Shown here piece after piece: positions 1 to 64,000 of a stretch of 64,000 nt of DNA. The stretch is taken from the NCBI GenBank assembly GCA_035576105.1, contig DATLXA010000067.1:205082-269081 (forward strand), in the 5' to 3' direction. The notes beneath the pieces were generated by a model, which saw only the letters and a list, made by a program, of their open reading frames with translations, was not told the origin of the DNA and did not search any database. The DNA is from Bacteriovoracaceae bacterium (lineage in GTDB: Bacteria > Bdellovibrionota > Bacteriovoracia > Bacteriovoracales > Bacteriovoracaceae). The position numbers and the translations under genes are program-made. How positions within the stretch are numbered: the stretch's first letter is position 1; the number at the start of each line of letters is the position of its first letter.

Positions 1-2
1 TT

Positions 3-275
3 GAGGTCATTGTTATCGGCCTCCCCTTTCTCACGGACGGACAGAAAACAAAAATGACCACCAAGGCCCAAGAGTTTGTGAAGCTAATATCCGAGTCCTT
101 CGCTCTAAAGGTCTTCGAGCAGGACGAGACCCTGTCCACTTTCGAAGCCGAGTCCCGCATGAAGACCTCACCCCGCTATAATTTCCAGGTGGACTTAAAA
201 CACATCGACGCCGTCGCCGCCAGTGTCATCCTGGAAGATTTTATCCGCAGCAGGAAAGGCAAGGTTGGTTTATAA
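3..275 (+). CDS. ruvX: Holliday junction resolvase-like RuvX/YqgF (5' truncated by window)
   Basis: Frame is open from position 3 (EVIVIGLPFLTDG...), then QDETLST (DERLST-like) and IDAVAASVILEDF motifs; directly upstream of mltG. Confidence 0.9.
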   Translation, partial: EVIVIGLPFLTDGQKTKMTTKAQEFVKLISESFALKVFEQDETLSTFEAESRMKTSPRYNFQVDLKHIDAVAASVILEDFIRSRKGKVGL

Positions 276-300
276 TGGATAGATATTTTAAGGATGATGT

Positions 301-1326
301 ATGATTAAAAAGCTCTTCCTCTTTGGTTTCTTAGCACTCCTCCTCGTCACCGTTGTTGTTGGCGGGAAGATTGCCATGGTCTTCAATGAAACCTATACGG
401 GAGAAGACAAGACCTTCACCGTGAGAGAAGGCGATACCTTTGGCAAGATCAACCAGCGTCTTGCAGATGAAAGTCTCATCAACAACACCCGTCTCTTCCA
501 CTACTACGCGAAGTACAAGAACGTGCTTACCAAATTCCGCGCAGGGAACTTCACCATCACCCGCGGATCAAACATGTCTCGGGTGCTGGAGACCCTGGTC
601 TATGGTCAGCCTAACCTCTCGAGTGTAACAATCCCGGAAGGGAAAAACATGTACGAAATCGCAAAGCTCATCGGAGCTTCCGGCATCGCTTCGGAAGATG
701 AATTTCTCAAAGCCGTGCAGAACCCGGACCTCATCTCCCAGCTTAGTATCCAGGCCTCGTCTCTGGAAGGGTACCTCTATCCCGAAACCTACCGGTTCGC
801 ACCGAACACCTCTGCCCGCACCGTCGCTAAGAGCATGATCGACCTTTTCAATGAGAAGACCAAGGACATCGACTTCAACCATCCCTTCTTGAATAAGCAT
901 CAGGTGATCATCCTCGCGTCCATGGTAGAAAAAGAAACTGGAGCAAAGGTCGAAAGACCCGCCATCGCCGGGGTCTTCACAAATAGGCTCAAAAAGAAAA
1001 TGCGACTCGAGTCTGATCCGACGACGATCTACGGTATCTGGTCAAGGTACCAGGGGAACATTAAGAAAGCTGACCTGCTAGAGCTCACCCCCTACAACAC
1101 CTACAAGGTCCCAGCACTTCCCCAAGGGCCCATCGCCAACCCAAGCCTCGAGGCCATCAAGGGGGTGCTGAACCCGGCACCCCACAACTACATCTTCTTC
1201 GTGAGCAAGAACGATGGGACTCACGTTTTCACTGAAACCTACGACCTACACTTAAAGGCTGTCGAGGAATACCAGATCAACGCGCGGGCGAGGAAAGGCA
1301 AGAGCTGGCGAAACCTCAAGCAGTAA
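301..1326 (+). CDS. mltG: Endolytic transglycosylase MltG (YceG family)
   Basis: N-terminal TM; LEGYLYPETY, LASMVEKET, RLESDPTTIYG, YNTYKVPALPQGPIANP motifs. Confidence 0.95.
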   Translation: MIKKLFLFGFLALLLVTVVVGGKIAMVFNETYTGEDKTFTVREGDTFGKINQRLADESLINNTRLFHYYAKYKNVLTKFRAGNFTITRGSNMSRVLETLVYGQPNLSSVTIPEGKNMYEIAKLIGASGIASEDEFLKAVQNPDLISQLSIQASSLEGYLYPETYRFAPNTSARTVAKSMIDLFNEKTKDIDFNHPFLNKHQVIILASMVEKETGAKVERPAIAGVFTNRLKKKMRLESDPTTIYGIWSRYQGNIKKADLLELTPYNTYKVPALPQGPIANPSLEAIKGVLNPAPHNYIFFVSKNDGTHVFTETYDLHLKAVEEYQINARARKGKSWRNLKQ

Positions 1327-1375
1327 TTTTTTCAAGAGTCGAGTTCAAAAAAATCACTTAGCTTAAAGTCACCAG

Positions 1376-1552
1376 CTAGGCAGTACAGCCGCCTGCCCAA
1401 TAAAGCTGCCACTGTCCATTCTCGCACACATAAGTTCTACCAGCTGTACAACGGTAATCTCCTTCAGGACCACATGAAACTGCTTCGACTTCAATCTGTT
1501 CAATGAAAATTTCTTAATCATCGGAGTTCCTTGAATTGAAACCACTATTCAT
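1376..1552 (-). pseudogene. Cryptic Cys-rich small ORF with one in-frame TAA (pseudogene, readthrough or sequence error)
   Basis: Manual translation: MNSGFNSRNSDD*EIFIEQIEVEAVSCGPEGDYRCTAGRTYVCENGQWQLYWAGGCTA*; ATG overlaps the upstream stop (TAATG); TAA at 1516-1514. Confidence 0.45.
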
Positions 1553-2034
1553 TAATAATCGACGCCTGACTTTCTGATGTGGACTATGGGCTTCGCGGCT
1601 TCGTTCATCACAAAGGACGAAAGAACTTCCGCAAAAACGATCTCATGATCTCCAGGCTTCGACGAAGACTTGAGCGTACACTCGAACGCAGACTTCGCCT
1701 GATCCAGGATCACGCCACCCTTCTGACCAATCTGATAAGGTAGCTCGCTGAACGGGTTATTGTCAGGATCATACCCTTTCCAGAAATGCTTAAGAAATGT
1801 TTTGTCATGGTCGCCGACCACGTTCACTGCGAAAGGAGTACCGGCCTTGATCAGATCGAACGCGGGCCTGCCCGGTTTAATTGCTAGGGAAATCATCATG
1901 GGATTAAAAGAAACCTGTTGGATGAAACTTGCCAAATAACCGTCGATCGCCCCACTCGCAGGGTCTTTGACTGCCACGATAAAGAGCCCGGATGGTATAT
2001 GCCCCACTGAAATTGCTAAATTGCTTTGCAGCAT
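1552..2034 (-). CDS. Flavin reductase-like (DIM6/NTAB family) protein
   Basis: IPSGLFIVAV, ASFIQQVSFNP, FAVNVVG, GDHEIVFAEV motifs. Confidence 0.88.
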   Translation of the reverse strand: MLQSNLAISVGHIPSGLFIVAVKDPASGAIDGYLASFIQQVSFNPMMISLAIKPGRPAFDLIKAGTPFAVNVVGDHDKTFLKHFWKGYDPDNNPFSELPYQIGQKGGVILDQAKSAFECTLKSSSKPGDHEIVFAEVLSSFVMNEAAKPIVHIRKSGVDY

Positions 2035-2113
2035 AAATCCTCGTTTTTAATAAGTTTCTCTCAGTATCCACTATAGATTCAGTACCAGATTTGTCAATCA
2101 TGGATGGGGCGAT

Positions 2114-2142
2114 TAAATTTTTTAGACATTAATTGCCGATAA
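2114..2142 (+). promoter_or_regulatory. Candidate sigma-28 (FliA)-type promoter upstream of dksA
   Basis: TAAA (2114-2117)-N17-GCCGATAA (2135-2142); perfect -10, spacer longer than the usual 15-16. Confidence 0.4.
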
Positions 2143-2243
2143 GAACTGTCACTTGAGTCCTCTCGTATATGGAATTAAACTATTATGAGAGGTTCAATTT
2201 ATGGACTATAATTTACTCTGATTTTCCAATTGTGGAGGGCCCA

Positions 2244-2615
2244 GTGGATAGAAAAAATTTAGAACACTACAGACAATTGCTCCTCAAGCAAAGACAACAG
2301 ATCCTCAACGTCGGTCTGCTCAATAAGTCTGATGACCTGCTGATCGCCGAAGACGATCTTTCGGATGAGACCGACCTCGCCTCCTCCATCATCCAGCAGC
2401 AGCTCAACTGCACCATCCGCGACCGTGAGTACGCTAAGCTCCGTCGTATCGACTACGCCCTCGATAAGGTCAATGAAGGATCCTATGGCCACTGTGAAGA
2501 GTGCGAAGAAGAGATCGGCGCCAAGCGACTCGAGAACCAGCCCTGGGCCGAGCTGTGTATCCAGCATGCGGAAGAGAGAGAAAGAGAAGAATCTCAGATC
2601 TACCGACAGGCCTGA
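2244..2615 (+). CDS. dksA: DksA/TraR family C4 zinc-finger RNAP-binding factor
   Basis: DETDLAS coiled-coil tip, CEEC...RLENQPWAELCIQH zinc finger; GTG start at 2244 with GGAGG SD at 2234-2238 (ORF track starts at 2169). Confidence 0.85.
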   Translation: MDRKNLEHYRQLLLKQRQQILNVGLLNKSDDLLIAEDDLSDETDLASSIIQQQLNCTIRDREYAKLRRIDYALDKVNEGSYGHCEECEEEIGAKRLENQPWAELCIQHAEEREREESQIYRQA

Positions 2616-2644
2616 GCCTCTGACCTGAACAAATACCAAAACAT

Positions 2645-2670
2645 AAGGGCCAAATCTTGGCCCTTTTTTT
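2645..2670 (+). terminator. Rho-independent terminator after dksA
   Basis: AAGGGCCAA-atc-TTGGCCCTT stem followed by a T run. Confidence 0.85.
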
Positions 2671-2746
2671 ATGTCTAGAATTTAGACAGCTTCCTAAAAA
2701 TCATCCAACTTTTAGTCATAACTTCTCGGAATTAAGTATAAATCTT

Positions 2747-2762
2747 TGGCAGTGGGCTTGCT
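2747..2762 (+). promoter_or_regulatory. Sigma-54 -24/-12 promoter of the S8 protease
   Basis: TGGCAG-TGGGC-TTGCT; GG and GC separated by exactly 10 nt; 64 bp upstream of ATG. Confidence 0.7.
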
Positions 2763-2826
2763 GTATGTATTACACAAATCCAGAGCTCGGGCTTGGGATT
2801 TTAACTTTATGTGGTAAGGGAATGGA

Positions 2827-3870
2827 ATGAAAAAAGCTGTGAATTACCTCCTCCTCGTCGCGACCGCCCTGAACCTCTCGGTGTGCTGGGCAGCTTCCAC
2901 TCTAGCCTATGGCCCGGAGAACTTGATCTCCCGCTACGCCAGCTGGGGGATCGATCCGGACAAGCACCTCGCGAGCATCAACCTCAAAGACTCCTGGGAG
3001 AAGTTCCAGAAGAATAAAGAGATCGTCGTTGCCATCATCGACACTGGGATACAGGGCGACCACGCGTTCCTGGTCAATAACATTCACGTCATCGGGTCAA
3101 AGAAAAGCTCCGCAAACTTCGGAGTGGATTTCTCCTCCGGGACCGCGACCAATACCCCGGTCGATAACCACGGGCACGGAACCCACATCGCCGGAATCAT
3201 CAAGTCCGTTTTCCCGGACGTGAAGCTGCTGGCACTTAAGTACTACAACCCCAAAGCTTCCGGCCAGGCGAACCTGGACGCGACCATCAAAGCTCTCCAG
3301 TACGCCGTCGATCACAACGTCGACATGATCAACTACTCCGGCGGCGGCCCGGAAGCCTCGGTCGAAGAACTGCGGGTGCTCAAGCAGGCCGAAGCCAAAG
3401 GCATCCTGGTCATCGCGGCCGCCGGGAACGAGAAGTCGAATATCGATGACAAGAGACACGCCTACTACCCGGCGAGCTACGGCCTCTCTAATATCATCAC
3501 CGTCGGAGCCCACGACGACTCGCTGAACATCATTCCGTCTTCGAACTACGGGAAGAACTCGGTAGACATCGCAGCGCCGGGGCACCGGATCCGCTCGGCC
3601 ATCCCGGGGAACGGCGCCGGGTACATGACCGGAACAAGCCAGTCGACCGCGTTCGTCACCGGGGTGGCGGCACTGATAAAGTCGAAGTACCCACGGATGA
3701 AGTTCGATCAAGTCAAGAACATCATCCTCAGCTCTTCGCTCAAAGTTAAGAACTTCGAAGGCAAGATCCTCGGGGCGGGGAAGCTGGACGCGAACCGGGC
3801 GCTGGACCAGGCGGACACGGTCAACCAAAAACTTACGGCCCCAACCACCCGGGCAGTGGCTAACCAGTAA
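2827..3870 (+). CDS. Secreted subtilisin-like S8 serine peptidase
   Basis: Signal peptide; catalytic triad motifs IIDTG, HGHGTHIAG, MTGTSQS; AAAGN oxyanion motif. Confidence 0.93.
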   Translation: MKKAVNYLLLVATALNLSVCWAASTLAYGPENLISRYASWGIDPDKHLASINLKDSWEKFQKNKEIVVAIIDTGIQGDHAFLVNNIHVIGSKKSSANFGVDFSSGTATNTPVDNHGHGTHIAGIIKSVFPDVKLLALKYYNPKASGQANLDATIKALQYAVDHNVDMINYSGGGPEASVEELRVLKQAEAKGILVIAAAGNEKSNIDDKRHAYYPASYGLSNIITVGAHDDSLNIIPSSNYGKNSVDIAAPGHRIRSAIPGNGAGYMTGTSQSTAFVTGVAALIKSKYPRMKFDQVKNIILSSSLKVKNFEGKILGAGKLDANRALDQADTVNQKLTAPTTRAVANQ

Positions 3871-3891
3871 GATCTAGTCTACACTCTCTGC

Positions 3892-5445
3892 ATGAAATCA
3901 AAGCTCCTGGCGTATTTTCTGGTACTGGTAGCGGGTGGACTTTATTCACTGGCTTACCCGTCTGACTTCGGAGAGGGCTGGTTCCCACTACTATTCCTAT
4001 CCCTTCCCTTCTTCCTGTGGAAGCTCGAGACCTCCATCCACCTCAAAGAAAGCCTGCTCTTCATTCTCTGTTTCAACGCAGGCCTAAACCTCGTCGGCTA
4101 TTACTGGATTCCCCACACTCTTAGAGAGTTCGGAAACCTCCCGTATGTGATCTCCGTGATCCTGGGCCTTTCCTTCTCACTCATCCTGCAGCCCCACTGG
4201 TGGTTATACGCCATCTGGAAAAAGCTCAGGCCCCGGATGAAGTGGCAGTCGGAGACCGGTGTGATGGTCACCGCCTTCGTCATGACCATGCTCGAGCGCT
4301 TCACGCCTCAGCAGTTTCCTTCGTACGTCGGGAGTCCGTGGTTGCACCTGACGCCGTACCTCGGTCTTGCTCCGCACCTGGGTGTTGTGGCCTTCAGCTT
4401 CATGACCTTCTGGGTCTGCCTGGAGGCAGTCACCCAGGCTACTACAAAAAATTTCCGCCCGCAGGTGTGGGTGTGCTTCGCGGTCTTCGTCTTGCTCAAC
4501 GCGGCCATGCCTCTGGGGAAGGTGAAATTCGAACGGACTCTGTCGGTGAGAGTGGTCCAGGCGAACATCGGAAATTTTCTAAAGGTCTCCTCTGAAAAAG
4601 GAGACTTCAATTCCTACGAATCCATCGCCCGCAAATACCAGGAACTCTCCATCACGCAGAATGGCTTCCGGCCCGAACTCATCGTCTGGCCCGAGACGGC
4701 GTACTCGAATACTTTCAGCACCCGTGCCTCGGGCTTAGATCAAATCTTCGTCGACATCCTCACCAGCTCCGGAGCGGAGATGTTGATCGGCGGGTATGTT
4801 CAGGACCCGACGAAATCACCGTTCGAGATCTACGAGTCGATCTTCAACTCCTCCGTCCTCATCAGTGACCTCAAGGTCAAGGCTTCGTACCATAAAAATA
4901 TCCTGATTCCGTTCGGAGAGACTCTGCCCTTCGGTCCGTTGAATAACCAGATCGTCTCCGTGGTTCCGGCCGTCTCACTGTTTGCCCGGGGTCACGGAAC
5001 GCCGCTGATGGAGACGCGCAGCGGGCTGCGGTTCATCACTCCCATCTGCTACGAGATCCTCGAATCCAATTACATGCGGAGCCTGCTGAACCAGTGGAAG
5101 GATAACCACTTCATCGTCAACCACACCAACGACTCTTGGTATGGAGACACCGCCGAGCCCTACCAGCACCTCTTCCTCTCTCGCTGGCGGGCGCTGGAGT
5201 TTCAGCTGCCCATCGTCCGCAGCACCAACACCGGGATCACCTCAGTGATCTACCCGGACGGAAGCGAGTCTAAGAGACTCGGCATCGGACAGACGGATAT
5301 CCTGGACGTGAAGCTTCCGATAAGTCCGGGCCACAATACCATCTACCAGCTGTATGGAGCCTTCCCGATACTCGCCATCTTCATTATTCTTCTGGGGGTC
5401 ACTGTGCTGCGGGAACGGTCACGGGCCGCTCCTGAGCAGGCTTGA
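3892..5445 (+). CDS. lnt: Apolipoprotein N-acyltransferase
   Basis: Multi-TM N-terminal half; VVQANI, VWPETA (E), YHKNILIPFGE (K), ICYEI (C), NDSWYG, HLFLSRWRALE. Confidence 0.95.
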   Translation: MKSKLLAYFLVLVAGGLYSLAYPSDFGEGWFPLLFLSLPFFLWKLETSIHLKESLLFILCFNAGLNLVGYYWIPHTLREFGNLPYVISVILGLSFSLILQPHWWLYAIWKKLRPRMKWQSETGVMVTAFVMTMLERFTPQQFPSYVGSPWLHLTPYLGLAPHLGVVAFSFMTFWVCLEAVTQATTKNFRPQVWVCFAVFVLLNAAMPLGKVKFERTLSVRVVQANIGNFLKVSSEKGDFNSYESIARKYQELSITQNGFRPELIVWPETAYSNTFSTRASGLDQIFVDILTSSGAEMLIGGYVQDPTKSPFEIYESIFNSSVLISDLKVKASYHKNILIPFGETLPFGPLNNQIVSVVPAVSLFARGHGTPLMETRSGLRFITPICYEILESNYMRSLLNQWKDNHFIVNHTNDSWYGDTAEPYQHLFLSRWRALEFQLPIVRSTNTGITSVIYPDGSESKRLGIGQTDILDVKLPISPGHNTIYQLYGAFPILAIFIILLGVTVLRERSRAAPEQA

Positions 5446-5494
5446 GTTTTCTTCCGCATGTCCTTTTATTTGATTCGTTGATACCATCAGCTGT

Positions 5495-6013
5495 ATGAGA
5501 TGCTACTTTCTTACTTCCCTGCTTCTACTGAGCTCGTGCGCCAGCTATGAGAAATTCCGTCAGGTGACCGAGGAGATGGACACGCCGACCAAAATCTTCA
5601 AAGCTGACTACAACCAGACCTGGCAGGCAGTGATCCAGGTCATGCGGAAGTTCGACATCGCTCAGCAGAACCAGGAAGCGGGCTTCATCAAGACCCGTTG
5701 GATGGACAATACTCTCGAGGTGAATTTTGCAGATTCCTTCGGGTCCTCAGACGCGGTCAAAGCGGCAAAGTACAAACTGGTGATTAACGTGGTCAAGGGG
5801 TTCCGCTCGTCTCAGGAAGTGACCAAGGTCACCGTCTACAAGCGTCAGCTGATGGAGCAGGACTTCCTGCAAGGTTGGAAAGAGGTTTCCGCGGACGGGA
5901 TTACGGAGAAGACTCTGCTCTACCGGATCGAGCGGCTGATCGCCACGGACAATAAGTTAAAAGAAATTGATAAGGCCCGCGAGAAGGAACAGCTGCAGAA
6001 CACGGGGCTCTAG
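5495..6013 (+). CDS. Lipoprotein, BamC/NlpB helix-grip-like
   Basis: Lipobox LLSSC; TWQAVIQVM...AGFIKTRW resembles the BamC domain pattern. Confidence 0.55.
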   Translation: MRCYFLTSLLLLSSCASYEKFRQVTEEMDTPTKIFKADYNQTWQAVIQVMRKFDIAQQNQEAGFIKTRWMDNTLEVNFADSFGSSDAVKAAKYKLVINVVKGFRSSQEVTKVTVYKRQLMEQDFLQGWKEVSADGITEKTLLYRIERLIATDNKLKEIDKAREKEQLQNTGL

Positions 6014-6825
6014 AGTTTCTTCGAACCGGGGTTGCCCGCGGAGAGTTTAGACCAGAACTTGCGCCTTTCCGCCACTGAGTTCGGAGAGGTTTCGCCGGTG
6101 ATTTTCTCCAGAGTGTAGTCCAGGTCGTCGATCAGGTCCTGGTACTTCGGCTTCTGGATCAGCTTCGCCAGCGGCTTACTGGCCTTTTCGTACTTCACGT
6201 CCCCCAGAGTGCGGATGATGCTCTTGACGATCGAAGTTCGCTTCCGCGAGCCGGCGTCACCGGAGTAGTTGGTCTGGTCGTAGAGCATGTTCCAGACCTC
6301 CGGAGCGAGCTCGGAGATCCCCAGCTGGGAAATGTTATCCAGTGCCTGGACCCGTACGATGAGCGAGGGATCCTTGAGTGCCTTCGAGTAAACGGCGTGG
6401 TACTCGGTCTGCCGCAGACCGAGCAGGGCCTTGAGCGACGCCACTCGCATCATCCAGTGCGGATGGCCTGCGAACTTCGCGATGAACGGTGCGGAGTTCT
6501 TTCCCATCACCTGCGCCAGCAGCATGGTCGCCTGCCAACGGTTCTGCTCCGGGAATTTGTCATCTTTCATGACTTTAATCAGGACCGGTACGGCCTTGTT
6601 CTTATGCTTGAAAGTGTTTCTCTTGAGCATCGCCGAGAGCCCCGGAGTCCGGGCGTCCATGGTGAACATGTTCTCGAGCCGGTCGAGGGTCACCACGTCC
6701 TCTTTGGCGAGGGTAATCTTCTTGCCCGCCGGGTCCTTCAGCAGGCTGATGCTCTTTTCATTAACCGCGCTATGAGCGAAGCTTGAGAGACCGAGGAGCC
6801 AGACGGCGACTGTAAAATGTTTCAC
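6010..6825 (-). CDS. Exported HEAT-repeat protein
   Basis: Signal peptide; repeats WMMRVASLKAL, DPSLIVRVQALDNI. Confidence 0.75.
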   Translation of the reverse strand: MKHFTVAVWLLGLSSFAHSAVNEKSISLLKDPAGKKITLAKEDVVTLDRLENMFTMDARTPGLSAMLKRNTFKHKNKAVPVLIKVMKDDKFPEQNRWQATMLLAQVMGKNSAPFIAKFAGHPHWMMRVASLKALLGLRQTEYHAVYSKALKDPSLIVRVQALDNISQLGISELAPEVWNMLYDQTNYSGDAGSRKRTSIVKSIIRTLGDVKYEKASKPLAKLIQKPKYQDLIDDLDYTLEKITGETSPNSVAERRKFWSKLSAGNPGSKKL

Positions 6826-6827
6826 GC

Positions 6828-7742
6828 TTACCCCAGCATCTTTTCGAATTCCGAAAGGAGATCCTCGGAAGTTTTTTCAGTTTTCTTACCATTCTCCTCT
6901 CCGTTCATTCCGGCGAGAAAATCGTCTTCGGCACCGGCGTCATCCGGTGAACCCAGGAACTCCTCCAGAGCGCTGTTGTCTTCGCTCTTCGAGTGTTCTT
7001 CGTTCCCGAAATCGTCCAGCAGTGAGGACACGTCGGTGTCATCACTCGCCGCGGGCACGGGCCTGAGACTCCCCTGGCTCGCCGACAGCGAGCGCTTGAG
7101 CTGCTCGTTCTCCTGCTGGAGGCGCTTGAGGTTGGCAAGGTCATCGGCGATGATTTCGAATTCCTTCAGCCGGTCCCGGATCTCGTCCCGGTCTCTGGTG
7201 ACCTGAGTGAGTTCGGACTTGATGGCATCCTCCGCTCCGGAGCCCGACCCCGACTTCGCCAGCAGGGCCTCGAGCTCCTTGATGCGAGCTTCTGCCGTGA
7301 CGAGGTTAGCCTGAGACTGGAAAAGTTTTGCTTCGATCTCCCGCAGAGAGTTCTGGAGGTTTCCGAGCTGCGCTTCTAGAGATGCGATGTGGGCCTTCTT
7401 CTGATTTAATTCTTCCAGCAGCGCCGTGGCCGGAGCCCCGGTGACCGCAAGGCCATCCCCGCCCATGAGATTCTGCAGCGGCATCACCGAAGGAACGCCA
7501 CCCACTTCGAGGCCCCCGCCCCTAAAAAGTGAGGATTTGAGAGCGGTGGAATTCTGAATGATCGAATCGAGGTAGTTCTTTACGACATTCGCGGGAATGG
7601 CGTGCTTGAGATTGTGGTACTTCCGTCGGTTCGAAAACCATAGCCACAGGAACAACGTGGAGAGGATGACTAGGAAGCCAAACTGGATCACCAGGAGTTC
7701 GGGACCAAACTTATCCAAATAATTGATGAGCGAATCGAACAC
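6828..7742 (-). CDS. Membrane-anchored coiled-coil protein with acidic tail (hypothetical)
   Basis: N-terminal TM, long heptad regions, D/E-rich C-terminus ending LLSEFEKMLG; GTG start with GGAGGGG SD. Confidence 0.75.
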   Translation of the reverse strand: MFDSLINYLDKFGPELLVIQFGFLVILSTLFLWLWFSNRRKYHNLKHAIPANVVKNYLDSIIQNSTALKSSLFRGGGLEVGGVPSVMPLQNLMGGDGLAVTGAPATALLEELNQKKAHIASLEAQLGNLQNSLREIEAKLFQSQANLVTAEARIKELEALLAKSGSGSGAEDAIKSELTQVTRDRDEIRDRLKEFEIIADDLANLKRLQQENEQLKRSLSASQGSLRPVPAASDDTDVSSLLDDFGNEEHSKSEDNSALEEFLGSPDDAGAEDDFLAGMNGEENGKKTEKTSEDLLSEFEKMLG

Positions 7743-7834
7743 AACCCCTCCATGGATTATGATTTCAAAGCAGCTAGTAGCTGCCTAGAGTCTATTATCT
7801 ACCCATCAGAATTATTGTCAAAGCAAAGAAAATA

Positions 7835-8686
7835 TTACTTGTTGAGGATCTTCTTAAGGGCCGTATAGAGGGTCGGTGTCGAGGCTAAAACTGAGGAACC
7901 AAAAGGGTCAAATTCTCCGCCGCTGATGTTTGAGATTTTGACTCCGGCCTCCTCGCAGATGAGACCCGCGGCTGCCATGTCCCAAGGCTTAAGCCGGTAC
8001 TCCCAGTAGGCGTCGAGCATCCCGGCCGCGACATAACTGAGCTCCAGAGCAGCACTGCCCAGGCGGCGCATGGCCCGCACTTCTGGGAAACTCTTCAGCA
8101 GGTCTTTCTCCACCCGCTTGCTGGTGAGATTAGCCGACAGAAGCGCTTCCTTGAAACCCTTCTTGGCCGTGCTGGCCGTGAGCTTCACCCGGACCTGATG
8201 CTTGCCGATCTTCCGGATGAGGAACGCACCGGAGCCCCGGACGGCGTAGAACAGTTCATGGTTCACAGGATTATACACCACTCCGACCATGGTCTTGTTT
8301 CCCTGGTTGAGGGCCAGGCTCACGGCGAAGAACGGAACTTTATTATAGTAGTTGTTGGTTCCGTCTAAGGGATCAATGAGCCATAGGAACTGATCGTCCC
8401 TTACTCCCTCGAGCTTCAGTTTCTTGGCAAAAGAGTCCTCCTCCGAGAGGATCAGGTGGTCCGGGTAGTGTTTTTTAATCAACCCCATCACGTGAGCTTC
8501 CGAGAGCATGTCCGCTTCCGTGGCCAGACCTTCTTTTCCCTTATCCAAGATCTTGATGGGCTTCTTGTACGACTGAATCAGGTGTGAGTTCAGGATCTCT
8601 CCGCACTGGTGCGCCCAGGTGACGGTCTGTTTGAGGACTTTCTCCAGGTCAATCGTCGCGGTTGTCTTGCTCTTGATCTTTTTCAT
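7835..8686 (-). CDS. suhB: Inositol monophosphatase family protein (SuhB)
   Basis: [42 protein letters not shown]. Confidence 0.9.
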
Positions 8687-8873
8687 TGATGAGGTGCTCG
8701 AGGGTTAAGGATTCTTCTTCAGATAACTTCTCCACGGGTACAGTATAGGACTCCGTTAACCATTGTCCAAGGTCAATGAGCCGGCAGCGTTCGCAGCAGA
8801 AGGGCCGGTACTCCGAGGTGTAGTAACTGAACTTCTTCTTGCAGTTGGGACAGCTGACTTCGATTTTTTTCAT
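8649..8873 (-). CDS. yacG: DNA gyrase inhibitor YacG
   Basis: CPNC...[18 protein letters not shown] zinc-finger signature. Confidence 0.9.
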
Positions 8874-9673
8874 TTTAACACCTGCTTACTAAGGACGTCG
8901 AACTTCAGGAGAAATTCCCGAGAAAAAACGAATTCGGTGTCGTCGACGTGGCTGATCAGGAACAACCCACGGATGGAATTGGACCCGAAGACCGCGTCTG
9001 CCTTGAAGGCCTGCTCCAGAGTCGTTTCGACCTCGTGAAATTCGTCGAAGTACTCGCAGGCCACTTCGATGACTTTCCTTCTCATCACTCCTTCCAGCAC
9101 GTTCGGTCCGGTAGGAGCGGTGTAGAGTTTATTGTGCCGAACGAAGAAAATGTTGGCCACAGATGATTCGAGAACGGTGTCATCCCGCGAGACGAATAGC
9201 AGATCATCGTCTTCAGGTTTTAAGTAGACCTTCTGTGCGAGGATGCTCCCGAGGTAGTCTCCACTTTTTAAAAACCCCGGCCACCACAGGGGTCTTGAGA
9301 CAACCGGACAGGTGCGCAGGCGTAGGGTCCTTTGGGTGCTCAGATGCTGGAGGTCGAGGGGTGAGCTCTGGAAATTTATCCGGAGATCAGCGATGGAGAG
9401 GATTCCGTTTCTGGATAAACCCCGCGCCTGCTCCTGGTAGACCGTGATCCTCAGGATCTTGTCTCCCGTTTCGAGGGCGCACCTTGTTTCCAACCTGTTC
9501 CGGAAAAGTGCTGTCCAGTCTTCACCTTCGGTGAAAGGACCGTAGACAAATTCTACACCTTTTCTCAGGCGTTCGAAGTGGTGATCAAAGTTATGCATGA
9601 GACCATCGACCACCCGTAAAGTGGTAAAAACTGATTCCCCATACATGAAAGCGCGGTTCAAAGTCTCGATCAT
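8870..9673 (-). CDS. PLP-dependent class IV aminotransferase (IlvE/PabC/Dat family)
   Basis: [22 protein letters not shown] (PLP Lys), [21 protein letters not shown]. Confidence 0.85.
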
Positions 9674-9750
9674 TGTGCCCCTTAAAACTTGGCCGGGATG
9701 AGCGGACCATGATAGCTTTGATCAAGAGTTTCAAACCAGTACTTTTTATA

Positions 9751-10677
9751 ATGCGCATAACCATCATTGGCTTTGGAAACCAGGCAAAGGCCTGGGCTTC
9801 CAACCTGCAAGATTCAAACATAAAAGTAAGAGTGGCCCTCCGGCCCGACAGTCATTCTATCGCCCTGGCAGTAAAAGCTGGATTTGAGGTCGTCTCCACT
9901 TTGGATCCATCTTTCTACCAAGAAGACGCCTACGCCCTATTGACCCCTGATCAAGGGCATCATGAATTTCTGCAAGTCCACGGGTACAAGTTCAGAGCTG
10001 ATACACTGATCCTCTACGCTCACGGATACTCACTCACTAAACATCACTTAGAAAAAACTTATCCCCAGCTCCAGCACCTGCTATTTGCTCCTAAGGCGAT
10101 TGGCTCAGAGCTGCGCAACCAGTTCGTGATCAAGGGCAAGTTAGGTGCGGTCTACTCGCTGGAACACGTGAGGAACAAATCAGTGGTGAAAGACTGGCTA
10201 CTGACACTGGCCCAGGGTTTAGGGATCAACCTCGGTCCGTATGAGACGAGTTTCGAGAGGGAAACCCAAGCCGATCTTTTTTCCGAACAAGGACTCTTGT
10301 GTTCTGTCATCCCCTACACCGCTGTGGAGATGTTCAATCAGCTCACCGAAACCGGTGTCGAGCCGGAGCTTGCGTACTTCGAATGCTGGCATGAGCTTAA
10401 GCTCATCATCAACGCCATGGTAGATAAAGGCCCACAGGGCTTCTTCGACCTCATCAGCCCCAATGCACTGGTGGGTTCAGAGAAAGGCTACCAGAAACTG
10501 ATGACCCCGGAGTTCAAGCACAACCTCGGGTCACTGTTAAAAGATATAAGATCAGGAGAGTTTGATGAAGACCTCGATGCCGCCGACGTGGCAGCTCTAA
10601 GACAGACCATCCGGAAGCGCTTCGCTGGATCCCTGGTGATGACTACGTTTGATAAAATTAACCGAGAATCTAAATGA
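9751..10677 (+). CDS. ilvC: Ketol-acid reductoisomerase (IlvC family), probably acting as ketopantoate reductase
   Basis: IIGFGNQA Rossmann motif, APK, ETQADLFSEQ, PELAYFEC; first gene of the pan/coa operon; start placed at ATG 9751. Confidence 0.85.
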   Translation: MRITIIGFGNQAKAWASNLQDSNIKVRVALRPDSHSIALAVKAGFEVVSTLDPSFYQEDAYALLTPDQGHHEFLQVHGYKFRADTLILYAHGYSLTKHHLEKTYPQLQHLLFAPKAIGSELRNQFVIKGKLGAVYSLEHVRNKSVVKDWLLTLAQGLGINLGPYETSFERETQADLFSEQGLLCSVIPYTAVEMFNQLTETGVEPELAYFECWHELKLIINAMVDKGPQGFFDLISPNALVGSEKGYQKLMTPEFKHNLGSLLKDIRSGEFDEDLDAADVAALRQTIRKRFAGSLVMTTFDKINRESK

Positions 10678-11435
10678 AAAAACTCAACGTCCGGGAGATC
10701 CGGAGATCGAAGCAGAAACAACTCCAGGTCCTGACCTGCTATGACTTCCAGACAGCGCAGATTTTAAATGACTCTGACTTGGAGATGATCCTCGTCGGCG
10801 ACAGTGTCGGAAACGTCGTGCTGGGATACGACACGACCATCGAAGTCACGGTGGCGGAGATGGAAATTTTTGGGAAGGCCGTCCGGCGAGGAGCTCCCGA
10901 TAAGTTTCTTATCATGGACCTCCCCTTCGGCAGTTACTCGACCATCGCGGACGGAATCAAATCCGCCACTCAGCTTTTCAAGAGTACCAAGTGCGAAGCC
11001 GTGAAGCTCGAGGGGGCCTTTCCCTATCAGTTAAAACTCATCGAGCGGCTCACTCAGACTGGAATCGCGGTGATGGGCCACATCGGACTCACTCCGCAGT
11101 CAGTGCATCAGCAAGGCGGGTACTACACCCACGGCAAAACTGAGGACTCCGCGCAGAGACTCATGGCGGAGGCGAAAGCGCTGGAAGCCGCTGGTGTGTT
11201 CTCACTGGTGCTTGAGTGCGTGGAGGAGAAAGTTGCCACCGCCATCACCAGCGAACTCCGCGTCCCGACCATCGGGATCGGCTCCGGAAGGAAAACGGAC
11301 GGGCAGGTCCTGGTGATCAACGACCTGCTCCGGATGGGCCAGCGGACACCCCCCAAGTTCTGCGTCCCGATCGCAGATCTCTATCGGCTCAAGAAAGACT
11401 TGATCGAGGCTTATCTCAAGTCCCAGAGGAACTAA
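10674..11435 (+). CDS. panB: 3-methyl-2-oxobutanoate hydroxymethyltransferase
   Basis: TCYD, ILVGDS, DLPFGSY, AVKLEG, MGHIGLTPQ, PTIGIGSG, DGQVLV. Confidence 0.96.
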   Translation: MKKLNVREIRRSKQKQLQVLTCYDFQTAQILNDSDLEMILVGDSVGNVVLGYDTTIEVTVAEMEIFGKAVRRGAPDKFLIMDLPFGSYSTIADGIKSATQLFKSTKCEAVKLEGAFPYQLKLIERLTQTGIAVMGHIGLTPQSVHQQGGYYTHGKTEDSAQRLMAEAKALEAAGVFSLVLECVEEKVATAITSELRVPTIGIGSGRKTDGQVLVINDLLRMGQRTPPKFCVPIADLYRLKKDLIEAYLKSQRN

Positions 11436-12178
11436 TGCACGGACTGATCACTCTGGATTTTGGTAACACCAACCCACACGCGGCCATCTTTAAGAAAACT
11501 GAGGGATCATGGCGCTTGCTGAAGGCCGTCCCGTGGGTGGAGCTCCCACTTTTTTTGAGCCAGTATCAGTTAGATGCGGGGAACTCATCGATGATCCTGG
11601 CAGAGGTGAAAAATCGAGACCCGGAGCTCCAGCCGTACCTTGAAAAAGGCTTCCTGGTGACACGGGTGAAGGATTACTGGAAAGGAGCTCGCTTCGCTGG
11701 GATGCCGGTGAACTATGCGAAGACTTTAGGAGAGGACCGGTTGATCGAAGCTTTCTACTGCTACAAAAATACTGTGGGACCGACCCTTCTCATCAACGCC
11801 GGTACCTTTGTCACCGTCGATGTGATCTCCAGCGAAGGATTCCTGGGTGGGTATATCATTCCTGGGATGAAGTCCTATTTTAGTTCTTATCAGAACGCTG
11901 AACTCCTCAAAGACGTTCAACTGGGTAAGAATTTTAAGCCAGGACTACCGGCGACGACCGCCGAAGCCATGACTGATTCTTACACTGCCTTTGCCGCGTT
12001 AGCCAAAAAACTCATTGATGATTTTGCTATCTCAAAGGTTTTGATATCAGGTGGAGACTCAAAAAATTGGGAAATCTTGTTGCAGGATGAGAAGCTCACT
12101 CCGGTTGTAGAAACCAATCCCCATTTGATACACTCTGCACTCCTCTACTGGATGACAACACAGATCGAGCCGCTATGA
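11435..12178 (+). CDS. coaX: Type III pantothenate kinase
   Basis: ITLDFGNT, LGEDR, INAGTFVTVD, GGYIIPG, ISGGD; ATG overlaps the panB stop (TAATG). Confidence 0.92.
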   Translation: MHGLITLDFGNTNPHAAIFKKTEGSWRLLKAVPWVELPLFLSQYQLDAGNSSMILAEVKNRDPELQPYLEKGFLVTRVKDYWKGARFAGMPVNYAKTLGEDRLIEAFYCYKNTVGPTLLINAGTFVTVDVISSEGFLGGYIIPGMKSYFSSYQNAELLKDVQLGKNFKPGLPATTAEAMTDSYTAFAALAKKLIDDFAISKVLISGGDSKNWEILLQDEKLTPVVETNPHLIHSALLYWMTTQIEPL

Positions 12179-13407
12179 AAATACTTTTAGCCATCACCGG
12201 ATCAATCGCCTGTTACAAAAGTTACGACGTCGCCCGGCTCCTGGTGAAGGGCGGCCATGAAGTGAAAGTCATTCTCACCAGTGGAGCGCTCGAGTTTATT
12301 AAACCAGAGACTTTCCGGTACCTAGGTGTCCAGGATGTTTTTTTACCCAGCGATGATTTTCGGCCGGCGAAGCTCTCGCAGGAAGCTTCTGTCCTGCACA
12401 TCGAGCTGAGCAAGTGGGCCGAGAAACTGGTGGTCGCTCCCCTGAGTGCCAACACTCTCTCTAGGCTGGCCCTAGGATTGTCCAACGACCTCCTGGGAAG
12501 CCTGTTCCTGGCATGGGCAAAAAAACCCGTGCTATTTTTTCCTGCCATGAACACACTCATGTGGAGCAACCAGGTGATCCAGCAAAACGTCGAGAAGCTG
12601 CGCCAGCAGGATCACGTGGCGGTGGTTGATCCCGTCTCAGGCCTCCTCGCCTGCGGAGACACCGGCGCTGGAAAATTTCCCGAGGTCACCGCCGTGGTGG
12701 ACCTGATCGAGACCCATGAACCCCAGCTGAAAATAAATAAAACAGTCGTCGTCACCGCCGGCGCGACGGCGTCCCCTCTCGATCCGGTGAGGTACTTGAC
12801 CAACCCATCGACTGGGCGGATGGGCATTTCTGTGGCCAAGGCTTTTCTTAGGAAGGGCTATCAGGTAACGGTTCTCGCGGGGCACGAGTGCAGCTCGGAA
12901 GTAGAAAACTTGGCCGGCCACCCGAACTTCACGCTCCACCGGACTCCGACCACCGAGCTGATGAAACAGAAGGCCCTGGAAATCTTTCCACAAACCGACC
13001 TCTACATCTCTACCGGGGCAATCGCTGACATCGAATTCGAAACCGCATCGGTAAAACTCAAAAAAGAAACCATGGGCAGCGCGCTTCCTTTCCGGCAGGC
13101 CGCCGACATCCTCCAGCAGATCCTGAAGCTCAAGAAGCCGGGACAGAAGATCGTGAGCTTCGCCGCTGAGACCAACGTGACAAAAGAAGTGTTCATGGAA
13201 AAAATGACCCGCAAGCCAGTGGACCTGATGATCGGCAACCCGGTCAGCAACGGCCTCATCGCCGGGGCGGTGGTCCGGGGCTTCAAGCACACCCACGGAG
13301 AGTACTACTTCGTCGAAGCCCAGAACATCCATGGCCCTTTTTCTCTCTCTAAAAATGAGGTCGGTGGCCGACTCACGGAATGGTTCGAGGGACAGAAAAT
13401 ATGGTAA
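12175..13407 (+). CDS. coaBC: Bifunctional phosphopantothenoylcysteine decarboxylase/synthase
   Basis: ITGSIACYK, APLSANTL, PAMNTLMW, LACGDTGAGK, TAGAT..PLDPVRYLTNPSTGRMG. Confidence 0.95.
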   Translation: MKILLAITGSIACYKSYDVARLLVKGGHEVKVILTSGALEFIKPETFRYLGVQDVFLPSDDFRPAKLSQEASVLHIELSKWAEKLVVAPLSANTLSRLALGLSNDLLGSLFLAWAKKPVLFFPAMNTLMWSNQVIQQNVEKLRQQDHVAVVDPVSGLLACGDTGAGKFPEVTAVVDLIETHEPQLKINKTVVVTAGATASPLDPVRYLTNPSTGRMGISVAKAFLRKGYQVTVLAGHECSSEVENLAGHPNFTLHRTPTTELMKQKALEIFPQTDLYISTGAIADIEFETASVKLKKETMGSALPFRQAADILQQILKLKKPGQKIVSFAAETNVTKEVFMEKMTRKPVDLMIGNPVSNGLIAGAVVRGFKHTHGEYYFVEAQNIHGPFSLSKNEVGGRLTEWFEGQKIW

Positions 13408-14252
13408 CCCTCATCACCGACGCTGCCGAACTGCGGAGGCTCCGGAGCCTCGAGACCAAACCAGTGGCCTTCGTTCCCACCATGGGAAACCTGCACGCGG
13501 GCCATCTCTCCCTGCTGGAGGAAGCCCTGAGAGACTTCGAAATTGTTTATTTTTCAATCTTCGTCAACCCTAAGCAGTTCGGTCCTCAGGAAGATTTCGG
13601 CAAGTACCCGCGCACCCTCGAAGCCGACGTTCAACTGCTAAGCGACCTACTGAAAGCTCATCCAGCTAAAAAAGTCATCCTCTTCTCCCCCAAGAGTCCC
13701 GATGAAATTTTTCCTGAGAGCGATGACCAGAGAGTTGACGTCACGGGCATCTCCGAGGTGCTGGAGGGGAAGCTCCGGCCCGGGCATTTCTCCGGGGTTG
13801 CCACCGTGGTCCTGCGGCTCTTCGAGTTGGTCAGACCCGTTCGGGCATACTTCGGACTCAAGGACTACCAGCAGTACCTGGTCATCCAGCGCATGGTCCG
13901 GGACCTGGCCTGGCCGATCGAGATCAAGGGCCTGCCCATCATCCGGGAAGAAAGCGGCTTGGCCCTCTCGAGCCGGAACCAGTACCTGACTCCGGAGCAG
14001 AAGACCGGGGCGCTGGTTCTCTATAGGACTTTAACAAAACTCCGCGAGACCATCCAACAAGAAAATGGACCAGCGAAGGCCCGCCTCCTGATCGAGACGG
14101 CTCTCCAAGATAAGAACTGGAACTACCTGGAGCTACGGGATTCCTCCAGCTTCGAGTCGGACGTCTCAAGAAGTAAGAACATCACACTCCTCGGGGTGTA
14201 TCAACTAGGCGCAACCAGGTTACTGGACAACGTGCAAGTGGAGATCGAATGA
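13401..14252 (+). CDS. panC: Pantoate--beta-alanine ligase
   Basis: VPTMGNLHAGH, SIFVNPKQFG, LEGKLRPGHFSGV, YFGLKDYQQ, GLALSSRN. Confidence 0.96.
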   Translation: MVTLITDAAELRRLRSLETKPVAFVPTMGNLHAGHLSLLEEALRDFEIVYFSIFVNPKQFGPQEDFGKYPRTLEADVQLLSDLLKAHPAKKVILFSPKSPDEIFPESDDQRVDVTGISEVLEGKLRPGHFSGVATVVLRLFELVRPVRAYFGLKDYQQYLVIQRMVRDLAWPIEIKGLPIIREESGLALSSRNQYLTPEQKTGALVLYRTLTKLRETIQQENGPAKARLLIETALQDKNWNYLELRDSSSFESDVSRSKNITLLGVYQLGATRLLDNVQVEIE

Positions 14253-15583
14253 ATCAAGATGATTTCAAATTACCGTTAGGCCAGAAGGCTTCCCTCGTCT
14301 CCATCGTCTGCGATAAGTTCGAGAACCACTCCACCATCCTGGAGACGAATAACTCACTCCGGGAGCTGCGGGAACTGCTGCGGACTCTGGGGATCGTGGA
14401 CGGAGAAGATTACGTCCAAAACAGGAAACAGATTGACCCGGCCACTATGCTGGGAGAAGGGAAACTCTTCGAGATCTCCGAAGCCGCCAAAGACGAAGGA
14501 TCGACCCTGCTGGTGTTCGACTTCGAGCTCACCGCCTCGCAGGTCAGAAACATCAAAGAGATCACCAAGCTCGAGGTGGTGGACCGGAACACCGTCATCC
14601 TGGAGATCTTCGCTCACCACGCGCGCACCAAGGAAGCCAAGATCCAGATTGAGATCTCGCGGCTGAAGTACCTGCTTCCCAGGCTCACTTCGATGTGGGG
14701 TCACTTCTCCAAACAACGGGGTGGAGGGATGGCCGTCGGAGGAGAAGGCGAGCAGCAGTTGGAGCTTGACCGGAGGATGGTGCGGGAGAGGATCGAGATC
14801 TATAAAAAGCAGCTGGAAGAAGTGCAGAAGTCACGCGAGCAGCAGCGGAAAAAGAGAAGGCTCCAGGCCGTGACCGCGGCACTGGTAGGGTACACCAACG
14901 CCGGGAAGTCCTCTCTGATGAACCGGTTGTGCAAGGTCAATGTGCTGGAAGAGAATAAACTCTTCGCGACCCTCGACTCAACCTTTCGCACACTGAATCC
15001 GGATTCCAAACCACCGATGATCATGATCGACACCGTGGGGTTCATCTCAAACCTTCCCAACACGCTGATCGAAGGCTTCAAGACCACACTGGAGTCAGCC
15101 CTCGAAGCCGACCTGCTGCTCATCGTCTGTGACATCTCAGACCCGAGCTACCAGAAGCACCTGCGGGTGACCCAGGAGGTCCTGAAAGAACTTAAGATCG
15201 AGGAGAAGCAGCAGATCATTGTGTTCAATAAAAAAGATCTCCTCAGCGATCCGGTGCGCGCGCGGATCATCATGAGAAATTTCCCTAACTCTTTTCTCGT
15301 CTCTTCCTACGATGAACAAGACATGAAAGGTCTCCGGGAATACGTGATCAATCACTTCCTTTCCAAGCAGGACCACTATGACCTTTTCGTCCCCTACGAA
15401 GACGGAGAATCTCATTCGCGGATCCGGGGCAACGCGAACATCATAAACACGGTGGCCCACGAGCAGGGAATCTTCTACCGCATCAGGATCCCGGATTTCA
15501 TTTTTCAGCAACTCGGTTTAAATAATTTTATTCTTGCCCCGGCCGAAGCGAAAGAATGGGAACAAACCCGGACTCTCCTCTAA
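14249..15583 (+). CDS. hflX: Ribosome-splitting GTPase HflX
   Basis: GEGEQQLELDRR, VGYTNAGKS, LFATLD, DTVGFI, NKKD. Confidence 0.96.
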   Translation: MNQDDFKLPLGQKASLVSIVCDKFENHSTILETNNSLRELRELLRTLGIVDGEDYVQNRKQIDPATMLGEGKLFEISEAAKDEGSTLLVFDFELTASQVRNIKEITKLEVVDRNTVILEIFAHHARTKEAKIQIEISRLKYLLPRLTSMWGHFSKQRGGGMAVGGEGEQQLELDRRMVRERIEIYKKQLEEVQKSREQQRKKRRLQAVTAALVGYTNAGKSSLMNRLCKVNVLEENKLFATLDSTFRTLNPDSKPPMIMIDTVGFISNLPNTLIEGFKTTLESALEADLLLIVCDISDPSYQKHLRVTQEVLKELKIEEKQQIIVFNKKDLLSDPVRARIIMRNFPNSFLVSSYDEQDMKGLREYVINHFLSKQDHYDLFVPYEDGESHSRIRGNANIINTVAHEQGIFYRIRIPDFIFQQLGLNNFILAPAEAKEWEQTRTLL

Positions 15584-15629
15584 AATTTACTTGTTCTTGT
15601 GTCCAAAAAAAATTACCCTTTTCGCCTCA

Positions 15630-16070
15630 ATGAAGAAAACTAGAATCATAAAGCCAAAGAATAATCTTAAGACCAGGTGGACTACGCGCCAGTCGAAGTT
15701 TAAAGAAAAAAGTCTTAACCTGGCGCACCCGGTGGTCAAGGCTTCCTACATCTGGTCCATTCTTACCGAGCAACTCGGGGATGTGCTCGGCCCCGAAGTG
15801 CATCACCAATGGTTCAAGCAGGTCAAACCCCTAGTCATCTCACATAATGTTTTAATTCTTGAGGTTCCGAATCATTTCTCAGCGCAGTGGATCCATACCC
15901 ACTACCATGAACTGGTGGACGTACTTTTATCTGTGATGGATAAAAAACTGACGTCATTTTTTGTGTCCCAATCAGAGCGACACCAGGCGCCGAAACTCGT
16001 AAGGAATTTAACGGAAAGCTCCGCTTCTGAAGTAAAGCGTCAAGCCGAAGATGAGCACAGCAAGAAATAA
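15630..16070 (+). CDS. Stand-alone DnaA N-terminal domain (domain I) protein
   Basis: IWSILTEQL...QWFKQVKP...LILEVPNHFSAQWIHTHYHELV matches the DnaA domain I pattern; no AAA+ or DNA-binding domain; start placed at ATG 15630. Confidence 0.75.
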   Translation: MKKTRIIKPKNNLKTRWTTRQSKFKEKSLNLAHPVVKASYIWSILTEQLGDVLGPEVHHQWFKQVKPLVISHNVLILEVPNHFSAQWIHTHYHELVDVLLSVMDKKLTSFFVSQSERHQAPKLVRNLTESSASEVKRQAEDEHSKK

Positions 16071-16140
16071 TCCAACCGCTAAAACGACGTTGTCTTTATT
16101 CATGATTAAATTATAGTGAGAAATCTTTCAAGAAGCCATT

Positions 16141-16494
16141 CTAATTCGTCTTTAGGATCTCTGCGATTCTCTTAGGGAGTTCGAAAGGATTGAATGGTTT
16201 GTCGATCTTGCCACTGATCACTTTCACGAACTCGGGTGGGTCACCGCTGCCGATGGTGATCACCGGTGTGCTCCGAAGGGCCTCACAGGCATGGTACTGT
16301 TTACCCAGGACCTCAGCATGGGCCACCGCGGTCACCAAGTCTAGAACGATCACGGTGGGTTTAAGATCGTCAATCAAGTAAGTGAAGTCTTCGAACTCGC
16401 CCAGCGAGTAGAAGGGCAAGTTCTCCTGCTTGAAGACACGCTCCACCAGGTCACTCACAAAAGTATTCTGATCTATCCACAGGACCAGTCCCAT
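16141..16494 (-). CDS. Single-domain response regulator (receiver-like)
   Basis: VLWIDQ, VIVLDL (phosphoacceptor position), KPF motif. Confidence 0.65.
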   Translation of the reverse strand: MGLVLWIDQNTFVSDLVERVFKQENLPFYSLGEFEDFTYLIDDLKPTVIVLDLVTAVAHAEVLGKQYHACEALRSTPVITIGSGDPPEFVKVISGKIDKPFNPFELPKRIAEILKTN

Positions 16495-16543
16495 GACTCT
16501 CTTCCCTTTGACAAAGGCCGGGCATGATTACTACCATCCGGGG

Positions 16544-16828
16544 ATGGAAAAAGGAAAGCTTAAAATCCAGGTGGTAGATGTGGCAACGAGGCAAGTGCTG
16601 TACGAGTGCCCGACGGACGAATCGGACAAGGCCTTCGAGTACGCGGCCCAGATGGAAGACCTCGGTCTGGACGTAGAAGTCATTTCACCGACCCTCACCG
16701 ACTCTCTTTCAAATTCTCTAGGCCTCTCCAAGGAAGCCCAGGACACCTTTAAGCAGAGCCTCGAAGACGAGATGGAATCACACGACGGCTCCTGCTGTTT
16801 CAAAGACGAAGACAAGACTGTTCACTGA
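16544..16828 (+). CDS. Hypothetical acidic protein
   Basis: Open frame with native codon usage; C-terminal SHDGSCC; start placed at ATG 16544. Confidence 0.6.
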   Translation: MEKGKLKIQVVDVATRQVLYECPTDESDKAFEYAAQMEDLGLDVEVISPTLTDSLSNSLGLSKEAQDTFKQSLEDEMESHDGSCCFKDEDKTVH

Positions 16829-18615
16829 AACTTCCGCCCGAAATGCAAGAACACTGATCTCGGCATCACGCTGTACCCGTAGAGCTCCTCGTAGTCCCGG
16901 TTAAAGATGTTCAGCACCTGAACACCCAGGTCTGTGTCCGCGAAGGTCTTTTTCATCCCCACTTCCACCGCTTCGAAACCACTGAGCTTCACCATCTTCC
17001 CGGTCAGGTCCAGGTCCTTCCTTGAGTCAAAGAACCGGTAGCGGATACTGGACTCCAGGCTCTCGTCATAGAACCAGGCGAGGGCCACCGAACCGTAGTT
17101 CAGTGGTCTGCGTAAGACCGGTGACCTCTCATCTATGAACTTCTGATGAGTGAAAGTAGAAGAAACCTCCCAGGCGTCTTGCCGGAATTTAACCGAGCCG
17201 TCCACACCCTGTGAAGTGAACTTCCCTTGGTTGAGGTATCCGAGATTCGAAAAGGTGATGAGGTTGGTGAGCTGGTTCTGAAACAGGGTCACACTGGTGC
17301 CGACCTTCTGGAACTCGCGTCTCCAGGAGACTTCCCACGAATTATTCCTCTCGGGCCTGAGCTTCTCATTGCCCAACGGAGTGCCGAAGATGGGAGGCCC
17401 GTAGAGTTGGTACAAAGACGGAGCCTTGTACCCTTGAGAATACTGAAGCGAGAACGTATCTGGTCCCGGAGCGAATGAAACTCCGGTCGATCCGGTACCG
17501 AAGCCGCCGTAGCGGCTATGGCCATCGAGCCGAGCGCCGGCCTGAAACTTAAGACTGCGAACCTGCTGGGACCCCTGTAAGAAAACCGAGTGCAAAAGAA
17601 AACTCTGATCCACCGCCGTCGATTCGGACCCTTCGCGGTCCGTGGCCAAACCTGCTAACACTTCACTTTCTTCGAAGCTCCGCCGGTAGAGGAACTCGTG
17701 CTGGAGGAGGTCGCCTTGGTAAGTCTCGTTTCCTACGCTCAATGATTTTATAAACCTCCGGTGGCCGGTGTAACCATTCCGAAGTGAAACCGAACTGGAT
17801 TCACTGAGCTTAAACCTCGTCTTCTGCTGGAGCACCAACTGATCGTTAGCACTCCGGTCATAGGAATCATCCATCCCGAAAGTGTCAAACTCATTTTTCC
17901 CTCGCAGGTAGGAGACCAGCAGGTCACTCTCAACCCTACTTTGCCACTGATGGTTTGAAGAAGAAGTGAGCTGCGTAATATCCGCACTATCCTTTTCTTT
18001 TGCTTTGAACCTTTTTCGGTTTAAGCGGGAGATTCCGTCCGTGTGGAAGCGAGTAACGGTGAACGTGCCTCTGTTCGAACCGCTGCTCCAGTCCCTGGAG
18101 AGAGAGCTGTCGATCGTCCCGAAGCTTCCTCCGTTGAGCGAGAACCTGGTCTGCCCCGGTGACTCTCCTTTCCGGGTGATCATCTCCACCGTGCCGCCCA
18201 TGGCATCAGATCCAAACAAGACTGCCTGGGGACCCTTGTGAAGCAAGACTCCCTTGATGAACGCCGAGGTCATAAACGCCGAATCAAACTGCCGGTCGGT
18301 GTTGGAAGGATCGTTTATCTTTAACCCGTCCAGGGTGAAGGACACGTGCCGGCTCTCCGTGCCCCGGATGAAAAAAGACACCCGTCCTCCCGGACCACCG
18401 TTTTGACTGGACACCAGTCCCTCAGTGGCCTGGAGGGAACTCGAGATGAGTGAGGTGGGGCTGGTCTCGAGTAAGTAATCGTCGATCTGGATGGTTTCCG
18501 CGAAGGTAAAGATGTTCACATCTTTCTGTGAGGTGACTCGGATGAGTTCGAGCTCCTCGGCGCGCAGGGTGGACGAGAGAAGTAAGACAACTAATAAGAG
18601 GCACCAGTGAGACAT
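16822..18615 (-). CDS. btuB: TonB-dependent receptor, BtuB-like cobalamin transporter
   Basis: Signal peptide, TonB-box-like LIRVTSQ, plug motifs FIRG and YGSDAMGG-like LFGSDAMGG, C-terminal barrel end; preceded by a cobalamin riboswitch. Confidence 0.8.
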   Translation of the reverse strand: MSHWCLLLVVLLLSSTLRAEELELIRVTSQKDVNIFTFAETIQIDDYLLETSPTSLISSSLQATEGLVSSQNGGPGGRVSFFIRGTESRHVSFTLDGLKINDPSNTDRQFDSAFMTSAFIKGVLLHKGPQAVLFGSDAMGGTVEMITRKGESPGQTRFSLNGGSFGTIDSSLSRDWSSGSNRGTFTVTRFHTDGISRLNRKRFKAKEKDSADITQLTSSSNHQWQSRVESDLLVSYLRGKNEFDTFGMDDSYDRSANDQLVLQQKTRFKLSESSSVSLRNGYTGHRRFIKSLSVGNETYQGDLLQHEFLYRRSFEESEVLAGLATDREGSESTAVDQSFLLHSVFLQGSQQVRSLKFQAGARLDGHSRYGGFGTGSTGVSFAPGPDTFSLQYSQGYKAPSLYQLYGPPIFGTPLGNEKLRPERNNSWEVSWRREFQKVGTSVTLFQNQLTNLITFSNLGYLNQGKFTSQGVDGSVKFRQDAWEVSSTFTHQKFIDERSPVLRRPLNYGSVALAWFYDESLESSIRYRFFDSRKDLDLTGKMVKLSGFEAVEVGMKKTFADTDLGVQVLNIFNRDYEELYGYSVMPRSVFLHFGRKFQ

Positions 18616-18619
18616 ACGA

Positions 18620-18730
18620 GATCCTCCACGGGAATGTCTACGGTGAGGCCGTATCTGACTTACCTCGAGAGGATCACAGTTGCGGGACAGTGCTGGATTC
18701 ACACCAGCTTCCGGGGACTCAGTCCGGGGA
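18620..18730 (-). promoter_or_regulatory. Cobalamin riboswitch (compact, class-II-like)
   Basis: Minus strand GGAA-GCTGGTG-TGAA-TCCAGC-ACTGTCCCGCAACTGTGA-short hairpin-AAGTCAGATAC (B12 box), then a hairpin covering the GGAGG SD. Confidence 0.9.
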
Positions 18731-18758
18731 ATATAGCTGAGCCAAGGTGGTGTTACAA
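18730..18758 (-). promoter_or_regulatory. Sigma-70 promoter for riboswitch-btuB
   Basis: TTGTAA-N17-TATATT just downstream of the hpf terminator. Confidence 0.6.
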
Positions 18759-18760
18759 AT

Positions 18761-18785
18761 AAAAAAGGGCCCTGTCAGGGCCCTG
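18761..18785 (-). terminator. Rho-independent terminator after hpf
   Basis: AGGGCCCT-gac-AGGGCCCT followed by T run on the minus strand. Confidence 0.8.
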
Positions 18786-18799
18786 TGGTGAGTATTATC

Positions 18800-19189
18800 T
18801 TAAGCGGACTTTTCATCCCAGTCTTCGAAAGTGACCTTTTCCTCTTCCAAGACCTGTTTCATCATTTCAGTGTATTTAGGTGTGAGTTTGTGGGAGGCGT
18901 GGATCTTGTTTTTCCCCTGCTCCTTCTGCTTGTCTAGCTGCCTTTCCATCTTCTCCATCGTCATGTCCAAGGACTTGTACATGTTATCGGCGCAGGCCTT
19001 CGCGGAGAAGTCGAACTTCGGGCCATGGACTTTTACCATCGACCAGTGCTCGTTCTCATGGACCCAACACACCCACTGCATGGAGATGTCGCCGTCATAG
19101 AACTTTTTGAATTTTTCGGATTTTTCCTGGATTCGCTCATCGATGGCAGAGCTGTGCTTCATGTGCTTGTACGAGATTTTTAATTTCAT
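18800..19189 (-). CDS. hpf: Ribosome hibernation promoting factor / RaiA family
   Basis: MKLKISYKHMKHSSAIDERIQEK...NMYKSLD pattern; directly downstream of rpoN. Confidence 0.88.
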   Translation of the reverse strand: MKLKISYKHMKHSSAIDERIQEKSEKFKKFYDGDISMQWVCWVHENEHWSMVKVHGPKFDFSAKACADNMYKSLDMTMEKMERQLDKQKEQGKNKIHASHKLTPKYTEMMKQVLEEEKVTFEDWDEKSA

Positions 19190-19261
19190 AAACGTGCCTC
19201 AACAAAGTTAGTAATCGGACACAGGACTCAATTGGTGACTTCCTTACCTCATTGCTACCTC

Positions 19262-20716
19262 CTATTTTTTTCGTTTAGACGACGGCGCCACTCCCATGGC
19301 CTCGCGGTACTTGGCCACTGTGCGCCGGGCGACGACGATGTCCCGGGTGCTCAGCAGCTCGGAGATCTTCTGATCCGAGAGCGGCCGCTTCGAGTCTTCG
19401 TTGTTTATCATCTCTTTGATCTTCAGCTTGAGGCTTTCTCCGGCGATGTCGATCCCGCCGTTCTTCCCGCCGATGCCGGCGTTGAAGAAATACTTCAGCT
19501 CGAAAGTGCCGATCGGTGTGTGCATGAACTTGTTGGTGGTGACCCGGGAGACGGTGGATTCGTGCATCCCGATCTCGCCGGCGATGTCCTTGAGGATCAT
19601 GGGCTTCAGGAAGGCCGGTCCTTTCTTGAAGAACTCCTGCTGAGTTTTCACGATGGAATTGGCCACCTTGTAGATGGTCTTCTGCCGGTTATCGATAGAC
19701 TTGATGAGCCACATGGCGGCCCGGAGCTTGTCCTGGACGAACTCTTTTGCTTCCGTATCGCTCTGGCTATTTTTTATGAGGGACTTGTAGAGATTCGAGA
19801 TCCGCAGCCGCGGAACACCTTCGTCGTTGACCTGGACCACGAACTCGCCGCCCACCAGTGCCACGAAGATGTCCGGAACGACGTACTGGGTTTCTTCAGC
19901 GGAAACAAGCCTCCCGGGCTTGGGATTGAGCCCCATGATGATGAGCTCAGCGTCTTTGACCTTATCCTTAGAAACTCCGAAGTCTTTGGCGATCTTGTTG
20001 TAGTCTTTCTTCTCGAGGTCGTGGAGGTTTCGCTCAATGATGAGCTCCACTAGTGGACACCGCTGGAGTAGCATCCGGGCCTGCACGCCTAGGCACTCTT
20101 CAAGATTCTGAGCGCCACACCCGACCGGGTCAAGGTGCTGGACCATCCCGAGCATCCCCAGCGCCTGGTCTTTGTCGGTGATCTTGCTACGGGCGACGAT
20201 CTCCTCAAAAGGAACCTCGAGGTACCCGTCGTCGTCGATGTTTCCAATAAGATCCAGGGCGAAGTCAAGTTCCTCGGAAGCGAGGCTCTCCATGCGCAGC
20301 TGCCACTCCAGGTGTTCCTGAAGACTCTGGTTCTTGGAGATCATGTTCTCGTAGCTTGGCATATCATCGGGCGACGAGCTCTCTTTCATGTTCGGCGACG
20401 ATGACGAAGAGCTGTTGAAGGACTCGGAGTAGGATTCCCAGTCGAAGGTGTCCTTGGACCCTTCGATCAGTTCCGGCCCGGAGAAGTTATCTGAAGTTGC
20501 TTCTTGGTTTTCGATCTCTTCGCGGGAGGGCTCCTCGGCGTGAGAGAGCATCTCGCCGTCGATCTCTTCAAGCATGGGATTCTCGACCATCTCCTGGGAG
20601 ATGAGAGTGGTCATCTCCAGGTGGGTGAGGGTGAGAAGTTTAATGGCCTGCTGTAGCTGAGGCGTGATCATGAGGCTCTGCGTTTGCCTTAGCCCTTGAT
20701 GCATTTTAATCGCCAT
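19262..20716 (-). CDS. rpoN: RNA polymerase sigma-54 factor
   Basis: QSLMITPQLQQAIKLL, ENPMLE, MHESTVSR, RpoN box ARRTVAKYRE; start placed at MAIKMH. Confidence 0.97.
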   Translation of the reverse strand: MAIKMHQGLRQTQSLMITPQLQQAIKLLTLTHLEMTTLISQEMVENPMLEEIDGEMLSHAEEPSREEIENQEATSDNFSGPELIEGSKDTFDWESYSESFNSSSSSSPNMKESSSPDDMPSYENMISKNQSLQEHLEWQLRMESLASEELDFALDLIGNIDDDGYLEVPFEEIVARSKITDKDQALGMLGMVQHLDPVGCGAQNLEECLGVQARMLLQRCPLVELIIERNLHDLEKKDYNKIAKDFGVSKDKVKDAELIIMGLNPKPGRLVSAEETQYVVPDIFVALVGGEFVVQVNDEGVPRLRISNLYKSLIKNSQSDTEAKEFVQDKLRAAMWLIKSIDNRQKTIYKVANSIVKTQQEFFKKGPAFLKPMILKDIAGEIGMHESTVSRVTTNKFMHTPIGTFELKYFFNAGIGGKNGGIDIAGESLKLKIKEMINNEDSKRPLSDQKISELLSTRDIVVARRTVAKYREAMGVAPSSKRKK

Positions 20717-20729
20717 TGTGAATCCCCTA

Positions 20730-21455
20730 TTACATCTTAAATTCTTCACCCAGGTAAAATTTCCGGGCGATCTCATTGTTAATAATCTCCGCCGGCGTCC
20801 CACTCACCAGGAGCTCTCCCCGGTTCATGATGTAGGCCCTGTCGACGATCCCCAGGGTCTCTCTCACGTTGTGGTCCGTGATCAGGACACCGATGTTTTT
20901 CTGCTTCAGTCGCTTGATGATCTGCTGGATGTCACTGACGGCCAGCGGATCGACTCCGGCGAAGGGTTCGTCCAATAGGACGAACTTGGGGTCCAGGGCA
21001 AGGGCTCTTGCGATCTCCACCCGTCGACGTTCTCCTCCGGAGAGCTCTCGTCCCTTGGACTTCCGGATGTGGTCAAGACCGAAATCCCGGATCAGGTCAT
21101 CCAGAGCGTTGATCCTCTCTTTCTCGGAGAGCTTCCGCACTTCCAGCACAGAAAAAATATTCTCTTCCACCGACAGTTCCCGGAAGACACTTGCTTCCTG
21201 CGGGAGGTAGCCGATCCCTTTCTTGGCCCGGACGTGAAGCGGATCCCGGGTCACGTCTTCGCCCATCAGACTGATCTTCCCGGCGTCTGTTTTCACCAGG
21301 CCAACCATCATATAAAAAGATGTCGTCTTCCCGGCACCGTTGGGTCCCAGGAGTCCCACAACTTCCCCGAGCTCGACGTCGATGCTCACGTCTTTCACGA
21401 CTTCCCTACCGTTGTAGGTCTTCTTGAGATTCGTGGCGAAAAAGGTCGCGGCCAT
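20730..21455 (-). CDS. lptB: LPS export ABC transporter ATP-binding protein
   Basis: GPNGAGKTT, YLPQEASVF, LSGGERRRVEIARAL, LLDEPFAGVDP, ITDHNVRETL. Confidence 0.97.
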   Translation of the reverse strand: MAATFFATNLKKTYNGREVVKDVSIDVELGEVVGLLGPNGAGKTTSFYMMVGLVKTDAGKISLMGEDVTRDPLHVRAKKGIGYLPQEASVFRELSVEENIFSVLEVRKLSEKERINALDDLIRDFGLDHIRKSKGRELSGGERRRVEIARALALDPKFVLLDEPFAGVDPLAVSDIQQIIKRLKQKNIGVLITDHNVRETLGIVDRAYIMNRGELLVSGTPAEIINNEIARKFYLGEEFKM

Positions 21456-21458
21456 GCA

Positions 21459-22460
21459 CTAGTCCTTTAGTTCTTTTTTACGTTTCACCTGAACGTCTGA
21501 CATGGCATCGTCCACTTCGATCAGGTCGATATTTTCCCTGACCGTTATGCGATACCCTTTGATGACATCCTTTCCTTGCTCCACTCTCGGTGCTCCGGTC
21601 AGGACCATCTTCTGCTCACGTCCGAAACCTTCCAGACGTTCTGAAAATGCATTCCGCTTGGTAATCCCCTTAGGGGTTTCCATGGTTTCCGTCATCTTCA
21701 CATCGTCATTCAGGACGAAATACTTGAGGCTTTTGTTAAAGTTTTGCATGTGCAGGTCAGCTTTTCCAGCAGTTATCAGGTAATTACTTCTTTTTATCCT
21801 CACGTCCCCCAGCAGATGTGCCATGGATTTCTGGCCTTCCAGCTCCAGGCTCTCCGAAGAAAATATAAGTCTTCCCTCGTATTTCTTCTTCCGCTCCAAG
21901 GCCCCCTCGACCTTGCCTTTGAAATGGGTGTACTTATTATTTGGGTTGGCCCGCATGCTATCGGCGGCGATGGTAACCTGGTCTCTGGTTTTTAAATCCT
22001 CACCGTTAAACCTCACTCCGCCGCTTCCGAGGATCAGGTCTTTTTTAAAGTAGTAGATCACCTTCTGCGCCAGGTACTCGGCTTCATCGGTGGTGACCTT
22101 CACCTCCGTCGTCAGTTTCAGAACCTCGTTTTCCTTCTTGTAGATCCCGGCTTCCGCCTGGTAGCGCAGGGTCTTATTTTTTTCCTGATAGTTGTAGACA
22201 CCCTTCGGGAATTCGAACTCCGCTTGCTCTTCGCCGATGGAGCGCATGGAAGCCGCGGCCAGTGACATCTGTGGGATACCATCCTTGAGATGGAAATAAT
22301 CTAGTTGTTCAATGAGTGTAAACTCCGGAGCAAGGGCCTTGGCTTTCTGGTTTTCGGTTAGACCGGGAGCAACCTGGGTAAAAGACTTCCAGATGATAAA
22401 TGAATTCATGACTACAAAAACTGCAATGATAATGATGGATTTTGGATCTCTGAACTTCAT
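21459..22460 (-). CDS. LptC-LptA fusion LPS transport bridge protein
   Basis: N-terminal TM followed by tandem beta-jellyroll-like repeats; occupies the lptC+lptA slot upstream of lptB; start placed at MKFRDPK. Confidence 0.75.
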   Translation of the reverse strand: MKFRDPKSIIIIAVFVVMNSFIIWKSFTQVAPGLTENQKAKALAPEFTLIEQLDYFHLKDGIPQMSLAAASMRSIGEEQAEFEFPKGVYNYQEKNKTLRYQAEAGIYKKENEVLKLTTEVKVTTDEAEYLAQKVIYYFKKDLILGSGGVRFNGEDLKTRDQVTIAADSMRANPNNKYTHFKGKVEGALERKKKYEGRLIFSSESLELEGQKSMAHLLGDVRIKRSNYLITAGKADLHMQNFNKSLKYFVLNDDVKMTETMETPKGITKRNAFSERLEGFGREQKMVLTGAPRVEQGKDVIKGYRITVRENIDLIEVDDAMSDVQVKRKKELKD

Positions 22461-22562
22461 AATCCATCCTACACATTTTGTGGGATTCCAGATAGTTAAA
22501 CGTTCCCTGAACTTTGCCGTTAGGGAAAAACAGGTGACGTTTTTTCTCCATTTTTGTAGGGT

Positions 22563-25238
22563 GTGAAGATGCAAAATCAAAACATTCCGGAAGTGCTCGC
22601 GTTAAAAGACCTCGTAGCTTCAGGTGTTAAATTAACGCCGATGATGGAACAGTATTACCAGGTAAAAAAACAATACCCGGATGTTCTACTCATGTTCCGG
22701 ATGGGCGATTTTTATGAAATGTTTTTTGAAGACGCCAGAGAAGCCGCTCGACTGTTGAACATCTCTCTCACTGTCCGCGGGAAGCTCGGTGACATTCCGA
22801 TTCCCATGGCCGGGATCCCTCACCACGCGGCGGCCACCTACGTGGACCGGATCTCTTCGCTAGGAAAGAAAGTTGTCATCTGCGAGCAGATCGAAGATCC
22901 GAAGATGGCCAAGGGGATCGTGAAAAGGGCCGTGACTCAGATCGTGAGTCCGGGAATGCCCTACGACCTGGACAAGGCTTCTGGCTCGGAGAACAGGTTC
23001 CTTGCCGCTGGCTACAAGGATGAGAAAAGTTTCATCCTGATACTTCTGGATTACACCACCGGAGATTTCTACGGTCTTTGCTTCGATTCCATCGAAGAGT
23101 TCTGTGAACGGCTGTTGCTGATCAAGCCCAAGGAATTCATCTCGTACCTCGGTCAGTGGGAGACCTACCCTATCGTAGAAGACTACCTCCAGGGAATGGA
23201 TATCTTAAAGACTCACCTGAGCCAGGAATATTTCCAGGAGAAGCACTCCGGGTTCTATATCAAAAAGCTCATCCCTACCTACGAGCGGGACGGGATCATC
23301 GCTCAGAAGCCGGCAGTACTGGCACCACTCGGGGCCCTTAGCTATTACGTCACTTCGACCCAGTCGCTGGAGAAGATAAGTCACCTCAGACCCTTTAAGC
23401 TCCTCAACAACGAAGAGAACATGAAGGTGACCTTCGCTACCCTCTCCGGACTAGAGATCTTCCCCCGTAGCCGGGAGAAGGAAATGTACTCCCTGCTGGG
23501 CTTCATGGATAAGACCAAGACTTCCATGGGTACCAGGTTCCTCAAACAATACTTCCAAACGCCCCTGCGAGACCAGGGTCAGATCAGCAAACGCCTCGAC
23601 GTGCTGGAGTCCTTGATACGAAAGCCGGAGTTCATCAAGAAGATTCGCTCTCACCTCGAGCACGTCAGAGACCTCGACCGGATCATGGCGAAGGTCTCCA
23701 CCAAAAAAGTCTGTGCGCAGGATCTGCTCAACCTCGCCGGTGCCTTCGAAGTCTTCGCGGAGCTCGAGAAAGAAACTGAGCAAAACGGCTTCAATTTTTT
23801 CCAGAAGCTTGCGAAGAAAGACTCCCAGTTCATGGCCAAACTCTCTCAGGAGATCCGTCAGACAATCAGCGACGAGCTCGGCGCGCACCCGGAGAAAGGC
23901 AATCTCATTAAGCAAGGTGCGAGCACTCAACGGGACCGGCTCGCTAAGCTCGCCACATCGGCGTCGGATGAAATCTTAAAGCTCGAGAGCAAGTACCGGT
24001 CAGCGACGGGAATCTCCAACCTTAAAATCAAACACAACAACATCTCGGGCTACTTCATCGAAGTCTCCAACTCCCATCTGGCCAAAGTTCCGAAGAGCTT
24101 CCAGCGACGGCAGACCCTGGTCAACAACGAGAGGTACGTCACCGAAGAGCTGGACCTCTTCGAAAAAGACGTCACTTCGGCTCTGGACAAGCTCATCAAG
24201 CTCGAGAAAGAAATCTTCGACGCCATCGGAAAGGAAATCAGCGACGAGGCGTACCTGGTGCTGGACATCTCCAAGCGCCTGGCGCAGATCGACGTCTTCC
24301 AGTCCCTGGCCTGGATCAGTCTGCAGGAAAATTTCACCAGACCTGTGCTGCACCCGAACCGGCGAATGGTGAAGATCGACGGCGCCTGGCACCCGCTCAT
24401 CAAGGCTTCCATTAAAGATAGTTTTGTTACTCACGCCGTCCACCTCGATGAGAAGTGCTACTTCGGACTCATCACTGGGCCGAACATGGCGGGGAAGACC
24501 ACTGTCATGCGGGAAGTGGCCATCATCCAGTACCTCGCCCAGATGGGCTGCTTCGTCCCTGCCGAAAGTGCAGAGCTCGGCATCTGTGATTACCTCTTCT
24601 CCCGGCTCGGCGCCTCCGATGACATCATCAAAGGTCAGTCGACTTTCATGGTGGAGATGGCCGAGACGGCCGAGATCCTCCGCCACGCCACTGACAAGTC
24701 CCTTATCATCCTGGACGAGATTGGCCGCGGCACCTCCACCTACGATGGCCTCTCCATCGCCTGGGCTTTGGTAGAACATTTCGTGAAGCGCCTCAAACCC
24801 CTCACCCTGTTCGCCACCCACTACCACGAGCTCATCGAGCTGGTGGACAGTCTGCCGGAAGCAAAAAACCTGACGGTGCGAACCGAGCAAAAGAATGGCC
24901 GGGTCCAGTTCCTCTACGAACTCATCGAGGCCGGCGCCACGCAGAGCTTCGGGATCCACGTCGCCGAACTGGCCGGGCTCCCGAAAGAAGTGCTCCGGCG
25001 CTCGAAAGAAATCCTCCTCGAGCTGGAAAAAGAAAAGCACCCGGTGGCCCACGGCCTCCTCGGCAAAACAGCGGACAAGTCTGATCAGATGAGTTTCTTC
25101 GGGGCCCCCTCCGCGGAAGTCCCAGACTACCTGATTGGCCTAGAACAGAATTTACGGGACTTGGACATCTACAACCTCACACCTCTGGACGCACTAAAGA
25201 AACTTCATCAGCTTCAGGCAGATCTCATCAACCAGTAG
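22563..25238 (+). CDS. mutS: DNA mismatch repair protein MutS
   Basis: TPMMEQY, FRMGDFYEMF, ITGPNMAGKT, STFMVEM, DEIGRGTST, FATHYHEL. Confidence 0.98.
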   Translation: MKMQNQNIPEVLALKDLVASGVKLTPMMEQYYQVKKQYPDVLLMFRMGDFYEMFFEDAREAARLLNISLTVRGKLGDIPIPMAGIPHHAAATYVDRISSLGKKVVICEQIEDPKMAKGIVKRAVTQIVSPGMPYDLDKASGSENRFLAAGYKDEKSFILILLDYTTGDFYGLCFDSIEEFCERLLLIKPKEFISYLGQWETYPIVEDYLQGMDILKTHLSQEYFQEKHSGFYIKKLIPTYERDGIIAQKPAVLAPLGALSYYVTSTQSLEKISHLRPFKLLNNEENMKVTFATLSGLEIFPRSREKEMYSLLGFMDKTKTSMGTRFLKQYFQTPLRDQGQISKRLDVLESLIRKPEFIKKIRSHLEHVRDLDRIMAKVSTKKVCAQDLLNLAGAFEVFAELEKETEQNGFNFFQKLAKKDSQFMAKLSQEIRQTISDELGAHPEKGNLIKQGASTQRDRLAKLATSASDEILKLESKYRSATGISNLKIKHNNISGYFIEVSNSHLAKVPKSFQRRQTLVNNERYVTEELDLFEKDVTSALDKLIKLEKEIFDAIGKEISDEAYLVLDISKRLAQIDVFQSLAWISLQENFTRPVLHPNRRMVKIDGAWHPLIKASIKDSFVTHAVHLDEKCYFGLITGPNMAGKTTVMREVAIIQYLAQMGCFVPAESAELGICDYLFSRLGASDDIIKGQSTFMVEMAETAEILRHATDKSLIILDEIGRGTSTYDGLSIAWALVEHFVKRLKPLTLFATHYHELIELVDSLPEAKNLTVRTEQKNGRVQFLYELIEAGATQSFGIHVAELAGLPKEVLRRSKEILLELEKEKHPVAHGLLGKTADKSDQMSFFGAPSAEVPDYLIGLEQNLRDLDIYNLTPLDALKKLHQLQADLINQ

Positions 25239-25239
25239 T

Positions 25240-25266
25240 TAAGCTCCGCCCTCTTAGGACCGATAG
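25240..25266 (+). promoter_or_regulatory. Candidate sigma-28-type promoter for the RDD gene
   Basis: TAAG (25240-25243)-N15-ACCGATAG (25259-25266). Confidence 0.45.
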
Positions 25267-25277
25267 GTCTTGAGAGG
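25250..25277 (+). promoter_or_regulatory. 12-bp hairpin sequestering the SD of the RDD gene
   Basis: CCTCTTAGGACC-gata-GGTCTTGAGAGG; the 3' arm contains GAGG, 5 nt before ATG 25283. Confidence 0.6.
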
Positions 25278-25282
25278 TAAGT

Positions 25283-25879
25283 ATGAAATCCATCGATCTA
25301 GTTTTGTTTGCGGACCATTCCCAGAAGTTAACCCGCGAGATGCTGGTTGGGACGGTTGAGACCAGCGATCGAACCCAGCTAGCGAGATTTCTCGCTGCCC
25401 ATTTCATCGACTTCGTCATCGCCCTGAGCTTCACCTCGGCCATCTCCCAGAGCTTCACAGCTTCGATCAACCTGCTCCTTCAGGCGAAGGTCATGAGTAG
25501 CACTTTTTCCATGTACCATTCCGCGAGCTTCACTAGCATGATCTTCCCGGTGGTTCTTTTATGTTACTTTTCATTTTTCTATCTGCTCAACCACGGACAG
25601 ACCTGGGGGATGCATTTTTTTAAGGGCCGGATCACCATGAAATCCGGGAGCCTGATGGCGGCGGCGAAGTGGGGCTGCTACTCTTTCTCGGTGTGCTTAA
25701 CGGGGGGGATCTCACTGTGGTTACTCCAAGGGGTGAAGCTCAAGCAAGTCTTCAAGGGCCACGATTACCTCTACACGGAGCTGCTGGCGCACAAAGATGT
25801 GCCGACAATGAACCTTTTAGACGAAACACTCAAGCACCGGACTCCAGTAGCAGCTGAAGAATACAAGATTGCTGCCTAA
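25283..25879 (+). CDS. RDD family membrane protein
   Basis: RFLAAHFID and GQTWGMHFFKGRI motifs with TM helices. Confidence 0.8.
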   Translation: MKSIDLVLFADHSQKLTREMLVGTVETSDRTQLARFLAAHFIDFVIALSFTSAISQSFTASINLLLQAKVMSSTFSMYHSASFTSMIFPVVLLCYFSFFYLLNHGQTWGMHFFKGRITMKSGSLMAAAKWGCYSFSVCLTGGISLWLLQGVKLKQVFKGHDYLYTELLAHKDVPTMNLLDETLKHRTPVAAEEYKIAA

Positions 25880-27663
25880 CTATCCTCTAGCCATTTGAAT
25901 CCTAGTTCTTTGGTCTGCGCCGGGTTCGGTTTCGACGGTGCGCTCGCCATGAGGTCAGTGGCCGACGCCGTTTTCGGAAACGCGATCACGTCCCGGATGG
26001 AATCTGTCTTCGCCAGGAGCATCACCAACCGGTCCATCCCGAAGGCCATCCCCGCATGCGGAGGTGTGCCGTATTTCAGGGCTTCCACGAAGAAACCAAA
26101 CTGGTGCTGGGCTTCCTCTGCAGAGAGACCGAGGAGCTCGAACATCCGGCTCTGTTGCTTATTCTCGAAGATCCGCATCGACCCGCCTCCGATCTCGTAG
26201 CCATTACAGACGATGTCGTAAGCGTAGGCCTTGACGTCTTTGATCCGGGACTTGTCACTCGAGTAATAAAGTTCCACGTCTTCATCCTTCGGACGCGTGA
26301 ACGGATGGTGTTTCGCCCCCAGTGTGCCAGCGTCCTCATCGTAGTCGAACAAGGGAAAATCATAAACCCACAGGAAGGCGTAGTCATCGGAGCTACAGAG
26401 CTTAAAGGTTTTCCCGAGGTGTCTTCTCACAGCGTCCGCGCTGTCCTGAACCACTGACTCTTTCTTGTCCGCTGAGAAGAGCCACAGACCGTCTCCTTTT
26501 TCAGAAGACATGGCCTCAAGCTTTGCCAGAATAGTCGGGTCAACGAACTTAGAGATTCCTCCGCTCACCTGGCCCGCTTCAACCTTAAACCAGGCCACAC
26601 CCTTGCCGCCGTAGGGCTTCACGATTTCGACCAGGCCGTCGATGTCTTTGCGCGCGAGCGTCCCGGTGGAAGCCGGGAGGAGAATCGCTTTGATCAACCC
26701 GCCTTTATGGTCAGCGACCTCGGCGAAGGTCGCGAAGGCCGAGCCCTTGAAGATCTCTGTTACTCTCATATGCTTGAGCTTAAAACGGACGTCTGGTTTG
26801 TCCGAGCCGTAGTCGGCCATCACCTCATCGTAGGAGATGGACTTCATCTCGAAGCTCGCCGGCAGGTTGAACACATTCCGCACCACTTCCGTGGCCAGGT
26901 TCTTCATGTACTCCAAGGTCGGGAAGGAGACTTCGATGTCTATCTGGGTGAACTCCGGCTGCCGGTCAGCTCTGAGGTCTTCGTCGCGGAAGCAGCGGCA
27001 GATCTGGAAATACTTATCTGTGTTGGCGATCATCAGCAGCTGCTTCAAAGTCTGCGGCGACTGCGGAAGGGCGTAGACCTTGCCGGGATGGACCCGGGAC
27101 GGAACGACGTAGTCGCGAGCACCCTCTGGTGTCGTCTTATAGAGAATCGGTGTCTCTACCTCGGTGAACCCGAGGTTGTAGAGGGCCTCTCTGGCTTTCC
27201 TGGTGGTGTTGGACCGGAGGGTGAGGATCTCCTGCAGTTTCTTGGAGCGCAGGTCGAGGTAGCGGTACTTGAGCCGAAGGTCTTCTGTGGCCTGGACCAT
27301 CCCGTGCGGAAGGAAAGGAACTTCTTCTGCATAGGAAAGGAGCCGGATCTCTTCAACCTGAACTTCCACCAGACCGGTGTCCATGCCCAGGTTCTTGGCC
27401 GATTCAGGCCGGGCGATGACCTTCCCGGTGGCCAGGATGACAGACTCGAGAGAGAATTTTCTCAGGTCATTGATGTCTTTCTTATAATTCTCAAACCCGA
27501 GCTGGGTGACGCCGTACTTATCTCGCAGGTCGATGAAGTGGAGGCTCCCGAGATTTCTGTATTTGTTCATCCACCCGCACAGGGTGACTGTCTTTCCGAT
27601 GTCGGAATCCCGGAGTTCACCACAGTTATGAGAACGCATGGACCCTGCGATATTTTTAGTCAT
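25876..27663 (-). CDS. aspS: Aspartate--tRNA ligase
   Basis: MRSHNCGEL, FIDLRD, LRLKYRYLDLR, ALPQSPQ, CFRDEDLRADRQPEFTQ, GTPPHAGMAFG. Confidence 0.98.
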   Translation of the reverse strand: MTKNIAGSMRSHNCGELRDSDIGKTVTLCGWMNKYRNLGSLHFIDLRDKYGVTQLGFENYKKDINDLRKFSLESVILATGKVIARPESAKNLGMDTGLVEVQVEEIRLLSYAEEVPFLPHGMVQATEDLRLKYRYLDLRSKKLQEILTLRSNTTRKAREALYNLGFTEVETPILYKTTPEGARDYVVPSRVHPGKVYALPQSPQTLKQLLMIANTDKYFQICRCFRDEDLRADRQPEFTQIDIEVSFPTLEYMKNLATEVVRNVFNLPASFEMKSISYDEVMADYGSDKPDVRFKLKHMRVTEIFKGSAFATFAEVADHKGGLIKAILLPASTGTLARKDIDGLVEIVKPYGGKGVAWFKVEAGQVSGGISKFVDPTILAKLEAMSSEKGDGLWLFSADKKESVVQDSADAVRRHLGKTFKLCSSDDYAFLWVYDFPLFDYDEDAGTLGAKHHPFTRPKDEDVELYYSSDKSRIKDVKAYAYDIVCNGYEIGGGSMRIFENKQQSRMFELLGLSAEEAQHQFGFFVEALKYGTPPHAGMAFGMDRLVMLLAKTDSIRDVIAFPKTASATDLMASAPSKPNPAQTKELGFKWLEDS

Positions 27664-27726
27664 TGAAATCTCCTCAATTTATCTCGTAAACTGTTTGATA
27701 TCATACCCGAAAGAGGAATAAACTTC

Positions 27727-28233
27727 ATGAGAAAACTACTCGCCCTGCTAATGCTCTCCACCGCAGTTTCTTGCCAACGGGTGTCACAGGACCCGTTCAA
27801 AAAGATCGAACTCCTCACCCCGAGTGGAGACACCATCGAGACAACCCTTGCCATCACTATGGCAGATCAGACCCAGGGCCTCTCCGGTGTGCAGGATAAA
27901 GATTTTAAAGAAGATCAGGGCATGCTCTTCTACTACATGGAAGATTCGGAGAAAGCTTTCTGGATGCCGGACACGTACTTCGATCTGGATCTCATCTTCA
28001 TGGATAAGGACCTGAAGGTCCTGGACATCGTCCGCAAGGTCCCGCACTATGTCGGGCGCGCAAATCCTGACCTCATTCCTAAGGTACGTTCCGTCTGGGC
28101 CCGGCACACGCTGGAGCTCAAGGCCGCCTCAGAGATCTCAAAAAGATTGAAGGTCGGTGACGTGCTTACGTGGAAGTCTTCCTTAACGATGGGAGAGACG
28201 GAAGCGAAGATAAAAGAAAAAGGGATGAACTAG
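27727..28233 (+). CDS. DUF192 family lipoprotein
   Basis: QTQGLSG, QGMLF, FWMPDTYFDLDLIF, TLELKAA; lipobox-like AVSC. Confidence 0.85.
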   Translation: MRKLLALLMLSTAVSCQRVSQDPFKKIELLTPSGDTIETTLAITMADQTQGLSGVQDKDFKEDQGMLFYYMEDSEKAFWMPDTYFDLDLIFMDKDLKVLDIVRKVPHYVGRANPDLIPKVRSVWARHTLELKAASEISKRLKVGDVLTWKSSLTMGETEAKIKEKGMN

Positions 28234-28895
28234 ATCTGCCGGTCTTCCGGAGATCCACTCTCCGGGGTCTCACCCGCGAAGAGGATCAGGAACTCATCGG
28301 CGGCGATGACCCCCAGGTGTTCCTTCGCAAGTTGCTTCTGGTAGCCCTTATCGATCTGGATGCGGCCGATCTCCGCTTTGATGGATTTATTTTCTTTCTG
28401 CAGGGATGAGAGCTCTTCTTTCTTTCCCTTGATGACGTTCTCAGTGGCGAACCAGTCCCACACACCACGGTCCATAAAGATCAACCGTAGCACCAGCAGG
28501 CCGATGACGGCCCAGCCGATCTTCGGGAGGATGTGAGTTTTAGACTTTGCGTTTTTTTTCGGGGATGAGCGTGCTGGCCTCTTCTCGACCTCTTCTTCCG
28601 TTTCTTCTTCTTCTTCGTCCTCATCCAGGTACTCGATCTGAGTCTGGGAGAGCTCGCTCGGGCGGTGCTCGATCATCTCGGTGTTATCCACCTGTCCGAC
28701 GGACCGTCTGGTAGCGGTGGTTTCGAACACCGCCGGTGGGGCACTGGAGTTGGTAGCGAAGGGACGGTTGAAAACATCTTTTCTGGTGCGGAGACGCTCT
28801 GGCCGTGGTGCTGCCTTCCGGGAAGATTTGGGAGCATAGGGGGATTCGACCTCTTCATACTCTTCAACAGACGAACGATTCATTCTTAAATCCAC
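28230..28895 (-). CDS. Septum formation initiator (FtsB/DivIC-like) with long N-terminal extension
   Basis: TM followed by a coiled coil and KQLAKEHLGVIAADEFLI. Confidence 0.75.
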   Translation of the reverse strand: MDLRMNRSSVEEYEEVESPYAPKSSRKAAPRPERLRTRKDVFNRPFATNSSAPPAVFETTATRRSVGQVDNTEMIEHRPSELSQTQIEYLDEDEEEEETEEEVEKRPARSSPKKNAKSKTHILPKIGWAVIGLLVLRLIFMDRGVWDWFATENVIKGKKEELSSLQKENKSIKAEIGRIQIDKGYQKQLAKEHLGVIAADEFLILFAGETPESGSPEDRQI

Positions 28896-28920
28896 TTAAA
28901 ATACATCCTGTATTTTGAGC

Positions 28921-28979
28921 ATGGCCTGCCCAGTTAAAATTGATTCATTTAATTATTCAATTTTACATGGACAGGCCAT
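28921..28979. repeat. Intergenic imperfect inverted repeat (23-nt arms)
   Basis: ATGGCCTGCCCAGTTAAAATTGA / TCAATTTTACATGGACAGGCCAT; 20 of 23 positions pair; 13-nt loop. Confidence 0.75.
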
Positions 28980-29028
28980 TATCTACAATAAGCTTAAGCG
29001 AAGAAGATTTTTCCTCATCGGCGCGGGA

Positions 29029-30756
29029 CTAGTAGCCACCGCCACGGGAAGAACCGAAGGACCGACTGCCCCCACGGCTCGGCCCGCTGCCGTATCCGCC
29101 GCGGCCACGGTAACCGCCGCCCCCCCCGCCGCTGCGGCTTCCGCCGCCGTATCCGATCGGCGCGGTGGCAAGCTCGATGCTCACTCTCCGGTTTCCGAAC
29201 ATCTCACCTTTGAGTCCCATGATGGCGTCGGTCGCCTGCACTGGAGCTTCTAGGAACGCGAACTTCTCTTTGGTTTCGATCCGACCGATGTCACGGCCCG
29301 GGACGCCGGTGGCTTCGGAGATGAACTTGATCAGGTCGCCCGAAGTCGCGCCGTCCATCGTTCCGAGATTGATGAAGAATCTCTGCATCCCAGCGGTGGC
29401 ACGCACTCCTCCTCTATCTCCTCCGGACCGGCTGGCCACGTCGATTTCCTGAGCTTTCTGGTAGCGCTTGAGAGTGTTTTCGAACATGAAGCCGTAGATC
29501 CCCTTCACCAGTTCTTCCTTTTCGATGTTGGCGAACTTGGCCTTGAAGGAATCATAGTGGAGTACTTCCTCGTCTTTAAACGCTTTGATGAGGTCCGTGA
29601 ACCTGGTCATGGATTTCACCAGAATCTTCTCCCGGATTTCGTTAACCACCGGGAGCTGGATCCGCTCGATCTTCGCCCTGGTGATCCGTTCGATCTGGCC
29701 GACTCTTGAGAGTTCGTTCGGCTCGACGATGGACAGAGATATCCCTTTCGAACCGCCGCGGCCAGTCCGGCCGATCCGGTGAACGTAGGCTTCGTTATCC
29801 TGTGGCAATCCGAAGTTGATGACGTGGGTGAGGTTGTTGACGTCGATCCCACGGGCCGCGACGTCGGTGCAGACCAGAAGTGTGATCTTCTTCTCTTTGA
29901 ACTTCTTCATGGTCATGTCTCTCGAGGCCTGGTCCATGTCTCCGTGGAGGGCGTCCGTCGGGTACCCTCGGGCGTTGAGCTCGTCGGTGAGTTCCTTGGC
30001 GCCGATCTTCGTCTTGGTGAAGATGATGGCGTACATGGCCTCGGAGAAATCCATGAACCGGCAGAGCGCTTCGATTTGATTTTCTCTCCGGACCACCACC
30101 AGTTTCTGGTCTACGGATTCTGCGGTGAGGGCTTTTTTGGTTACTCGCACGGTCACCGGATTCGAGAACTGCTCGTTGACCATATTAGTGATCGGACCCG
30201 GCATGGTCGCCGAGAACATCCAGATTCTTTTTTCCGGAACTTGGGCCAGGATCGCCGTCACGTCCTCGAAGAACCCCATGTCGAGCATCTCATCGGCTTC
30301 GTCCAGGATCACGAACTTGGTCGCTTCGAACCGGAGCACGCCGCGGTCGATGAGGTCCATCACCCGGCCCGGAGTTCCGGCGACGATCTGTGGCCGCTTC
30401 GATTTAAAATCTTTGATCTGCAGGCCCACCGAGGTTCCACCGTAGACGGCCATGGACCGGATCGGTTCGAAGCTCGAGAGCTTCTGGATCTCTTCGTTGA
30501 TCTGGTTGGCGAGCTCCCGGGTCGGAGCGAGGATGATCGCCTGCAGTGCCGGCGACTTGAAATCCAATTTTTCGAGGAGCGGGAGAACGAAAGCCGCGGT
30601 CTTCCCGGAGCCCGTCTGCGCCTGGCCGATGAAATCCACGTCTCCTTTCAGAAGGACCGGGATCGCCTGAACCTGGATCTCCGAGGGGGTCTCGTAACCC
30701 ATTTTGGTAATAGCTTTGAGTGAAGACTCTTTGAGTCCCAGTGCAAGAAATGACAT
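29029..30756 (-). CDS. deaD: DEAD-box RNA helicase (DeaD/CsdA type)
   Basis: AQTGSGKT, PTRELA, LDEADEML, SAT, HRIGRTGR; DbpA-type C-terminal domain and RGG tail. Confidence 0.88.
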   Translation of the reverse strand: MSFLALGLKESSLKAITKMGYETPSEIQVQAIPVLLKGDVDFIGQAQTGSGKTAAFVLPLLEKLDFKSPALQAIILAPTRELANQINEEIQKLSSFEPIRSMAVYGGTSVGLQIKDFKSKRPQIVAGTPGRVMDLIDRGVLRFEATKFVILDEADEMLDMGFFEDVTAILAQVPEKRIWMFSATMPGPITNMVNEQFSNPVTVRVTKKALTAESVDQKLVVVRRENQIEALCRFMDFSEAMYAIIFTKTKIGAKELTDELNARGYPTDALHGDMDQASRDMTMKKFKEKKITLLVCTDVAARGIDVNNLTHVINFGLPQDNEAYVHRIGRTGRGGSKGISLSIVEPNELSRVGQIERITRAKIERIQLPVVNEIREKILVKSMTRFTDLIKAFKDEEVLHYDSFKAKFANIEKEELVKGIYGFMFENTLKRYQKAQEIDVASRSGGDRGGVRATAGMQRFFINLGTMDGATSGDLIKFISEATGVPGRDIGRIETKEKFAFLEAPVQATDAIMGLKGEMFGNRRVSIELATAPIGYGGGSRSGGGGGGYRGRGGYGSGPSRGGSRSFGSSRGGGY

Positions 30757-31062
30757 ACGCTTTCTCCTTTAGAGAAAAATAAATATTATGCGCTTTTTTT
30801 GAATGTGAGAGACAGTGTCTATGGTCTCAACGACCCTGAGAACCACTTAGACCTAACGACAGAAGATCCGGGTGGGAACAAGGCTACAAAATGACGGCTG
30901 CACACTAGATAGCATATCTTGAGGTAGAATGTAAAACACGCGTTAAGAAGATTCTAACTTCAGACAAACACTCTAGTATTCAACGGCTTGAGGCCCAAGG
31001 GATATTAATTACCTAGGTAGAAATCTATTGTGCATTTTCAGAACTATCTTAAGCTTGTGGCT

Positions 31063-31368
31063 ATGAGACTTCATTTGATAAGACTCCTGGCCCTGATGAT
31101 CGCCATCACATCTACTGTTTATAAACGGCAGGGCACGGACTTATCTTTTGACCAAATGGAGACGCTCTCGCAGCTTCCGGTGTTTGATCTGCCGCTGTCC
31201 AGGGCAGTAGAAAGTAAACCGAGCTCGAAGCAAAACCTGGTGGTACTTGCGTTTAACCCCCTCGCCCTTCAGGCAGATGTCAGCTACCAGGTCCACGAGC
31301 ACCAGCACGACTACTACCTTCCTCTCTACCGGCTCCACAGGCAAAAAGAATACTTCCTTTTGATCTAA
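31063..31368 (+). CDS. Small hypothetical protein heading the transporter operon
   Basis: Hydrophobic N-terminus, HEHQH patch; 46 bp upstream of the symporter; start uncertain (31030 or 31063). Confidence 0.45.
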   Translation: MRLHLIRLLALMIAITSTVYKRQGTDLSFDQMETLSQLPVFDLPLSRAVESKPSSKQNLVVLAFNPLALQADVSYQVHEHQHDYYLPLYRLHRQKEYFLLI

Positions 31369-31414
31369 GTTGATCACTCTTAGAATTAAGAGAATCACTC
31401 ATCAAGGAAGATTT

Positions 31415-32920
31415 ATGCAACTCAGTCCAATGGACGTGGGCGTGGTCGTCGCCTACATTGTTCTTATATTTTTTATCGCCTTCAACGCGAATCTCTTCAT
31501 GCGCAAGCACTACCTGGCGAAGAGAAAGGACGGTCTGAAGGCTATCGAGAATCACTATCTCGCGGGGAGAAGCATCACGTTCCCAGAAGCGCTCCTCTCC
31601 ATCATCGCCACCGAGTTTTCGGCGATGGCCTTCCTGATCCTTCCGTCGTACGTGTACTTCGAAAACCTCAGCTACGTCCGATTCATTCTCGGAGCGTGCC
31701 TCAGCCGTTGGCTCATTTCCTATTACTTCATCCCGATGTTGTACGGCAAAGGGGTCACCATCTTCGAGATCCTCGCCCGAGGGATCCACAACTACCCTGA
31801 AATCCGCAAAGATGGACAGAACGGTAAAAAAACGTTCGCCATGTTCTACATCTTCACTAAGATCGTGGGAGTGAGTGTAAAACTGCTTGGTGGAGCGATC
31901 CTGATCTCCGAGTTCTTCGACACCCCTCTCTTCGGGTCCATCGTGATGATCGCGCTGATGACCTACCTCTATATTATCTTGGGAGGGCTCAAAGCCGTGG
32001 TCCGGACGGACATGCTCCAGGCCACCATCTTCATCCTCGGCGGGGTCATGGCCCACTACGCTGTTGGAAAGATGAGTAACCTGTCCTGGGGTGAACTGGT
32101 GAGCTTCGGTTACGATCATGGGAAATTCAGTCTCTGGAACAAAGAGATAGGTCCCTTGAGTTTTTTCTACGGCATCATCGCCGGCATCGCCTACGACGCT
32201 TCAACTCACGGGGTGGACCAGGACCTGATCCAAAAATTCCTCGGGGCCAAAGATGTCAAGACCGCTCGGCGTGCGCTCGGTTGGTCGGCCCTCTGTTCGC
32301 TGATGGTGAACATTCTCTTCCTGAGCCTCGGCGTGATCATCTGGTCTTACTACACCAAGCATGGCCAGCCGATCCCGAAGCCGGAGAAGATCTTCTCGTA
32401 CCTGATCGAGAACCATTTTCCGACGCCGCTCAAGGGGTTGATGGTCGCGAGCATCCTCGCCGCCTGTATGTCCACACTCGACTCCTCGATCAACGCCATG
32501 AGCTCGGTGTTCTGGAACGACCTGATGGCGAGCCAGCGCTCCAAGCTCTTCCGGGTGTACATCAATCTAGATAACTTCATCATCACCGTCTCCATCGTGG
32601 TATTCGCCCACCTTATCTCACTGGTGCCAGGGGCGATGAAGCTCGGGATCCACTTTGCGTATCTCTCGACGGCGCCGCTGCTCTCTTTCTTCCTGTGCCG
32701 GATGCTGCTCTCAAAGTACATCAAGATTACCTTCTCTTCGACCTTGATCGTACTCAGTGTCTTCACTTGTTTCCTGGGAATGGCCTTGAATCATTTCCGC
32801 TTCGGATTCAATCCACAGCTGACGATCATGGTCGGGATCATCACCACCATTTCTTTCATGTGGTTGTATTCGCTGATCACCAACTTCTCAAATACCCCAA
32901 AAGAGAATACCTATGAGTAG
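31415..32920 (+). CDS. Sodium:solute symporter (SSS/SLC5 family)
   Basis: HYLAGRS, SIIATEFSA, GGLKAVVRTDMLQ, DQDLIQKFL, ILAACMSTLDSSINA; many TMs. Confidence 0.92.
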   Translation: MQLSPMDVGVVVAYIVLIFFIAFNANLFMRKHYLAKRKDGLKAIENHYLAGRSITFPEALLSIIATEFSAMAFLILPSYVYFENLSYVRFILGACLSRWLISYYFIPMLYGKGVTIFEILARGIHNYPEIRKDGQNGKKTFAMFYIFTKIVGVSVKLLGGAILISEFFDTPLFGSIVMIALMTYLYIILGGLKAVVRTDMLQATIFILGGVMAHYAVGKMSNLSWGELVSFGYDHGKFSLWNKEIGPLSFFYGIIAGIAYDASTHGVDQDLIQKFLGAKDVKTARRALGWSALCSLMVNILFLSLGVIIWSYYTKHGQPIPKPEKIFSYLIENHFPTPLKGLMVASILAACMSTLDSSINAMSSVFWNDLMASQRSKLFRVYINLDNFIITVSIVVFAHLISLVPGAMKLGIHFAYLSTAPLLSFFLCRMLLSKYIKITFSSTLIVLSVFTCFLGMALNHFRFGFNPQLTIMVGIITTISFMWLYSLITNFSNTPKENTYE

Positions 32921-34631
32921 AAAACTCCAGTTCCATCTAAAGTCAGATGACCTGATAAAATCGGGAGAGCGGTTCCGGGATCTCCTGAAACTGATGACCA
33001 AGCCGGAGACCGGCTTCATCAAGGCCATCGTCATCAACACCCTCGCCGTTAGCTTCTTGAGCCTCGGCGTTCCGCTTGCCATTCAGATGATCATCAATAA
33101 CATCGGCGTCCGCACTATGACCCAGCCGCTGGTGGTTTTATGCCTGCTGCTGTTCTTCATCCTCTCCTGCAGCGGCACGCTCCAGGCCATCCAGACCTAC
33201 ACCGTCGAGATCCTTCAGCGCAGACTCTTCGTGCGCTACGGGTTGATCATCGGAGAGCGACTCACCTCGTTCCAGGACAAGTACTACAAGGAGTCGAACT
33301 CTCCGGATCTGATAAACCGCTACTTCGACATCATGATCATACAGTCGAGTATGGTGACCTTCTTCGTTAATGGCTTCGGTTTCATCATCCAGTTTCTCAT
33401 CGGGTTCACTCTCTTGGCCTTCTACCACCCGTACTTCCTGGGATTCGCGGGCTTGATGGGACTGTTCCTTTTTCTCAACTGGATGCTCTTCGGGCCCGAC
33501 GGGGTGAAGGCCGGGTCTCCGGAGGCTGACGGAAAGTACAATGTGGTCAGCTGGGTCGAGGAGATGAGCCGGGTGCGCAACCTCTTCACCTCAGATAACG
33601 GAAAGGATTTCTCATCGGCCAAGATCAACACGCTCTTCAACCGGTGGCTGCAGGTCCGGAGCAACCTCTTTAACTTTCAGTTCCGACAGCACATCGGACT
33701 CCAGATTTTCGGCGTGGTCATGAACGTCATTCTACTCGGCATGGGAGGCTTCCTGGTTCTCAAGGGGGAGCTTAGCGCCGGGCAACTGGTCGCGGCCGCA
33801 CTTGTCGTCAATAGCATCATCGCAGGACTTCCCAATCTCCAGAACTTCTTCTTCAGCGTCTACAACTACAGCACCGCTCTCGACATGGTGGCACGCTTCT
33901 ACGACTACCCGATCGAACCGTCCACCGAAGGGCTGGCCACGCCAAAGAAGTACGACTTTAGTTTCCACAACCTGACTTTCGAGCCCAACTACAAGTTCAA
34001 CTTCGAGTTTAAGGATCAGACCAAGAACCTCATCTTCGTCAAGAGCTTCTCGTCCATGGATCTGATCTACAACTCGCTGATGGGATTTAGCGAATACAAG
34101 GAAGGCCACGTGAATTACGACGGGCTGATGCTTGAAGACATCGACCTCGGGGAGATCCGGAACCACATCCAGATCATCAAGACTAACCAGTTTTTCTCCG
34201 GAACCGTGCTTGAGAACCTGACCGGAATCGGGAACCGGAAGAACTTCACCCTGACCGAAATCTACCAGATCCTGGAGAGGGTGGGACTTCTGGAGAACAT
34301 CGAGAAGCTGCCGCTCAAGCTCCAGACCGTCATCAAGCCCAATGGCTTCCCCCTGACGATGTCCCAGAACCTGGCACTTCAGGTGGCCCGGGCCCTGCTC
34401 CAGCCTCCGAAGATTCTACTGGTGACCCCGGACTTCGAACTGATCTCGACTTTCAAGCGAAAGCTCATCTACCAGGAACTCATCAGTCCGGACAGTAAGT
34501 GGACGCTGCTTTTCTTCACCCAACGGTTCTACAAGGGAGGCTTCGACCGCCGACTGGTGCTCGAGCGCTCGGCACAGAGAGTGCTCTCCGGTGAAGCAGA
34601 ACTACTCAAGGAGATTGAAAACCATGGCTGA
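32913..34631 (+). CDS. Type I secretion-type ABC half-transporter with degenerate NBD
   Basis: ABC transmembrane domain (GELSAGQLVAA); NBD-like C-terminus with FSGTVLEN and VARALL but no intact Walker A/B, signature or H-loop. Confidence 0.8.
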   Translation: MSRKLQFHLKSDDLIKSGERFRDLLKLMTKPETGFIKAIVINTLAVSFLSLGVPLAIQMIINNIGVRTMTQPLVVLCLLLFFILSCSGTLQAIQTYTVEILQRRLFVRYGLIIGERLTSFQDKYYKESNSPDLINRYFDIMIIQSSMVTFFVNGFGFIIQFLIGFTLLAFYHPYFLGFAGLMGLFLFLNWMLFGPDGVKAGSPEADGKYNVVSWVEEMSRVRNLFTSDNGKDFSSAKINTLFNRWLQVRSNLFNFQFRQHIGLQIFGVVMNVILLGMGGFLVLKGELSAGQLVAAALVVNSIIAGLPNLQNFFFSVYNYSTALDMVARFYDYPIEPSTEGLATPKKYDFSFHNLTFEPNYKFNFEFKDQTKNLIFVKSFSSMDLIYNSLMGFSEYKEGHVNYDGLMLEDIDLGEIRNHIQIIKTNQFFSGTVLENLTGIGNRKNFTLTEIYQILERVGLLENIEKLPLKLQTVIKPNGFPLTMSQNLALQVARALLQPPKILLVTPDFELISTFKRKLIYQELISPDSKWTLLFFTQRFYKGGFDRRLVLERSAQRVLSGEAELLKEIENHG

Positions 34632-35724
34632 GCTACAGAAAAAAAAGACCGATCCGAACACCGCCTACGTGGTGGTGCTCGACACGCAAGAAACCTACGC
34701 GCAGAATGCCCGGGAAATGCTCCATATCCATGACCTGCCAGAAACGTCGAAGTTGATCACCCGGTTGGTGGTAGTGTTCTTCCTTTTCATGCTGATCTTC
34801 CTGATCGCCATCCCCTGGCAGCAGACCTCCGACGGGGCCGGTAAGGTCCTCGCCTACCGGCCCCAGGACCGGGTTCAGAACATCCACGCCACCGTCAACG
34901 GAAGGATTAAACAGTGGTTCGTGAAAGAAGGTTCCTTCGTGAAGATGGGCGACCCCATCATGGAGATCATCGACATCGACCCCAATTATATGGCACGTCT
35001 AGAGGTCGAGAGCAACGCGGTCAAGAGCCAGTACGACGCCGCGGTGGCGGTGGTGAACACAGCGAAGTACGACTACGACCGCCAGAAAGACCTCTATCAA
35101 AATGGTATCAGTTCCCGCAAAGACATGGAGCAGGCGACCATCGCATACAAGAACGCCCAGTCCTCCGAAGCCCAGGCCCTTTCCAATTACACGCAGATCC
35201 AATCGAAGGTCACCCGCCAGCAGAGTCAGCAGGTGAACGCACCTTCCGACGGGACCATCGTGCGCCTGCTCATCGGCACCAGCTCGGTAGTGGTGAACCA
35301 GGGCCAGGTGGTCGCGGTCTTCGTTCCTTTGAGCGACGAACTCTCGGCGCAGATCTTCGTCAAAGGAAATGACTTGCCGCTGGTGCACGACGGAAGAAAA
35401 GTACGCCTCCAGTTCGAAGGCTGGCCCGCGATTCAGTTCTCCGGCTGGCCTTCGGTCGCAGTTGGAACTTTCAGCGGCGTGGTCAGTTTCGTCGACCAGA
35501 CGGCCAACAGTGACGGCCTCTTCCGGGTCATAGTCGTACCCGAGAAAGGGCAGAAGTGGCCCGCCTCCAGATACATCCGGCAAGGGACGAGGGTCAACGG
35601 CTGGATTCTCCTGAACAAGGTCTCTCTGGGCTACGAGCTGTGGCGCCAGTTCAACGGCTTCCCGCCGTCCCTCGAGGCGGCTCCGGGACTTCTAGAGGTC
35701 CCTAACCAAGACATCCCGGAATAA
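34624..35724 (+). CDS. HlyD-family membrane fusion protein
   Basis: TM, GRIKQWFVKEGSFVKMGD lipoyl half-motif, helical hairpin, GRKVRLQFEGWP. Confidence 0.92.
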   Translation: MAELQKKKTDPNTAYVVVLDTQETYAQNAREMLHIHDLPETSKLITRLVVVFFLFMLIFLIAIPWQQTSDGAGKVLAYRPQDRVQNIHATVNGRIKQWFVKEGSFVKMGDPIMEIIDIDPNYMARLEVESNAVKSQYDAAVAVVNTAKYDYDRQKDLYQNGISSRKDMEQATIAYKNAQSSEAQALSNYTQIQSKVTRQQSQQVNAPSDGTIVRLLIGTSSVVVNQGQVVAVFVPLSDELSAQIFVKGNDLPLVHDGRKVRLQFEGWPAIQFSGWPSVAVGTFSGVVSFVDQTANSDGLFRVIVVPEKGQKWPASRYIRQGTRVNGWILLNKVSLGYELWRQFNGFPPSLEAAPGLLEVPNQDIPE

Positions 35725-35726
35725 CT

Positions 35727-37115
35727 ATGAATTACATTTTATTATTTTTGATAACTATTCCTGCCTACGGAGCTCTCTCTGCTTCTAAGGTCAAAGATAG
35801 TGCTTTGAAACATCATCCGTCGATACTTGCGGCACTTGAAAAACTGCGGGCGGGAGAAGAAACCGTTATCAGTGCGAGGGGTGCCTTTGATGCTAGAATT
35901 GTCTCAGACTATAAGAGACAAACAAAACATGACTGGAACACAACTCTATCTCGGACTCAGCTCGAGAAACCGCTACGAGTAGCGAATTCGAAGATCTATG
36001 CTGGAGCTGAGCAGATCAGCAATCCATCGGGGTTCCTTGCTCCGATCTACAACTCCGGGAACCCGATTACACAAACAGGAAACTATTCAATCCTCGGGCT
36101 CCGAGCGTCCTTGTGGAAAAATCTCCTGCTTGATCCTGACCGGGCCGCTCTCGCAGAAGCTAAATACGATGCTAGGATAGCCAGAGCCGAAAAAGAATTA
36201 ACCGTCTTGGACATAGGAAGGTATGGCCAACTTGCGTACTGGGAATGGGTAACGGCTCAAAGGGTAAAAAATACTTATGAAGAACTTCTCCGCAACGGTG
36301 AAATGAGAAATGATTACTTGGTTACTCGCAGTAAGAAAGGTGACATTGCTCAAATCTTAGTAACAGAGAATGAACAGTACGTCGCGAGCCGTAAAGGGTC
36401 TGTTCAAGCCGCGAAAGAGAGACTCCTTCGTGCACAGTTTTCTCTTTCATTATTCCACCGTGATGAGCATGGTGATCCCATTATTCCCAGTTCCACAGAG
36501 AGCTTTGAAGATTACCCAAGCAATCTTGCTGACCTTTTGGCCAATCTTGATCTTAATTCCAACATTGATGAATTGATGAAAAAACGTCCGGACATGCAGA
36601 ACCTAGCTTTGAACGTAAACAAGACTGAAGTTTACCTCGAACTCGCCAAACAAGACCTGAAGCCTCAGGTTGATCTCACGACGGAATATTTTAGAAGAAC
36701 GTTAGCTCATCCGAACATACCTCGTGATTATTTGATGGTGATTGCACAGGTGAACATCCCCATCGAAAGGAACTTAGGCAACGGTAACATCGCGGCTGCT
36801 CGCGCCCGCCGGATGGTGGCACAGAAAGAAATGAGTTTTGGGCAGCAGTCTTATAAGTTTGAAATCATGGCCCTTCGGCAAGCTCTCCAGCTGCAGTTAG
36901 AGCAAGTGGTTCAGTCTGAGATCGTATTCTCAAAGTCAAAAGAACTCGTCGTCTCAGAAACTTATAAATTGAAAACTGGCGGCGGAAACTTGTTCTTGGT
37001 GAACATCCGAGAAGAGGCTCAGGCGAGGGCGCAAGCGTCTTTCCACGAAGCACGTCTTACTTTCATGAATACGTTGCTGAGCTATCAGTCACTGGTGAGC
37101 ACCGTAAATAAGTAA
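35727..37115 (+). CDS. TolC-family outer membrane efflux protein
   Basis: Signal peptide, ALKHHPSI, RPDMQ, AKQDLKPQVDL, YKLKTGGGNLFLVNIRE. Confidence 0.9.
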   Translation: MNYILLFLITIPAYGALSASKVKDSALKHHPSILAALEKLRAGEETVISARGAFDARIVSDYKRQTKHDWNTTLSRTQLEKPLRVANSKIYAGAEQISNPSGFLAPIYNSGNPITQTGNYSILGLRASLWKNLLLDPDRAALAEAKYDARIARAEKELTVLDIGRYGQLAYWEWVTAQRVKNTYEELLRNGEMRNDYLVTRSKKGDIAQILVTENEQYVASRKGSVQAAKERLLRAQFSLSLFHRDEHGDPIIPSSTESFEDYPSNLADLLANLDLNSNIDELMKKRPDMQNLALNVNKTEVYLELAKQDLKPQVDLTTEYFRRTLAHPNIPRDYLMVIAQVNIPIERNLGNGNIAAARARRMVAQKEMSFGQQSYKFEIMALRQALQLQLEQVVQSEIVFSKSKELVVSETYKLKTGGGNLFLVNIREEAQARAQASFHEARLTFMNTLLSYQSLVSTVNK

Positions 37116-37143
37116 AAAAAAAGGCACCGGAAGGTGCCTTTTT
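37116..37143. terminator. Bidirectional Rho-independent terminator
   Basis: A run-GGCACC-ggaa-GGTGCC-T run between convergent genes. Confidence 0.88.
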
Positions 37144-37164
37144 AATAAGTTGAATTAAAAAAAA

Positions 37165-38094
37165 CTATTTGATCGAGTAAGAAATCCACGCTCCCACGTA
37201 CACCGAGTTCGTCGAGAACGGAACGTCGTTAACGAAAGCTTCGACGTACGGGTAGATGTTTAGCTTCTTAGTCACATCTTTACTGATCCCGGTCATCACC
37301 CCTTGCCAGACGTCCTTGAACACAGGATTTTTCCCGTTGATGGACTTGAATCTTTTATTATTCTCAAGGATGTGGTTGTAGTAGGTGACCCATTTCGTGG
37401 TGTCATCCAAAGTAATCTGGAGCATCGGGGAAGTAGATATTCTCAAACGAGAGATATTATATCTGTCTTCATAGATCCAACTCCGGACCTGGCCAAACAT
37501 ACCCACCTGGACCGTTTTATTGAAATCATACGTAGGTAAGAAGGCTAGCTCTAACTGGTGCGTGAGCTGGCCAAAACCAGCGTTGTTACTGTTGCGGCTT
37601 GCACGGCTGGTCGGAAGTCTGAGTCCAGGACGGATCCAGAGATTGAATTTTTTATCTTCTGAGGAAGCAACCACTCCCTGGAAGCCTACCAAGAAATCTT
37701 CCAGTGCGATCAAAGACCTGTCCTCAGGTTCCTGCATATCGACCGGGTGGGCAAGCGGAGTCATCCATCGTGGGTTGAACACGAAGTTCATCTTCGCACC
37801 GAAGTTATAGTTGAAGCTGACCTGGTTCCACATGTTGGTCGGCCAGGTGTCGCGGTTTGTTCCGCCGGAGAATTCCGGAGAGAGTGCTCCGTTTTCCCAC
37901 TCTCCGTCACTCATGTCTTTAAGTGTGGGAGTGGTGAGAACTCCGAAATAGCTGATCTTCAGGCGATCATAGAACTTTTGAAAATCGTTGCGAGTTTCGA
38001 GAACTTCGGTATTAGAAACTTTTTTCGTTTCGGCTGACCATGCAATGGTTGATAAAAAAGATAAAGCGATCAAAAGTGTAATAGCTCTTTTCAT
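37165..38094 (-). CDS. Hypothetical outer-membrane beta-barrel protein
   Basis: Signal peptide, alternating aromatic/hydrophobic strands, C-terminal YVGAWISYSIK. Confidence 0.65.
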   Translation of the reverse strand: MKRAITLLIALSFLSTIAWSAETKKVSNTEVLETRNDFQKFYDRLKISYFGVLTTPTLKDMSDGEWENGALSPEFSGGTNRDTWPTNMWNQVSFNYNFGAKMNFVFNPRWMTPLAHPVDMQEPEDRSLIALEDFLVGFQGVVASSEDKKFNLWIRPGLRLPTSRASRNSNNAGFGQLTHQLELAFLPTYDFNKTVQVGMFGQVRSWIYEDRYNISRLRISTSPMLQITLDDTTKWVTYYNHILENNKRFKSINGKNPVFKDVWQGVMTGISKDVTKKLNIYPYVEAFVNDVPFSTNSVYVGAWISYSIK

Positions 38095-38250
38095 AATGGT
38101 ATTGCCTTCCTTACAATTAATAAAAAAATTTCAATCCTTTGATTCTAAGCAAAGTTGTCTAGAATACAAAGTACTATTCACTAGTTCTCATGTACTTTAT
38201 TAAAAGACAACATCTTTTTCGTGGTGCAATAATGACACCGAAGGATTTTT

Positions 38251-38496
38251 ATGAGCTCACAGAAACAACAAATTCTTACTTCTTTCTTTGAAAAACTGGA
38301 AAAGATGGAGTCAGAAGACATGATGGCCATGGTCGAAAAACATCTCAAAGATGATGACGTGGAATTGTTTGTGCAACACATTGAAGCGTTCTACGGGATC
38401 AGTGACGATGAAGAGCTTGGGATGCTGGCACAGTTAATGGTGACCGGTTATCTGGCCGCCAGGTACGAAGACAGTTTGAAGAGTGTTGAACATTGA
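38251..38496 (+). CDS. Small acidic hypothetical protein
   Basis: AGGA SD; helical D/E-rich 81-aa ORF. Confidence 0.65.
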   Translation: MSSQKQQILTSFFEKLEKMESEDMMAMVEKHLKDDDVELFVQHIEAFYGISDDEELGMLAQLMVTGYLAARYEDSLKSVEH

Positions 38497-38502
38497 GCCC
38501 GA

Positions 38503-39321
38503 CTAAGAATTAAGATTGTACTGAATCTGGATCCAGAATCTTCTCATCGCCGCCAGCTCCTCCAAGTAGAACCACGTCGACTGAACCTGCGCCAGGTCTT
38601 TCGCGTTCTGGGCCAGGACCCTGAAGAGTTTCTTCAAGGTGTCGTTGATCACACCGTACTCAAAAAGGTCATTGAGCTCTTCCGCCAGAAACTGCTCGCA
38701 GTCACTGAAGCGGACTCGGTTGACTTCGTTCTGGATGTTCATGGCCAGGCCCGCGGCACTCGTCAGGGACTCCAAGAGCTGGAAGTTCCGGATCGCTAGT
38801 TCCTTATCTCCCAGTGGCCCGAGCTTCACTGCTTCGTCGGTGAGTCCGATGGACATGGTGAACGAGATGTTAAACCCATTCTCATTTTTTTTAAGCCACC
38901 AACTAAACCCGGGGTCCGAGAGGTTACACATCCGCTCTTCGTGGATGGGGAAGCGGCGGTTGTTGAGCTGGTCGTGGATGATCTCGGCGTGCAGAGGATT
39001 CTCCAACGGGAAGAACCGGAGGTTCTTGGGAGCGAAGGGTTCCTCGTTATCAAAGAGCCGCAGCTCCGGGTACGACTTCGGGTCCTTCAGGATGCGACTG
39101 TAATCCTCTCGGATGTTCTGAGAAACCTTGGTGCGGATCACGAAGATCGAGGGAGTCCGTTGGATATGGTAGATCAGGCCCGCGGAGGCCGGGAGCTCGG
39201 CGTTCTCATCTTTGCGCTGCTTCTCGTGAAAAACCAGCGGAAGCTCCGAGTCTTCGGTGTGAGTGTAGTTTTCGTCGAGGTGCTTGAACGTTTCTTGTAC
39301 TAAGAATTCGATCTCATCCAT
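38503..39321 (-). CDS. Hypothetical protein, possible degenerate GIY-YIG/UvrC-N-like
   Basis: LPASAGLIY...SQNIRE...HAEIIH...LGPLG echoes the UvrC N-terminal layout. Confidence 0.6.
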   Translation of the reverse strand: MDEIEFLVQETFKHLDENYTHTEDSELPLVFHEKQRKDENAELPASAGLIYHIQRTPSIFVIRTKVSQNIREDYSRILKDPKSYPELRLFDNEEPFAPKNLRFFPLENPLHAEIIHDQLNNRRFPIHEERMCNLSDPGFSWWLKKNENGFNISFTMSIGLTDEAVKLGPLGDKELAIRNFQLLESLTSAAGLAMNIQNEVNRVRFSDCEQFLAEELNDLFEYGVINDTLKKLFRVLAQNAKDLAQVQSTWFYLEELAAMRRFWIQIQYNLNS

Positions 39322-39621
39322 GAGGATATCCTTATAGTAGGTGCATCAGAATCTGGAGCAAAATAATCACTATCATCGTTGTCGGATCAAGTGGCAGATT
39401 CTTCGGTAGTAATTCTCTGATCGGCCTCTGAGGCAGGTCCGCAACCGCGTGAAGGGACTCCGCCCATTTCTGAGTCCGCAGTTGTGGAAAGTAGCTAAGG
39501 AGCACGTCTATTATTAGGATATATGAAGATCTGAAGAATAGCGTGGATCATTAGTACCAATTCTAGGCCATAATTGAAAAATTGGAAGAAAAAAGATGGT
39601 TCGGGACCACGACTGATCCGT

Positions 39622-39972
39622 TTACTCTATTTTATAATTCGCCATGTACGCAGCGACCACGAAGAGAACCAGTGAAAGAAAGTACGCCGGTCTCCCATAC
39701 TTCGGATAGCGCCGGGCGATCAGCGCACCTCCGACCCCGACGAAAAACCAGATCGCCATTTTGACCTTAATCCATGTCGGCCAGGGCTCGGTGTGCTTCA
39801 TCTCCAACCGTGCCATCAGACCCATCCCGGCCACGAAAGTCAGTAACGTCCCCACTCCGGTGAGGATCTTAATGACCCGGTCATGCTGGCCGTAGAAACT
39901 GATGGCCAGACCCGTGAAGAGGATGAGGATCGAGGTGAGGTGGATGATTTTATAATTTTCATAAGAGATCAT
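39622..39972 (-). CDS. Small four-TM membrane protein (SirB2-like)
   Basis: YKIIHLTS, TLLTFVAGMGLM, WIKVKMAIW pattern. Confidence 0.7.
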   Translation of the reverse strand: MISYENYKIIHLTSILILFTGLAISFYGQHDRVIKILTGVGTLLTFVAGMGLMARLEMKHTEPWPTWIKVKMAIWFFVGVGGALIARRYPKYGRPAYFLSLVLFVVAAYMANYKIE

Positions 39973-39985
39973 GGGTGCTCCGCTT

Positions 39986-41443
39986 TTATAGGTTTTTAAG
40001 TACTTCTTTTAATAGTTTCCAGAATGTCTCAACCGTCGGGATGTGGACGCGCTCTTCCGGTGAGTGCGCTCCCATGATGGTCGGGCCAAAAGACACGGCG
40101 TCGATGGGTCCGATCTTGTCTCTGAGGATCCCACACTCGAGGCCCGCGTGGATCGCCGTGACCTTAGCCTTCTTCCCGAAGAGAGCCTCAAAGTTCTGGG
40201 CCACCAGGGCAAGAAGTTTATTCTCCCGCACCGGCTTCCAGCTCGGGTACTCGCCGTTCTTACTGCACTCTATCCCGAAGCCCGCCGCCAGGGCAATCAC
40301 TTGATTCTCAAGAGAGACGCACTCGTCCCGGTCGAAGAAGCGTAGGGAACTTTGCAGGTAGAACTCCCCCCGCACTAACAGGGAGATGGCGAGGTTATTA
40401 CTCAGGGCAACCAGTTCTTTATTACTGGCGAGGTCGTAGGCGTGAGCGCCGTGTGGAAAGGCCAGCATGAAGTTAAGCATCTTGTCGAGCTCCGGAGCCG
40501 AAACCACCGGTCCAGCCTGCGGCTCCTGGAGCTCGATCTTGGTAGTAAATTTCTTATCGGTCTGGGGCATGAAAGAGAGCCAGCGCTTCTTCACCTTCTC
40601 GGCTGCGTCCCGGGCCAGGTCCGGGTCCGTGATGTTGATGACCGCGAATGCGTCTCTTGGGATGATATTATGGGCCTTGCCACCTCTCCACTCCAGCAGC
40701 TCGAAGCTCTCCCCCGGCAGCGCATGGATCCAGTCCATCAGAAATTTTACGGCGTTCCCTCGCTGCTCGTGGATATCAACGCCGGAGTGGCCTCCGAGGA
40801 AGCCTCCCACCACGATGCTGATGGTATGACCTTTGATCTTGCAAGCTTCGGTCACGAGAGTCTTTTTGAATTCGTAGTCGATGCCTCCGGCGCACCCGAT
40901 GTACAAGCTCCCCCACTCCTCCGTGTCTAGGTTGATCATCTTTTTGCCTGAGAGCTTCTTAGCATCTACGCCCCAGGCCCCCTTAAGGCCCGTCTCTTCG
41001 TCGATGGTGAAGAGTAGTTCGAGCGGCGGATGGGCGATGGTATTATCATCCATCAACGCCAGCGCCGCGGAACATCCGATGCCGTTGTCCGCACCCAGTG
41101 TGGTCCGGTCTGCTTTTAACCACTCTCCGTCCCGGTAAGTGACGATCGGATCCCGGTTGAAATCGATCTTACGGTCCGGGGTGGCGTCGGTCACCATGTC
41201 CATGTGGTTCTGGATGATCACCGTCTCATGAGTTTCGTACCCCGGGCTCGCAGGGACGTAGACGATGACGTTGCCTACATCATCGACGTAGGTTTGCAGT
41301 TGGAGTCTCTTAGCTTCACTGACTATGAACTCCCGGAATTTTTCTTCATGCCTCGAGGGCCTAGGAATTTGATTGATGGCATGGAAATACCCCCAAACAT
41401 TCTTCGGTTCTTGGGGAAAGTGTGTAGGAAGTGACATAGTCAA
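39986..41443 (-). CDS. pepD: Aminoacyl-histidine dipeptidase (M20C)
   Basis: IPRPSRHEE, QNHMDMV, TTLGADNGIG, FTIDEETG, GGHSGVDI, IHAGLECG, GAHSPEER. Confidence 0.95.
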   Translation of the reverse strand: MTMSLPTHFPQEPKNVWGYFHAINQIPRPSRHEEKFREFIVSEAKRLQLQTYVDDVGNVIVYVPASPGYETHETVIIQNHMDMVTDATPDRKIDFNRDPIVTYRDGEWLKADRTTLGADNGIGCSAALALMDDNTIAHPPLELLFTIDEETGLKGAWGVDAKKLSGKKMINLDTEEWGSLYIGCAGGIDYEFKKTLVTEACKIKGHTISIVVGGFLGGHSGVDIHEQRGNAVKFLMDWIHALPGESFELLEWRGGKAHNIIPRDAFAVINITDPDLARDAAEKVKKRWLSFMPQTDKKFTTKIELQEPQAGPVVSAPELDKMLNFMLAFPHGAHAYDLASNKELVALSNNLAISLLVRGEFYLQSSLRFFDRDECVSLENQVIALAAGFGIECSKNGEYPSWKPVRENKLLALVAQNFEALFGKKAKVTAIHAGLECGILRDKIGPIDAVSFGPTIMGAHSPEERVHIPTVETFWKLLKEVLKNL

Positions 41444-41568
41444 CCTTTGCTTAAGACTTTGAAATCAAGGCATTTCTACCCTTGATCTGGGGAGTTGTCA
41501 GCAGACTCCATTGACAAGATGCTTCATATTTTTTAAGAAGTTTCAAATCTAATCATAAGAGGTAAAAA

Positions 41569-41889
41569 ATGAAGCTTCAGTTCCTACTCGTTCTTAGTTT
41601 TTTTAGCGCTTTCACAGGTCTAGCTCATGCCCAATACTTCACTGCCCAGGCGCAGGTGAGCGTTCTACCGGGTCAAGTTTCTGTACAGGTTTATAATCCA
41701 TACTACGAACCAATCGTTTGCAGCGGACAGGTTTTTGGCCAGGTAGCCTACGGTCCGGTTTTTAATGCTTATTTTGTAGAACAGTATATGACGGCTGGAA
41801 CTCATCGGTATGCTTACGTTTACACAACTCCGTATGCACCATTCGTTTCTGGTTGGGCCAACATCAACTGTAGATTTGCCAGATACTAG
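41569..41889 (+). CDS. Small secreted beta-rich hypothetical protein
   Basis: AGAGG SD, signal peptide AHA, two Cys, Tyr-rich; upstream TTGACA-N17-TAAGAA. Confidence 0.75.
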   Translation: MKLQFLLVLSFFSAFTGLAHAQYFTAQAQVSVLPGQVSVQVYNPYYEPIVCSGQVFGQVAYGPVFNAYFVEQYMTAGTHRYAYVYTTPYAPFVSGWANINCRFARY

Positions 41890-41917
41890 TAAGCTGTTTC
41901 AAGCAAGGGGCTTGACC

Positions 41918-42238
41918 TTAGTTAAGCCCCTTATCCAGAACCACATCTTGCGGACTTCCCTTATAGAAATACACAAAGTTGTACCCAAGCTCTGCTAGAT
42001 CGTCTGCGGCTGTCCTCGGTGAATCATCTCCAGACTTCAGGCTATAGAGGATGATGTTCTGATTCTTATTCGGATACTGCTCCGAAAAGGACTTCTTAAA
42101 ATCGCTTCCGTACTTAAGGAAAATCGCGTTTTCAAATTTGACCGGAGTGCTCTCTGCTGGGACTAGGTCAACTATGATGAAGTTCAACCGGTCTTCTAAC
42201 CGTTGCTTAAAAGCTTCCCGCGGGATCTCGTACTTCAT
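41918..42238 (-). CDS. Rhodanese-like domain protein lacking Cys
   Basis: IIVDL, IILYS, AADDLAELGY..VYFYKGS pattern. Confidence 0.7.
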   Translation of the reverse strand: MKYEIPREAFKQRLEDRLNFIIVDLVPAESTPVKFENAIFLKYGSDFKKSFSEQYPNKNQNIILYSLKSGDDSPRTAADDLAELGYNFVYFYKGSPQDVVLDKGLN

Positions 42239-42346
42239 TTAGCGCTCCAGGCTTCGATAGACTATAATTGACAGTTTTAGACCCTTCAAACATACTTCGA
42301 ACAAAGCAAAATGTTGAGATAAAAATCTTCAACCCAGGTCGCGTCA

Positions 42347-42874
42347 ATGGATTTAAACGTCAATTTTCTTCCGGTAGCATCTCACCTCAATTGGGATGAG
42401 TATTTCATGCTTCAGGCCATGATGGCATCGTTCAAAAGTAAGGACCCTAATACAAAAGTAGGCTGCGTTTTCGTCGACGATAACAATCACCAGCTCTCCA
42501 TGGGATACAATGGCCAGATCGCCGGGATCGATGAAGCTAAGCTTCCCTGGGGGAATGTAAAATCTGTCCCCATCGACCTTCAGAAATACGCCTACGTTGT
42601 CCATTCCGAAGCGAACGCCATCCTCCATGCCAAAGCGAGCCTTAACCACTCCCGCTGCTACGTCACCCTCTTCCCGTGCCACGAGTGCGCGAAGATGATC
42701 GCAACAGTGAAAGTGAAGGAAGTGATCTTCCTCTCAGACAAGTACGCGGAGTCGGTCGAGAGTCAGGTGGCCAAGAAGATCTTCGAGCTCTCAGACATTA
42801 CCTACCGGCAGCTAAACATCCAACCGGCCCTGATCTCGAGCCTCGGTTCCTACTTCGGAACTCTGGTGAATTAG
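42347..42874 (+). CDS. dCMP deaminase (cytidine/deoxycytidylate deaminase family)
   Basis: WDEYFM, SKDPNTKVGC, MGYNG, HSEANAI, FPCHECAK. Confidence 0.92.
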   Translation: MDLNVNFLPVASHLNWDEYFMLQAMMASFKSKDPNTKVGCVFVDDNNHQLSMGYNGQIAGIDEAKLPWGNVKSVPIDLQKYAYVVHSEANAILHAKASLNHSRCYVTLFPCHECAKMIATVKVKEVIFLSDKYAESVESQVAKKIFELSDITYRQLNIQPALISSLGSYFGTLVN

Positions 42875-43503
42875 TAGAATTCAAACACGTCCTCTGACAA
42901 TTTCTTAGGTCCTTTCATTTTTAGAAGCCCCGCCAGTTGGTAGAGCGACTCTCCGCTGAAAAACTGAACATGGGTCATGTCTCTCTTATAATACCATTGC
43001 GCGAAGGCTTCGGGGTGAGAGGGATAGAGCTTGGTCTTGATGAAGAACTTCCCCCGGAACCGCAGATTCTTCTTCAACCGGCGCATGACTCCGGTCGGGT
43101 CACTGAGATGCTCGATGACCTCTGAGAGTATGATGAAATTATAATTTTTTTTCCAGACAGTCTCGGTGGGATGAAAGTAAAGATCATAGGAGTCCATTTC
43201 AATCCCGTGGGCTTCGAATAATTTTTCAAGCAGAGTCGTCTTCCCGCACCCGAAGTCCAGGCCCCGGGAGCCCTTCGAGAGTTCGGGCCTTACCGAGTCG
43301 ACGATCTTCCCGAGGTAGGAGATGTAGTCCGGCTCGTCGTCATCATTCTGATGGGCCTCGTATCTCTGGGCCTCATCGGCGAAGGCAAGGATCGACTCCC
43401 GGGGGATGAAGACTAAAGTACAGTTGGAGCAGAGGAAATACTGACGAAATTTGTCTTCGTGGTACTTAGAAACTGCTCCACTTTGACAGATGGGGCAGTT
43501 CAT
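42871..43503 (-). CDS. Class I SAM-dependent methyltransferase with N-terminal zinc ribbon
   Basis: CPIC...CSNC, GLDFGCG, SEVIEHL, WYYKRDMTHV. Confidence 0.88.
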   Translation of the reverse strand: MNCPICQSGAVSKYHEDKFRQYFLCSNCTLVFIPRESILAFADEAQRYEAHQNDDDEPDYISYLGKIVDSVRPELSKGSRGLDFGCGKTTLLEKLFEAHGIEMDSYDLYFHPTETVWKKNYNFIILSEVIEHLSDPTGVMRRLKKNLRFRGKFFIKTKLYPSHPEAFAQWYYKRDMTHVQFFSGESLYQLAGLLKMKGPKKLSEDVFEFY

Positions 43504-44093
43504 TCGCTTTTCTTTGTTTCCGTGGCTTTGATCCACGCCGTGACCGAGAGCTTGAGGGCCTGATCCACCGGGATGTCGACTTTTTTCACCTTGGTTCTTT
43601 CGATCAGCACGGTGATTCCGCCCAGCATGTAGCTCAGAGGGATGTACACGGAGATAAGGTTCGACTCCGGCAGCTCGTCCAGGTCTTCACGTGTGACCAG
43701 CCCCAGGGTGTGAAAACCGAGAGCCTCGAACGGGACCAACACAACCCGCTGCGGATTCTTCACGTCGTTCTTGCTCGGCAAAAGGGCCATGAGGTCCTTC
43801 AGAGGATTATAAATCACCTTGATCAAAGGAACCTTCTCCAGAATTCCTGACAACCAGAGGATGATTCTTCCGGTGATGAAGTTGCTCACCAGCAGCCCGA
43901 CCAGGAAGATGAAGAGGATGGTCAACAGGATCCCGAACCCCGGGATGTAGAGGTCTTTGCCGATGAGGAGCTTGAGGCTCGAGGCGAACAGGGACTCGAT
44001 GCTGACACTCGCCCACATCAGCAGGTAGAAGGTGAGAGTGATGGGCAGGACGACGATCAGACCCTTGAAGAATATTTGGTTCAGGTGTTTCAT
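43500..44093 (-). CDS. DUF502 family membrane protein
   Basis: FFKGLIVVLPITLT, IPGFG, VPLIKVIYN, SVYIP, ALKLSVTA. Confidence 0.88.
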   Translation of the reverse strand: MKHLNQIFFKGLIVVLPITLTFYLLMWASVSIESLFASSLKLLIGKDLYIPGFGILLTILFIFLVGLLVSNFITGRIILWLSGILEKVPLIKVIYNPLKDLMALLPSKNDVKNPQRVVLVPFEALGFHTLGLVTREDLDELPESNLISVYIPLSYMLGGITVLIERTKVKKVDIPVDQALKLSVTAWIKATETKKSE

Positions 44094-44175
44094 GAATTAG
44101 TACATTTTCCTGTTTAGTTTTTCCGGAATTGAGAGATAATTTCCTACCACTAGTAAGCTATCACAGGCCCCACAG

Positions 44176-45519
44176 ATGAGCAAAACGCCGAATGTACCGC
44201 TGAAGCAACATGTCCGGGCGTCCTTCCGGGACGCCGCTTACACCAATCTCAACATCGGGATGGTGGAAAGTTATTTCTGCGCTTTCATGTTGGCCCTCGG
44301 GATCTCCCAGGTCACTTCGGGTCTGGGCACCGTGATCCCGCAGTTCCTCGGGGTGATCTTCCAGCTGTTCTCCATCCGCGCCTTCTTCACCCGTTACACC
44401 CTCAAGAATCGGATCATACTTTTTCTCACTGTGCAGACCCTGACCATGGTTCCGCTGGTCTTGATCGGGTGGTTTAAAATTAACTCTGCTTTCCTTGTCA
44501 TCAGCTGCTTGGGACTGTATTGGGCGAGCCTTTTGTCACTGAATCCGCCGTGGAATAAGCTCATTGGCCATACAGTCCCCGTAAACTTCCGGCTCCGCTT
44601 CTTCTCTATCCGCAGTCAATTCGGTCAGCTCGCGGTGTTCATCGGTCTCATCACCAGCGGTTTCCTGCTCTACTGGGCCAAGGGTCTAAATCAGGAACTC
44701 GTCGTGTACGTCGGGATCTTGATCTTCGGCCTGGTCCTAAAATGCCTCTCGCTCTACGAAGTAAAAACAAACCATATTGATTACCCATTGTCCCCGGGGT
44801 CCGAGAACCGCATCCGGCTGCGGGACTTCGTTAAACGACTCCGGGGCACCGAGCAGGGCAAGCTTGTGACCTTCATGTTCCTCTTTTATACTTCGGTCCA
44901 TTTTTGTGCTCCGTATTTTAATCCGTTCATGCTTGGCGTGCTAAAGTTTAACTACCTCGAGTACATGGTGATCGTTTCGATTTCTTACTTTGGCCGGGTT
45001 TTCGTCTTCAAGGTCCTGCAGAGAACCGCCCGGGCCCGGCACGTGGACAAGATCCTGATCCTCTCGTCCATTGGAATAGCCACTTCCCCACTTTTATGGG
45101 CGTTCTCTCAGAAGTTTTCATGGTTGATGGGGGTCGAGTTCTTATCCGGATGTTATTGGGCAGGTTTTGAACTTGCCACTATCCTTCTTTATTACCAGAA
45201 GATCGACGATTCGGAGAGAACGAGCGTCATTACCTACATCACTTTTTTCAACACCACCGGGATGGTGATCGGATCCTTTCTAGGTGCCCTGTTCATGCGC
45301 TGGGTTCCTGTTTCCTGGAACGGGTACGTAGCACTTTTTGCCACTTCGACGTTTTGCAGAACGGTCGTCATCATCTTCGCGCCTCACATCCGCTTCAAAG
45401 GCCAGATCCCGAAGCTCATCAGCATTAACAGAGTCTTCAGCGTGAGACCACCGTTCGCAGTATTTTCCAGGCCATTCATTGGGAAGATGAGGAAGAAGAA
45501 GAAGGAAGAGGACAAATAA
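44176..45519 (+). CDS. MFS-type transporter
   Basis: About 12 TM helices in two halves, basic C-terminal tail. Confidence 0.8.
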   Translation: MSKTPNVPLKQHVRASFRDAAYTNLNIGMVESYFCAFMLALGISQVTSGLGTVIPQFLGVIFQLFSIRAFFTRYTLKNRIILFLTVQTLTMVPLVLIGWFKINSAFLVISCLGLYWASLLSLNPPWNKLIGHTVPVNFRLRFFSIRSQFGQLAVFIGLITSGFLLYWAKGLNQELVVYVGILIFGLVLKCLSLYEVKTNHIDYPLSPGSENRIRLRDFVKRLRGTEQGKLVTFMFLFYTSVHFCAPYFNPFMLGVLKFNYLEYMVIVSISYFGRVFVFKVLQRTARARHVDKILILSSIGIATSPLLWAFSQKFSWLMGVEFLSGCYWAGFELATILLYYQKIDDSERTSVITYITFFNTTGMVIGSFLGALFMRWVPVSWNGYVALFATSTFCRTVVIIFAPHIRFKGQIPKLISINRVFSVRPPFAVFSRPFIGKMRKKKKEEDK

Positions 45520-45546
45520 AAAAGCCCTCTTTCGAGGGCTTCTTTC
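45518..45546. terminator. Bidirectional terminator between the MFS gene and the H1-like gene
   Basis: A run-AAGCCCTC-tttc-GAGGGCTT-TCTTT. Confidence 0.8.
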
Positions 45547-45561
45547 AGAGCTAGAAGATGA

Positions 45562-45702
45562 TTACTTCTTCTTAGTTGCTGCTTTCTTAGTAGCTTTCTT
45601 AGAAGCTGTTTTCTTTGTAGCTTTCTTAGAACCAGCTTTCTTAGTTGCTGCTTTCTTAGTAGCTGTTTTCTTCGTTGCTTTCTTTGCTGCTTTCTTAGCC
45701 AT
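45562..45702 (-). CDS. 46-aa Lys/Ala/Thr-rich histone H1-like basic protein (not in ORF track)
   Basis: MAKKAAKKATKKTATKKAATKKAGSKKATKKTASKKATKKAATKKK; GGAGG SD; terminator directly downstream. Confidence 0.9.
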   Translation of the reverse strand: MAKKAAKKATKKTATKKAATKKAGSKKATKKTASKKATKKAATKKK

Positions 45703-45751
45703 GATTTCCTCCCAGGAAATAGGTTAACATTATTTGACCTTTCTTATTTTT

Positions 45752-45780
45752 AGCTTAATAAGCTTTTTGAATTAACGCAA
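45752..45780 (-). promoter_or_regulatory. Sigma-70 promoter with AT-rich UP-like tract for the H1-like gene
   Basis: TTGCGT-N17-TAAGCT preceded by A/T tracts. Confidence 0.55.
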
Positions 45781-45918
45781 ATAAAAAATACATATTTTAA
45801 TCAATCTCTACATTTTTTTTTTTTTTGGAATGTTTCGAAGGTTTTTTGGGCCTCACGCACTTCAAATGATGTTGGATCAATTGTCATGCATGAGGATCGG
45901 CAGTATGTGAAAAATAAT

Positions 45919-48258
45919 TTAGGAGAAAATGAAATCCAGCTCATCGTTTTTAACATCGACGACAACTTTGCCACCGCCTTCGAGCTTACCAAAGAGGATC
46001 TCATGGGCCAGCGGCTTCTTGATTTTCTCATTTATGAGTCTGGCGATGGGCCTCGCACCGAGCTTGTCATCGTAGCCATTCTTCGACAGCCAAGATTTCG
46101 CGGCAGCGGTGACGTCCATCTCGATCTTTTTATCGACCAGCTGGTTCTCGAGTTCCATCAGGAACTTGGTCACCACCATGTCGATGTTACTGGTATCGAG
46201 CTTGTTAAAGGCGATGATGGCGTCGAGCCGGTTCCGGAACTCCGGGGTGAAATAATTCTTTATGGCCTGGTCCCGCTTTATGGAATTATTTTCCCCTCCG
46301 CGCATCGACGCCGAGAGTCCGATGGAGCCGGCCTCCATCTCCTTGGCGCCGGCGTTCGAAGTCATGATCAGGATGACGTTCCGGAAATCCGACGATCGGC
46401 CGTTGGAATCAGACAGCGAGCCGTGGTCCATCACCTGGAGCAGGATATTGAAGATGTCCGGATGGGCCTTTTCGATCTCATCCAAGAGTAAAACGGTATA
46501 AGGATTTTTATGGATGGCGTCAGTTAAGACACCTCCCTGGTCAAATCCAACGTATCCCGGAGGGGCCCCGATGAGCTTCGATACGGTGTGCTTCTCCATG
46601 TACTCGGACATATCGATCCTGACGAAGTTAATGCCCATGATATGTGCCAATTGTTTGGCGAGTTCGGTTTTCCCGACCCCGGTCGGACCGGTGAAAAGGA
46701 AGTTTGCGATGGGCTTATCCAGATGCCCGAGCCCGGACCGGGAAAGGTAGATGGCATTGGAAACTTTTTCGATCGCGGGATTTTGGCCGTAGATCATCAT
46801 CTTCAGGTCCCGTTCAAGATAGCGAAGCTTCTCTTTCTCGTTGGTGGAGATCGACTTCTGCGGGATCCGGGCGATCTTGGAGACGATGAGTTCGATGTCC
46901 TGAAGGCTAACTTCGACCCCAACCTCCATGTTTGGCTTCAGCCGGATGTAGGCACCCACTTCGTCGATGACGTCGATGGCCTTGTCAGGGAGCTTGCGAT
47001 CAGGCACGTGCTTGTTGGAGAGCTCCACCGCCGCGCGGATGACATCGGAGGAGTATTTAACCTGATGGTGTTCCTCAAACTTTGACTTGATCCCATTGAG
47101 TATTAAGACCGAGTCCTCAACGGAAGGTTCGAGGACATCAATTTTCTGGAATCTGCGGTTCAGGGCCTGGTCTTTTTCGAAGAACTTGCGGTATTCGTCG
47201 AAGGTGGTGGAACCCATACAGCGGATCAGTCCCTTGGACAAGGCCGGCTTCAGTAGGTTCGAGGCATCGAGGCTCCCTCCGGAAGTCGCACCGGCACCGA
47301 TGATGGTATGGATCTCATCAATAAAAAGAATAGAACCTTCGGTTTCGTTAGCCTTCTCCAGCGCCTGGAGCACCAGCTTGAGCCTCTCTTCGAAGTCGCC
47401 CCGGAACTTGGTTCCGGCCAGCAAGGAGGCCATGTCCAGGCTGTAGACCGTGGTCTTACTAAGGGTGCTCGGCACTTGCTTTTCGACGATGGCCTTCGCT
47501 AGACCTTCGGCGATGGCCGTCTTTCCGACGCCAGAGTCTCCGACCAACAGGGGATTGTTTTTCCTTCTCCGGCAAAGTATCTGGATAATCCGCTGGATTT
47601 CCTCTTCTCGACCGATGATCGGGTCGATCTTCCCTTCTCTTGCGAGTTGGTTAAGGTTGGTGGTGAACTCGCTCAGGGCCTTTTCGTATTTTTCTTCTTT
47701 GCGGAATGTTTCGCCGTCGGTCTCTACCGTGGGATCCTCATCGCGGGCCGTCGGCTTGTCTGTGGAGTGGGCGATTTTCTCGACGATGTCAATCCGGTTC
47801 ACACCCTGCTTCTCAAGGAAGTAGGTCGCGTGGGACTCTTTCTCGCTGAACATCGCCACCAGGAGATTGATGGCCTGGATGGATTTTTTTCCGGAGCTCT
47901 GGATGTGGATGGCCGCCCGTTGGATGACCCGCTGGAGGCTTAGAGAAATCTCCGGCTGGTAGAGGATTCCGTTCTCCCGGGCGATCTCCCGGAGCTGGTC
48001 GTTGCCGAACTGCTTCCGGTTGAGGCTCTGGATCTCTTCTTCGCTCAAGAGTGAGAAGTTCGAGTTCTCACCGATGAAGCCCGCGAGGTCCCGCTTGAGG
48101 TCACTGATGTTGGCACCGCAGTCCAGTAGGATTTCGCTCACCGTCTCGTCGTCGAGCATCGAAAGCAACACGTTCTCCATGGTGAGGAACTCGTGGCGTT
48201 TTTCATTGGCGCGTTTAATGGCTTTATTGAGTATCTGTTCTAATTTTTGGCTAATCAT
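45919..48258 (-). CDS. clpA: ATP-dependent Clp protease ATP-binding subunit ClpA
   Basis: Clp-N domain, GDSGVGKT, FIDEIH, no middle coiled coil, GPTGVGKT, LLDEIEKAHP; downstream of clpS. Confidence 0.96.
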   Translation of the reverse strand: MISQKLEQILNKAIKRANEKRHEFLTMENVLLSMLDDETVSEILLDCGANISDLKRDLAGFIGENSNFSLLSEEEIQSLNRKQFGNDQLREIARENGILYQPEISLSLQRVIQRAAIHIQSSGKKSIQAINLLVAMFSEKESHATYFLEKQGVNRIDIVEKIAHSTDKPTARDEDPTVETDGETFRKEEKYEKALSEFTTNLNQLAREGKIDPIIGREEEIQRIIQILCRRRKNNPLLVGDSGVGKTAIAEGLAKAIVEKQVPSTLSKTTVYSLDMASLLAGTKFRGDFEERLKLVLQALEKANETEGSILFIDEIHTIIGAGATSGGSLDASNLLKPALSKGLIRCMGSTTFDEYRKFFEKDQALNRRFQKIDVLEPSVEDSVLILNGIKSKFEEHHQVKYSSDVIRAAVELSNKHVPDRKLPDKAIDVIDEVGAYIRLKPNMEVGVEVSLQDIELIVSKIARIPQKSISTNEKEKLRYLERDLKMMIYGQNPAIEKVSNAIYLSRSGLGHLDKPIANFLFTGPTGVGKTELAKQLAHIMGINFVRIDMSEYMEKHTVSKLIGAPPGYVGFDQGGVLTDAIHKNPYTVLLLDEIEKAHPDIFNILLQVMDHGSLSDSNGRSSDFRNVILIMTSNAGAKEMEAGSIGLSASMRGGENNSIKRDQAIKNYFTPEFRNRLDAIIAFNKLDTSNIDMVVTKFLMELENQLVDKKIEMDVTAAAKSWLSKNGYDDKLGARPIARLINEKIKKPLAHEILFGKLEGGGKVVVDVKNDELDFIFS

Positions 48259-48335
48259 AAATATTCCCCTCTAGGTCAGTATACAAGAAGATGGAGTCGT
48301 TTGGGAAAAAGGCAAGGTGATGTAAGGATGTTTAA

Positions 48336-48656
48336 TTAAGATTCCGGTTCAGTACTGCACTTTAACGGGTGACCATTCTCTCTGGAGTATTTCATCACCT
48401 TCGCTACTTTAGATTCTGCCACTTCGTACGTGTATACGCCACAGATTCCGAAGCCCTTACTATGGACTTCGAGCATTATCGACTGTGATTCTGCGTGGTT
48501 CTTCTGGAAAAATTTCTGCAGCACAAGAACTACAAATTCCATAGTCGTATAGTCATCATTATGCATGAGGACTTTATACATACGGGGAGCCTGCAACTTT
48601 TCCTTGCGGATGGTTGCGACACCTGACTGTTCATCTTTATTGGTTTCTGAAGACAT
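48336..48656 (-). CDS. clpS: N-degron adaptor ClpS
   Basis: MYKVLMHNDDYTTMEFVV, MLEVHSKG, GVYTYEVAESK, HPLKC. Confidence 0.97.
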   Translation of the reverse strand: MSSETNKDEQSGVATIRKEKLQAPRMYKVLMHNDDYTTMEFVVLVLQKFFQKNHAESQSIMLEVHSKGFGICGVYTYEVAESKVAKVMKYSRENGHPLKCSTEPES

Positions 48657-48701
48657 ATATGTTCAACAATTGTTATATAGAGGAGGATGCACTATTAACA
48701 A

Positions 48702-49673
48702 ATGAAAGGCAATACCGTGGCCAGTGATTCGTCCCCTTTAAAGAACCGGTTGATAAAAAATCAGAAAAAATTAAAATCGTATCTCAGTCAAGGCAAGATC
48801 GAGGCTTACCGGATTTACAACAAGGACATCCCGGAGTACCCCTATCTGATAGACATCTATGGCAAGCACGCTGTGATCTACGAGCAAGGGAAGAAACTGG
48901 GTGATGAAGACCAGGGTCTGCGTGAACAACATCAAAGGGACATCGAAACGATCATCACAGAAGTCTTCGAGATTCCTCCCGGGTCCCAGCACTTCAAAAT
49001 CCGCGAAAAGCAAAAAGGCAATGACCAGTACAAATCCCTTGACCCGAAGTCTTACGAGTACTTCACCGTGAGCGAACCTCCTATGAAGTATCTTGTTAAC
49101 CTCGAGAGGTACCTGGACACCGGACTGTTTCTGGATCACAGGCCCCTCCGTCAGTATCTGATAAAAAATGCAAGTGCCAAGAAAGTGCTGAACCTATTCT
49201 GCTACACCAGTTCCCTGAGTGTGGCCGCGGCCCTCGGTGGCGGCCGGGTGACGTCAGTGGACATGTCCCGGACCTACCTGGACTGGTCGTATGAGAATTT
49301 TCTCATCAACGGCATAGACCCGAATCAGCATCAGTTCATCCAGGCCGATGTCTTAAAAGATCTGCTCCTCCGGAAAGAGAACAAGGAAACATTCGACCTC
49401 ATCCTACTGGACCCCCCGAGTTTCTCGAATTCAAAGCGGATGGAAGAAGACCTGGATATAGAACGGGATCATCCCCTACTCATCAGGGATTCAATGGTAC
49501 TGCTAGACACTGGTGGGACACTCATTTTCTCTACTAACAAGAGGAAATTTGACCTCCATCCGGTGATAGGCCAACAGTACCAGGTAAAAGAAATAAGCCA
49601 CTGGACCATACCAATGGATTTTCACCATACCGACATTCACCGGGCGTATATGATCCAAAAGAAGATTGTATAA
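48702..49673 (+). CDS. rlmK: 23S rRNA methyltransferase, stand-alone RlmK-like domain
   Basis: AYRIYNKDIPEY, LDTGLFLDHR, VLNLFCYT, SVDMSRTYLDW, LDPPSFSNSK. Confidence 0.75.
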   Translation: MKGNTVASDSSPLKNRLIKNQKKLKSYLSQGKIEAYRIYNKDIPEYPYLIDIYGKHAVIYEQGKKLGDEDQGLREQHQRDIETIITEVFEIPPGSQHFKIREKQKGNDQYKSLDPKSYEYFTVSEPPMKYLVNLERYLDTGLFLDHRPLRQYLIKNASAKKVLNLFCYTSSLSVAAALGGGRVTSVDMSRTYLDWSYENFLINGIDPNQHQFIQADVLKDLLLRKENKETFDLILLDPPSFSNSKRMEEDLDIERDHPLLIRDSMVLLDTGGTLIFSTNKRKFDLHPVIGQQYQVKEISHWTIPMDFHHTDIHRAYMIQKKIV

Positions 49674-49889
49674 GATATACTTATCTTAAATATTAGTTTT
49701 AATTATATAACATTTAATTTCACCTTCACCGTTACTTAAGGTAAGTCATCAATAGTAATAGATTAATGTTATGCGCAAACAACCCTGAATAAGTATCACC
49801 TATGTATTGACCTTCCGTACCTAAGGTTGATAGAAAAGCTCAACGAAAGTTTCTTAATGATGAGATCAGGCTTCAATCAAGGGGAAAAA

Positions 49890-50708
49890 ATGAAAAACTT
49901 CTTATTAGCTTCTATGATGATGGTATCCACAACTGTTTTTGCAGACTCATTTTCTGCAGGAGAAGTTGGCAGTTTCACGGTGACAGAAATTTCTGCTGTT
50001 GAAATGACTGAAGGTGGAGTCGATGGAACTCTGCCGACGAAGCCGGGAGATTTCCCGGGTTCAACTACTGGCACAGGAACAGTCGGAACTACCGGCACTT
50101 CCGGAATAGGTAATCCGGGGCCGATCTTTCTACCAGGTACCGGGACTGACTGGGGTTACCAACGTCCGGACAGAACCGAGCAGGTCGGAAGAGTCATCGG
50201 CGTGGCCAGAGAAGTGGTGGGTCTGGGTGAGGCCATCTACGACCTCGCGAAGAAAGGAAAACCAACCAACGTTACCGAGTTCGCGCCCATCAGCATTGTT
50301 CCGAAGAATCCAACCACCAAAGAGTACATCGATCCGTTTGACCTCGATAACTTTTCTATGCCGGTGGAGAAGAACTTCGTCGCATCGGTGAAGAACACCC
50401 GCGGGAAGGAAGTCGTGAGCTTTAAGTACAAAGTCTTCTACTCGTACGGTGGATCCTTCAACGGAACAGGAAAATACCTCACGGGTGTGATCATCGTGCC
50501 GAGTGAGATTAAGACTTCGTTTGGCTGGGACTTCAATGCTTCGATGAAGCTCACGGGCATCATGAACCACGGGACCAAAGAAAATCCGGTCGCGGGCGCC
50601 ATGATCACCGTTAAATACCAGTTTAATTCTTGGTTCAAGGCCTATGAGAGAAACGACACTGTTCACATCACCGGTAACGGCGATCTGAAGGTTCACAACG
50701 CTGAGTAA
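49890..50708 (+). CDS. Secreted hypothetical protein (Gly/Thr linker, amphipathic helix, beta domain)
   Basis: AGGGG SD, signal peptide VFA; own AT-rich upstream region and terminator. Confidence 0.8.
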   Translation: MKNFLLASMMMVSTTVFADSFSAGEVGSFTVTEISAVEMTEGGVDGTLPTKPGDFPGSTTGTGTVGTTGTSGIGNPGPIFLPGTGTDWGYQRPDRTEQVGRVIGVAREVVGLGEAIYDLAKKGKPTNVTEFAPISIVPKNPTTKEYIDPFDLDNFSMPVEKNFVASVKNTRGKEVVSFKYKVFYSYGGSFNGTGKYLTGVIIVPSEIKTSFGWDFNASMKLTGIMNHGTKENPVAGAMITVKYQFNSWFKAYERNDTVHITGNGDLKVHNAE

Positions 50709-50733
50709 TGGTTTCTTAGATCTTAGATAATCC

Positions 50734-50767
50734 AGAAGAGGCCACCCTGCGTGGCCTCTTCTTTTTT
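50734..50767 (+). terminator. Rho-independent terminator
   Basis: AGAAGAGGCCAC-cctgc-GTGGCCTCTTCT followed by T run. Confidence 0.88.
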
Positions 50768-50783
50768 GTAACCGCCGGCCTCC

Positions 50784-52073
50784 CTACTCTAACATTTCTC
50801 TGATCCGGGCAACCTGCGAAAGCTTGGTGTAGTCTTTTTTCCTGTCGTAGTAATCCGAGAGGTTCCAGAGATCGTCAAGCAGGTGTGCCTTTAAGTTTAA
50901 GTACCCCTCCCTCACATTCAGACTCCGATTCTCTAGCGCCTGGGGAAAATCAGCACGGGAGAGAGTGGCGTAATGGGCCAGGGCAGTGTCGGGACTATCC
51001 TCAACGTACTGGAGGAGAAAACCTTTCCCTACCTTCAACGCTTTTTCTTTGAGGACCAGGTGGGTTTCGTCGGTGAGCCAGCTCTTGGATCTCGTAATGG
51101 GCTGCAGCTCGGAGATGGTCAGGTCTTTATACTTTTCTTCCAGTAGCAGGGCCAGTGCAGGGGCCAGCACCTCGGCTTTTCCTTGAGTCTCCAGCGCTGA
51201 GAGCAGGAGCGCTCTTTTCTCTGTGCCGGAGGTTAGAGCTCGTTTAATTTCTTTCATCGCTAGGTTGGTGTTGAAGGCCCTGGTCGAGCGGTCGCTGGTG
51301 GACCTTGCCCACTTCACCAGGTCTCGGAGGTAGGCTGGATCGTTCTGCGACCTGTAGTCCCCCGTGCAGACTCGGCAGGAGGCTTCTTTCATCAACTGAT
51401 CAACTTCACTCACACCCATGCAGCAGTCGGCGCAGGCGTGAGCGTATTCGATGCCCTCGCCGTGTCCGTGGCCAATGGTGTGGAAGTGTTCGTGGAAGAG
51501 CGTGTTTTTCAGGTGGGCCCGGTCGAAGAAGACCATTCCCGCCGGCGGCGGCTTGACCGAAGTGTAGGAAGGGTTCATAGAGATGAAGGGATGCTTCAGG
51601 ACACCTCTAGAATCTTCTGGCCCCGTGGACGCCAGGGCCTTGCTCCCTCCATTCTTGAACCCCGGTACGTCGGAGCAAGAGACTTGCATCGATGGATATT
51701 CTTTAGCAATTGCTTCAAGTTTCGCAAGATTGATCGAAGCTCCCGTCGTAGGTTTGCCACTGGCCCCGTGGAGACCTCTGAGGCAGGCCCTCCCCTCTGA
51801 AGTAACCTCGGCCAGAACCTGCTTAAAGTCTGGAGGGAAATTTACCTCACAGGTGGGATCGACCGCATGGCCAGAGACCACTGGTTCCCAGCTCAGAAGC
51901 TTGAGCGAATCACTCTCAGCGAATTTCAGTATATCACTTTCGATGGGACTTTCCGTTTGAACACAGGGGGAGCCGAGAGCTGTGAGCGCAGAAGGAGGTG
52001 GAGCTTTTCTGAATCCAGATTCTAGAGACTGGACTGCAGTGGAAAAGGCCAGAATGAAAGCAAGAAAAACCAT
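50784..52073 (-). CDS. Secreted putative zinc metalloprotease (metzincin motif)
   Basis: Signal-like N-terminus; LFHEHFHTIGHGH = HExxHxxGxxH; multiple Cys. Confidence 0.7.
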   Translation of the reverse strand: MVFLAFILAFSTAVQSLESGFRKAPPPSALTALGSPCVQTESPIESDILKFAESDSLKLLSWEPVVSGHAVDPTCEVNFPPDFKQVLAEVTSEGRACLRGLHGASGKPTTGASINLAKLEAIAKEYPSMQVSCSDVPGFKNGGSKALASTGPEDSRGVLKHPFISMNPSYTSVKPPPAGMVFFDRAHLKNTLFHEHFHTIGHGHGEGIEYAHACADCCMGVSEVDQLMKEASCRVCTGDYRSQNDPAYLRDLVKWARSTSDRSTRAFNTNLAMKEIKRALTSGTEKRALLLSALETQGKAEVLAPALALLLEEKYKDLTISELQPITRSKSWLTDETHLVLKEKALKVGKGFLLQYVEDSPDTALAHYATLSRADFPQALENRSLNVREGYLNLKAHLLDDLWNLSDYYDRKKDYTKLSQVARIREMLE

Positions 52074-52079
52074 GACTAC

Positions 52080-52119
52080 TTATCGGCTGAAACTATAGAA
52101 ACATAGGCCCCACAGTCAA
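52080..52119 (-). promoter_or_regulatory. Overlapping sigma-70-like and sigma-28-like promoters for the metalloprotease
   Basis: TTGACT-N16-TATAGT (52119-52092) and CTATGTTT-N11-GCCGATAA (-10 at 52087-52080, 6 nt before ATG). Confidence 0.5.
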
Positions 52120-52138
52120 TAAGAAATCAATGACTTGC

Positions 52139-52564
52139 CTACTCGCAGACGATAGAGAAAGTCTTTTTCTTAGTGTGATTAGTCACCTGGTGGATGAGTT
52201 TAGATTTTTCTTTCACCAGTAAATTTTCGCTCAGATTCCAGTTCTTCCCATCGCTGCTGGAGGCTTTTCTGGTGATGACTTTCTCCCCCACACAGGTGGT
52301 GGTGGATTTAAACTCGAAAGGTGTTTTCGCATTCGGTTGCTGCCCTTTGTGTGAGCGCTCCTTCCCGTCTGCGAAGAGGATCTCCTGATGACCACCCTGG
52401 AGCTGATAAGTCACCAGGCCTTTCTCAGACTTCTGAGTGACCGTGAGCTTGTAGGGTACTCTTCCATCAGCAGGGACAGACTTGCAGCTGTTATAGATTC
52501 CTGCGAGGTTGGGACAGGCCATGAGTGATCCGGAAGCAAACGCAAGGGCCAGAAGAAGGTACAT
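52139..52564 (-). CDS. Small secreted hypothetical protein
   Basis: GGAGA SD, MYLLLALAFASGSLMA-CPNLAGIYNSC; ORF-track upstream extension is judged spurious. Confidence 0.7.
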   Translation of the reverse strand: MYLLLALAFASGSLMACPNLAGIYNSCKSVPADGRVPYKLTVTQKSEKGLVTYQLQGGHQEILFADGKERSHKGQQPNAKTPFEFKSTTTCVGEKVITRKASSSDGKNWNLSENLLVKEKSKLIHQVTNHTKKKTFSIVCE

Positions 52565-52652
52565 CGGTAGTCTCCAGTCAGAATTTCTCGCACGCTCTCG
52601 GCTCCTGCCTCCGCGTGCATATTGTCCATCCTCGGGACGAAGGCCTGGACAT

Positions 52653-52678
52653 AAAAAGGCCCGGGAAAACCCGGGCCT
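52653..52678 (-). terminator. rpsA terminator
   Basis: AGGCCCGGG-tttt-CCCGGGCCT followed by T run on the minus strand. Confidence 0.88.
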
Positions 52679-52712
52679 ACCATCCAAAAAGAGCGAGGAT
52701 GCAAAACTCAGA

Positions 52713-54470
52713 TTAAACTTTAAAGCCCTTGAGCTTGTCCGCAAGTGTCGAAGGCTTAACTTCCTCGTGCTTATAAGTAGACTTATATTCACCCGTTGTT
52801 ACTGCTTTCATAGAAAGTGCGATCTTCTTAGCTGTCTTATCGATAGAGATAACGATGGCCTTGACTTTATCGCCTTTAGTCACCTTGTCCGCCGGCTTCT
52901 CGACGCGCTCTTCAGATATTTCTGAAATGTGCACCAGGCCTTCGATGCCGGTTTCTAGTTCTACGAAGACACCGAACTCAGTGATGCGAACTGCTTCACC
53001 TTCAACCGGTGAACCAACTGGCATCCGCTCTTCGATGCGCTTCCACGGATCTTCCTCGAGTTGCTTGAGGCCGAGACAGAACTTCTGGTTCTCTTTGTCG
53101 ACGGTCACAACTGCGGCTTTGATCTTCTGTCCAACTTTGTACTCTTCAGTTGGGTTAATGTTCTTCTTCGTCCAGGAAAGGTCAGAGACGTGGATGAGCG
53201 CATCCACTTCTTCGCCGAGGTCGAGGAAGAGTCCGAAATCAACGATGGCCTTGACGGTACCTTCAACGGTCTTCCCTGAAGGGTACTTCGCGGCCAGGTC
53301 ATCCCAAGGATTCGGCATAAGCTGCTTGAGACCTAGAGAGATTCTCTTGTTATCAACGTCTACTTCAAGCACTACAGCTTCGACTTTTTCGCCGACGTTG
53401 TAAGTCTTGTTGGCAGCTTTCTTATTGGTCCAGCTCATCTCTGAAACGTGGATCAGACCTTCGATGCCGTCAGAGAGCTCAACGAAGATACCGTAGTCTT
53501 TCACAGACACTATCTCTCCGGAGACCTTCGATCCTGGCATGTACTTATCTTTGGCAGATTCCCAAGGATTCGCCTGAACTTGCTTAAGTCCAAGAGATAC
53601 GCGCTCTTTAGAAGCGTCGTACTTCAGGATCTTCACATCGACTTCGTCACCAACGTTGAGGAGGTTCGAAGGATGCTTCACGCGGCCCCAGGACATATCT
53701 GTAATGTGGAGAAGTCCGTCGACTCCACCGAGGTCGATGAACGCGCCGTAATCAGTAATGTTCTTCACAATACCTTTCACGATCATGCCTTCCTGGATCT
53801 GAGTGAGTGTCTCGTCTCTCATCTTCCCGCGCTCTTCGGCGAGGATCGCACGACGAGAGAGGACAATGTTTCCACGTTTCTTGTTGAACTTAATAACTTT
53901 GAATTCCATTGTCTTACCAATGTACTTATCAAGGTTCTTGACCGGACGGATGTCGATCTGCGATCCCGGAAGGAACGCCTTCACACCGATGTCCACGGAG
54001 AGACCACCCTTAACTTTTGCGATGACGGTTCCTTCAACAGGTTCCCCTTTCTCGCAGGCTTCGGAAATCTTATCCCAGGCCTTGAGGATCTCAGCTTTGT
54101 CTTTGGAGAGAACGAGGTTCCCCATCTGAGACTCGAGCTTCTCCAGGTAGACCTGGATCTCCTCGCCGACTTTGATCTTCATGGTTCCGTCGTAGTTCCG
54201 GAACTCCCGAGCTAGCACAAGACCTTCTTGTTTGTAGCCGATGTCGACGGTGACGAACTCGTCGTTCATCGCAACGACTGTGCCCATGAAGACTTCGCCT
54301 TCAGCGAAGTTCTTTGCGGACGCAGAGTTGATCAGATCTCCGAATTCGGTTTTGACTTTCTCCTCAACGATGTCGCCGATTTCGAATTCGAAACCTTTGA
54401 CCCATGATGGAATGTCGAAAGCTGCTGGTTTTTTAGAGACAGGTGCGGATGCGGTTTTTGTGGTGGCCAT
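52713..54470 (-). CDS. rpsA: 30S ribosomal protein S1
   Basis: Six S1 repeats (VDIGYKQEG, AFLPGSQID, YGAFIDLGGVDGLLHITDMSW...). Confidence 0.98.
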   Translation of the reverse strand: MATTKTASAPVSKKPAAFDIPSWVKGFEFEIGDIVEEKVKTEFGDLINSASAKNFAEGEVFMGTVVAMNDEFVTVDIGYKQEGLVLAREFRNYDGTMKIKVGEEIQVYLEKLESQMGNLVLSKDKAEILKAWDKISEACEKGEPVEGTVIAKVKGGLSVDIGVKAFLPGSQIDIRPVKNLDKYIGKTMEFKVIKFNKKRGNIVLSRRAILAEERGKMRDETLTQIQEGMIVKGIVKNITDYGAFIDLGGVDGLLHITDMSWGRVKHPSNLLNVGDEVDVKILKYDASKERVSLGLKQVQANPWESAKDKYMPGSKVSGEIVSVKDYGIFVELSDGIEGLIHVSEMSWTNKKAANKTYNVGEKVEAVVLEVDVDNKRISLGLKQLMPNPWDDLAAKYPSGKTVEGTVKAIVDFGLFLDLGEEVDALIHVSDLSWTKKNINPTEEYKVGQKIKAAVVTVDKENQKFCLGLKQLEEDPWKRIEERMPVGSPVEGEAVRITEFGVFVELETGIEGLVHISEISEERVEKPADKVTKGDKVKAIVISIDKTAKKIALSMKAVTTGEYKSTYKHEEVKPSTLADKLKGFKV

Positions 54471-54522
54471 TATAATAGCCCCCCTTTTTACTAGACATTA
54501 ATTCTTCTACTGAAGAGACATT

Positions 54523-54551
54523 GTTATAAATCATGCGGGGAAGAAAGGCAA
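54523..54551 (-). promoter_or_regulatory. Sigma-70 promoter of rpsA
   Basis: TTGCCT-N17-TATAAC. Confidence 0.6.
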
Positions 54552-54570
54552 AGGATTCCGAGGGCCGCAG

Positions 54571-55746
54571 CTACCCTAGCTTTTTACTTTTCTGGGTGTA
54601 CCGGAGCCGCTGAGTGTAGAGCTTCTCATAGTGCGCGTAGAGTTCTTCGGCGTACCGTTCGAAGTGGTGCTGTTCCTGCAGTTCCAGTTCAACTCCGTTG
54701 AGCTCCTCTAAGTAATTAGAATAATTGGCAAGGATCTTAATGATTTTATCTTTCAATTCCCGGCCGTCTTCCGGATGGTAGGTTTCTCCAAATTTTCCTT
54801 GTTTCACCAGATGCTGCCGGGTCGAGGTCCGCGCTAGCAGAACCGGAGTTTGTGTCACCAGAGCATAAAGGTCCTGATCAGAAAACAGCTCGGTGGTCGG
54901 GAGTCCGATGAAAATGTCACAGTCTTGAAAACTGTGGCTGGCAAGAGGTCTGGTTTCGAAGCTGATGTGCATCTCCAGGTGCCGCTCGAGGATCATGCGT
55001 TTGATCCCGTCGTAGATCGGATGGGTGTACCAGGAAATGTCAGTGAGAAAAGTGAAGATGAGTTTCTGGTTAAACCCCACCGATTTCAGGTGATGCAACA
55101 GCGGTGGGATGGCGTCCACCAGCAGCCGCAGGTTCTTCAGGTCATCCTCCGTGCGCGGGATGAAGGTCATGATCTTCTTCTTCTCCTCCGGGTGCTGAGA
55201 CCGGAGGATCTTCGCGGGGAAGTCGATCCCGGCGCCGGTGACGTGGATCTTGCGGGCGCTCACGGGAAAATTTTCTGCAGCCAGTTCTTTGATGTTCGGC
55301 GAGAAGGTGAAGATCGAATCCGTGCGGGAGATGAACCAGCGGTCGAAGAACGAGTGGTTCTTCCAGGGCAAAAACTCGTTGTAGGTAAAAACCAACGGGA
55401 CCTGGGGAAGGCTCTTCAGGATCATCCCGAGCGGCAGCAGCGAATCGAAGTTATAGGAGTGGATGATGTCGATCTGCTGCTTCAGCAGAATCTGTTGGAT
55501 CTGGAAGTAGAAATTCAGCCGGCTCTTCCAGCCGGTGAGGGCGGCCCCGAAGTAGAGCCTCGGGATGTCGTCTTTTTCGGACTCCCGGTCCACCAGAGAC
55601 TTCTCGTGGCAGAGGATGAAGGCCGTGCCGCCGATGTTGCGGAAGTAACTAGCGTCCGCGATGCAGCGTCTCTCGATGGTGGACCACTCTTCCGAAAGGC
55701 AGACATACAGCACCGTCAAATCTGATAACCTGATCTTCTCGCGCAT
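54571..55746 (-). CDS. Glycosyltransferase, GT-B/GT4-like (divergent)
   Basis: IDIIHSY, KIHVTGAGID, CDIFIGLPTTELF...TPVLL; the second Glu of the ExxxxxxxE motif is missing. Confidence 0.7.
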   Translation of the reverse strand: MREKIRLSDLTVLYVCLSEEWSTIERRCIADASYFRNIGGTAFILCHEKSLVDRESEKDDIPRLYFGAALTGWKSRLNFYFQIQQILLKQQIDIIHSYNFDSLLPLGMILKSLPQVPLVFTYNEFLPWKNHSFFDRWFISRTDSIFTFSPNIKELAAENFPVSARKIHVTGAGIDFPAKILRSQHPEEKKKIMTFIPRTEDDLKNLRLLVDAIPPLLHHLKSVGFNQKLIFTFLTDISWYTHPIYDGIKRMILERHLEMHISFETRPLASHSFQDCDIFIGLPTTELFSDQDLYALVTQTPVLLARTSTRQHLVKQGKFGETYHPEDGRELKDKIIKILANYSNYLEELNGVELELQEQHHFERYAEELYAHYEKLYTQRLRYTQKSKKLG

Positions 55747-55748
55747 GC

Positions 55749-56816
55749 TTAATCCACGATGTCGGCAGTGACCGAACCGATCTTGATCTTCGCCTGTGCC
55801 TTGAGCAGGGTCTTGCGGTCGTCGTCGGAGAACCAGAAATACAGGTCTCCGCTTTTGAGGGTCTCGCCGGTGTACTGAGTGGTGGCGTGGATGCGGACGG
55901 CGTTCTTGACACCTTTGTCTGTCTTGATCTTCTCTCTTCCCTCGACCAGGGATTTTAGCACCAGGAGCTTCCCCTTGTTGATGATGGGGATCTCGTAGAC
56001 GTCGCCGTTCTTGAGTGGCAGGCCTTGGTACAGGAAAAGGATCGAGAAGGCGTCGGTGCTGTAGTACGGGATGGGCTTCTCGTCCTTCTTGTCTTTGACA
56101 CTGCCGTTTGATTTCTTCTGGTGGTAGAACCAGAAGGTCTTAAGGTTCTCCCGGTCGTGCAGCTGGAGGTCGTCGATGTCCTGCTTGCTCTCCCGCTGAA
56201 TCAGGCTGTACTTGATCGACAGGAACTTATCCGTGGTCACGTAGGTGTCAACGGTGTCGTCGAGCTCGTAGATGTTGCTGTAGAACGGTGCGGACTTGAA
56301 CCTCGCGTGGAAGTGCCAGACTTCTTTGTCGTCGATCATCTTCTTGCCGTGGTTCTGGACGAGGATCTTCCCTACGGTCATGCCGAGGTAGTGGATGTCT
56401 AGGTAGATCTTTTCTCCGGTCTTGTGGTTCGGTTTGTACTGGTCCCAGACCTTCTTGGCCTTCGCGTTCAGCGCCAGGAGTTCAGGTGGATAGTCCTTGG
56501 GAGGGCCCTTAACCACTGGAGGGATAACTTTTGCTTCCACCGCCGGTGGCACCTTCACAGTCGGCGCCGCGGGAACCTTTTTCTTCTTACCGGCGGTGCC
56601 CGGAACCTGAGGTTTTTCCAAGACCACTTCCGGAGCCGGCACGGCTTCCGGCGCGGTAGGCTCTTCAACGGGTTTTACTTCAAATTTTTCCCTAAGTTTT
56701 TCATCGACCTGGACCTGCGTGGTCGGCTCCACTGGCTTCTCCATTTCTTTTTTAAAGTCCTTCTGTCTCCAGGAACAATTACTCAGTAAAAAAATGGACA
56801 GAACAAGAATTTTCAC
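55749..56816 (-). CDS. DUF3108-domain lipoprotein
   Basis: Lipobox LSNC, Pro-rich linker, GEKIYLDIHYLGMTVG, WFSDDDRKTLLKAQAKIKIGSV. Confidence 0.78.
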   Translation of the reverse strand: MKILVLSIFLLSNCSWRQKDFKKEMEKPVEPTTQVQVDEKLREKFEVKPVEEPTAPEAVPAPEVVLEKPQVPGTAGKKKKVPAAPTVKVPPAVEAKVIPPVVKGPPKDYPPELLALNAKAKKVWDQYKPNHKTGEKIYLDIHYLGMTVGKILVQNHGKKMIDDKEVWHFHARFKSAPFYSNIYELDDTVDTYVTTDKFLSIKYSLIQRESKQDIDDLQLHDRENLKTFWFYHQKKSNGSVKDKKDEKPIPYYSTDAFSILFLYQGLPLKNGDVYEIPIINKGKLLVLKSLVEGREKIKTDKGVKNAVRIHATTQYTGETLKSGDLYFWFSDDDRKTLLKAQAKIKIGSVTADIVD

Positions 56817-56831
56817 AAGGTGTCCTCTTCG

Positions 56832-57938
56832 CTAGTTTGTTTCTGCAGCAGCTTCCAGGTGTAGGACTTTCCGCAACGCCTTCAGAAGGTCCGTTTCCCC
56901 ACTCAGAAATTCTACTTTTACCTTCGTAAAAAGAATACGGCTGTCGAGGGATACTCTCTTCATTTTTACCATATCTTTCTCTGAGCATAAGATGATGCAG
57001 GACTGCTGGGATGCTTTGATCAAGAGTTCGTTGACGTCCCCGGGAGTGAAGAAATAGTGGTCTGAAAAACTCACCTTCTCGACGATCTCGACTCCGAAGT
57101 TTTCTAAGTATTTATAAAAGGAATCCGGAGAGGCGATAGCAGTAACGGCAATGGCCCGGAGACCTTTTAACTCGTGTATAGAAAAGATGTACTTGTCGTG
57201 CACGTCGAACACACCCAGTGGATGGTACTTGGTGAGGGCCAGCAATGGTTGGTGATGGAAGTGCTGCGAGATTGCTGCCAGAAGCTCCTGGATTTTTTCT
57301 TTGGGGACAAGGTCCGCCCGTGAGATGACAATCGCGTCGGCATCTTTGAGAGAAGACAGTCCCTCTCTGAGGTACCCCAGGGGTGCCACCTTATAGAGGT
57401 TCAGGGGCATGGAGGCGTCGAACAGCAGGATGTTGAATGACCGGTAGATCTGCAGGTGCTGGAAGCCGTCGTCCAGTAGCACCACGTCCGGCTGGACCTC
57501 CGAGAAGTACTTCAGAAGGTTCTGGGCCCTGCGCTTCCCAACGATGACCGCACCCCGCTTCATCTTGTTCGAGATCATCAAGGGCTCGTCCCCGTAGTCG
57601 AAAGGGTTGAGGCGAAACTTTTGCCCAGACTTCAGCAACCCGGAGGAGTTCTCGAGCTGTCCTTTATACCCGCGGGTGAGGACCACCGGGGTCAGGTTGT
57701 GAGAGATGAGCCAGTCCGCGAGCCAGATGATGGTGGGTGTCTTGCCGGTGCCACCGAAGGAGATGTTCCCGACTGAGATGACCGGGACCTTGAAAGTTGT
57801 TTTCCGAAAAACACCGTACTCGTAGAATGACCGGCGAATGCGGTAGACCCATTCCCACAGAAAACTTATGGGCGTGAAGAGTGTGCCCCTCACCAGGGAC
57901 CGCGCGCGCAGCCTGCTCTTCTGAGTCATTTCACTCAT
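56832..57938 (-). CDS. lpxK: Tetraacyldisaccharide 4'-kinase
   Basis: VISVGNISFGGTGKTP, LTRGYKG, GDEPLM, LLDDGFQH, PLGYLRE, SDHYFF, CSEKDMVK. Confidence 0.96.
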   Translation of the reverse strand: MSEMTQKSRLRARSLVRGTLFTPISFLWEWVYRIRRSFYEYGVFRKTTFKVPVISVGNISFGGTGKTPTIIWLADWLISHNLTPVVLTRGYKGQLENSSGLLKSGQKFRLNPFDYGDEPLMISNKMKRGAVIVGKRRAQNLLKYFSEVQPDVVLLDDGFQHLQIYRSFNILLFDASMPLNLYKVAPLGYLREGLSSLKDADAIVISRADLVPKEKIQELLAAISQHFHHQPLLALTKYHPLGVFDVHDKYIFSIHELKGLRAIAVTAIASPDSFYKYLENFGVEIVEKVSFSDHYFFTPGDVNELLIKASQQSCIILCSEKDMVKMKRVSLDSRILFTKVKVEFLSGETDLLKALRKVLHLEAAAETN

Positions 57939-59064
57939 GGATGACCTGGGACATGTATAGCGGCACAGAGAAATCTTCGCCCGAGAGGAGATTCTTCGTC
58001 TCCCTCAGGCATGCCTTGAGATCAGTATAAACCTTTTCATCGCCGGACCAAGACATAATTATCTTCTTAAGCTTGTGGGGATCAATCCGGTCCTGGGTGA
58101 ACTCCGGGAACACCATTTTGCCATGAATAATGTTCGTCAGCGATATTGGTCCTCGGTACTTAATGAGGTGATCGAAGATGAACTCATTGAGCAAGGAGCT
58201 CCGGTAACACACGATGGTTGGGAGTTCGAAGAGAGCGGTGCTAAGAGTCACGGTTCCGCTAGCGGCGAGGGCCATGTGACAGCTGTTCATAGCAGTCACC
58301 AGATTCTCGGAATGGTGAATCACGTCGATGTCGCTTTGGTAGAAATGGTAAATCTCTTCACTCACGTGATCCACTTTCACCAGATGGACTTCAACCGAGC
58401 AAGACGTTCTCAGCAGCCTTACGGTGTGGATAAAATCTGGCAGAAGAGAATAGATCTCGGACTTTCTGCTTCCGGGCAACAGCAGCAGCTTGAGCTTCCC
58501 CTGCATCTCTGTGAAAGACTTCTGAGGGATCTTCGCGAGGACTTCTCGGTAAGTGAGCATGAGTGGATGTGGGATCGACCGGACCTGCGAGACGCCTCTT
58601 TGTTTAAACCACTGGGTCTCGAAAGGAAGGATGGAAAATAAAGTATGCGCGGTCCGGGCCAGCACCCCGGCCCTCCCGGCCCTCCAGGCCCAGGCCTGAG
58701 GAGCGACGTAGTACAGGACCTTGACCCCGCGGCTCGCAAGTCGTCTGGCCAACCGGAGGTTGAAATCCTGAAAATCTACGACGATGGCAGTCCTGGTGCC
58801 ACGGCTTTGGACTTCGGCTTCCAGGCGACGCATGGCCTTGAGGTAAAAAGGAATTTTCTGAACAACTTCGGAGAAGCCCATGCTCCCGAAGTCCCTGAGG
58901 TGGTAGAGAAGCTCAAGACCGTTTCTCTGAAGGCCATCGCCGCCGACACCGTAGAATTTCACGTCCGGGCACAGCTTCACCAGTTCGGGAAAAAAACTAA
59001 GAGCGTGCTCTTCACCGGATTTCTCTCCTGCGACCAGGAGACAGCTATCCATGCAACCGGACAT
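57931..59064 (-). CDS. lpxB: Lipid-A-disaccharide synthase
   Basis: VAGEKSGE, VVDFQDFN, YYVAPQAWAWR, ILPFE, LLPGSRKSE, AASGTVTL. Confidence 0.95.
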   Translation of the reverse strand: MSGCMDSCLLVAGEKSGEEHALSFFPELVKLCPDVKFYGVGGDGLQRNGLELLYHLRDFGSMGFSEVVQKIPFYLKAMRRLEAEVQSRGTRTAIVVDFQDFNLRLARRLASRGVKVLYYVAPQAWAWRAGRAGVLARTAHTLFSILPFETQWFKQRGVSQVRSIPHPLMLTYREVLAKIPQKSFTEMQGKLKLLLLPGSRKSEIYSLLPDFIHTVRLLRTSCSVEVHLVKVDHVSEEIYHFYQSDIDVIHHSENLVTAMNSCHMALAASGTVTLSTALFELPTIVCYRSSLLNEFIFDHLIKYRGPISLTNIIHGKMVFPEFTQDRIDPHKLKKIIMSWSGDEKVYTDLKACLRETKNLLSGEDFSVPLYMSQVIHE

Positions 59065-60010
59065 CGACGGTGGAGGCTTCGGCCATGGACCTCAGGGTCA
59101 CGTCCACCAGGTGAACAGCGTTCAGACCGTCGAAGAGGCCAACGACGGAAGGTGCTTGGTGTGCAATCGATTGATAGAAGTGCTGGTGCTCGATCAACAG
59201 GTGGTCTCGCTTAGGGTAATTCTCTTCCTTCACGAAGGTACCGTCGTCGAACTGACCGGCGGGTGCTCTCAGGATCTTATTGGAGAAGAGGTCGATCAGG
59301 AGTGTCCCGGCGCCGGAGACGATCTCCAAATTCCGGATCTCTTGCACGTGGTTCCGGCTCACCACGATGTCCGCGTGGCACCCCTGTTCTAGCTTCACGT
59401 GGATGTTGGCGTGGTCCCACTTACTTGTTCGGATCTTCTGACCCGTGGCCGTGACCTGCAGCGGCCGTTGCTTGAAGAGGAACATCAGAAGATCGAGGTC
59501 GTGGATGGCCAGGTCCTGGACGACGTCCACGTCCGTGGCCCTGCCTTTGAACGGAGCGATCCGGTTGATTCGGACCGTGAAAGGTGCCGCAAGAGAGTGG
59601 ATCTCGGTCCGGAGCTTCTCCCAGGCTTGGTGGAATCGTTCACTGTGCCCGACCTGCAGGATCATGGCCTTGCCTTGAGCAATCTCTCTGAGAGTCTTCC
59701 CTTCTGGGTCATGAGAGCAGAGGGGCTTTTCGCAGAAGACGTGCTTGCCCTGCTCCAGCAGGTACTTCACCAGCTCAAAGTGGGTGGAGGTGGGGGTCAC
59801 CACGATGGCCGCGTCGATCCCGGAGATGACCTCAGAGATCTCATCGACCACTCGAACCTTGGGGTGCGCCGCCTGAGCAAGTGCCTTATTGGGCGCGAAG
59901 TTTTCGACGATGGCCACGAACTCCACTTGGTCTGGATGGGCGTCCACTTTTTGGCAATGCCATTTCCCTAGATGCCCGTACCCCAGGACTGCGACTCGGA
60001 TCTTCTTCAT
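59045..60010 (-). CDS. gnnA: Gfo/Idh/MocA oxidoreductase, probable UDP-GlcNAc 3-dehydrogenase (GnnA)
   Basis: GYGHLGKWH, VTPTSTH, HVFCEKP, QVGHSERF, DVDVVQDLAIHDLD; located between lpxA and lpxB. Confidence 0.72.
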   Translation of the reverse strand: MKKIRVAVLGYGHLGKWHCQKVDAHPDQVEFVAIVENFAPNKALAQAAHPKVRVVDEISEVISGIDAAIVVTPTSTHFELVKYLLEQGKHVFCEKPLCSHDPEGKTLREIAQGKAMILQVGHSERFHQAWEKLRTEIHSLAAPFTVRINRIAPFKGRATDVDVVQDLAIHDLDLLMFLFKQRPLQVTATGQKIRTSKWDHANIHVKLEQGCHADIVVSRNHVQEIRNLEIVSGAGTLLIDLFSNKILRAPAGQFDDGTFVKEENYPKRDHLLIEHQHFYQSIAHQAPSVVGLFDGLNAVHLVDVTLRSMAEASTVDVRLHG

Positions 60011-60020
60011 AATTTTCCTG

Positions 60021-60824
60021 TTAGCCCGCCATGAACGGAGCTATTCCGATTTCACTTTTTTTGATGAACGATGCGATCTCCTGGATGACAACGTTGTGCT
60101 TGAACTCTTCCATCAGCTCCGGGTGCGAGACGAAGGCCCTCGGTGCCAGGGCAGAAGCCTCCATGGTGCGGTAGAAGTCCACCACTTCCGAGACGGCTTC
60201 TCTGCTGTGGCCCTGCCGCTTGAGACCGATGATGTTGATCCCCTTGAGGCGGATCCGGTTCCCGTAGGCGGTGCAGAAGTTAGGGATGTCACGGTCGATC
60301 CCGGAGCCGCCGCCGATGTAGGATCCTTTGCCCAAAGTCACGTACTGAGAGATCCCGGTATTCCCTCCCACGATCACCCGGTCACCGATGTTGACGTGTC
60401 CCGCGAGGTTTACACTGTTGGCGAAGGTGAGGTTATTCCCGAGAGTACAATCATGGGCGATGTGACAGTAGGCCATATACAGGGAGTTTGATCCGATGAT
60501 GGTCTTGTTATCCTGCTTGGTGGTTCCCCGGTGAACGGAGACGTATTCACGGAAAGTGTTATTGTCTCCGATGAGAGTCTCCGTCGGCTCTCCTTTGTAG
60601 GACGTATCCTGCGGCGGAGCTCCGATCGAACCGAACTGGAAGAACTTGTTTCCCTTGCCGATCTTGGTGTGTCCGTCGACCACCACGTTTGAATGGAAAA
60701 GGCAGTCGTCTCCGATCTCCACGTTGGGACCGACCACGCAGAACGGACCGAACTTTACGTTGTTTCCGATCTTCGCTTCCGGGTGGATGAAAGACATAGG
60801 GTGTGCTTCATAGTTTTTTGTCAT
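60021..60824 (-). CDS. lpxA: Acyl-ACP--UDP-GlcNAc(3N) acyltransferase
   Basis: Hexapeptide repeats, IGAPPQD, IHRGT-like VHRGT, HIAHDC, GHVNIG. Confidence 0.96.
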   Translation of the reverse strand: MTKNYEAHPMSFIHPEAKIGNNVKFGPFCVVGPNVEIGDDCLFHSNVVVDGHTKIGKGNKFFQFGSIGAPPQDTSYKGEPTETLIGDNNTFREYVSVHRGTTKQDNKTIIGSNSLYMAYCHIAHDCTLGNNLTFANSVNLAGHVNIGDRVIVGGNTGISQYVTLGKGSYIGGGSGIDRDIPNFCTAYGNRIRLKGINIIGLKRQGHSREAVSEVVDFYRTMEASALAPRAFVSHPELMEEFKHNVVIQEIASFIKKSEIGIAPFMAG

Positions 60825-60834
60825 AAGGGTCTCT

Positions 60835-61335
60835 CTAGTTGTAATGGATTTTTAAGGACGCCATGAACGTCGTCTGGGACATGAGCTCGCCGCCGCAGAA
60901 TATTTCACCGTCGTAGAAAAGGAACGAGCCCCGGGTTTTCGTTAGGACCGCGTGGATCTCCAGGTCCATGGGTGGGACAATGGGCCTGCGGAACTTCGCT
61001 GATTCAACTCCAAGCAGGGCGACCTCCAGGTGGCACTGCTCGATGGGCTTTTCCAGGCAGTGGATCACCATGAAGGAAGCCGCCTGTGCCATCATCTCTA
61101 TCTGGACAACACCCGGGAGGATGGGATTGCCCGGGAAATGCCCATCGAGAACTTTTACAGTGTTATCGATCTTGAACGTGCAGATCACTTTTCCGCCGAT
61201 GAGATCGGAATGTTTAAAAGGGCCAGTCTTTCCTTTGATCGCTTCGGGAAGGATGATCTCCTTGACTTCATCGATGAAAAGGAATGGGTCCCGGTGCGGA
61301 AGAAATCCCATGACTTGTGTCTTATTGAGTAACAT
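60835..61335 (-). CDS. fabZ: 3-hydroxyacyl-ACP dehydratase
   Basis: LPHRDPFLFID, GHFPGNPILPGVVQIEMMAQ, KFRRPIVP. Confidence 0.95.
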   Translation of the reverse strand: MLLNKTQVMGFLPHRDPFLFIDEVKEIILPEAIKGKTGPFKHSDLIGGKVICTFKIDNTVKVLDGHFPGNPILPGVVQIEMMAQAASFMVIHCLEKPIEQCHLEVALLGVESAKFRRPIVPPMDLEIHAVLTKTRGSFLFYDGEIFCGGELMSQTTFMASLKIHYN

Positions 61336-61344
61336 TCGCTGCTC

Positions 61345-62388
61345 CTATGAAGATTTTTCTTTTAAAGACATTTTTCTGACGTAGGCCAAGCCCCGCAGCC
61401 ATTCTTTCAGCTCCCGGGCCGGGTGGCCCCCCAGCTTCGAACCCGCGGGCCAGATGGCTCCGTCAGTGACCATGGCCGCCCCTGCTACTTGCGTGCCTTT
61501 TCCAAGATGGGTATCGGGCCCGATCCCGACCTTTCCGGCCAGCACCACGAAGTCCTCGAGCACCGCACTCCCCGCCAGGGCCGCGTGCCCGCAGATCACG
61601 CACCCTCTGCCGATCCGGCAGTTGTGAGCAATCTGCACGAAGTTATCGATGCGAGTTCCCGATCCGATGAAGGTTGGAGAGAAGGTCCCGCAGTCAACAG
61701 CGGAGTTCGCGCCGATCTCCACATCATCTTCGATCACCACCCCGCCCGTGTGCCAGATCTTGAGATGTTTTCCTTGATGAAAAGTGTATCCGAAACCGTC
61801 GGCTCCGATGACCGTGCCGGAATGGATTCGACAGTTTCGTCCGATTTTGGTGAACGGGTAGATGGAAACGTTGGGGTAGATCTTGCTTCCCTCGGCGATC
61901 TCAACGTGGGGAAGGATCACGGTCCCGGGCATGATCTCTACTCCCGGACCGATCTTCACATGTTCTCCGATGAAAACATTCTGAGCGACGAACGCACTCG
62001 GGTCGATCTCAACGTTTCCCATCTGGCGGCCATCGACCTGGCTATTGAGTCCGCGCAGCTTCTGGTGGTAAAACGGCTTAGAGAGCAGGGTCAAACTCAG
62101 AGATACCTGTGGAGACGTTGCGATCCAGGCGAGCGTGTGGAGCTGTGCTCTGGAGTCCTCATTCAGACCCTGGTAGAGAGCTTCGTCGATCACGGCACCG
62201 ATCTTCAAGGTGGCGGCCCGCTCGATGTGAGGAGCGAGCTTCTGGAAGAATTTGGCATTCTTGATGAAGATGAGCCCATTCTGTGAGAGCGAGTCTAAAG
62301 CACAAATGGCCAGAATTTCTTCTGGCCATTTTTCGTTTAACGCAATTTTAAGGCCCGGGTCCGTGCTGCGGCAGTCCTGGAGAAACAT
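61345..62388 (-). CDS. lpxD: UDP-3-O-acyl-glucosamine N-acyltransferase
   Basis: Hexapeptide repeats, [34 protein letters not shown]. Confidence 0.96.
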
Positions 62389-62389
62389 T

Positions 62390-62902
62390 TTACTTCTTTC
62401 CAGGATATTTTTTGTCGTAGGCCTTGATGACGTCTTCGGTGAGGTCTTTCTTGCTTTCTGCGTACACGATCGGCGCCGCGGAGAGCTCGAAGGTCATGGC
62501 CACGGCATTTGCTTTCGACACTTCGTCGATGATCGGTCGGAGCTTCTCGAGGATTGGCTTCTTGAGGTCCTGCTCCATCTTCTGAATTTCTCTTTGGTAC
62601 TCCATGGTCTTGTTCTGGAGCTTCATCATCATTTCCTGCATCTCGCGTTCTTTGGTCATGCGGGCCTGCTCGGCGAGGACCATGCTCTGTTTTTTGAAGT
62701 CTTCCTGCGCTTTCTTGATCTTCTCTTCGTCTTTCTTCAACACACCTTTCTTATCATTGAAAGCTTTCTCGAGCGTTCCCTGAACGGCCTTGCCGTCTTT
62801 AATGGAGGTGATGATCTTCTGGATATCAACCAGCCCCACCAGTACCGAGGAAAAAGAAGAAAAACTGAATGTGAGAAGCACTAAGCATAAAACTGATTTC
62901 AT
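62390..62902 (-). CDS. skp: Periplasmic chaperone Skp/OmpH
   Basis: Signal peptide, VGLVDIQKI, long coiled coil, DLTEDVIK; between bamA and lpxD. Confidence 0.92.
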
Positions 62903-62938
62903 ATGAGTCTCCTTAGAGTTGAAAAACTCTACCACTGA

Positions 62939-64000
62939 TTAAAATAATTGTCCTATGTCAAAGTTGAACTGGTTGGAGGCTTCGTTCTCCCGGGGGTTGA
63001 TCGGAAATCCGAACTCGAAGCGCAGCACACCGATGGGAGAAAACCAGCGGAAGCCGAAGCCGTAGTCACTCCGGAGTGAGTAATCATCATTCTCGCCAAT
63101 CCGTTCTTCGAATACGTTACCTGCATCAAAGAAAACAACCCATTTCAGTCCGGCTTCTTTCACCAGTGGATGTTCGAACTCCAGGGTGCCGAGGAGGCTG
63201 AAGAGACCGCCGAAGTTAAAGTCTTCATCCTTCAGAGTCCGAGTGTTGAAGGCGGGCCTGATGGGTCCGATGTCTTCCAGGTTAAAACCTCGCATGTTGC
63301 GGGCTCCACCCATGGAAAATTTCTCCACTCTGGGAATGTCCCGGTCAGTGGTTTTAAAGAGCTGAGAGACAGTGAAACGTGACCGCAGCACAAGGTCTCC
63401 CCACACCGGATAGTAGTAACGACCCTCGACTTCCCCTTTCATCCAACGCATGGTTCCGCCGAGGCCGGTGTATTCCAGAGAAGTGCTGGTGTAGTAACCG
63501 CTGGTCGGCTCGAAGATGTTATTTCTCTTATCTCTTACGATGGATGCCTGGATAGACGAAGAGGTACCGTTCTCGACTTTCTTGTCGATCCCGGAGTTGA
63601 TGATGTCACTCACCCGGTTGTCTTCGTAGCGGTAAGTTAGGAAAAGTCTGGTGAACTCGAAGATCGGATGGCCCACCCGGACATCTCCTCCGTGCTTGCG
63701 GTACGCAAAGGAACGGATGAAGAACGAAAGGGTTTGATAGTAATCCGCTCCCGCCGTCCACTTGGTGTCGAAGAGGTAGGGTTCGGTGAAGCCGACGTTG
63801 TAGATCTGCTGCTTCTTTGAGTAGGACAGGTTCATGTTAATGTTCTGACCCAGGCCCCGGAAGTTATTCTGGGCAACGCTCCCCTGGATGAACATTTGGG
63901 TCGCGGTCGAATACCCGGCTCCCAGAGAGATCTGTCCAGTGGGTCGTTCTTTGATCGAGACTTCAAGGTCCAGGATGTTATCGGTGCCTTTGCGTGTGAT
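62939..64000 (-). CDS. bamA: Outer membrane protein assembly factor BamA (5' truncated)
   Basis: NNFRGLGQ, FTEPYLFDT, GGARNMRGF, WFSPIGVLRFEFG, terminal FDIGQLF. Confidence 0.97.
   Translation of the reverse strand: MTRKGTDNILDLEVSIKERPTGQISLGAGYSTATQMFIQGSVAQNNFRGLGQNINMNLSYSKKQQIYNVGFTEPYLFDTKWTAGADYYQTLSFFIRSFAYRKHGGDVRVGHPIFEFTRLFLTYRYEDNRVSDIINSGIDKKVENGTSSSIQASIVRDKRNNIFEPTSGYYTSTSLEYTGLGGTMRWMKGEVEGRYYYPVWGDLVLRSRFTVSQLFKTTDRDIPRVEKFSMGGARNMRGFNLEDIGPIRPAFNTRTLKDEDFNFGGLFSLLGTLEFEHPLVKEAGLKWVVFFDAGNVFEERIGENDDYSLRSDYGFGFRWFSPIGVLRFEFGFPINPRENEASNQFNFDIGQLF

What the first reader, a model, noticed from the sequence alone, without database searches (positions are those of the whole stretch)
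31415..37115. Na+-symporter coupled to a tripartite exporter whose only ABC subunit looks ATPase-dead
Seen: four tightly linked genes (SSS/ABC overlap 8 nt, ABC/HlyD overlap 8 nt, HlyD-TolC gap 2 nt) end at one terminator. In the ABC NBD (about 33960-34631) the Walker A position reads VKSFSSMD (no GxxGxGKS/T), the signature reads LTMSQ (not LSGGQ), Walker B reads ILLVTP (no DE) and the H-loop reads FFTQR. Neighbouring NBD scaffold (FSGTVLEN, VARALL) is retained. Established: type I secretion ABC dimers need at least one intact ATPase site, and SSS proteins are ion-gradient-driven importers not normally found in T1SS operons. Inference: this may be an undescribed export module, either ion-gradient energised or substrate-supplied by the SSS protein, or with a pseudo-ATPase scaffold. 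The alternative is an active partner half-transporter encoded elsewhere. No RTX-type substrate is nearby.
Basis: partly seen in the sequence, partly recalled or inferred. Interest (0 to 1): 0.8.

Follow-up and report, generated by a model that had tools for sequence, protein, structure and literature searches.

The report
ATPase-dead tripartite exporter plus sodium symporter
A five-gene operon conserved in predatory Bacteriovoracaceae and their relatives joins a sodium-driven solute transporter to an envelope-spanning export machine whose ABC "motor" has lost every ATP-using motif, so the machine presumably runs on something other than ATP.

Summary
Window 31063-37143 holds a tightly packed operon: a small ~100-aa protein, an SSS Na+/solute symporter, an ABC-exporter-like protein, an MFP adaptor, a TolC-like OMF and one terminator. 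The ABC protein keeps the exporter fold. Walker A, Q-loop, signature, Walker B, D-loop and H-loop are all replaced.

The replacements are conserved in at least 140 relatives and evolve under purifying selection, so this is not decay. The protein belongs to a large unnamed family (about 1,000 clusters at 50% identity) of single-ABC ABC-MFP-OMF operons. ATPase motifs are lost patchily across that family, including in cultured Erythrobacter and Porphyrobacter.

The SSS gene is confined to one clade, where it persists through at least four gene arrangements. That same clade has lost a cavity-lining TM6 glutamate that about 96% of the rest of the family keeps.

My best reading is an ATP-independent trans-envelope transport module in which the Na+ symporter is an obligate partner, probably for ion coupling. 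That mechanism is inferred and no experiment supports it yet. A remote ATPase partner is unlikely but was not excluded genome-wide. What powers the dead family members that lack an SSS is unexplained. I found no literature on this. I rate it a new variant of a known kind, of high interest.

The parts
31063..31368 (+). Small conserved protein of about 101 aa, counted from ATG 31063 (the mechanical ORF starts at GTG 31030). It has an N-terminal hydrophobic signal or anchor, conserved IAQxFIPIV and a C-terminal YLPLYxLxRQKEYFLLI.
   Evidence: An ORF of the same length is open at the syntenic position in 18 orthologous loci, at 26-46% identity. Analogous small ORFs with an N-terminal hydrophobic segment precede the module in L029 (105 aa) and L036 (122 aa). 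No Pfam match.
31415..32920 (+). SSS-family Na+/solute symporter, 501 aa.
   Evidence: Pfam SSF scores 97.6 bits. No NCBIfam equivalog is reached. The closest solved structures are SMCT1, NIS, SMVT and vSGLT, E 3e-18 to 3e-15. Family hallmarks are kept: AGRSITF, GGLKAVVRTD and STLDSSINA, the last holding the Ser-Ser pair that I place at the Na2 site from my own knowledge of vSGLT. An AAGGAAG ribosome-binding site precedes the ATG.
32913..34631 (+). ABC-exporter-like pseudo-ATPase, 572 aa, with the TMD at about residues 1-335 and an NBD-like domain at about 340-572.
   Evidence: It aligns over its full length to ComA/PCAT, HlyB and MsbA-type exporters. Foldseek's best match is PCAT1, E 6e-22. 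The NBD part of the AF2 model has pLDDT 80-90. All catalytic motifs are replaced. Omega is 0.02-0.18 for the NBD in the cleanest pairs.
34038..34061 (+). Walker A remnant VKSFSSMD (no GxxGxGK[ST]).
   Evidence: KSFSS is nearly invariant in 120 orthologues.
34353..34367 (+). Signature remnant LTMSQ (not LSGGQ).
   Evidence: Only the SQ is conserved.
34413..34448 (+). Walker B and D-loop remnant ILLVTP-DFELIS (the D-E pair is T-P).
   Evidence: LLVTPDxE..IS is conserved in orthologues.
34512..34526 (+). H-loop remnant FFTQR (His replaced by Gln).
   Evidence: TLLFFTQR is invariant in orthologues.
33780..33800 (+). TM5-TM6 turn motif GQLVAAA. The last residue, A296, replaces the family-wide TM6 glutamate.
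   Evidence: Glu is present in 233 of 243 family proteins outside the SSS clade and in 74 of 74 SSS-less loci. It is absent in 140 of 140 proteins and 8 of 8 loci of the SSS clade. The position aligns with TM6 of ABCB1.
34624..35724 (+). Membrane-fusion (periplasmic adaptor) protein, 366 aa, with an N-terminal TM anchor.
   Evidence: Pfam HlyD_3, Biotin_lipoyl_2 and HlyD_D23 match. TIGR01730 scores 88.7 bits. It is the best-conserved component across lineages, 46-59% identity. The AF2 hairpin helices 122-159 and 165-202 have pLDDT about 90, and the TM helix is at 40-62.
35727..37115 (+). TolC-like outer-membrane factor, 462 aa, with a signal peptide.
   Evidence: Pfam OEP scores 70 bits in two stretches. 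Orthologues are present in 19 of the 25 genome loci, the gene is truly missing in L003 and L024, and four contigs end before it.
37118..37143 (.). Bidirectional intrinsic-terminator-like hairpin shared with the convergent gene 37165-38094.
   Evidence: An 11-bp stem flanked by A/T runs.

Best explanation
The five genes encode one co-inherited envelope-spanning transport module.

Shown by the data:
- The inner-membrane ABC-fold protein is a conserved pseudo-ATPase lacking every residue class needed to bind or hydrolyse ATP.
- It descends from a large family of single-ABC ABC-MFP-OMF operons in which ATPase motifs decay patchily.
- The SSS gene was acquired once and has been kept through several operon rearrangements.
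- The clade that acquired it is exactly the clade that lost the family's conserved cavity-lining TM6 glutamate.

Inferred:
- The ABC-like protein forms a homodimer whose conserved periplasmic turns dock the MFP hexamer, which reaches the TolC-like trimer, giving a duct from the inner membrane to the outside.
- Its dead NBDs serve as a cytoplasmic scaffold or gate and not as a motor.
- Solute movement is driven by an ion gradient and not by ATP.
- In this clade the Na+-coupled SSS has taken over the ion-coupling role, or forms the inner-membrane leg of the pathway. In the rest of the family that role may reside in the TM6 carboxylate.
- The small upstream protein is an accessory membrane or periplasmic subunit.

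The cargo is unknown. It is probably a small solute and not an RTX-type protein.
For: Operon structure. The genes have 8-nt and 8-nt overlaps and a 2-nt gap, and share one terminator.

Dead motifs. The alignment to ComA shows all catalytic motifs replaced. The replacements are conserved in 120 orthologues and in relatives of 25-52% identity.

Purifying selection on the NBD. Omega for TMD versus NBD is 0.065 vs 0.18, 0.04 vs 0.10 and 0.005 vs 0.02 in three of the less saturated pairs (dS 0.8-1.0). Other pairs gave noisier values, up to 0.54 for the NBD.

Where conservation lies. It is concentrated in the TMD at predicted periplasmic turns (P54/Q58, QP71-72, YHP171-173, LSxGQLVAA287-295) and in ICL2. 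The MFP is the best-conserved partner.

Family context.
- 1,074 clusters at 50% identity score E<=1e-30.
- Of 71 metagenome loci, 51 show ABC-MFP-OMF, 19 are cut by the contig end, one (L078) has room after the MFP but no OMF, and none has a second ABC gene.
- Only 11 of 151 representatives keep Walker A, the DE pair, LSxGQ and the H-loop His together; 50 keep none.

SSS linkage.
- All 23 orthologous loci with upstream sequence carry the SSS gene.
- Four arrangements occur: SSS-ABC-MFP-OMF, ABC-MFP-OMF-SSS, MFP-OMF-SSS-ABC, and SSS-ABC-MFP-x-OMF.
- The SSS proteins have diverged in parallel with the ABC proteins: 41% and 31% identity against 52% and 43%.
- SSS-linked ABCs form one clade in a neighbour-joining tree.
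- The SSS keeps the family's hallmark motifs, including the Ser-Ser pair that I place at the Na2 site from my own knowledge.

TM6 Glu switch.

Precedents. ABC-exporter-like TMDs can run on an ion gradient: SbmA/BacA do, and LmrA without its NBD is reported to (PMC8442886).

A Na+ theme elsewhere in the family. NhaR-type regulators abut 13 of 54 assessable loci.
Against: - No experiment and no co-folding supports physical or energetic coupling between the SSS and the duct.
- SSS transporters normally import, so how a Na+ symporter would power export is not obvious.
- Most ATPase-dead family members work without any SSS (L028, L031, L112), so the SSS is not needed for the basic function of a dead ABC-MFP-OMF system.
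- The TM6 Glu also occurs in members with intact ATPase motifs, so it may bind a cationic substrate and not a coupling ion.
- Glu loss plus SSS gain is a single evolutionary event and carries no statistical weight.
- The window protein has no acidic residue in any predicted TM core, so self-coupling to H+ or Na+ is unsupported in this clade.
- Both AF2 models are poor outside the NBD and the MFP hairpin.
- No RNA data show co-transcription.
Confidence: 0.45

Rival explanations
1. The SSS and the duct act on the same solute without energetic coupling. The SSS imports or recaptures with Na+ what the ABC-like/MFP/OMF conduit releases (or the reverse, as a safety valve). The dead ABC dimer is a gated facilitator or channel, and flux follows the solute's own electrochemical gradient.
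For: The conserved operon linkage fits this as well as it fits energetic coupling. The SSS looks like an ordinary functional symporter closest to the anion and vitamin carriers SMCT1, NIS and SMVT. Dead family members without an SSS exist, so the conduit can work alone. ABC-fold proteins acting as channels have a precedent in CFTR (my own knowledge).
Against: It does not explain why loss of the TM6 Glu coincides with gain of the SSS, unless the substrate changed. No cargo is identified. A passive duct to the outside would need tight gating, and no gating ligand is evident.
Confidence: 0.2
2. An ATPase-competent half-transporter encoded elsewhere heterodimerises with this protein and powers a conventional ABC-driven exporter.
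For: Heterodimeric exporters with one degenerate site are well known, for example TM287/288, TmrAB and BmrCD (PMC7756269, listed; PMC8277102). Whole genomes could not be scanned here.
Against: - This chain lacks its signature and D-loop as well as Walker A, Walker B and the H-loop. Either composite site of a heterodimer would therefore be non-consensus.
- Known degenerate chains keep Walker A (my own knowledge).
- None of 71 family loci has a second ABC gene, and neither do the 25 orthologous loci or the window.
- The pattern scan found one copy per genome.
Confidence: 0.1
3. The SSS is an unrelated operon passenger. The dead-ABC/MFP/OMF unit works independently of it.
For: The wider family functions without an SSS. 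Within Bacteriovoracaceae the whole neighbourhood is syntenic, so linkage there could be simple inheritance.
Against: The linkage survives four rearrangements in lineages with unrelated flanks and GC contents of 0.33-0.62. Start and stop codons overlap. The SSS and ABC proteins have diverged in parallel.
Confidence: 0.1
4. The complex is no longer a transporter. It is an envelope-spanning structural, tethering or signalling assembly in which the ABC fold is only an anchor.
For: Catalysis is completely lost while the fold is kept. The strongest conservation lies at the periplasmic MFP-facing turns. The former ATP-site residues are themselves conserved within orthologues, which suggests a new interaction surface.
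Against: A TolC-like channel and an MFP hairpin of normal length are retained. The cavity-lining TM6 position is under family-wide constraint. Association with a genuine transporter (the SSS) and with Na+-responsive regulators points to transport physiology.
Confidence: 0.1
5. The NBD is simply decaying, as a pseudogene or a strain-specific loss.
For: One orthologue (L007) carries an in-frame stop codon.
Against: The motif replacements are conserved in at least 140 proteins. Omega for the NBD is 0.02-0.18 in the cleanest pairs. Full-length ORFs occur throughout.
Confidence: 0.01

Closest known systems
Type I secretion systems and PCAT exporters (HlyB-HlyD-TolC, PrtDEF, PCAT1, ComA)
   Same: Same three-component gene set (ABC half-transporter, TM-anchored MFP, TolC-like OMF). 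The ABC protein aligns end to end with ComA, PCAT1 and HlyB, and Foldseek ranks PCAT1 and HlyB highest. Long family members carry an N-terminal extension that looks C39-like.
   Different: All ATPase motifs are absent. This clade has no C39 or C39-like domain. No substrate gene or RTX protein lies nearby. The MFP hairpin has only about 38 residues per helix, which I judge closer to AcrA/MacA than to HlyD (length; the comparison is from my own knowledge). An SSS gene and a small gene are added.
Heterodimeric ABC exporters with one degenerate ATP site (TM287/288, TmrAB, BmrCD, LmrCD)
   Same: Non-consensus NBD motifs are tolerated and conserved.
   Different: Those are two adjacent genes. The degenerate chain keeps Walker A and binds ATP, and one site stays fully consensus. 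Here there is a single gene with every motif dead, so no consensus site is possible in a homodimer or a heterodimer.
SbmA/BacA (SLiPT) and NBD-less LmrA
   Same: An ABC-exporter-like TMD working without ATP on an ion gradient (PMC8442886; PMC13316013, abstract seen).
   Different: SLiPTs have no NBD and no coupling helices, import peptides, and carry a glutamate ladder. Here the NBD-like domain and ICL2 are retained. The protein sits in an MFP/OMF operon. This clade has no intramembrane carboxylate, and the wider family has a single TM6 Glu.
Tripartite efflux pumps driven by secondary transporters (EmrAB-TolC with MFS, AcrAB-TolC with RND)
   Same: An MFP with an N-terminal anchor plus an OMF working with an ion-gradient-driven inner-membrane transporter. 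This is what the module would work like under the best explanation.
   Different: The 2021 review lists only ABC, RND and MFS as the energised inner-membrane partners (PMC8277102, abstract seen). To my knowledge no SSS (LeuT-fold) partner is known. Here an ABC-fold protein is present as well.
SSS transporters of the SLC5A8/NIS/SMVT/PanF type, and SSS genes preceded by a small membrane-protein gene (YjcH-ActP, YhdT-PanF, DUF4212 with the VC_2705 family)
   Same: The protein passes Pfam SSF, shows the closest similarity to SMCT1, NIS and SMVT, and keeps the family's hallmark motifs. A small gene lies immediately upstream. The comparison with the small-subunit pairs is from my own knowledge.
   Different: It reaches no NCBIfam equivalog. 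The small protein matches no known family. It is embedded in an MFP/OMF operon.

Membership tests
ABC exporter (type IV fold, ABCB/T1SS-like half-transporter) | Six-helix exporter TMD followed by an NBD fold | tested here: met
   Full-length alignment to ComA, E 3e-20. Foldseek matches PCAT1, ABCB10, HlyB and MsbA at E about 1e-21. The NBD part of the AF2 model has pLDDT 80-90. The Pfam scores themselves are below the gathering thresholds.
ABC exporter (type IV fold, ABCB/T1SS-like half-transporter) | Walker A GxxGxGK[ST] | tested here: not met
   VKSFSSMD occupies the position. The motif is absent in all 140 proteins of the clade.
ABC exporter (type IV fold, ABCB/T1SS-like half-transporter) | Signature LSGGQ | tested here: not met
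   LTMSQ.
ABC exporter (type IV fold, ABCB/T1SS-like half-transporter) | Walker B hhhhDE with a catalytic Glu, D-loop, H-loop His and Q-loop Gln | tested here: not met
   ILLVTP, DFELIS, FFTQR, and T424 at the Q-loop position.
ABC exporter (type IV fold, ABCB/T1SS-like half-transporter) | ATP binding and hydrolysis drive transport | not testable with these tools
   Needs purified protein. The sequence predicts neither.
Type I secretion system | Operon of an ABC protein, an MFP and an OMF | tested here: met
   The arrangement is conserved in 51 of 71 family loci, with 19 more cut by contig ends and one (L078) lacking the OMF.
Type I secretion system | A protein substrate with a C-terminal signal or RTX repeats, usually encoded nearby | tested here: not met
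   No recurrent large neighbouring gene in 71 loci. None in the window. The small upstream protein is a weak candidate only.
Type I secretion system | HlyD-type MFP with a cytoplasmic N-terminus, a TM anchor and a very long coiled coil | tested here: inconclusive
   The TM anchor and an N-terminal tail of about 40 aa are present. The hairpin helices have only about 38 residues each. The model is poor overall, pLDDT 55.7.
Sodium:solute symporter family (TC 2.A.21) | Pfam SSF above threshold, with family hallmark motifs including the TM8 Ser-Ser pair (Na2 site in vSGLT, from my own knowledge) | tested here: met
   97.6 bits against a gathering threshold of 22.8. STLDSSINA aligns with SMCT1 STVSSSINA.
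Sodium:solute symporter family (TC 2.A.21) | Membership of a characterised equivalog (PutP, PanF, PRK10484, VC_2705) | tested here: not met
   All scores are far below the cutoffs. The substrate is unknown.
Heterodimeric ABC exporter with one degenerate site | Two paired ABC genes, with the degenerate chain keeping Walker A and one consensus site | tested here: not met
   A single ABC gene in every locus. Walker A and the signature are both absent. A genome-wide search for a partner was not possible.
SLiPT (SbmA/BacA) | TMD only, no coupling helices, and a glutamate ladder | tested here: not met
   The NBD-like domain and a conserved ICL2 are present. No acidic residue lies in any predicted TM core.

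The most novel reading that the evidence does not exclude
This may be a new energisation class of tripartite envelope transporter. In it, a LeuT-fold Na+/solute symporter would power a TolC-MFP duct, or form its inner-membrane leg, with the duct held by a pseudo-ABC scaffold. More broadly, a family of about a thousand clusters of T1SS-like ABC-MFP-OMF systems may be shifting from ATP to ion coupling through a single cavity-lining TM6 glutamate, with the ATPase motifs decaying afterwards.
Probability: 0.25. Interest if true: 0.9.

Novelty: new variant of a known kind. Interest (0 to 1): 0.72.

Why it matters
Tripartite efflux and type I secretion systems are textbook ATP-, RND- or MFS-driven machines. 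A large, conserved family whose only "motor" cannot use ATP raises three questions:
- What the minimal energy input for trans-envelope transport is.
- What pseudo-NBDs are retained for.
- Whether ABC-fold membrane domains switch naturally between primary and secondary transport, an idea so far based on SbmA and on truncated LmrA.

The SSS-linked clade offers a natural experiment, because one carboxylate is lost where one Na+ symporter is gained. Family members in cultured Erythrobacter and Porphyrobacter, and in Peredibacter isolates, make the question directly testable. The module is also universal in a family of predatory bacteria, so its cargo may matter for their physiology.

Tried and rejected
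- Rfam scan of 30600-38400: no riboswitch or leader; one sub-threshold sRNA hit on the terminator.
- Sequencing runs: only the source soil-metagenome DNA run holds the region, with no RNA, so co-transcription could not be checked.
- Pfam on the small upstream protein and on the neighbours 37165-38094, 38251-38496 and 38503-39321: nothing significant.
- Homology between the outer-membrane beta-barrel genes that flank the module in four lineages: none by BLASTP.
- An SbmA-like glutamate ladder or any intramembrane acidic residue in the window protein: none.
- An NhaR-like regulator in the window: none.
- AF2 of the ABC monomer and of the MFP: only the NBD and the MFP hairpin are confident, and TM-scores to PDB entries are low (0.35-0.4), so no fine structural claim is made.
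- dN/dS: most orthologue pairs are saturated at synonymous sites, so only a few pairs are usable, and some pairs involving L001 give noisy values.
- Literature: six usable searches and two papers read turned up no report of a fully ATPase-dead ABC in an MFP/OMF operon, nor of an SSS linked to one.


Full report
**1.

Four + strand ORFs occupy 31415-37115:
- an SSS protein, 31415-32920;
- an ABC-like protein, 32913-34631;
- an MFP, 34624-35724;
- an OMF, 35727-37115.

The junctions read ATGAGTAG, ATGGCTGA and TAACTATG, that is, 8-nt and 8-nt overlaps and a 2-nt gap. A GC-rich hairpin flanked by A/T runs at 37118-37143 ends both this operon and the convergent gene 37165-38094.

Pfam gives SSF 97.6 bits, HlyD_3 50.5 bits and OEP 70 bits. 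The ABC protein reaches only 22.6 bits on ABC_tran and 16.6 bits on ABC_membrane, both below their gathering thresholds. Its best NCBIfam score is 95 bits on the bacteriocin-exporter model, whose cutoff is 524.

**2. The motifs are dead and the fold is kept**

The protein aligns over residues 28-545 with the PCAT ComA (8hf7, E 3e-20). That alignment places the following:
- VKSFSSMD on GISGSGKT;
- T424 on the Q-loop Gln;
- LTMSQ on ISGGQ;
- ILLVTP on the Walker B hhhhDE positions;
- DFELIS on the stretch after Walker B, including the D-loop;
- FFTQR on FIAHR.

An AlphaFold2 model built on 29 sequences is confident for the NBD (pLDDT 80-90) and poor for the monomeric TMD. Foldseek ranks PCAT1, ABCB10, HlyB and MsbA first, at E about 1e-21.

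**3. This is not decay**

The protein search found 604 relatives. The best 120 are full-length, 67-86% identical, and come from Peredibacter and other Bacteriovoracaceae. In them the replacement residues themselves are nearly invariant: KSFSS, SQ, LLVTPDxE..IS and TLLFFTQR.

In three of the less saturated codon comparisons, omega for the TMD versus the NBD is 0.065 vs 0.18, 0.04 vs 0.10 and 0.005 vs 0.02. The NBD-like domain is under purifying selection, two to four times more relaxed than the TMD. Other pairs were noisier, up to 0.54 for the NBD. One MAG orthologue (L007) has an in-frame TAG.

**4. Synteny, and a fifth gene**

All 25 species-level genome loci keep the order SSS-ABC-MFP(-OMF) wherever the contig allows. 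The OMF gene is missing in L003 and L024.

An ORF upstream of the SSS gene is open in 18 orthologous loci, at 26-46% identity. Counted from ATG 31063 it encodes about 101 aa. It has an N-terminal hydrophobic segment, conserved IAQxFIPIV and a C-terminal YLPLYxLxRQKEYFLLI. It matches no Pfam family. I count it as part of the module.

**5. The wider family**

An exhaustive HMMER search of 1.84 billion representatives gave 1,074 clusters at E<=1e-30. That is far better than canonical exporters would score. After a few close relatives of 34-52% identity come hundreds of proteins at about 30% identity. Many carry an N-terminal extension of about 180-220 aa that looks C39-like and ends in a His/Gly-rich linker. 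None reaches an NCBIfam cutoff.

Among the 151 nearest sequences (the window protein plus the 150 listed representatives), motif retention is patchy:
- 11 keep Walker A, Walker B DE, LSxGQ and an H-loop His together;
- 50 keep none of the four;
- the commonest Walker B ending is DG (45 of 151).

Source names place members in Myxococcales, Gemmataceae, Pirellulales and Sphingomonadales. PGAP calls the Erythrobacter and Porphyrobacter proteins "ABC transporter transmembrane domain-containing protein", and their motifs are dead too.

Of the 71 broad-family loci kept:
- 51 show ABC-MFP-OMF;
- 19 are cut by the contig end;
- 1 (L078) has room after the MFP but no OMF gene;
- none has a second ABC gene.

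The window itself has no other ABC exporter. Its only other ABC match is a 242-residue ORF at 20733-21458 that carries only the NBD motifs.

**6. The SSS linkage is specific and robust**

The SSS gene occurs only with ABC proteins that are at least 37% identical to the window's. It occurs in four arrangements:
- small-SSS-ABC-MFP-OMF (the window, and L029 with unrelated flanks);
- ABC-MFP-OMF-SSS with 4-nt overlaps (L026, L027);
- MFP-OMF-SSS-ABC (L036);
- SSS-ABC-MFP-[opposite-strand gene]-OMF (L113).

The first three are cyclic permutations of one order. GC content of these loci ranges from 0.33 to 0.62. The SSS proteins have diverged in step with the ABC proteins, at 41% and 31% identity against 52% and 43%. 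The MFP is the most conserved part, at 46-59%.

In a neighbour-joining tree the SSS-linked ABCs form one clade nested inside the fully degenerate short-form group. The nearest SSS-less relatives (L028 at 34% identity, L031 at 29%, and L112 in Porphyrobacter) are plain ABC-MFP-OMF operons with equally dead motifs.

The SSS itself looks functional. It is closest to SMCT1, NIS, SMVT and vSGLT and keeps the family hallmarks, including the TM8 Ser-Ser pair, which from my own knowledge forms the Na2 site in vSGLT.

**7. Where the constraint lies**

In an alignment of 20 fully degenerate relatives (25-52% identity), nearly all invariant positions are in the TMD. They sit at predicted periplasmic turns (L51/P54/Q58, Q71-P72, Y171-H172-P173, L287..G290-Q291-L292-V293-A294) and in ICL2 (K208, Y209, W214). 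The NBD keeps only a few Gly, Pro and Ala residues. I read this as conservation of the MFP-facing surface and of TMD-NBD packing, not of catalysis.

**8. A residue switch that tracks the SSS**

The family motif continues GQLVAAE. The Glu is window position 296, seven residues into TM6. It aligns with the first Phe of the TVFF stretch in TM6 of ABCB1 and with an Asn in ComA.

The distribution is as follows:
- Outside the SSS clade, Glu is present in 233 of 243 family proteins and in 74 of 74 SSS-less loci, whether or not Walker A survives.
- Inside the SSS clade it is absent from all 140 proteins and all 8 SSS-linked loci, replaced by A, F, T or S.
- Four short contigs of the clade that do not reach the SSS position also lack it.

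The closest SSS-less sister, P0126, keeps Glu. Several other charged positions (E112, K145, E239, K250, H252, E314) are also lost in the clade. The window protein has no acidic residue in any predicted TM core.

This is a single evolutionary event and so proves nothing statistically. It is, however, the most specific clue to mechanism. The only conserved intramembrane carboxylate disappears exactly where a Na+-coupled transporter joins the operon.

**9. A second Na+ hint**

In 13 of 54 assessable broad-family loci, a LysR regulator lies next to the core, mostly within 500 nt and in varying positions and orientations. The three regulators tested score above the NCBIfam NhaR equivalog cutoff (257, 223 and 224 bits against 219). 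No recurrent NhaA gene accompanies it. An HPF-like ORF, beta-carbonic anhydrase, ArsR-type regulators and DabA-like genes recur more weakly.

**10. How it most likely works**

The points shown are listed in sections 1-9. What follows is inferred.

The ABC-like homodimer, an MFP hexamer with hairpin helices of about 38 residues and a TM anchor, and the TolC-like trimer form an envelope-spanning duct. ATP cannot drive it. The dead NBDs persist as a scaffold or gate.

ABC-exporter-like TMDs can work as secondary transporters. SbmA and BacA do, and so, reportedly, does LmrA without its NBD (PMC8442886). This makes an ion-coupled mode plausible for the family, with the TM6 Glu as a candidate coupling site.

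In the clade studied here that site is gone, and the SSS is the only ion-coupled protein in the module. I therefore favour the SSS as the coupling partner or the inner-membrane leg of the pathway (confidence about 0.45).

The main rival is a release-and-recapture, or supply, relationship on a shared solute without energetic coupling (0.2). A remote ATPase partner (0.1) is disfavoured. This chain's signature is dead as well, so no consensus site could form, and no locus carries a second ABC gene. The passenger (0.1), non-transport (0.1) and decay (0.01) readings are less likely.

What powers the SSS-less dead members remains unexplained.

**11. Comparison and novelty**

By gene content and ABC fold the module resembles a T1SS or PCAT system. 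It fails the catalytic criteria for an ABC transporter and shows no T1SS substrate. It differs from heterodimeric exporters with a degenerate site, which are two genes, keep Walker A and have one consensus site. It differs from SLiPTs, which have no NBD and carry a glutamate ladder.

A comprehensive 2021 review lists only ABC, RND and MFS inner-membrane partners for tripartite systems (PMC8277102; abstract seen, text searched). Six usable full-text searches found no description of a fully ATPase-dead ABC in such an operon, or of an SSS partner.

I classify it as a new variant of a known kind. It would be categorically new if Na+-driven trans-envelope transport were demonstrated.

Noticed in passing
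L041, L044, L047, L055, L071, L078, L080, L087, L088, L091, L099, L102, L103 (positions listed): An NhaR-type LysR regulator lies next to the ABC-MFP-OMF core in 13 of 54 assessable family loci, in varying position and orientation, with no recurrent NhaA gene. The three regulators tested score above the NCBIfam NF008284 cutoff. This suggests Na+- or alkaline-responsive control of the family.
   Followed up: partly
Family proteins P0127, P0131, P0144, P0163, P0195, P0157 (N-terminal ~200 aa): Long family members carry an N-terminal extension that looks like a C39-like domain, followed by a His/Gly-rich linker such as HGHGHHGHAH. Pfam found no N-terminal domain in the three long members it scanned (P0127, P0131, P0144). 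One other relative (P0319) has PF03412 precomputed.
   Followed up: partly
window 30761-30900: The stretch of the intergenic region next to the DEAD-box helicase gene (29029-30756, minus strand) is 70-80% identical at the DNA level in at least 15 orthologous loci. It is probably the helicase's 5' leader. There is no Rfam match.
   Followed up: partly
L007 8001-9716 (codon 121); L003 and L024: One MAG orthologue of the ABC gene has an in-frame TAG, which may be a pseudogene or an assembly error. Two genomes lack the TolC gene in the cluster, so they presumably use an OMF encoded elsewhere.
   Followed up: no
window 37165-38094 (-); L029 12237-12776; L026 6293-7441; GCA_041447055 contig: Outer-membrane beta-barrel-type genes (BBP2 and Porin_O_P hits in two cases) flank the module in four lineages. 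They are not detectably homologous to each other.
   Followed up: partly
L041 1372-1749, L044 6840-7208, L059 4135-4515, L070 4107-4535 and three further loci: An ORF of about 115 aa that looks HPF/RaiA-like to me recurs beside the family operon, often between the NhaR-type gene and the ABC gene. The one copy scanned (L041) has no NCBIfam hit.
   Followed up: no
L028 5626-7814; L031 6584-6793; L081, L089, L107; L048, L105: Genes related to inorganic carbon or anion handling (beta-carbonic anhydrase, SulP, an SbtA fragment, DUF2309/DabA-like) occur near several family loci. The association is weak, with 2-4 loci each.
   Followed up: no
window 32913-34631, residues 376-381, 501-512 and 531-538: Within Bacteriovoracaceae the residues that replaced the ATP-site motifs are themselves nearly invariant. 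This hints at a new constraint at the former nucleotide pocket, such as a ligand, dimer contact or partner surface.
   Followed up: no

What the first reader, a model, noticed from the sequence alone, without database searches (positions are those of the whole stretch)
45562..45702. Unannotated 46-aa histone-H1-like KKAT-repeat protein with strong expression signals
Seen: a sub-60-aa ORF missed by the track, made almost entirely of K/A/T/S (KKA[A/T]T-type repeats), with a GGAGG SD, TTGCGT-N17-TAAGCT promoter, AT-rich upstream tract and its own terminator. A weaker sigma-28-like site, TAAA-N16-GCCGATCC (45921-45894), lies further upstream. Established: Lys/Ala-repeat proteins (Chlamydia Hc1/Hc2, mycobacterial HupB tail, Pseudomonas AlgP repeats) bind or condense DNA, and attack-phase Bdellovibrio nucleoids are highly compact. 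Inference: a minimal nucleoid-condensing peptide of a predator, possibly phase-regulated.
Basis: partly seen in the sequence, partly recalled or inferred. Interest (0 to 1): 0.7.

Follow-up and report, generated by a model that had tools for sequence, protein, structure and literature searches.

The report
Tiny lysine-rich protein of predatory bacteria
A real, conserved but mostly unannotated gene downstream of clpA in predatory Bacteriovoracaceae (with a counterpart in Bdellovibrio bacteriovorus) encodes a 46-residue peptide that is half lysine, and it is a plausible but untested candidate for the unknown factor that packs these predators' DNA so tightly.

Summary
Window 45562-45702 (-) is a 46-aa ORF (21 Lys, 13 Ala, 8 Thr, net charge about +20) with GGAGG 5 nt before the ATG, TTGCGT-N17-TAAGCT upstream and an intrinsic terminator.

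It is a real gene. All 7 relatives fetched through ClpA alone (84-93% identity) carry an MAKKA... ORF in the same place. A metagenome scan added about 25 more clpA-linked loci. ORF lengths run from 23 to 109 aa, always in frame, and substitutions concentrate at third codon positions (58/40/196). The promoter hexamers, leader and Shine-Dalgarno site are invariant, and the terminator shows compensatory changes. Metatranscriptome contigs cover the gene in relatives but not its flanks.

A second group with the same N-terminus, but a different leader and context, occurs in Bdellovibrio. It includes a 36-aa ORF in B. bacteriovorus CP168967.1.

By profile the peptide is not a member of Hc1, Hc2 or the Burkholderia H1-like family; it resembles them only in composition. 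DNA binding and nucleoid condensation are inferred, not shown. LysC/trypsin would cut the peptide into fragments of at most 4 residues, so the published nucleoid proteomics could not have detected it.

The sigma-28-like motif is conserved with fixed spacing. However, it overlaps the clpA stop codon and the foot of a conserved hairpin.

Novelty: new variant of a known kind. Interest 0.65.

The parts
45562..45702 (-). 46-aa Lys/Ala/Thr-repeat microprotein ORF (MAKKAAKKATKK...KKK), including the stop codon
   Evidence: An orthologous in-frame ORF of 23-109 aa is present in all clpA-linked relatives. Differences by codon position are 58/40/196.
45708..45712 (-). Shine-Dalgarno GGAGG, 5 nt upstream of the ATG, inside the invariant block ATTTCCTGGGAGGAAAT (45720-45704)
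   Evidence: Invariant in 23 distinct relatives. The block is a 6-7 bp inverted repeat with the SD in its loop and 3' arm. It is predicted to fold, but the leader as a whole is not unusually stable (z = 0.39).
45713..45751 (-). Conserved 5' leader, including the near-invariant TAAGAAAGGTCAA
   Evidence: Alignment A2. The leader is about as conserved as the promoter hexamers. Its function is unknown.
45752..45757 (-). -10-like hexamer TAAGCT
   Evidence: TAAGCT in most relatives and TATGCT in two (L082, L107). The 17-nt spacing to the -35 is invariant while the spacer sequence varies. Not called by the generic consensus scan.
45775..45780 (-). -35-like hexamer TTGCGT, within the invariant TTTGCGTTA
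45781..45840 (-). A/T-rich tract upstream of the -35 (GTATTTTTTA and an A13 run); UP-element-like
   Evidence: The T6 tract next to the -35 and an A run of about 8-13 further upstream are conserved in relatives.
45518..45545 (-). Intrinsic terminator (AAGAAGCCCTC-GAAA-GAGGGCTTTTTT). It is flanked by an A run and a T run, so it probably also terminates the convergent MFS gene.
   Evidence: RNAalifold on 24 relatives gives 10 pairs, 5 with both sides changed and pairing kept.
45894..45921 (-). Sigma-28 (FliA)-like motif TAAA-N16-GCCGATCC. The TAA is the clpA stop codon.
   Evidence: There are always 17 nt of variable sequence between TAAA and CCGAT in every group-1 relative with enough upstream sequence. 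B. bacteriovorus attack-phase consensus: TTAAG-N16-CCGATA (PMC3627812). Promoter activity was not tested.
45851..45895 (-). Conserved long hairpin (CCTCATGCAT ... GTGCGTGAGG) between clpA and the microprotein gene, followed by an A run
   Evidence: Folds at -16 to -30 kcal/mol in all 23 relatives. Compensatory changes include ATGCAT/ATGCAT to ATCCAT/ATGGAT in L115 and CCTCATG/CATGAGG to CTTCATG/CATGAAG in L082. The inner stems covary.

Best explanation
Window 45562-45702 (-) is a genuine, independently transcribed, monocistronic gene for a 46-residue polycationic microprotein. The peptide has about 21 positive charges, no acidic, aromatic or large hydrophobic residues, and KK doublets every 4-5 residues.

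Shown:
- The gene, its reading frame, its SD/ATG, its promoter-like hexamers and its terminator are conserved in relatives whose ClpA is 74-93% identical. Micro-ORFs also follow clpA, with different leaders, in two more distant loci (ClpA 74% and 59%).
- Repeat number changes freely (23-109 aa), but only in frame.
- Relatives' copies are present in metatranscriptomes while their flanking genes are not.

Inferred:
- The peptide is abundant and disordered when free, with high helix propensity. It acts as a sequence-non-specific counter-ion for nucleic acid.
- The most likely target is chromosomal DNA, where it would neutralise phosphate charge and help condense the nucleoid, as the histone H1 C-terminal tail, chlamydial Hc1/Hc2, Coxiella Hq1/ScvA and protamines do.
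- Function would depend on charge and length rather than exact sequence, which would explain the rapid gain and loss of repeats.
- A proximal sigma-70-type promoter would give strong expression. The conserved FliA-like motif upstream may add attack-phase input.

My estimates: real translated gene about 0.9; nucleic-acid or polyanion binding about 0.8; nucleoid compaction as the main role about 0.45.
For: - ORF, SD and terminator are present.
- Unbiased conservation: 7 of 7 loci fetched through ClpA alone carry the ORF, including two that lack the MFS neighbour.
- A metagenome pattern scan gave 63 loci. Thirty of them, plus the window, carry the group-1 leader, with 23 distinct ORF sequences of 30-109 aa, all in frame. 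Two further clpA-linked loci have other leaders and ORFs of 23-25 aa.
- Differences by codon position are 58/40/196, and the alternative sense frame acquires stops in relatives.
- The -35, -10, leader and SD are invariant or nearly so, with variable spacers.
- The terminator shows covariation.
- No such ORF occurs in 80 unrelated clpA loci.
- RNA: contigs from river and soil metatranscriptomes cover the leader and ORF of the 33-aa orthologue L109, but not the clpA 3' end or the MFS gene. For the Bdellovibrio-type copies, contigs span leader, ORF and terminator only.
- Composition: 46% Lys, pI 11.3, charge +20.5.
- AlphaFold2 on the single sequence predicts one helix, residues 3-45, mean pLDDT 86.
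- The only profile resemblances are to H1-like DNA-binding families.
- Lys/Ala-repeat tails bind DNA, and their repeat number varies between isolates in AlgP (PMC9239181). [quoted passage not shown]
- The attack-phase B. bacteriovorus nucleoid is exceptionally compact and the cause is still open. The published list of nucleoid-associated proteins contains no such peptide (bioRxiv 10.1101/2025.09.24.678257).
- Nucleoid proteomics used LysC/trypsin (PMC10627809). That digestion would cut this peptide into fragments of 1-4 residues.
Against: - There is no direct evidence of translation, abundance, DNA binding or localisation.
- No RNA data exist for the window's own sequence.
- The RNA evidence for relatives comes from assembled contigs. 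These give neither transcription start sites nor reliable expression levels.
- The profile hits are far below family thresholds and reflect composition.
- A peptide this cationic would bind RNA, ribosomes, polyphosphate or membranes as readily as DNA.
- The wide length variation (23-109 aa) could also indicate weak constraint.
- The sigma-70-like hexamers match the consensus at only 6 of 12 positions.
- The helix prediction was made without an alignment.
- In B. bacteriovorus, time-course RNA-seq named DpsB as the only annotated nucleoid-associated protein up-regulated in attack phase. This unannotated locus was not examined there.
Confidence: 0.5

Rival explanations
1. The peptide is made, but its main partner is not DNA. 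It could be a ribosome- or RNA-associated small basic protein or RNA chaperone. Alternatively it could be a polyphosphate-granule protein that tethers or coacervates polyP, as the AlgP tail does.
For: The same charge and composition arguments apply. The AlgP KPAA tail associates with polyP granules as well as DNA (PMC9239181). The strongly conserved leader and SD region is reminiscent of highly expressed, autoregulated genes for translation-apparatus proteins (my own knowledge).
Against: Ribosomal and ribosome-bound small proteins have fixed lengths and conserved sequences. Here length varies from 23 to 109 aa and only composition is conserved. There is no linkage to ribosomal, ppk or ppx genes in either genomic context.
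Confidence: 0.2
2. It is a prey-directed or envelope-active cationic peptide, delivered or released during predation. It would be polylysine-like, either permeabilising the prey or binding prey DNA.
For: The organisms are obligate predators. Highly cationic peptides can be antimicrobial or cell-penetrating (my own knowledge).
Against: The peptide has no signal peptide, no hydrophobic or amphipathic face with large side chains, and no Cys or Gly maturation motifs. No transporter, immunity or processing genes are nearby. The neighbours are clpS-clpA, MFS and DUF502 in one lineage, and tad-like and mla genes in the other, with no shared partner.
Confidence: 0.07
3. Its function is tied to ClpS-ClpA: a ClpAP substrate, regulator or adaptor, with the adjacency to clpA being functional.
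For: The micro-ORF follows clpA in every Bacteriovoracaceae-like locus seen, down to 59% ClpA identity. It stays there even where the downstream MFS gene is lost.
Against: In Bdellovibrio the equivalent micro-ORF is not next to clpA. It has its own promoter-like elements and terminator, and is separated from clpA by a strong hairpin. Nothing in the sequence resembles ClpS or known adaptors. Being a ClpAP substrate is compatible with the main explanation rather than a true rival to it.
Confidence: 0.06
4. The ORF is not translated. The locus is either a small RNA or a tandem DNA repeat that merely stays open because AAR/GCN repeats contain no stop codons.
For: The sequence is a tandem repeat. 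Both antisense frames without stops are open in all relatives, and the +1 sense frame is open in the window. There is no proteomic evidence.
Against: The ATG and a GGAGG SD at optimal spacing are invariant. Third-position changes dominate in this frame (58/40/196), and those same changes would be non-synonymous on the antisense strand. The +1 sense frame gains stops in relatives. All length changes are multiples of 3 across lengths of 23-109 aa. Openness of the antisense frames is an arithmetic consequence of K/A/T/V codons.
Confidence: 0.05
5. It is a lysine-codon-rich leader peptide of a transcription attenuator that senses lysyl-tRNA.
For: The ORF is short, 46% Lys codons, and is followed immediately by a terminator hairpin.
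Against: No gene follows on the same strand. The next gene is convergent (MFS, 44176-45519 +) or, in some relatives, DUF502 after the terminator with no antiterminator alternative. A length varying from 23 to 109 codons is incompatible with a tuned attenuator.
Confidence: 0.02

Closest known systems
Chlamydial histone H1-like proteins Hc1 (HctA, Pfam PF07432) and Hc2 (HctB, Pfam PF07382 / NCBIfam NF038052)
   Same: Both are Lys/Ala-rich, very basic, low-complexity bacterial proteins. Hc1 and Hc2 condense the nucleoid of a non-replicating, infectious developmental form, and hctB is transcribed by sigma-28 RNA polymerase (my own knowledge). The present gene has a conserved sigma-28-like motif upstream. 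HC2 is the only Pfam model that gives even a weak hit to a long relative (E = 0.64).
   Different: Scores are far below threshold (10.5 versus 40 bits; NF038052 7 versus 135 bits). There is no hit at all for the 46-aa protein. It is 3-5 times shorter, lacks the conserved Hc1 N-terminal domain, and comes from a different phylum. No functional data exist.
C-terminal domain of eukaryotic linker histone H1, and the tail-only H1 of kinetoplastids
   Same: About 40-50% Lys plus Ala/Thr/Ser, no acidic residues, disordered when free and helical on DNA (my own knowledge). The helix propensity is echoed by the AlphaFold2 prediction. The expected action is charge neutralisation of DNA.
   Different: There is no winged-helix globular domain (no PF00538 hit), no proline and no S/TPKK motifs. 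It would have no nucleosome to bind. Common ancestry cannot be argued from composition alone.
Pseudomonas AlgP / PhaF KPAA-repeat tails
   Same: Both are tandem 4-5-residue Lys/Ala repeats. AlgP peptides bind DNA, and its repeat number changes between isolates (PMC9239181). Here orthologues range from 23 to 109 aa.
   Different: The AlgP repeat is KPAA (one Lys, one Pro per unit) attached to a 124-aa helical N-terminal domain, and AlgP is 352 aa. Here the unit is KKA(T/A/V) with two Lys and no Pro, and there is no other domain.
Coxiella burnetii ScvA and Hq1
   Same: They are small basic DNA-binding proteins enriched in the non-replicating small-cell variant with condensed chromatin (PMC4766238). 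ScvA is about 30 residues (my own knowledge). This is the closest precedent for a stand-alone peptide-sized chromatin protein linked to a developmental stage.
   Different: ScvA is Arg/Gln-rich rather than a Lys/Ala repeat (my own knowledge). The lineage is unrelated.
Burkholderia-type histone H1-like DNA-binding protein (NCBIfam NF038053)
   Same: It gives the best-scoring profile for both the window protein (E = 1.6) and its 109-aa relative (E = 0.03). The match lies in the K/A repeat region.
   Different: Scores are 9-14.6 bits against an 80-bit cutoff. The model is 195 positions long, and only its low-complexity part aligns.
Bdellovibrionota histone-fold proteins (HBb/Bd0055, Bd3044)
   Same: Both are small, abundant chromatin proteins of the same predatory phylum, and both bear on the same open question of attack-phase compaction (PMC10627809; bioRxiv 10.1101/2025.09.24.678257).
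   Different: Bd0055 has a histone fold with a conserved sequence. The present peptide has no fold-family match and is a pure repeat. The two would be partners or parallel factors, not homologues.

Membership tests
Protein-coding gene (as opposed to a chance ORF or non-coding repeat) | Start codon and ribosome-binding site conserved in relatives | tested here: met
   ATG and GGAGG at 5-nt spacing are invariant in 23 distinct upstream sequences and in the 7 ClpA-selected loci.
Protein-coding gene (as opposed to a chance ORF or non-coding repeat) | Frame preserved through indels, and substitutions biased to third codon positions | tested here: met
   ORF lengths are 23-109 aa, always in frame. 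Differences by codon position are 58/40/196, with 164 synonymous against 98 non-synonymous codon changes. The +1 sense frame acquires stops in relatives.
Protein-coding gene (as opposed to a chance ORF or non-coding repeat) | Transcribed and translated | tested here: inconclusive
   Metatranscriptome contigs cover orthologues and Bdellovibrio-type copies. None covers the window's own sequence. Translation cannot be tested with these tools.
Eukaryotic linker histone H1/H5 (Pfam PF00538) | Winged-helix globular domain | tested here: not met
   No Pfam hit even at E <= 10. At 46 aa, predicted as a single helix, there is no room for the domain.
Eukaryotic linker histone H1/H5 (Pfam PF00538) | Lys/Ala/Ser/Thr/Pro-rich basic tail with S/TPKK-type motifs | tested here: inconclusive
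   Lys 46%, Ala 28%, Thr/Ser 22% and no acidic residues fit the tail composition. There is no Pro and no S/TPKK motif.
Chlamydial Hc1 (PF07432) / Hc2 (PF07382, NF038052) | Profile match at or above the curated threshold | tested here: not met
   Window protein: no hit. The 109-aa relative scores 10.5 bits on HC2 against a 40-bit cutoff, and 7.1 bits on NF038052 against 135.
Chlamydial Hc1 (PF07432) / Hc2 (PF07382, NF038052) | Late-stage expression (sigma-28-dependent for hctB) and nucleoid condensation on expression | not testable with these tools
   Only a conserved sigma-28-like motif can be reported. There are no expression-phase or condensation data.
Burkholderia-type H1-like DNA-binding protein (NF038053, equivalog) | Profile match at or above 80 bits over the 195-position model | tested here: not met
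   9 bits (E = 1.6) for the window protein. 14.6 bits (E = 0.03) for the 109-aa relative.
AlgP/PhaF KPAA-repeat proteins | KPAA (Pro-containing) tandem repeats attached to a structured N-terminal domain | tested here: not met
   Read directly from the sequence: the unit is KKA(T/A/V), there are 0 Pro in the window protein, and no further domain is present. AlgP features are taken from PMC9239181.
Bacterial/archaeal histone fold (HBb/Bd0055 type) | Histone-fold domain (helix-loop-helix-loop-helix) | tested here: not met
   No Pfam hit, no PDB sequence hit, and a predicted single uninterrupted helix.
Coxiella ScvA/Hq1 small basic DNA-binding proteins | Sequence similarity; enrichment in the condensed developmental form; DNA binding | not tested
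   No reference sequences were available in the tools. The resemblance is functional and size-based only (PMC4766238; my own knowledge).
Amino-acid-sensing leader peptide / attenuator | Co-oriented regulated gene downstream of the terminator, with an alternative antiterminator | tested here: not met
   The next gene is convergent or lies beyond a canonical terminator. ORF length varies from 23 to 109 codons.
FliA (sigma-28) promoter, B. bacteriovorus attack-phase type TTAAG-N16-CCGATA | -35 and -10 elements at N16 spacing, conserved, with a transcription start just downstream | tested here: inconclusive
   TAAAt-N16-CCGATC gives 3/5 and 5/6 matches with exact spacing. It is conserved in all group-1 relatives with variable spacers (consensus from PMC3627812). 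However, the -35 is the clpA stop codon, the -10 abuts or enters a conserved hairpin, and no start-site data exist.

The most novel reading that the evidence does not exclude
These KKA(T/A/V)-repeat microproteins are clpA-linked in Bacteriovoracaceae and tad/mla-linked in Bdellovibrio, including B. bacteriovorus. They would be the missing protamine-like factor behind the exceptional hyper-compaction of the attack-phase nucleoid in Bdellovibrionota. On this reading they are very abundant but invisible to tryptic proteomics and to annotation. They would be switched on late in growth or in attack phase, partly through FliA. They would be removed when growth resumes in the prey, possibly by ClpAP, whose gene they follow.
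Probability: 0.15. Interest if true: 0.85.

Novelty: new variant of a known kind. Interest (0 to 1): 0.65.

Why it matters
Attack-phase Bdellovibrio cells have one of the most compact nucleoids known. It excludes ribosomes and even freely diffusing proteins. A 2025 preprint (10.1101/2025.09.24.678257) shows that this compaction does not depend on transcription or translation. [quoted passage not shown]

A conserved peptide carrying about +20 charge, with strong expression signals, is an obvious candidate. It is also exactly the kind of product that standard methods miss. It is too short and too low in complexity for gene callers and protein databases: it is absent from a 15-billion-sequence collection and is annotated in only some assemblies. 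LysC/trypsin digestion would also destroy it.

Because a 36-aa counterpart sits in the genetically tractable B. bacteriovorus, the idea can be tested directly. Existing time-course RNA-seq can be re-read at one locus. Top-down mass spectrometry, a deletion mutant and assays with synthetic peptide would follow.

More generally, this extends bacterial H1-like proteins down to a stand-alone tail of 23-50 residues. It is also a reminder that low-complexity micro-ORFs can be real genes.

Tried and rejected
- phmmer of the peptide against 5.8 billion proteins found 6903 word-sharing candidates, but none scored. I attribute this to HMMER's composition correction. For the same reason I did not spend the representative-library job.
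- Exact-sequence look-ups of the window peptide and eight orthologues all returned 'not in the collection'. No public names could therefore be retrieved.
- The single genome-contig scan, run with full-length ClpA, was saturated by universal AAA+ motifs. It returned only distant ClpAs (at most 62% identity). Those loci were reused as a negative control.
- phmmer against PDB sequences found nothing. A fold search on a single predicted helix would be meaningless and was not run.
- Laying soil metatranscriptomes on the window itself gave only 36-44-nt partial matches to the repeat or to conserved clpA words.
- I tried to read transcription start sites from the ends of Logan contigs. Contigs start upstream of the proposed -35 as often as downstream, and their ends probably reflect assembly branch points. 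No start site is claimed.
- Four pure-culture transcriptome runs of a coded organism gave no usable information on growth phase.
L106, which has the identical peptide, was used instead.
- Folding the leader: the SD hairpin is predicted, but the leader is not more stable than shuffled sequences (z = 0.39).
- A full-text search for the peptide strings found 0 papers. Papers on Bacteriovorax and Bdellovibrio chromatin do not mention any H1-like or Lys-rich microprotein.
- The leader-peptide/attenuator idea and an antisense-ORF reading were considered and rejected. See the rival explanations.
Full report
**1. What is at the coordinates**

The minus strand of window 45562-45702 carries a 46-codon ORF, MAKKAAKKATKKTATKKAATKKAGSKKATKKTASKKATKKAATKKK.
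- It has 21 Lys, 13 Ala, 8 Thr, 2 Ser and 1 Gly. It has no acidic, aromatic or large hydrophobic residue. Its pI is 11.3 and its net charge about +20.5.
- KK doublets recur every 4 or 5 residues.
- Among 251 ATG-started ORFs of at least 40 aa in the window, its Lys fraction (0.457) is the maximum. The runner-up is 0.213, and the mean is 0.051 (sd 0.044).
- The DNA is a degenerate tandem repeat.
- GGAGG lies 5 nt before the ATG.
- TTGCGT (45780-45775), a 17-nt spacer and TAAGCT (45757-45752) lie upstream, preceded by an A/T-rich tract.
- A 12-pair hairpin plus T run (45545-45518) follows the stop codon.
- The generic sigma-70 scan does not call the promoter (6/12 matches).
- The gene lies between clpA (45919-48258, -) and a convergent MFS transporter gene (44176-45519, +).

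**2. Organism**

ClpA of the window has many relatives at 83-93% identity. Their NCBI names are 'Bacteriovoracaceae bacterium' or 'Bacteriovoracia bacterium'. The window's own sequence is held almost completely by one soil-metagenome run and by no RNA run. The predator assignment is therefore supported.

**3. Is it a gene?**

Seven loci were fetched purely by their ClpA protein: L081-L083 and L150-L153, with ClpA 84-93% identical.
- All seven have an MAKKA... ORF of 30-51 aa at the same place.
- This includes two loci in which the MFS gene is missing and DUF502 follows instead.

A metagenome scan for SD-N5-ATG plus MAKKA[A/T]KKA returned 63 loci.
- Thirty of them, plus the window, carry the same leader.
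- Where the contig is long enough, they have clpA upstream and/or the MFS gene downstream.
- They hold 23 distinct ORF sequences of 30-109 aa.
- Two further clpA-linked loci (L093, ClpA 74%; L096, ClpA 59%) have different leaders and ORFs of 25 and 23 aa.

All length differences are in frame. In equal-length pairs, the differences fall 58/40/196 on codon positions 1/2/3. The +1 sense frame acquires stop codons in relatives. The two open antisense frames are an arithmetic consequence of AAR/GCN/ACN/GTN codons and have no conserved start.

In an alignment of 23 distinct upstream regions:
- The -35 block TTTGCGTTA is invariant.
- The -10 TAAGCT (TATGCT in two), most of the leader (for example TAAGAAAGGTCAA) and the block ATTTCCTGGGAGGAAAT-N-ATG are invariant or nearly so.
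- The promoter spacer and the upstream sequence vary.

The terminator keeps its stem through compensatory changes in 5 of 10 pairs. Eighty unrelated clpA loci (681 kb) contain no comparable micro-ORF.

I conclude that this is a real, selected, independently expressed protein-coding gene (about 0.9).

**4. Transcription**

Nothing can be said for the window's own sequence.

For L109, a 33-aa orthologue common in freshwater, contigs from river and soil metatranscriptomes cover the leader and ORF: 147-nt and 109-nt contigs with 3 mismatches each, and a 238-nt contig of which 184 nt match with 8 mismatches. The clpA 3' end and the MFS gene in the same stretch are not covered.

These contigs begin upstream of the proposed -35. 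Either some transcripts start further upstream, or the contig ends are assembly artefacts. No start site can be claimed.

**5. A second group, in Bdellovibrio**

Twelve loci from the scan carry micro-ORFs of 26-40 aa with the same N-terminus but a different setting. Eleven of them show the features below in full; L144 was assigned on its leader alone.
- They have a different, equally conserved upstream region: TTGACG-N17-AAGACT, then a CAA-repeat leader, then TAGGAGGAGCAC-ATG.
- They have their own terminator.
- Their genomic context is different: divergent from tad-like membrane protein genes and next to mlaD/mlaE.

The MlaD neighbour is 87% identical to B. bacteriovorus MlaD. B. bacteriovorus CP168967.1 carries MAKKAAKKATKKAAKKTTKKAAKKTTKKATKKASKK at 3,634,316-3,634,426. 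The gene is called in two assemblies and not in this one.

RNA contigs cover just leader, ORF and terminator at two such loci. Examples are a 230-nt contig with one mismatch, and a contig ending at the terminator T run. The flanks are not covered.

Because the scan pattern fixed the N-terminus, homology between the two groups cannot be separated from convergence. Functionally they are the same kind of product.

**6. What the protein resembles, and what it is not**
- Pfam finds nothing for the 46-aa protein.
- NCBIfam gives only NF038053, the Burkholderia histone H1-like DNA-binding protein, at E = 1.6 and 9 bits against an 80-bit cutoff.
- The 109-aa orthologue gives HC2 (PF07382) at E = 0.64, NF038053 at E = 0.03 and NF038052 (Hc2) at E = 5.7. 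All are far below threshold.
- PDB sequences give nothing.
- AlphaFold2 without an alignment predicts one continuous helix, residues 3-45, with mean pLDDT 86. I take this only as high helix propensity.

The peptide therefore works like, but is not a demonstrable member of, the H1-like families. It has no globular or anchoring domain and no proline, and its repeat unit, KKA(T/A/V), differs from AlgP's KPAA (PMC9239181).

**7. Mechanism proposed**

Established knowledge:
- Lys/Ala-rich tails (H1 C-terminal domain, Hc1/Hc2, AlgP/PhaF peptides) bind DNA without sequence specificity and neutralise its charge.
- The AlgP repeat number varies between isolates.

Inference: this microprotein is an abundant polycation that coats nucleic acid, most probably the chromosome, and promotes compaction. 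Its function depends on charge and length, which would explain unconstrained in-frame gain and loss of repeats.

The strongest alternative is that RNA, ribosomes or polyphosphate are the real partners (0.2). The variable length argues against a defined ribosomal site. Other rivals are listed with their tests: a prey-directed peptide, a ClpA-related role, a non-coding locus and an attenuator.

**8. The sigma-28-like site**

In every group-1 relative with enough upstream sequence, the clpA stop TAA-A is followed by exactly 17 variable nucleotides and then CCGATC (one locus has CTGATC). Read as TAAAt-N16-CCGATC, this has the same spacing as the B. bacteriovorus attack-phase FliA consensus TTAAG-N16-CCGATA, which is found in 92 of 140 attack-phase promoters (PMC3627812).

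Two caveats apply.
- The -35 is the stop codon of clpA.
- CCGATC abuts a long hairpin (45895-45851 in the window). In several relatives it is part of that hairpin. The hairpin folds at -16 to -30 kcal/mol in all 23 sequences and shows clear compensatory changes. It is followed by an A run rather than a T run in all but one sequence.

The element is certainly under selection. It remains open whether it is a FliA promoter for the microprotein gene, the 3' structure of the clpSA transcript, or both.

**9. Relation to the literature**

No paper in the searchable library contains the peptide strings. Papers on Bacteriovorax and Bdellovibrio chromatin do not mention an H1-like or Lys-rich microprotein.

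The 2025 preprint on the B. bacteriovorus life cycle describes extreme compaction in non-replicating stages that is independent of transcription and translation. It lists the known nucleoid proteins and states that additional factors may be needed.

The nucleoid proteomics of Hocher et al. used LysC/trypsin and a 350/400-1,800 m/z window with +1 ions rejected. This peptide would yield only K, AAK, ATK, MAK, AATK, TATK, AGSK and TASK. Its absence from those data is therefore uninformative.

**10. Verdict**

It is a new variant of a known kind, namely a stand-alone, peptide-sized, tail-only H1-like protein. Its interest lies mainly in making a current open question directly testable in a tractable model organism.

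Noticed in passing
window 45851-45895 (-); same position in L081-L083, L086-L143, L150-L153: A long, strongly conserved hairpin lies immediately after clpA (CCTCATGCAT...ATGCATGAGG, with covarying inner stems, -16 to -30 kcal/mol). It is followed by an A run rather than a T run in all but one relative (L121). It is not a canonical terminator on either strand. It may be the clpSA mRNA 3' structure or a protein-binding site.
   Followed up: partly
L149 5330-5440 (-) = CP168967.1 3,634,316-3,634,426 (+); also L147, L148, L106, L138, L085: Bdellovibrio bacteriovorus and other Bdellovibrio carry a 36-40-aa MAKKAAKKATKK... micro-ORF between tad-like membrane protein genes and an outer-membrane/mlaD-mlaE cluster. 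It has its own conserved TTGACG promoter-like box, a CAA-repeat leader, a TAGGAGGA SD and a terminator. It is called as a gene in some assemblies and not in others.
   Followed up: partly
L087, L100, L101, L114, L132, L145, L146 (and L095, truncated): These loci encode proteins with the same MAKKATKKA... Lys/Ala/Pro-rich N-terminal tail fused to a SWIB/MDM2 domain (PF02201, E = 2.6e-29). This is a different way of deploying the same kind of tail. The organisms were not identified.
   Followed up: partly
L116, L119 (350-419 aa) and L118, L126 (135 aa): Other proteins start with MAKKA[A/T]KKA and have long Lys/Ala/Ser/Thr-rich regions. One type is fused to a globular C-terminal part and the other to a Gly/Ser/Arg-rich tail. 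Neither was characterised.
   Followed up: no
run X34 (coded organism G, pure-culture transcriptome), laid on L106 4499-4531: A 456-nt RNA contig at very high word depth (about 1079) matches only the first codons of the micro-ORF, then continues as another Lys/Ala-rich coding sequence (…PKKAVAKKAA…). That organism therefore appears to express a further K/A-rich gene very strongly.
   Followed up: no
window 45704-45720 (-): The invariant block ATTTCCTGGGAGGAAAT is a perfect 6-bp inverted repeat that places GGA/GGAGG in the loop and 3' arm. This resembles a CsrA-type binding hairpin or a weak SD-sequestering stem. It shows no variation, so covariation could not be tested, and the leader's folding energy is unremarkable (z = 0.39).
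   Followed up: partly
window 45697-45732 (-): In the window and a few relatives, an upstream ATG (45732-45730) opens an 11-codon ORF (MLTYFLGGNHG) whose stop codon overlaps codons 2-3 of the main ORF. The upstream ATG is absent from most relatives, so it is probably fortuitous.
   Followed up: partly
L108, L124, L131: A 36-aa Lys-rich micro-ORF (MAKKATKKAVKKTVKKAAKSAVKKTAKKTKKVAKKK) sits in a G+C-rich, unrelated context without an obvious intrinsic terminator. Similar micro-ORFs may therefore exist outside Bdellovibrionota.
   Followed up: no
window 18651-18712 (-): A cobalamin riboswitch aptamer (Rfam RF00174, 37 bits, above the gathering score). It is unrelated to the finding.
   Followed up: no
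window 45482-45512: A GAA/GAG-rich short tandem repeat encodes the Lys/Glu-rich C-terminal tail of the convergent MFS protein (...GKMRKKKKEEDK). It overlaps the region just beyond the shared terminator.
   Followed up: no
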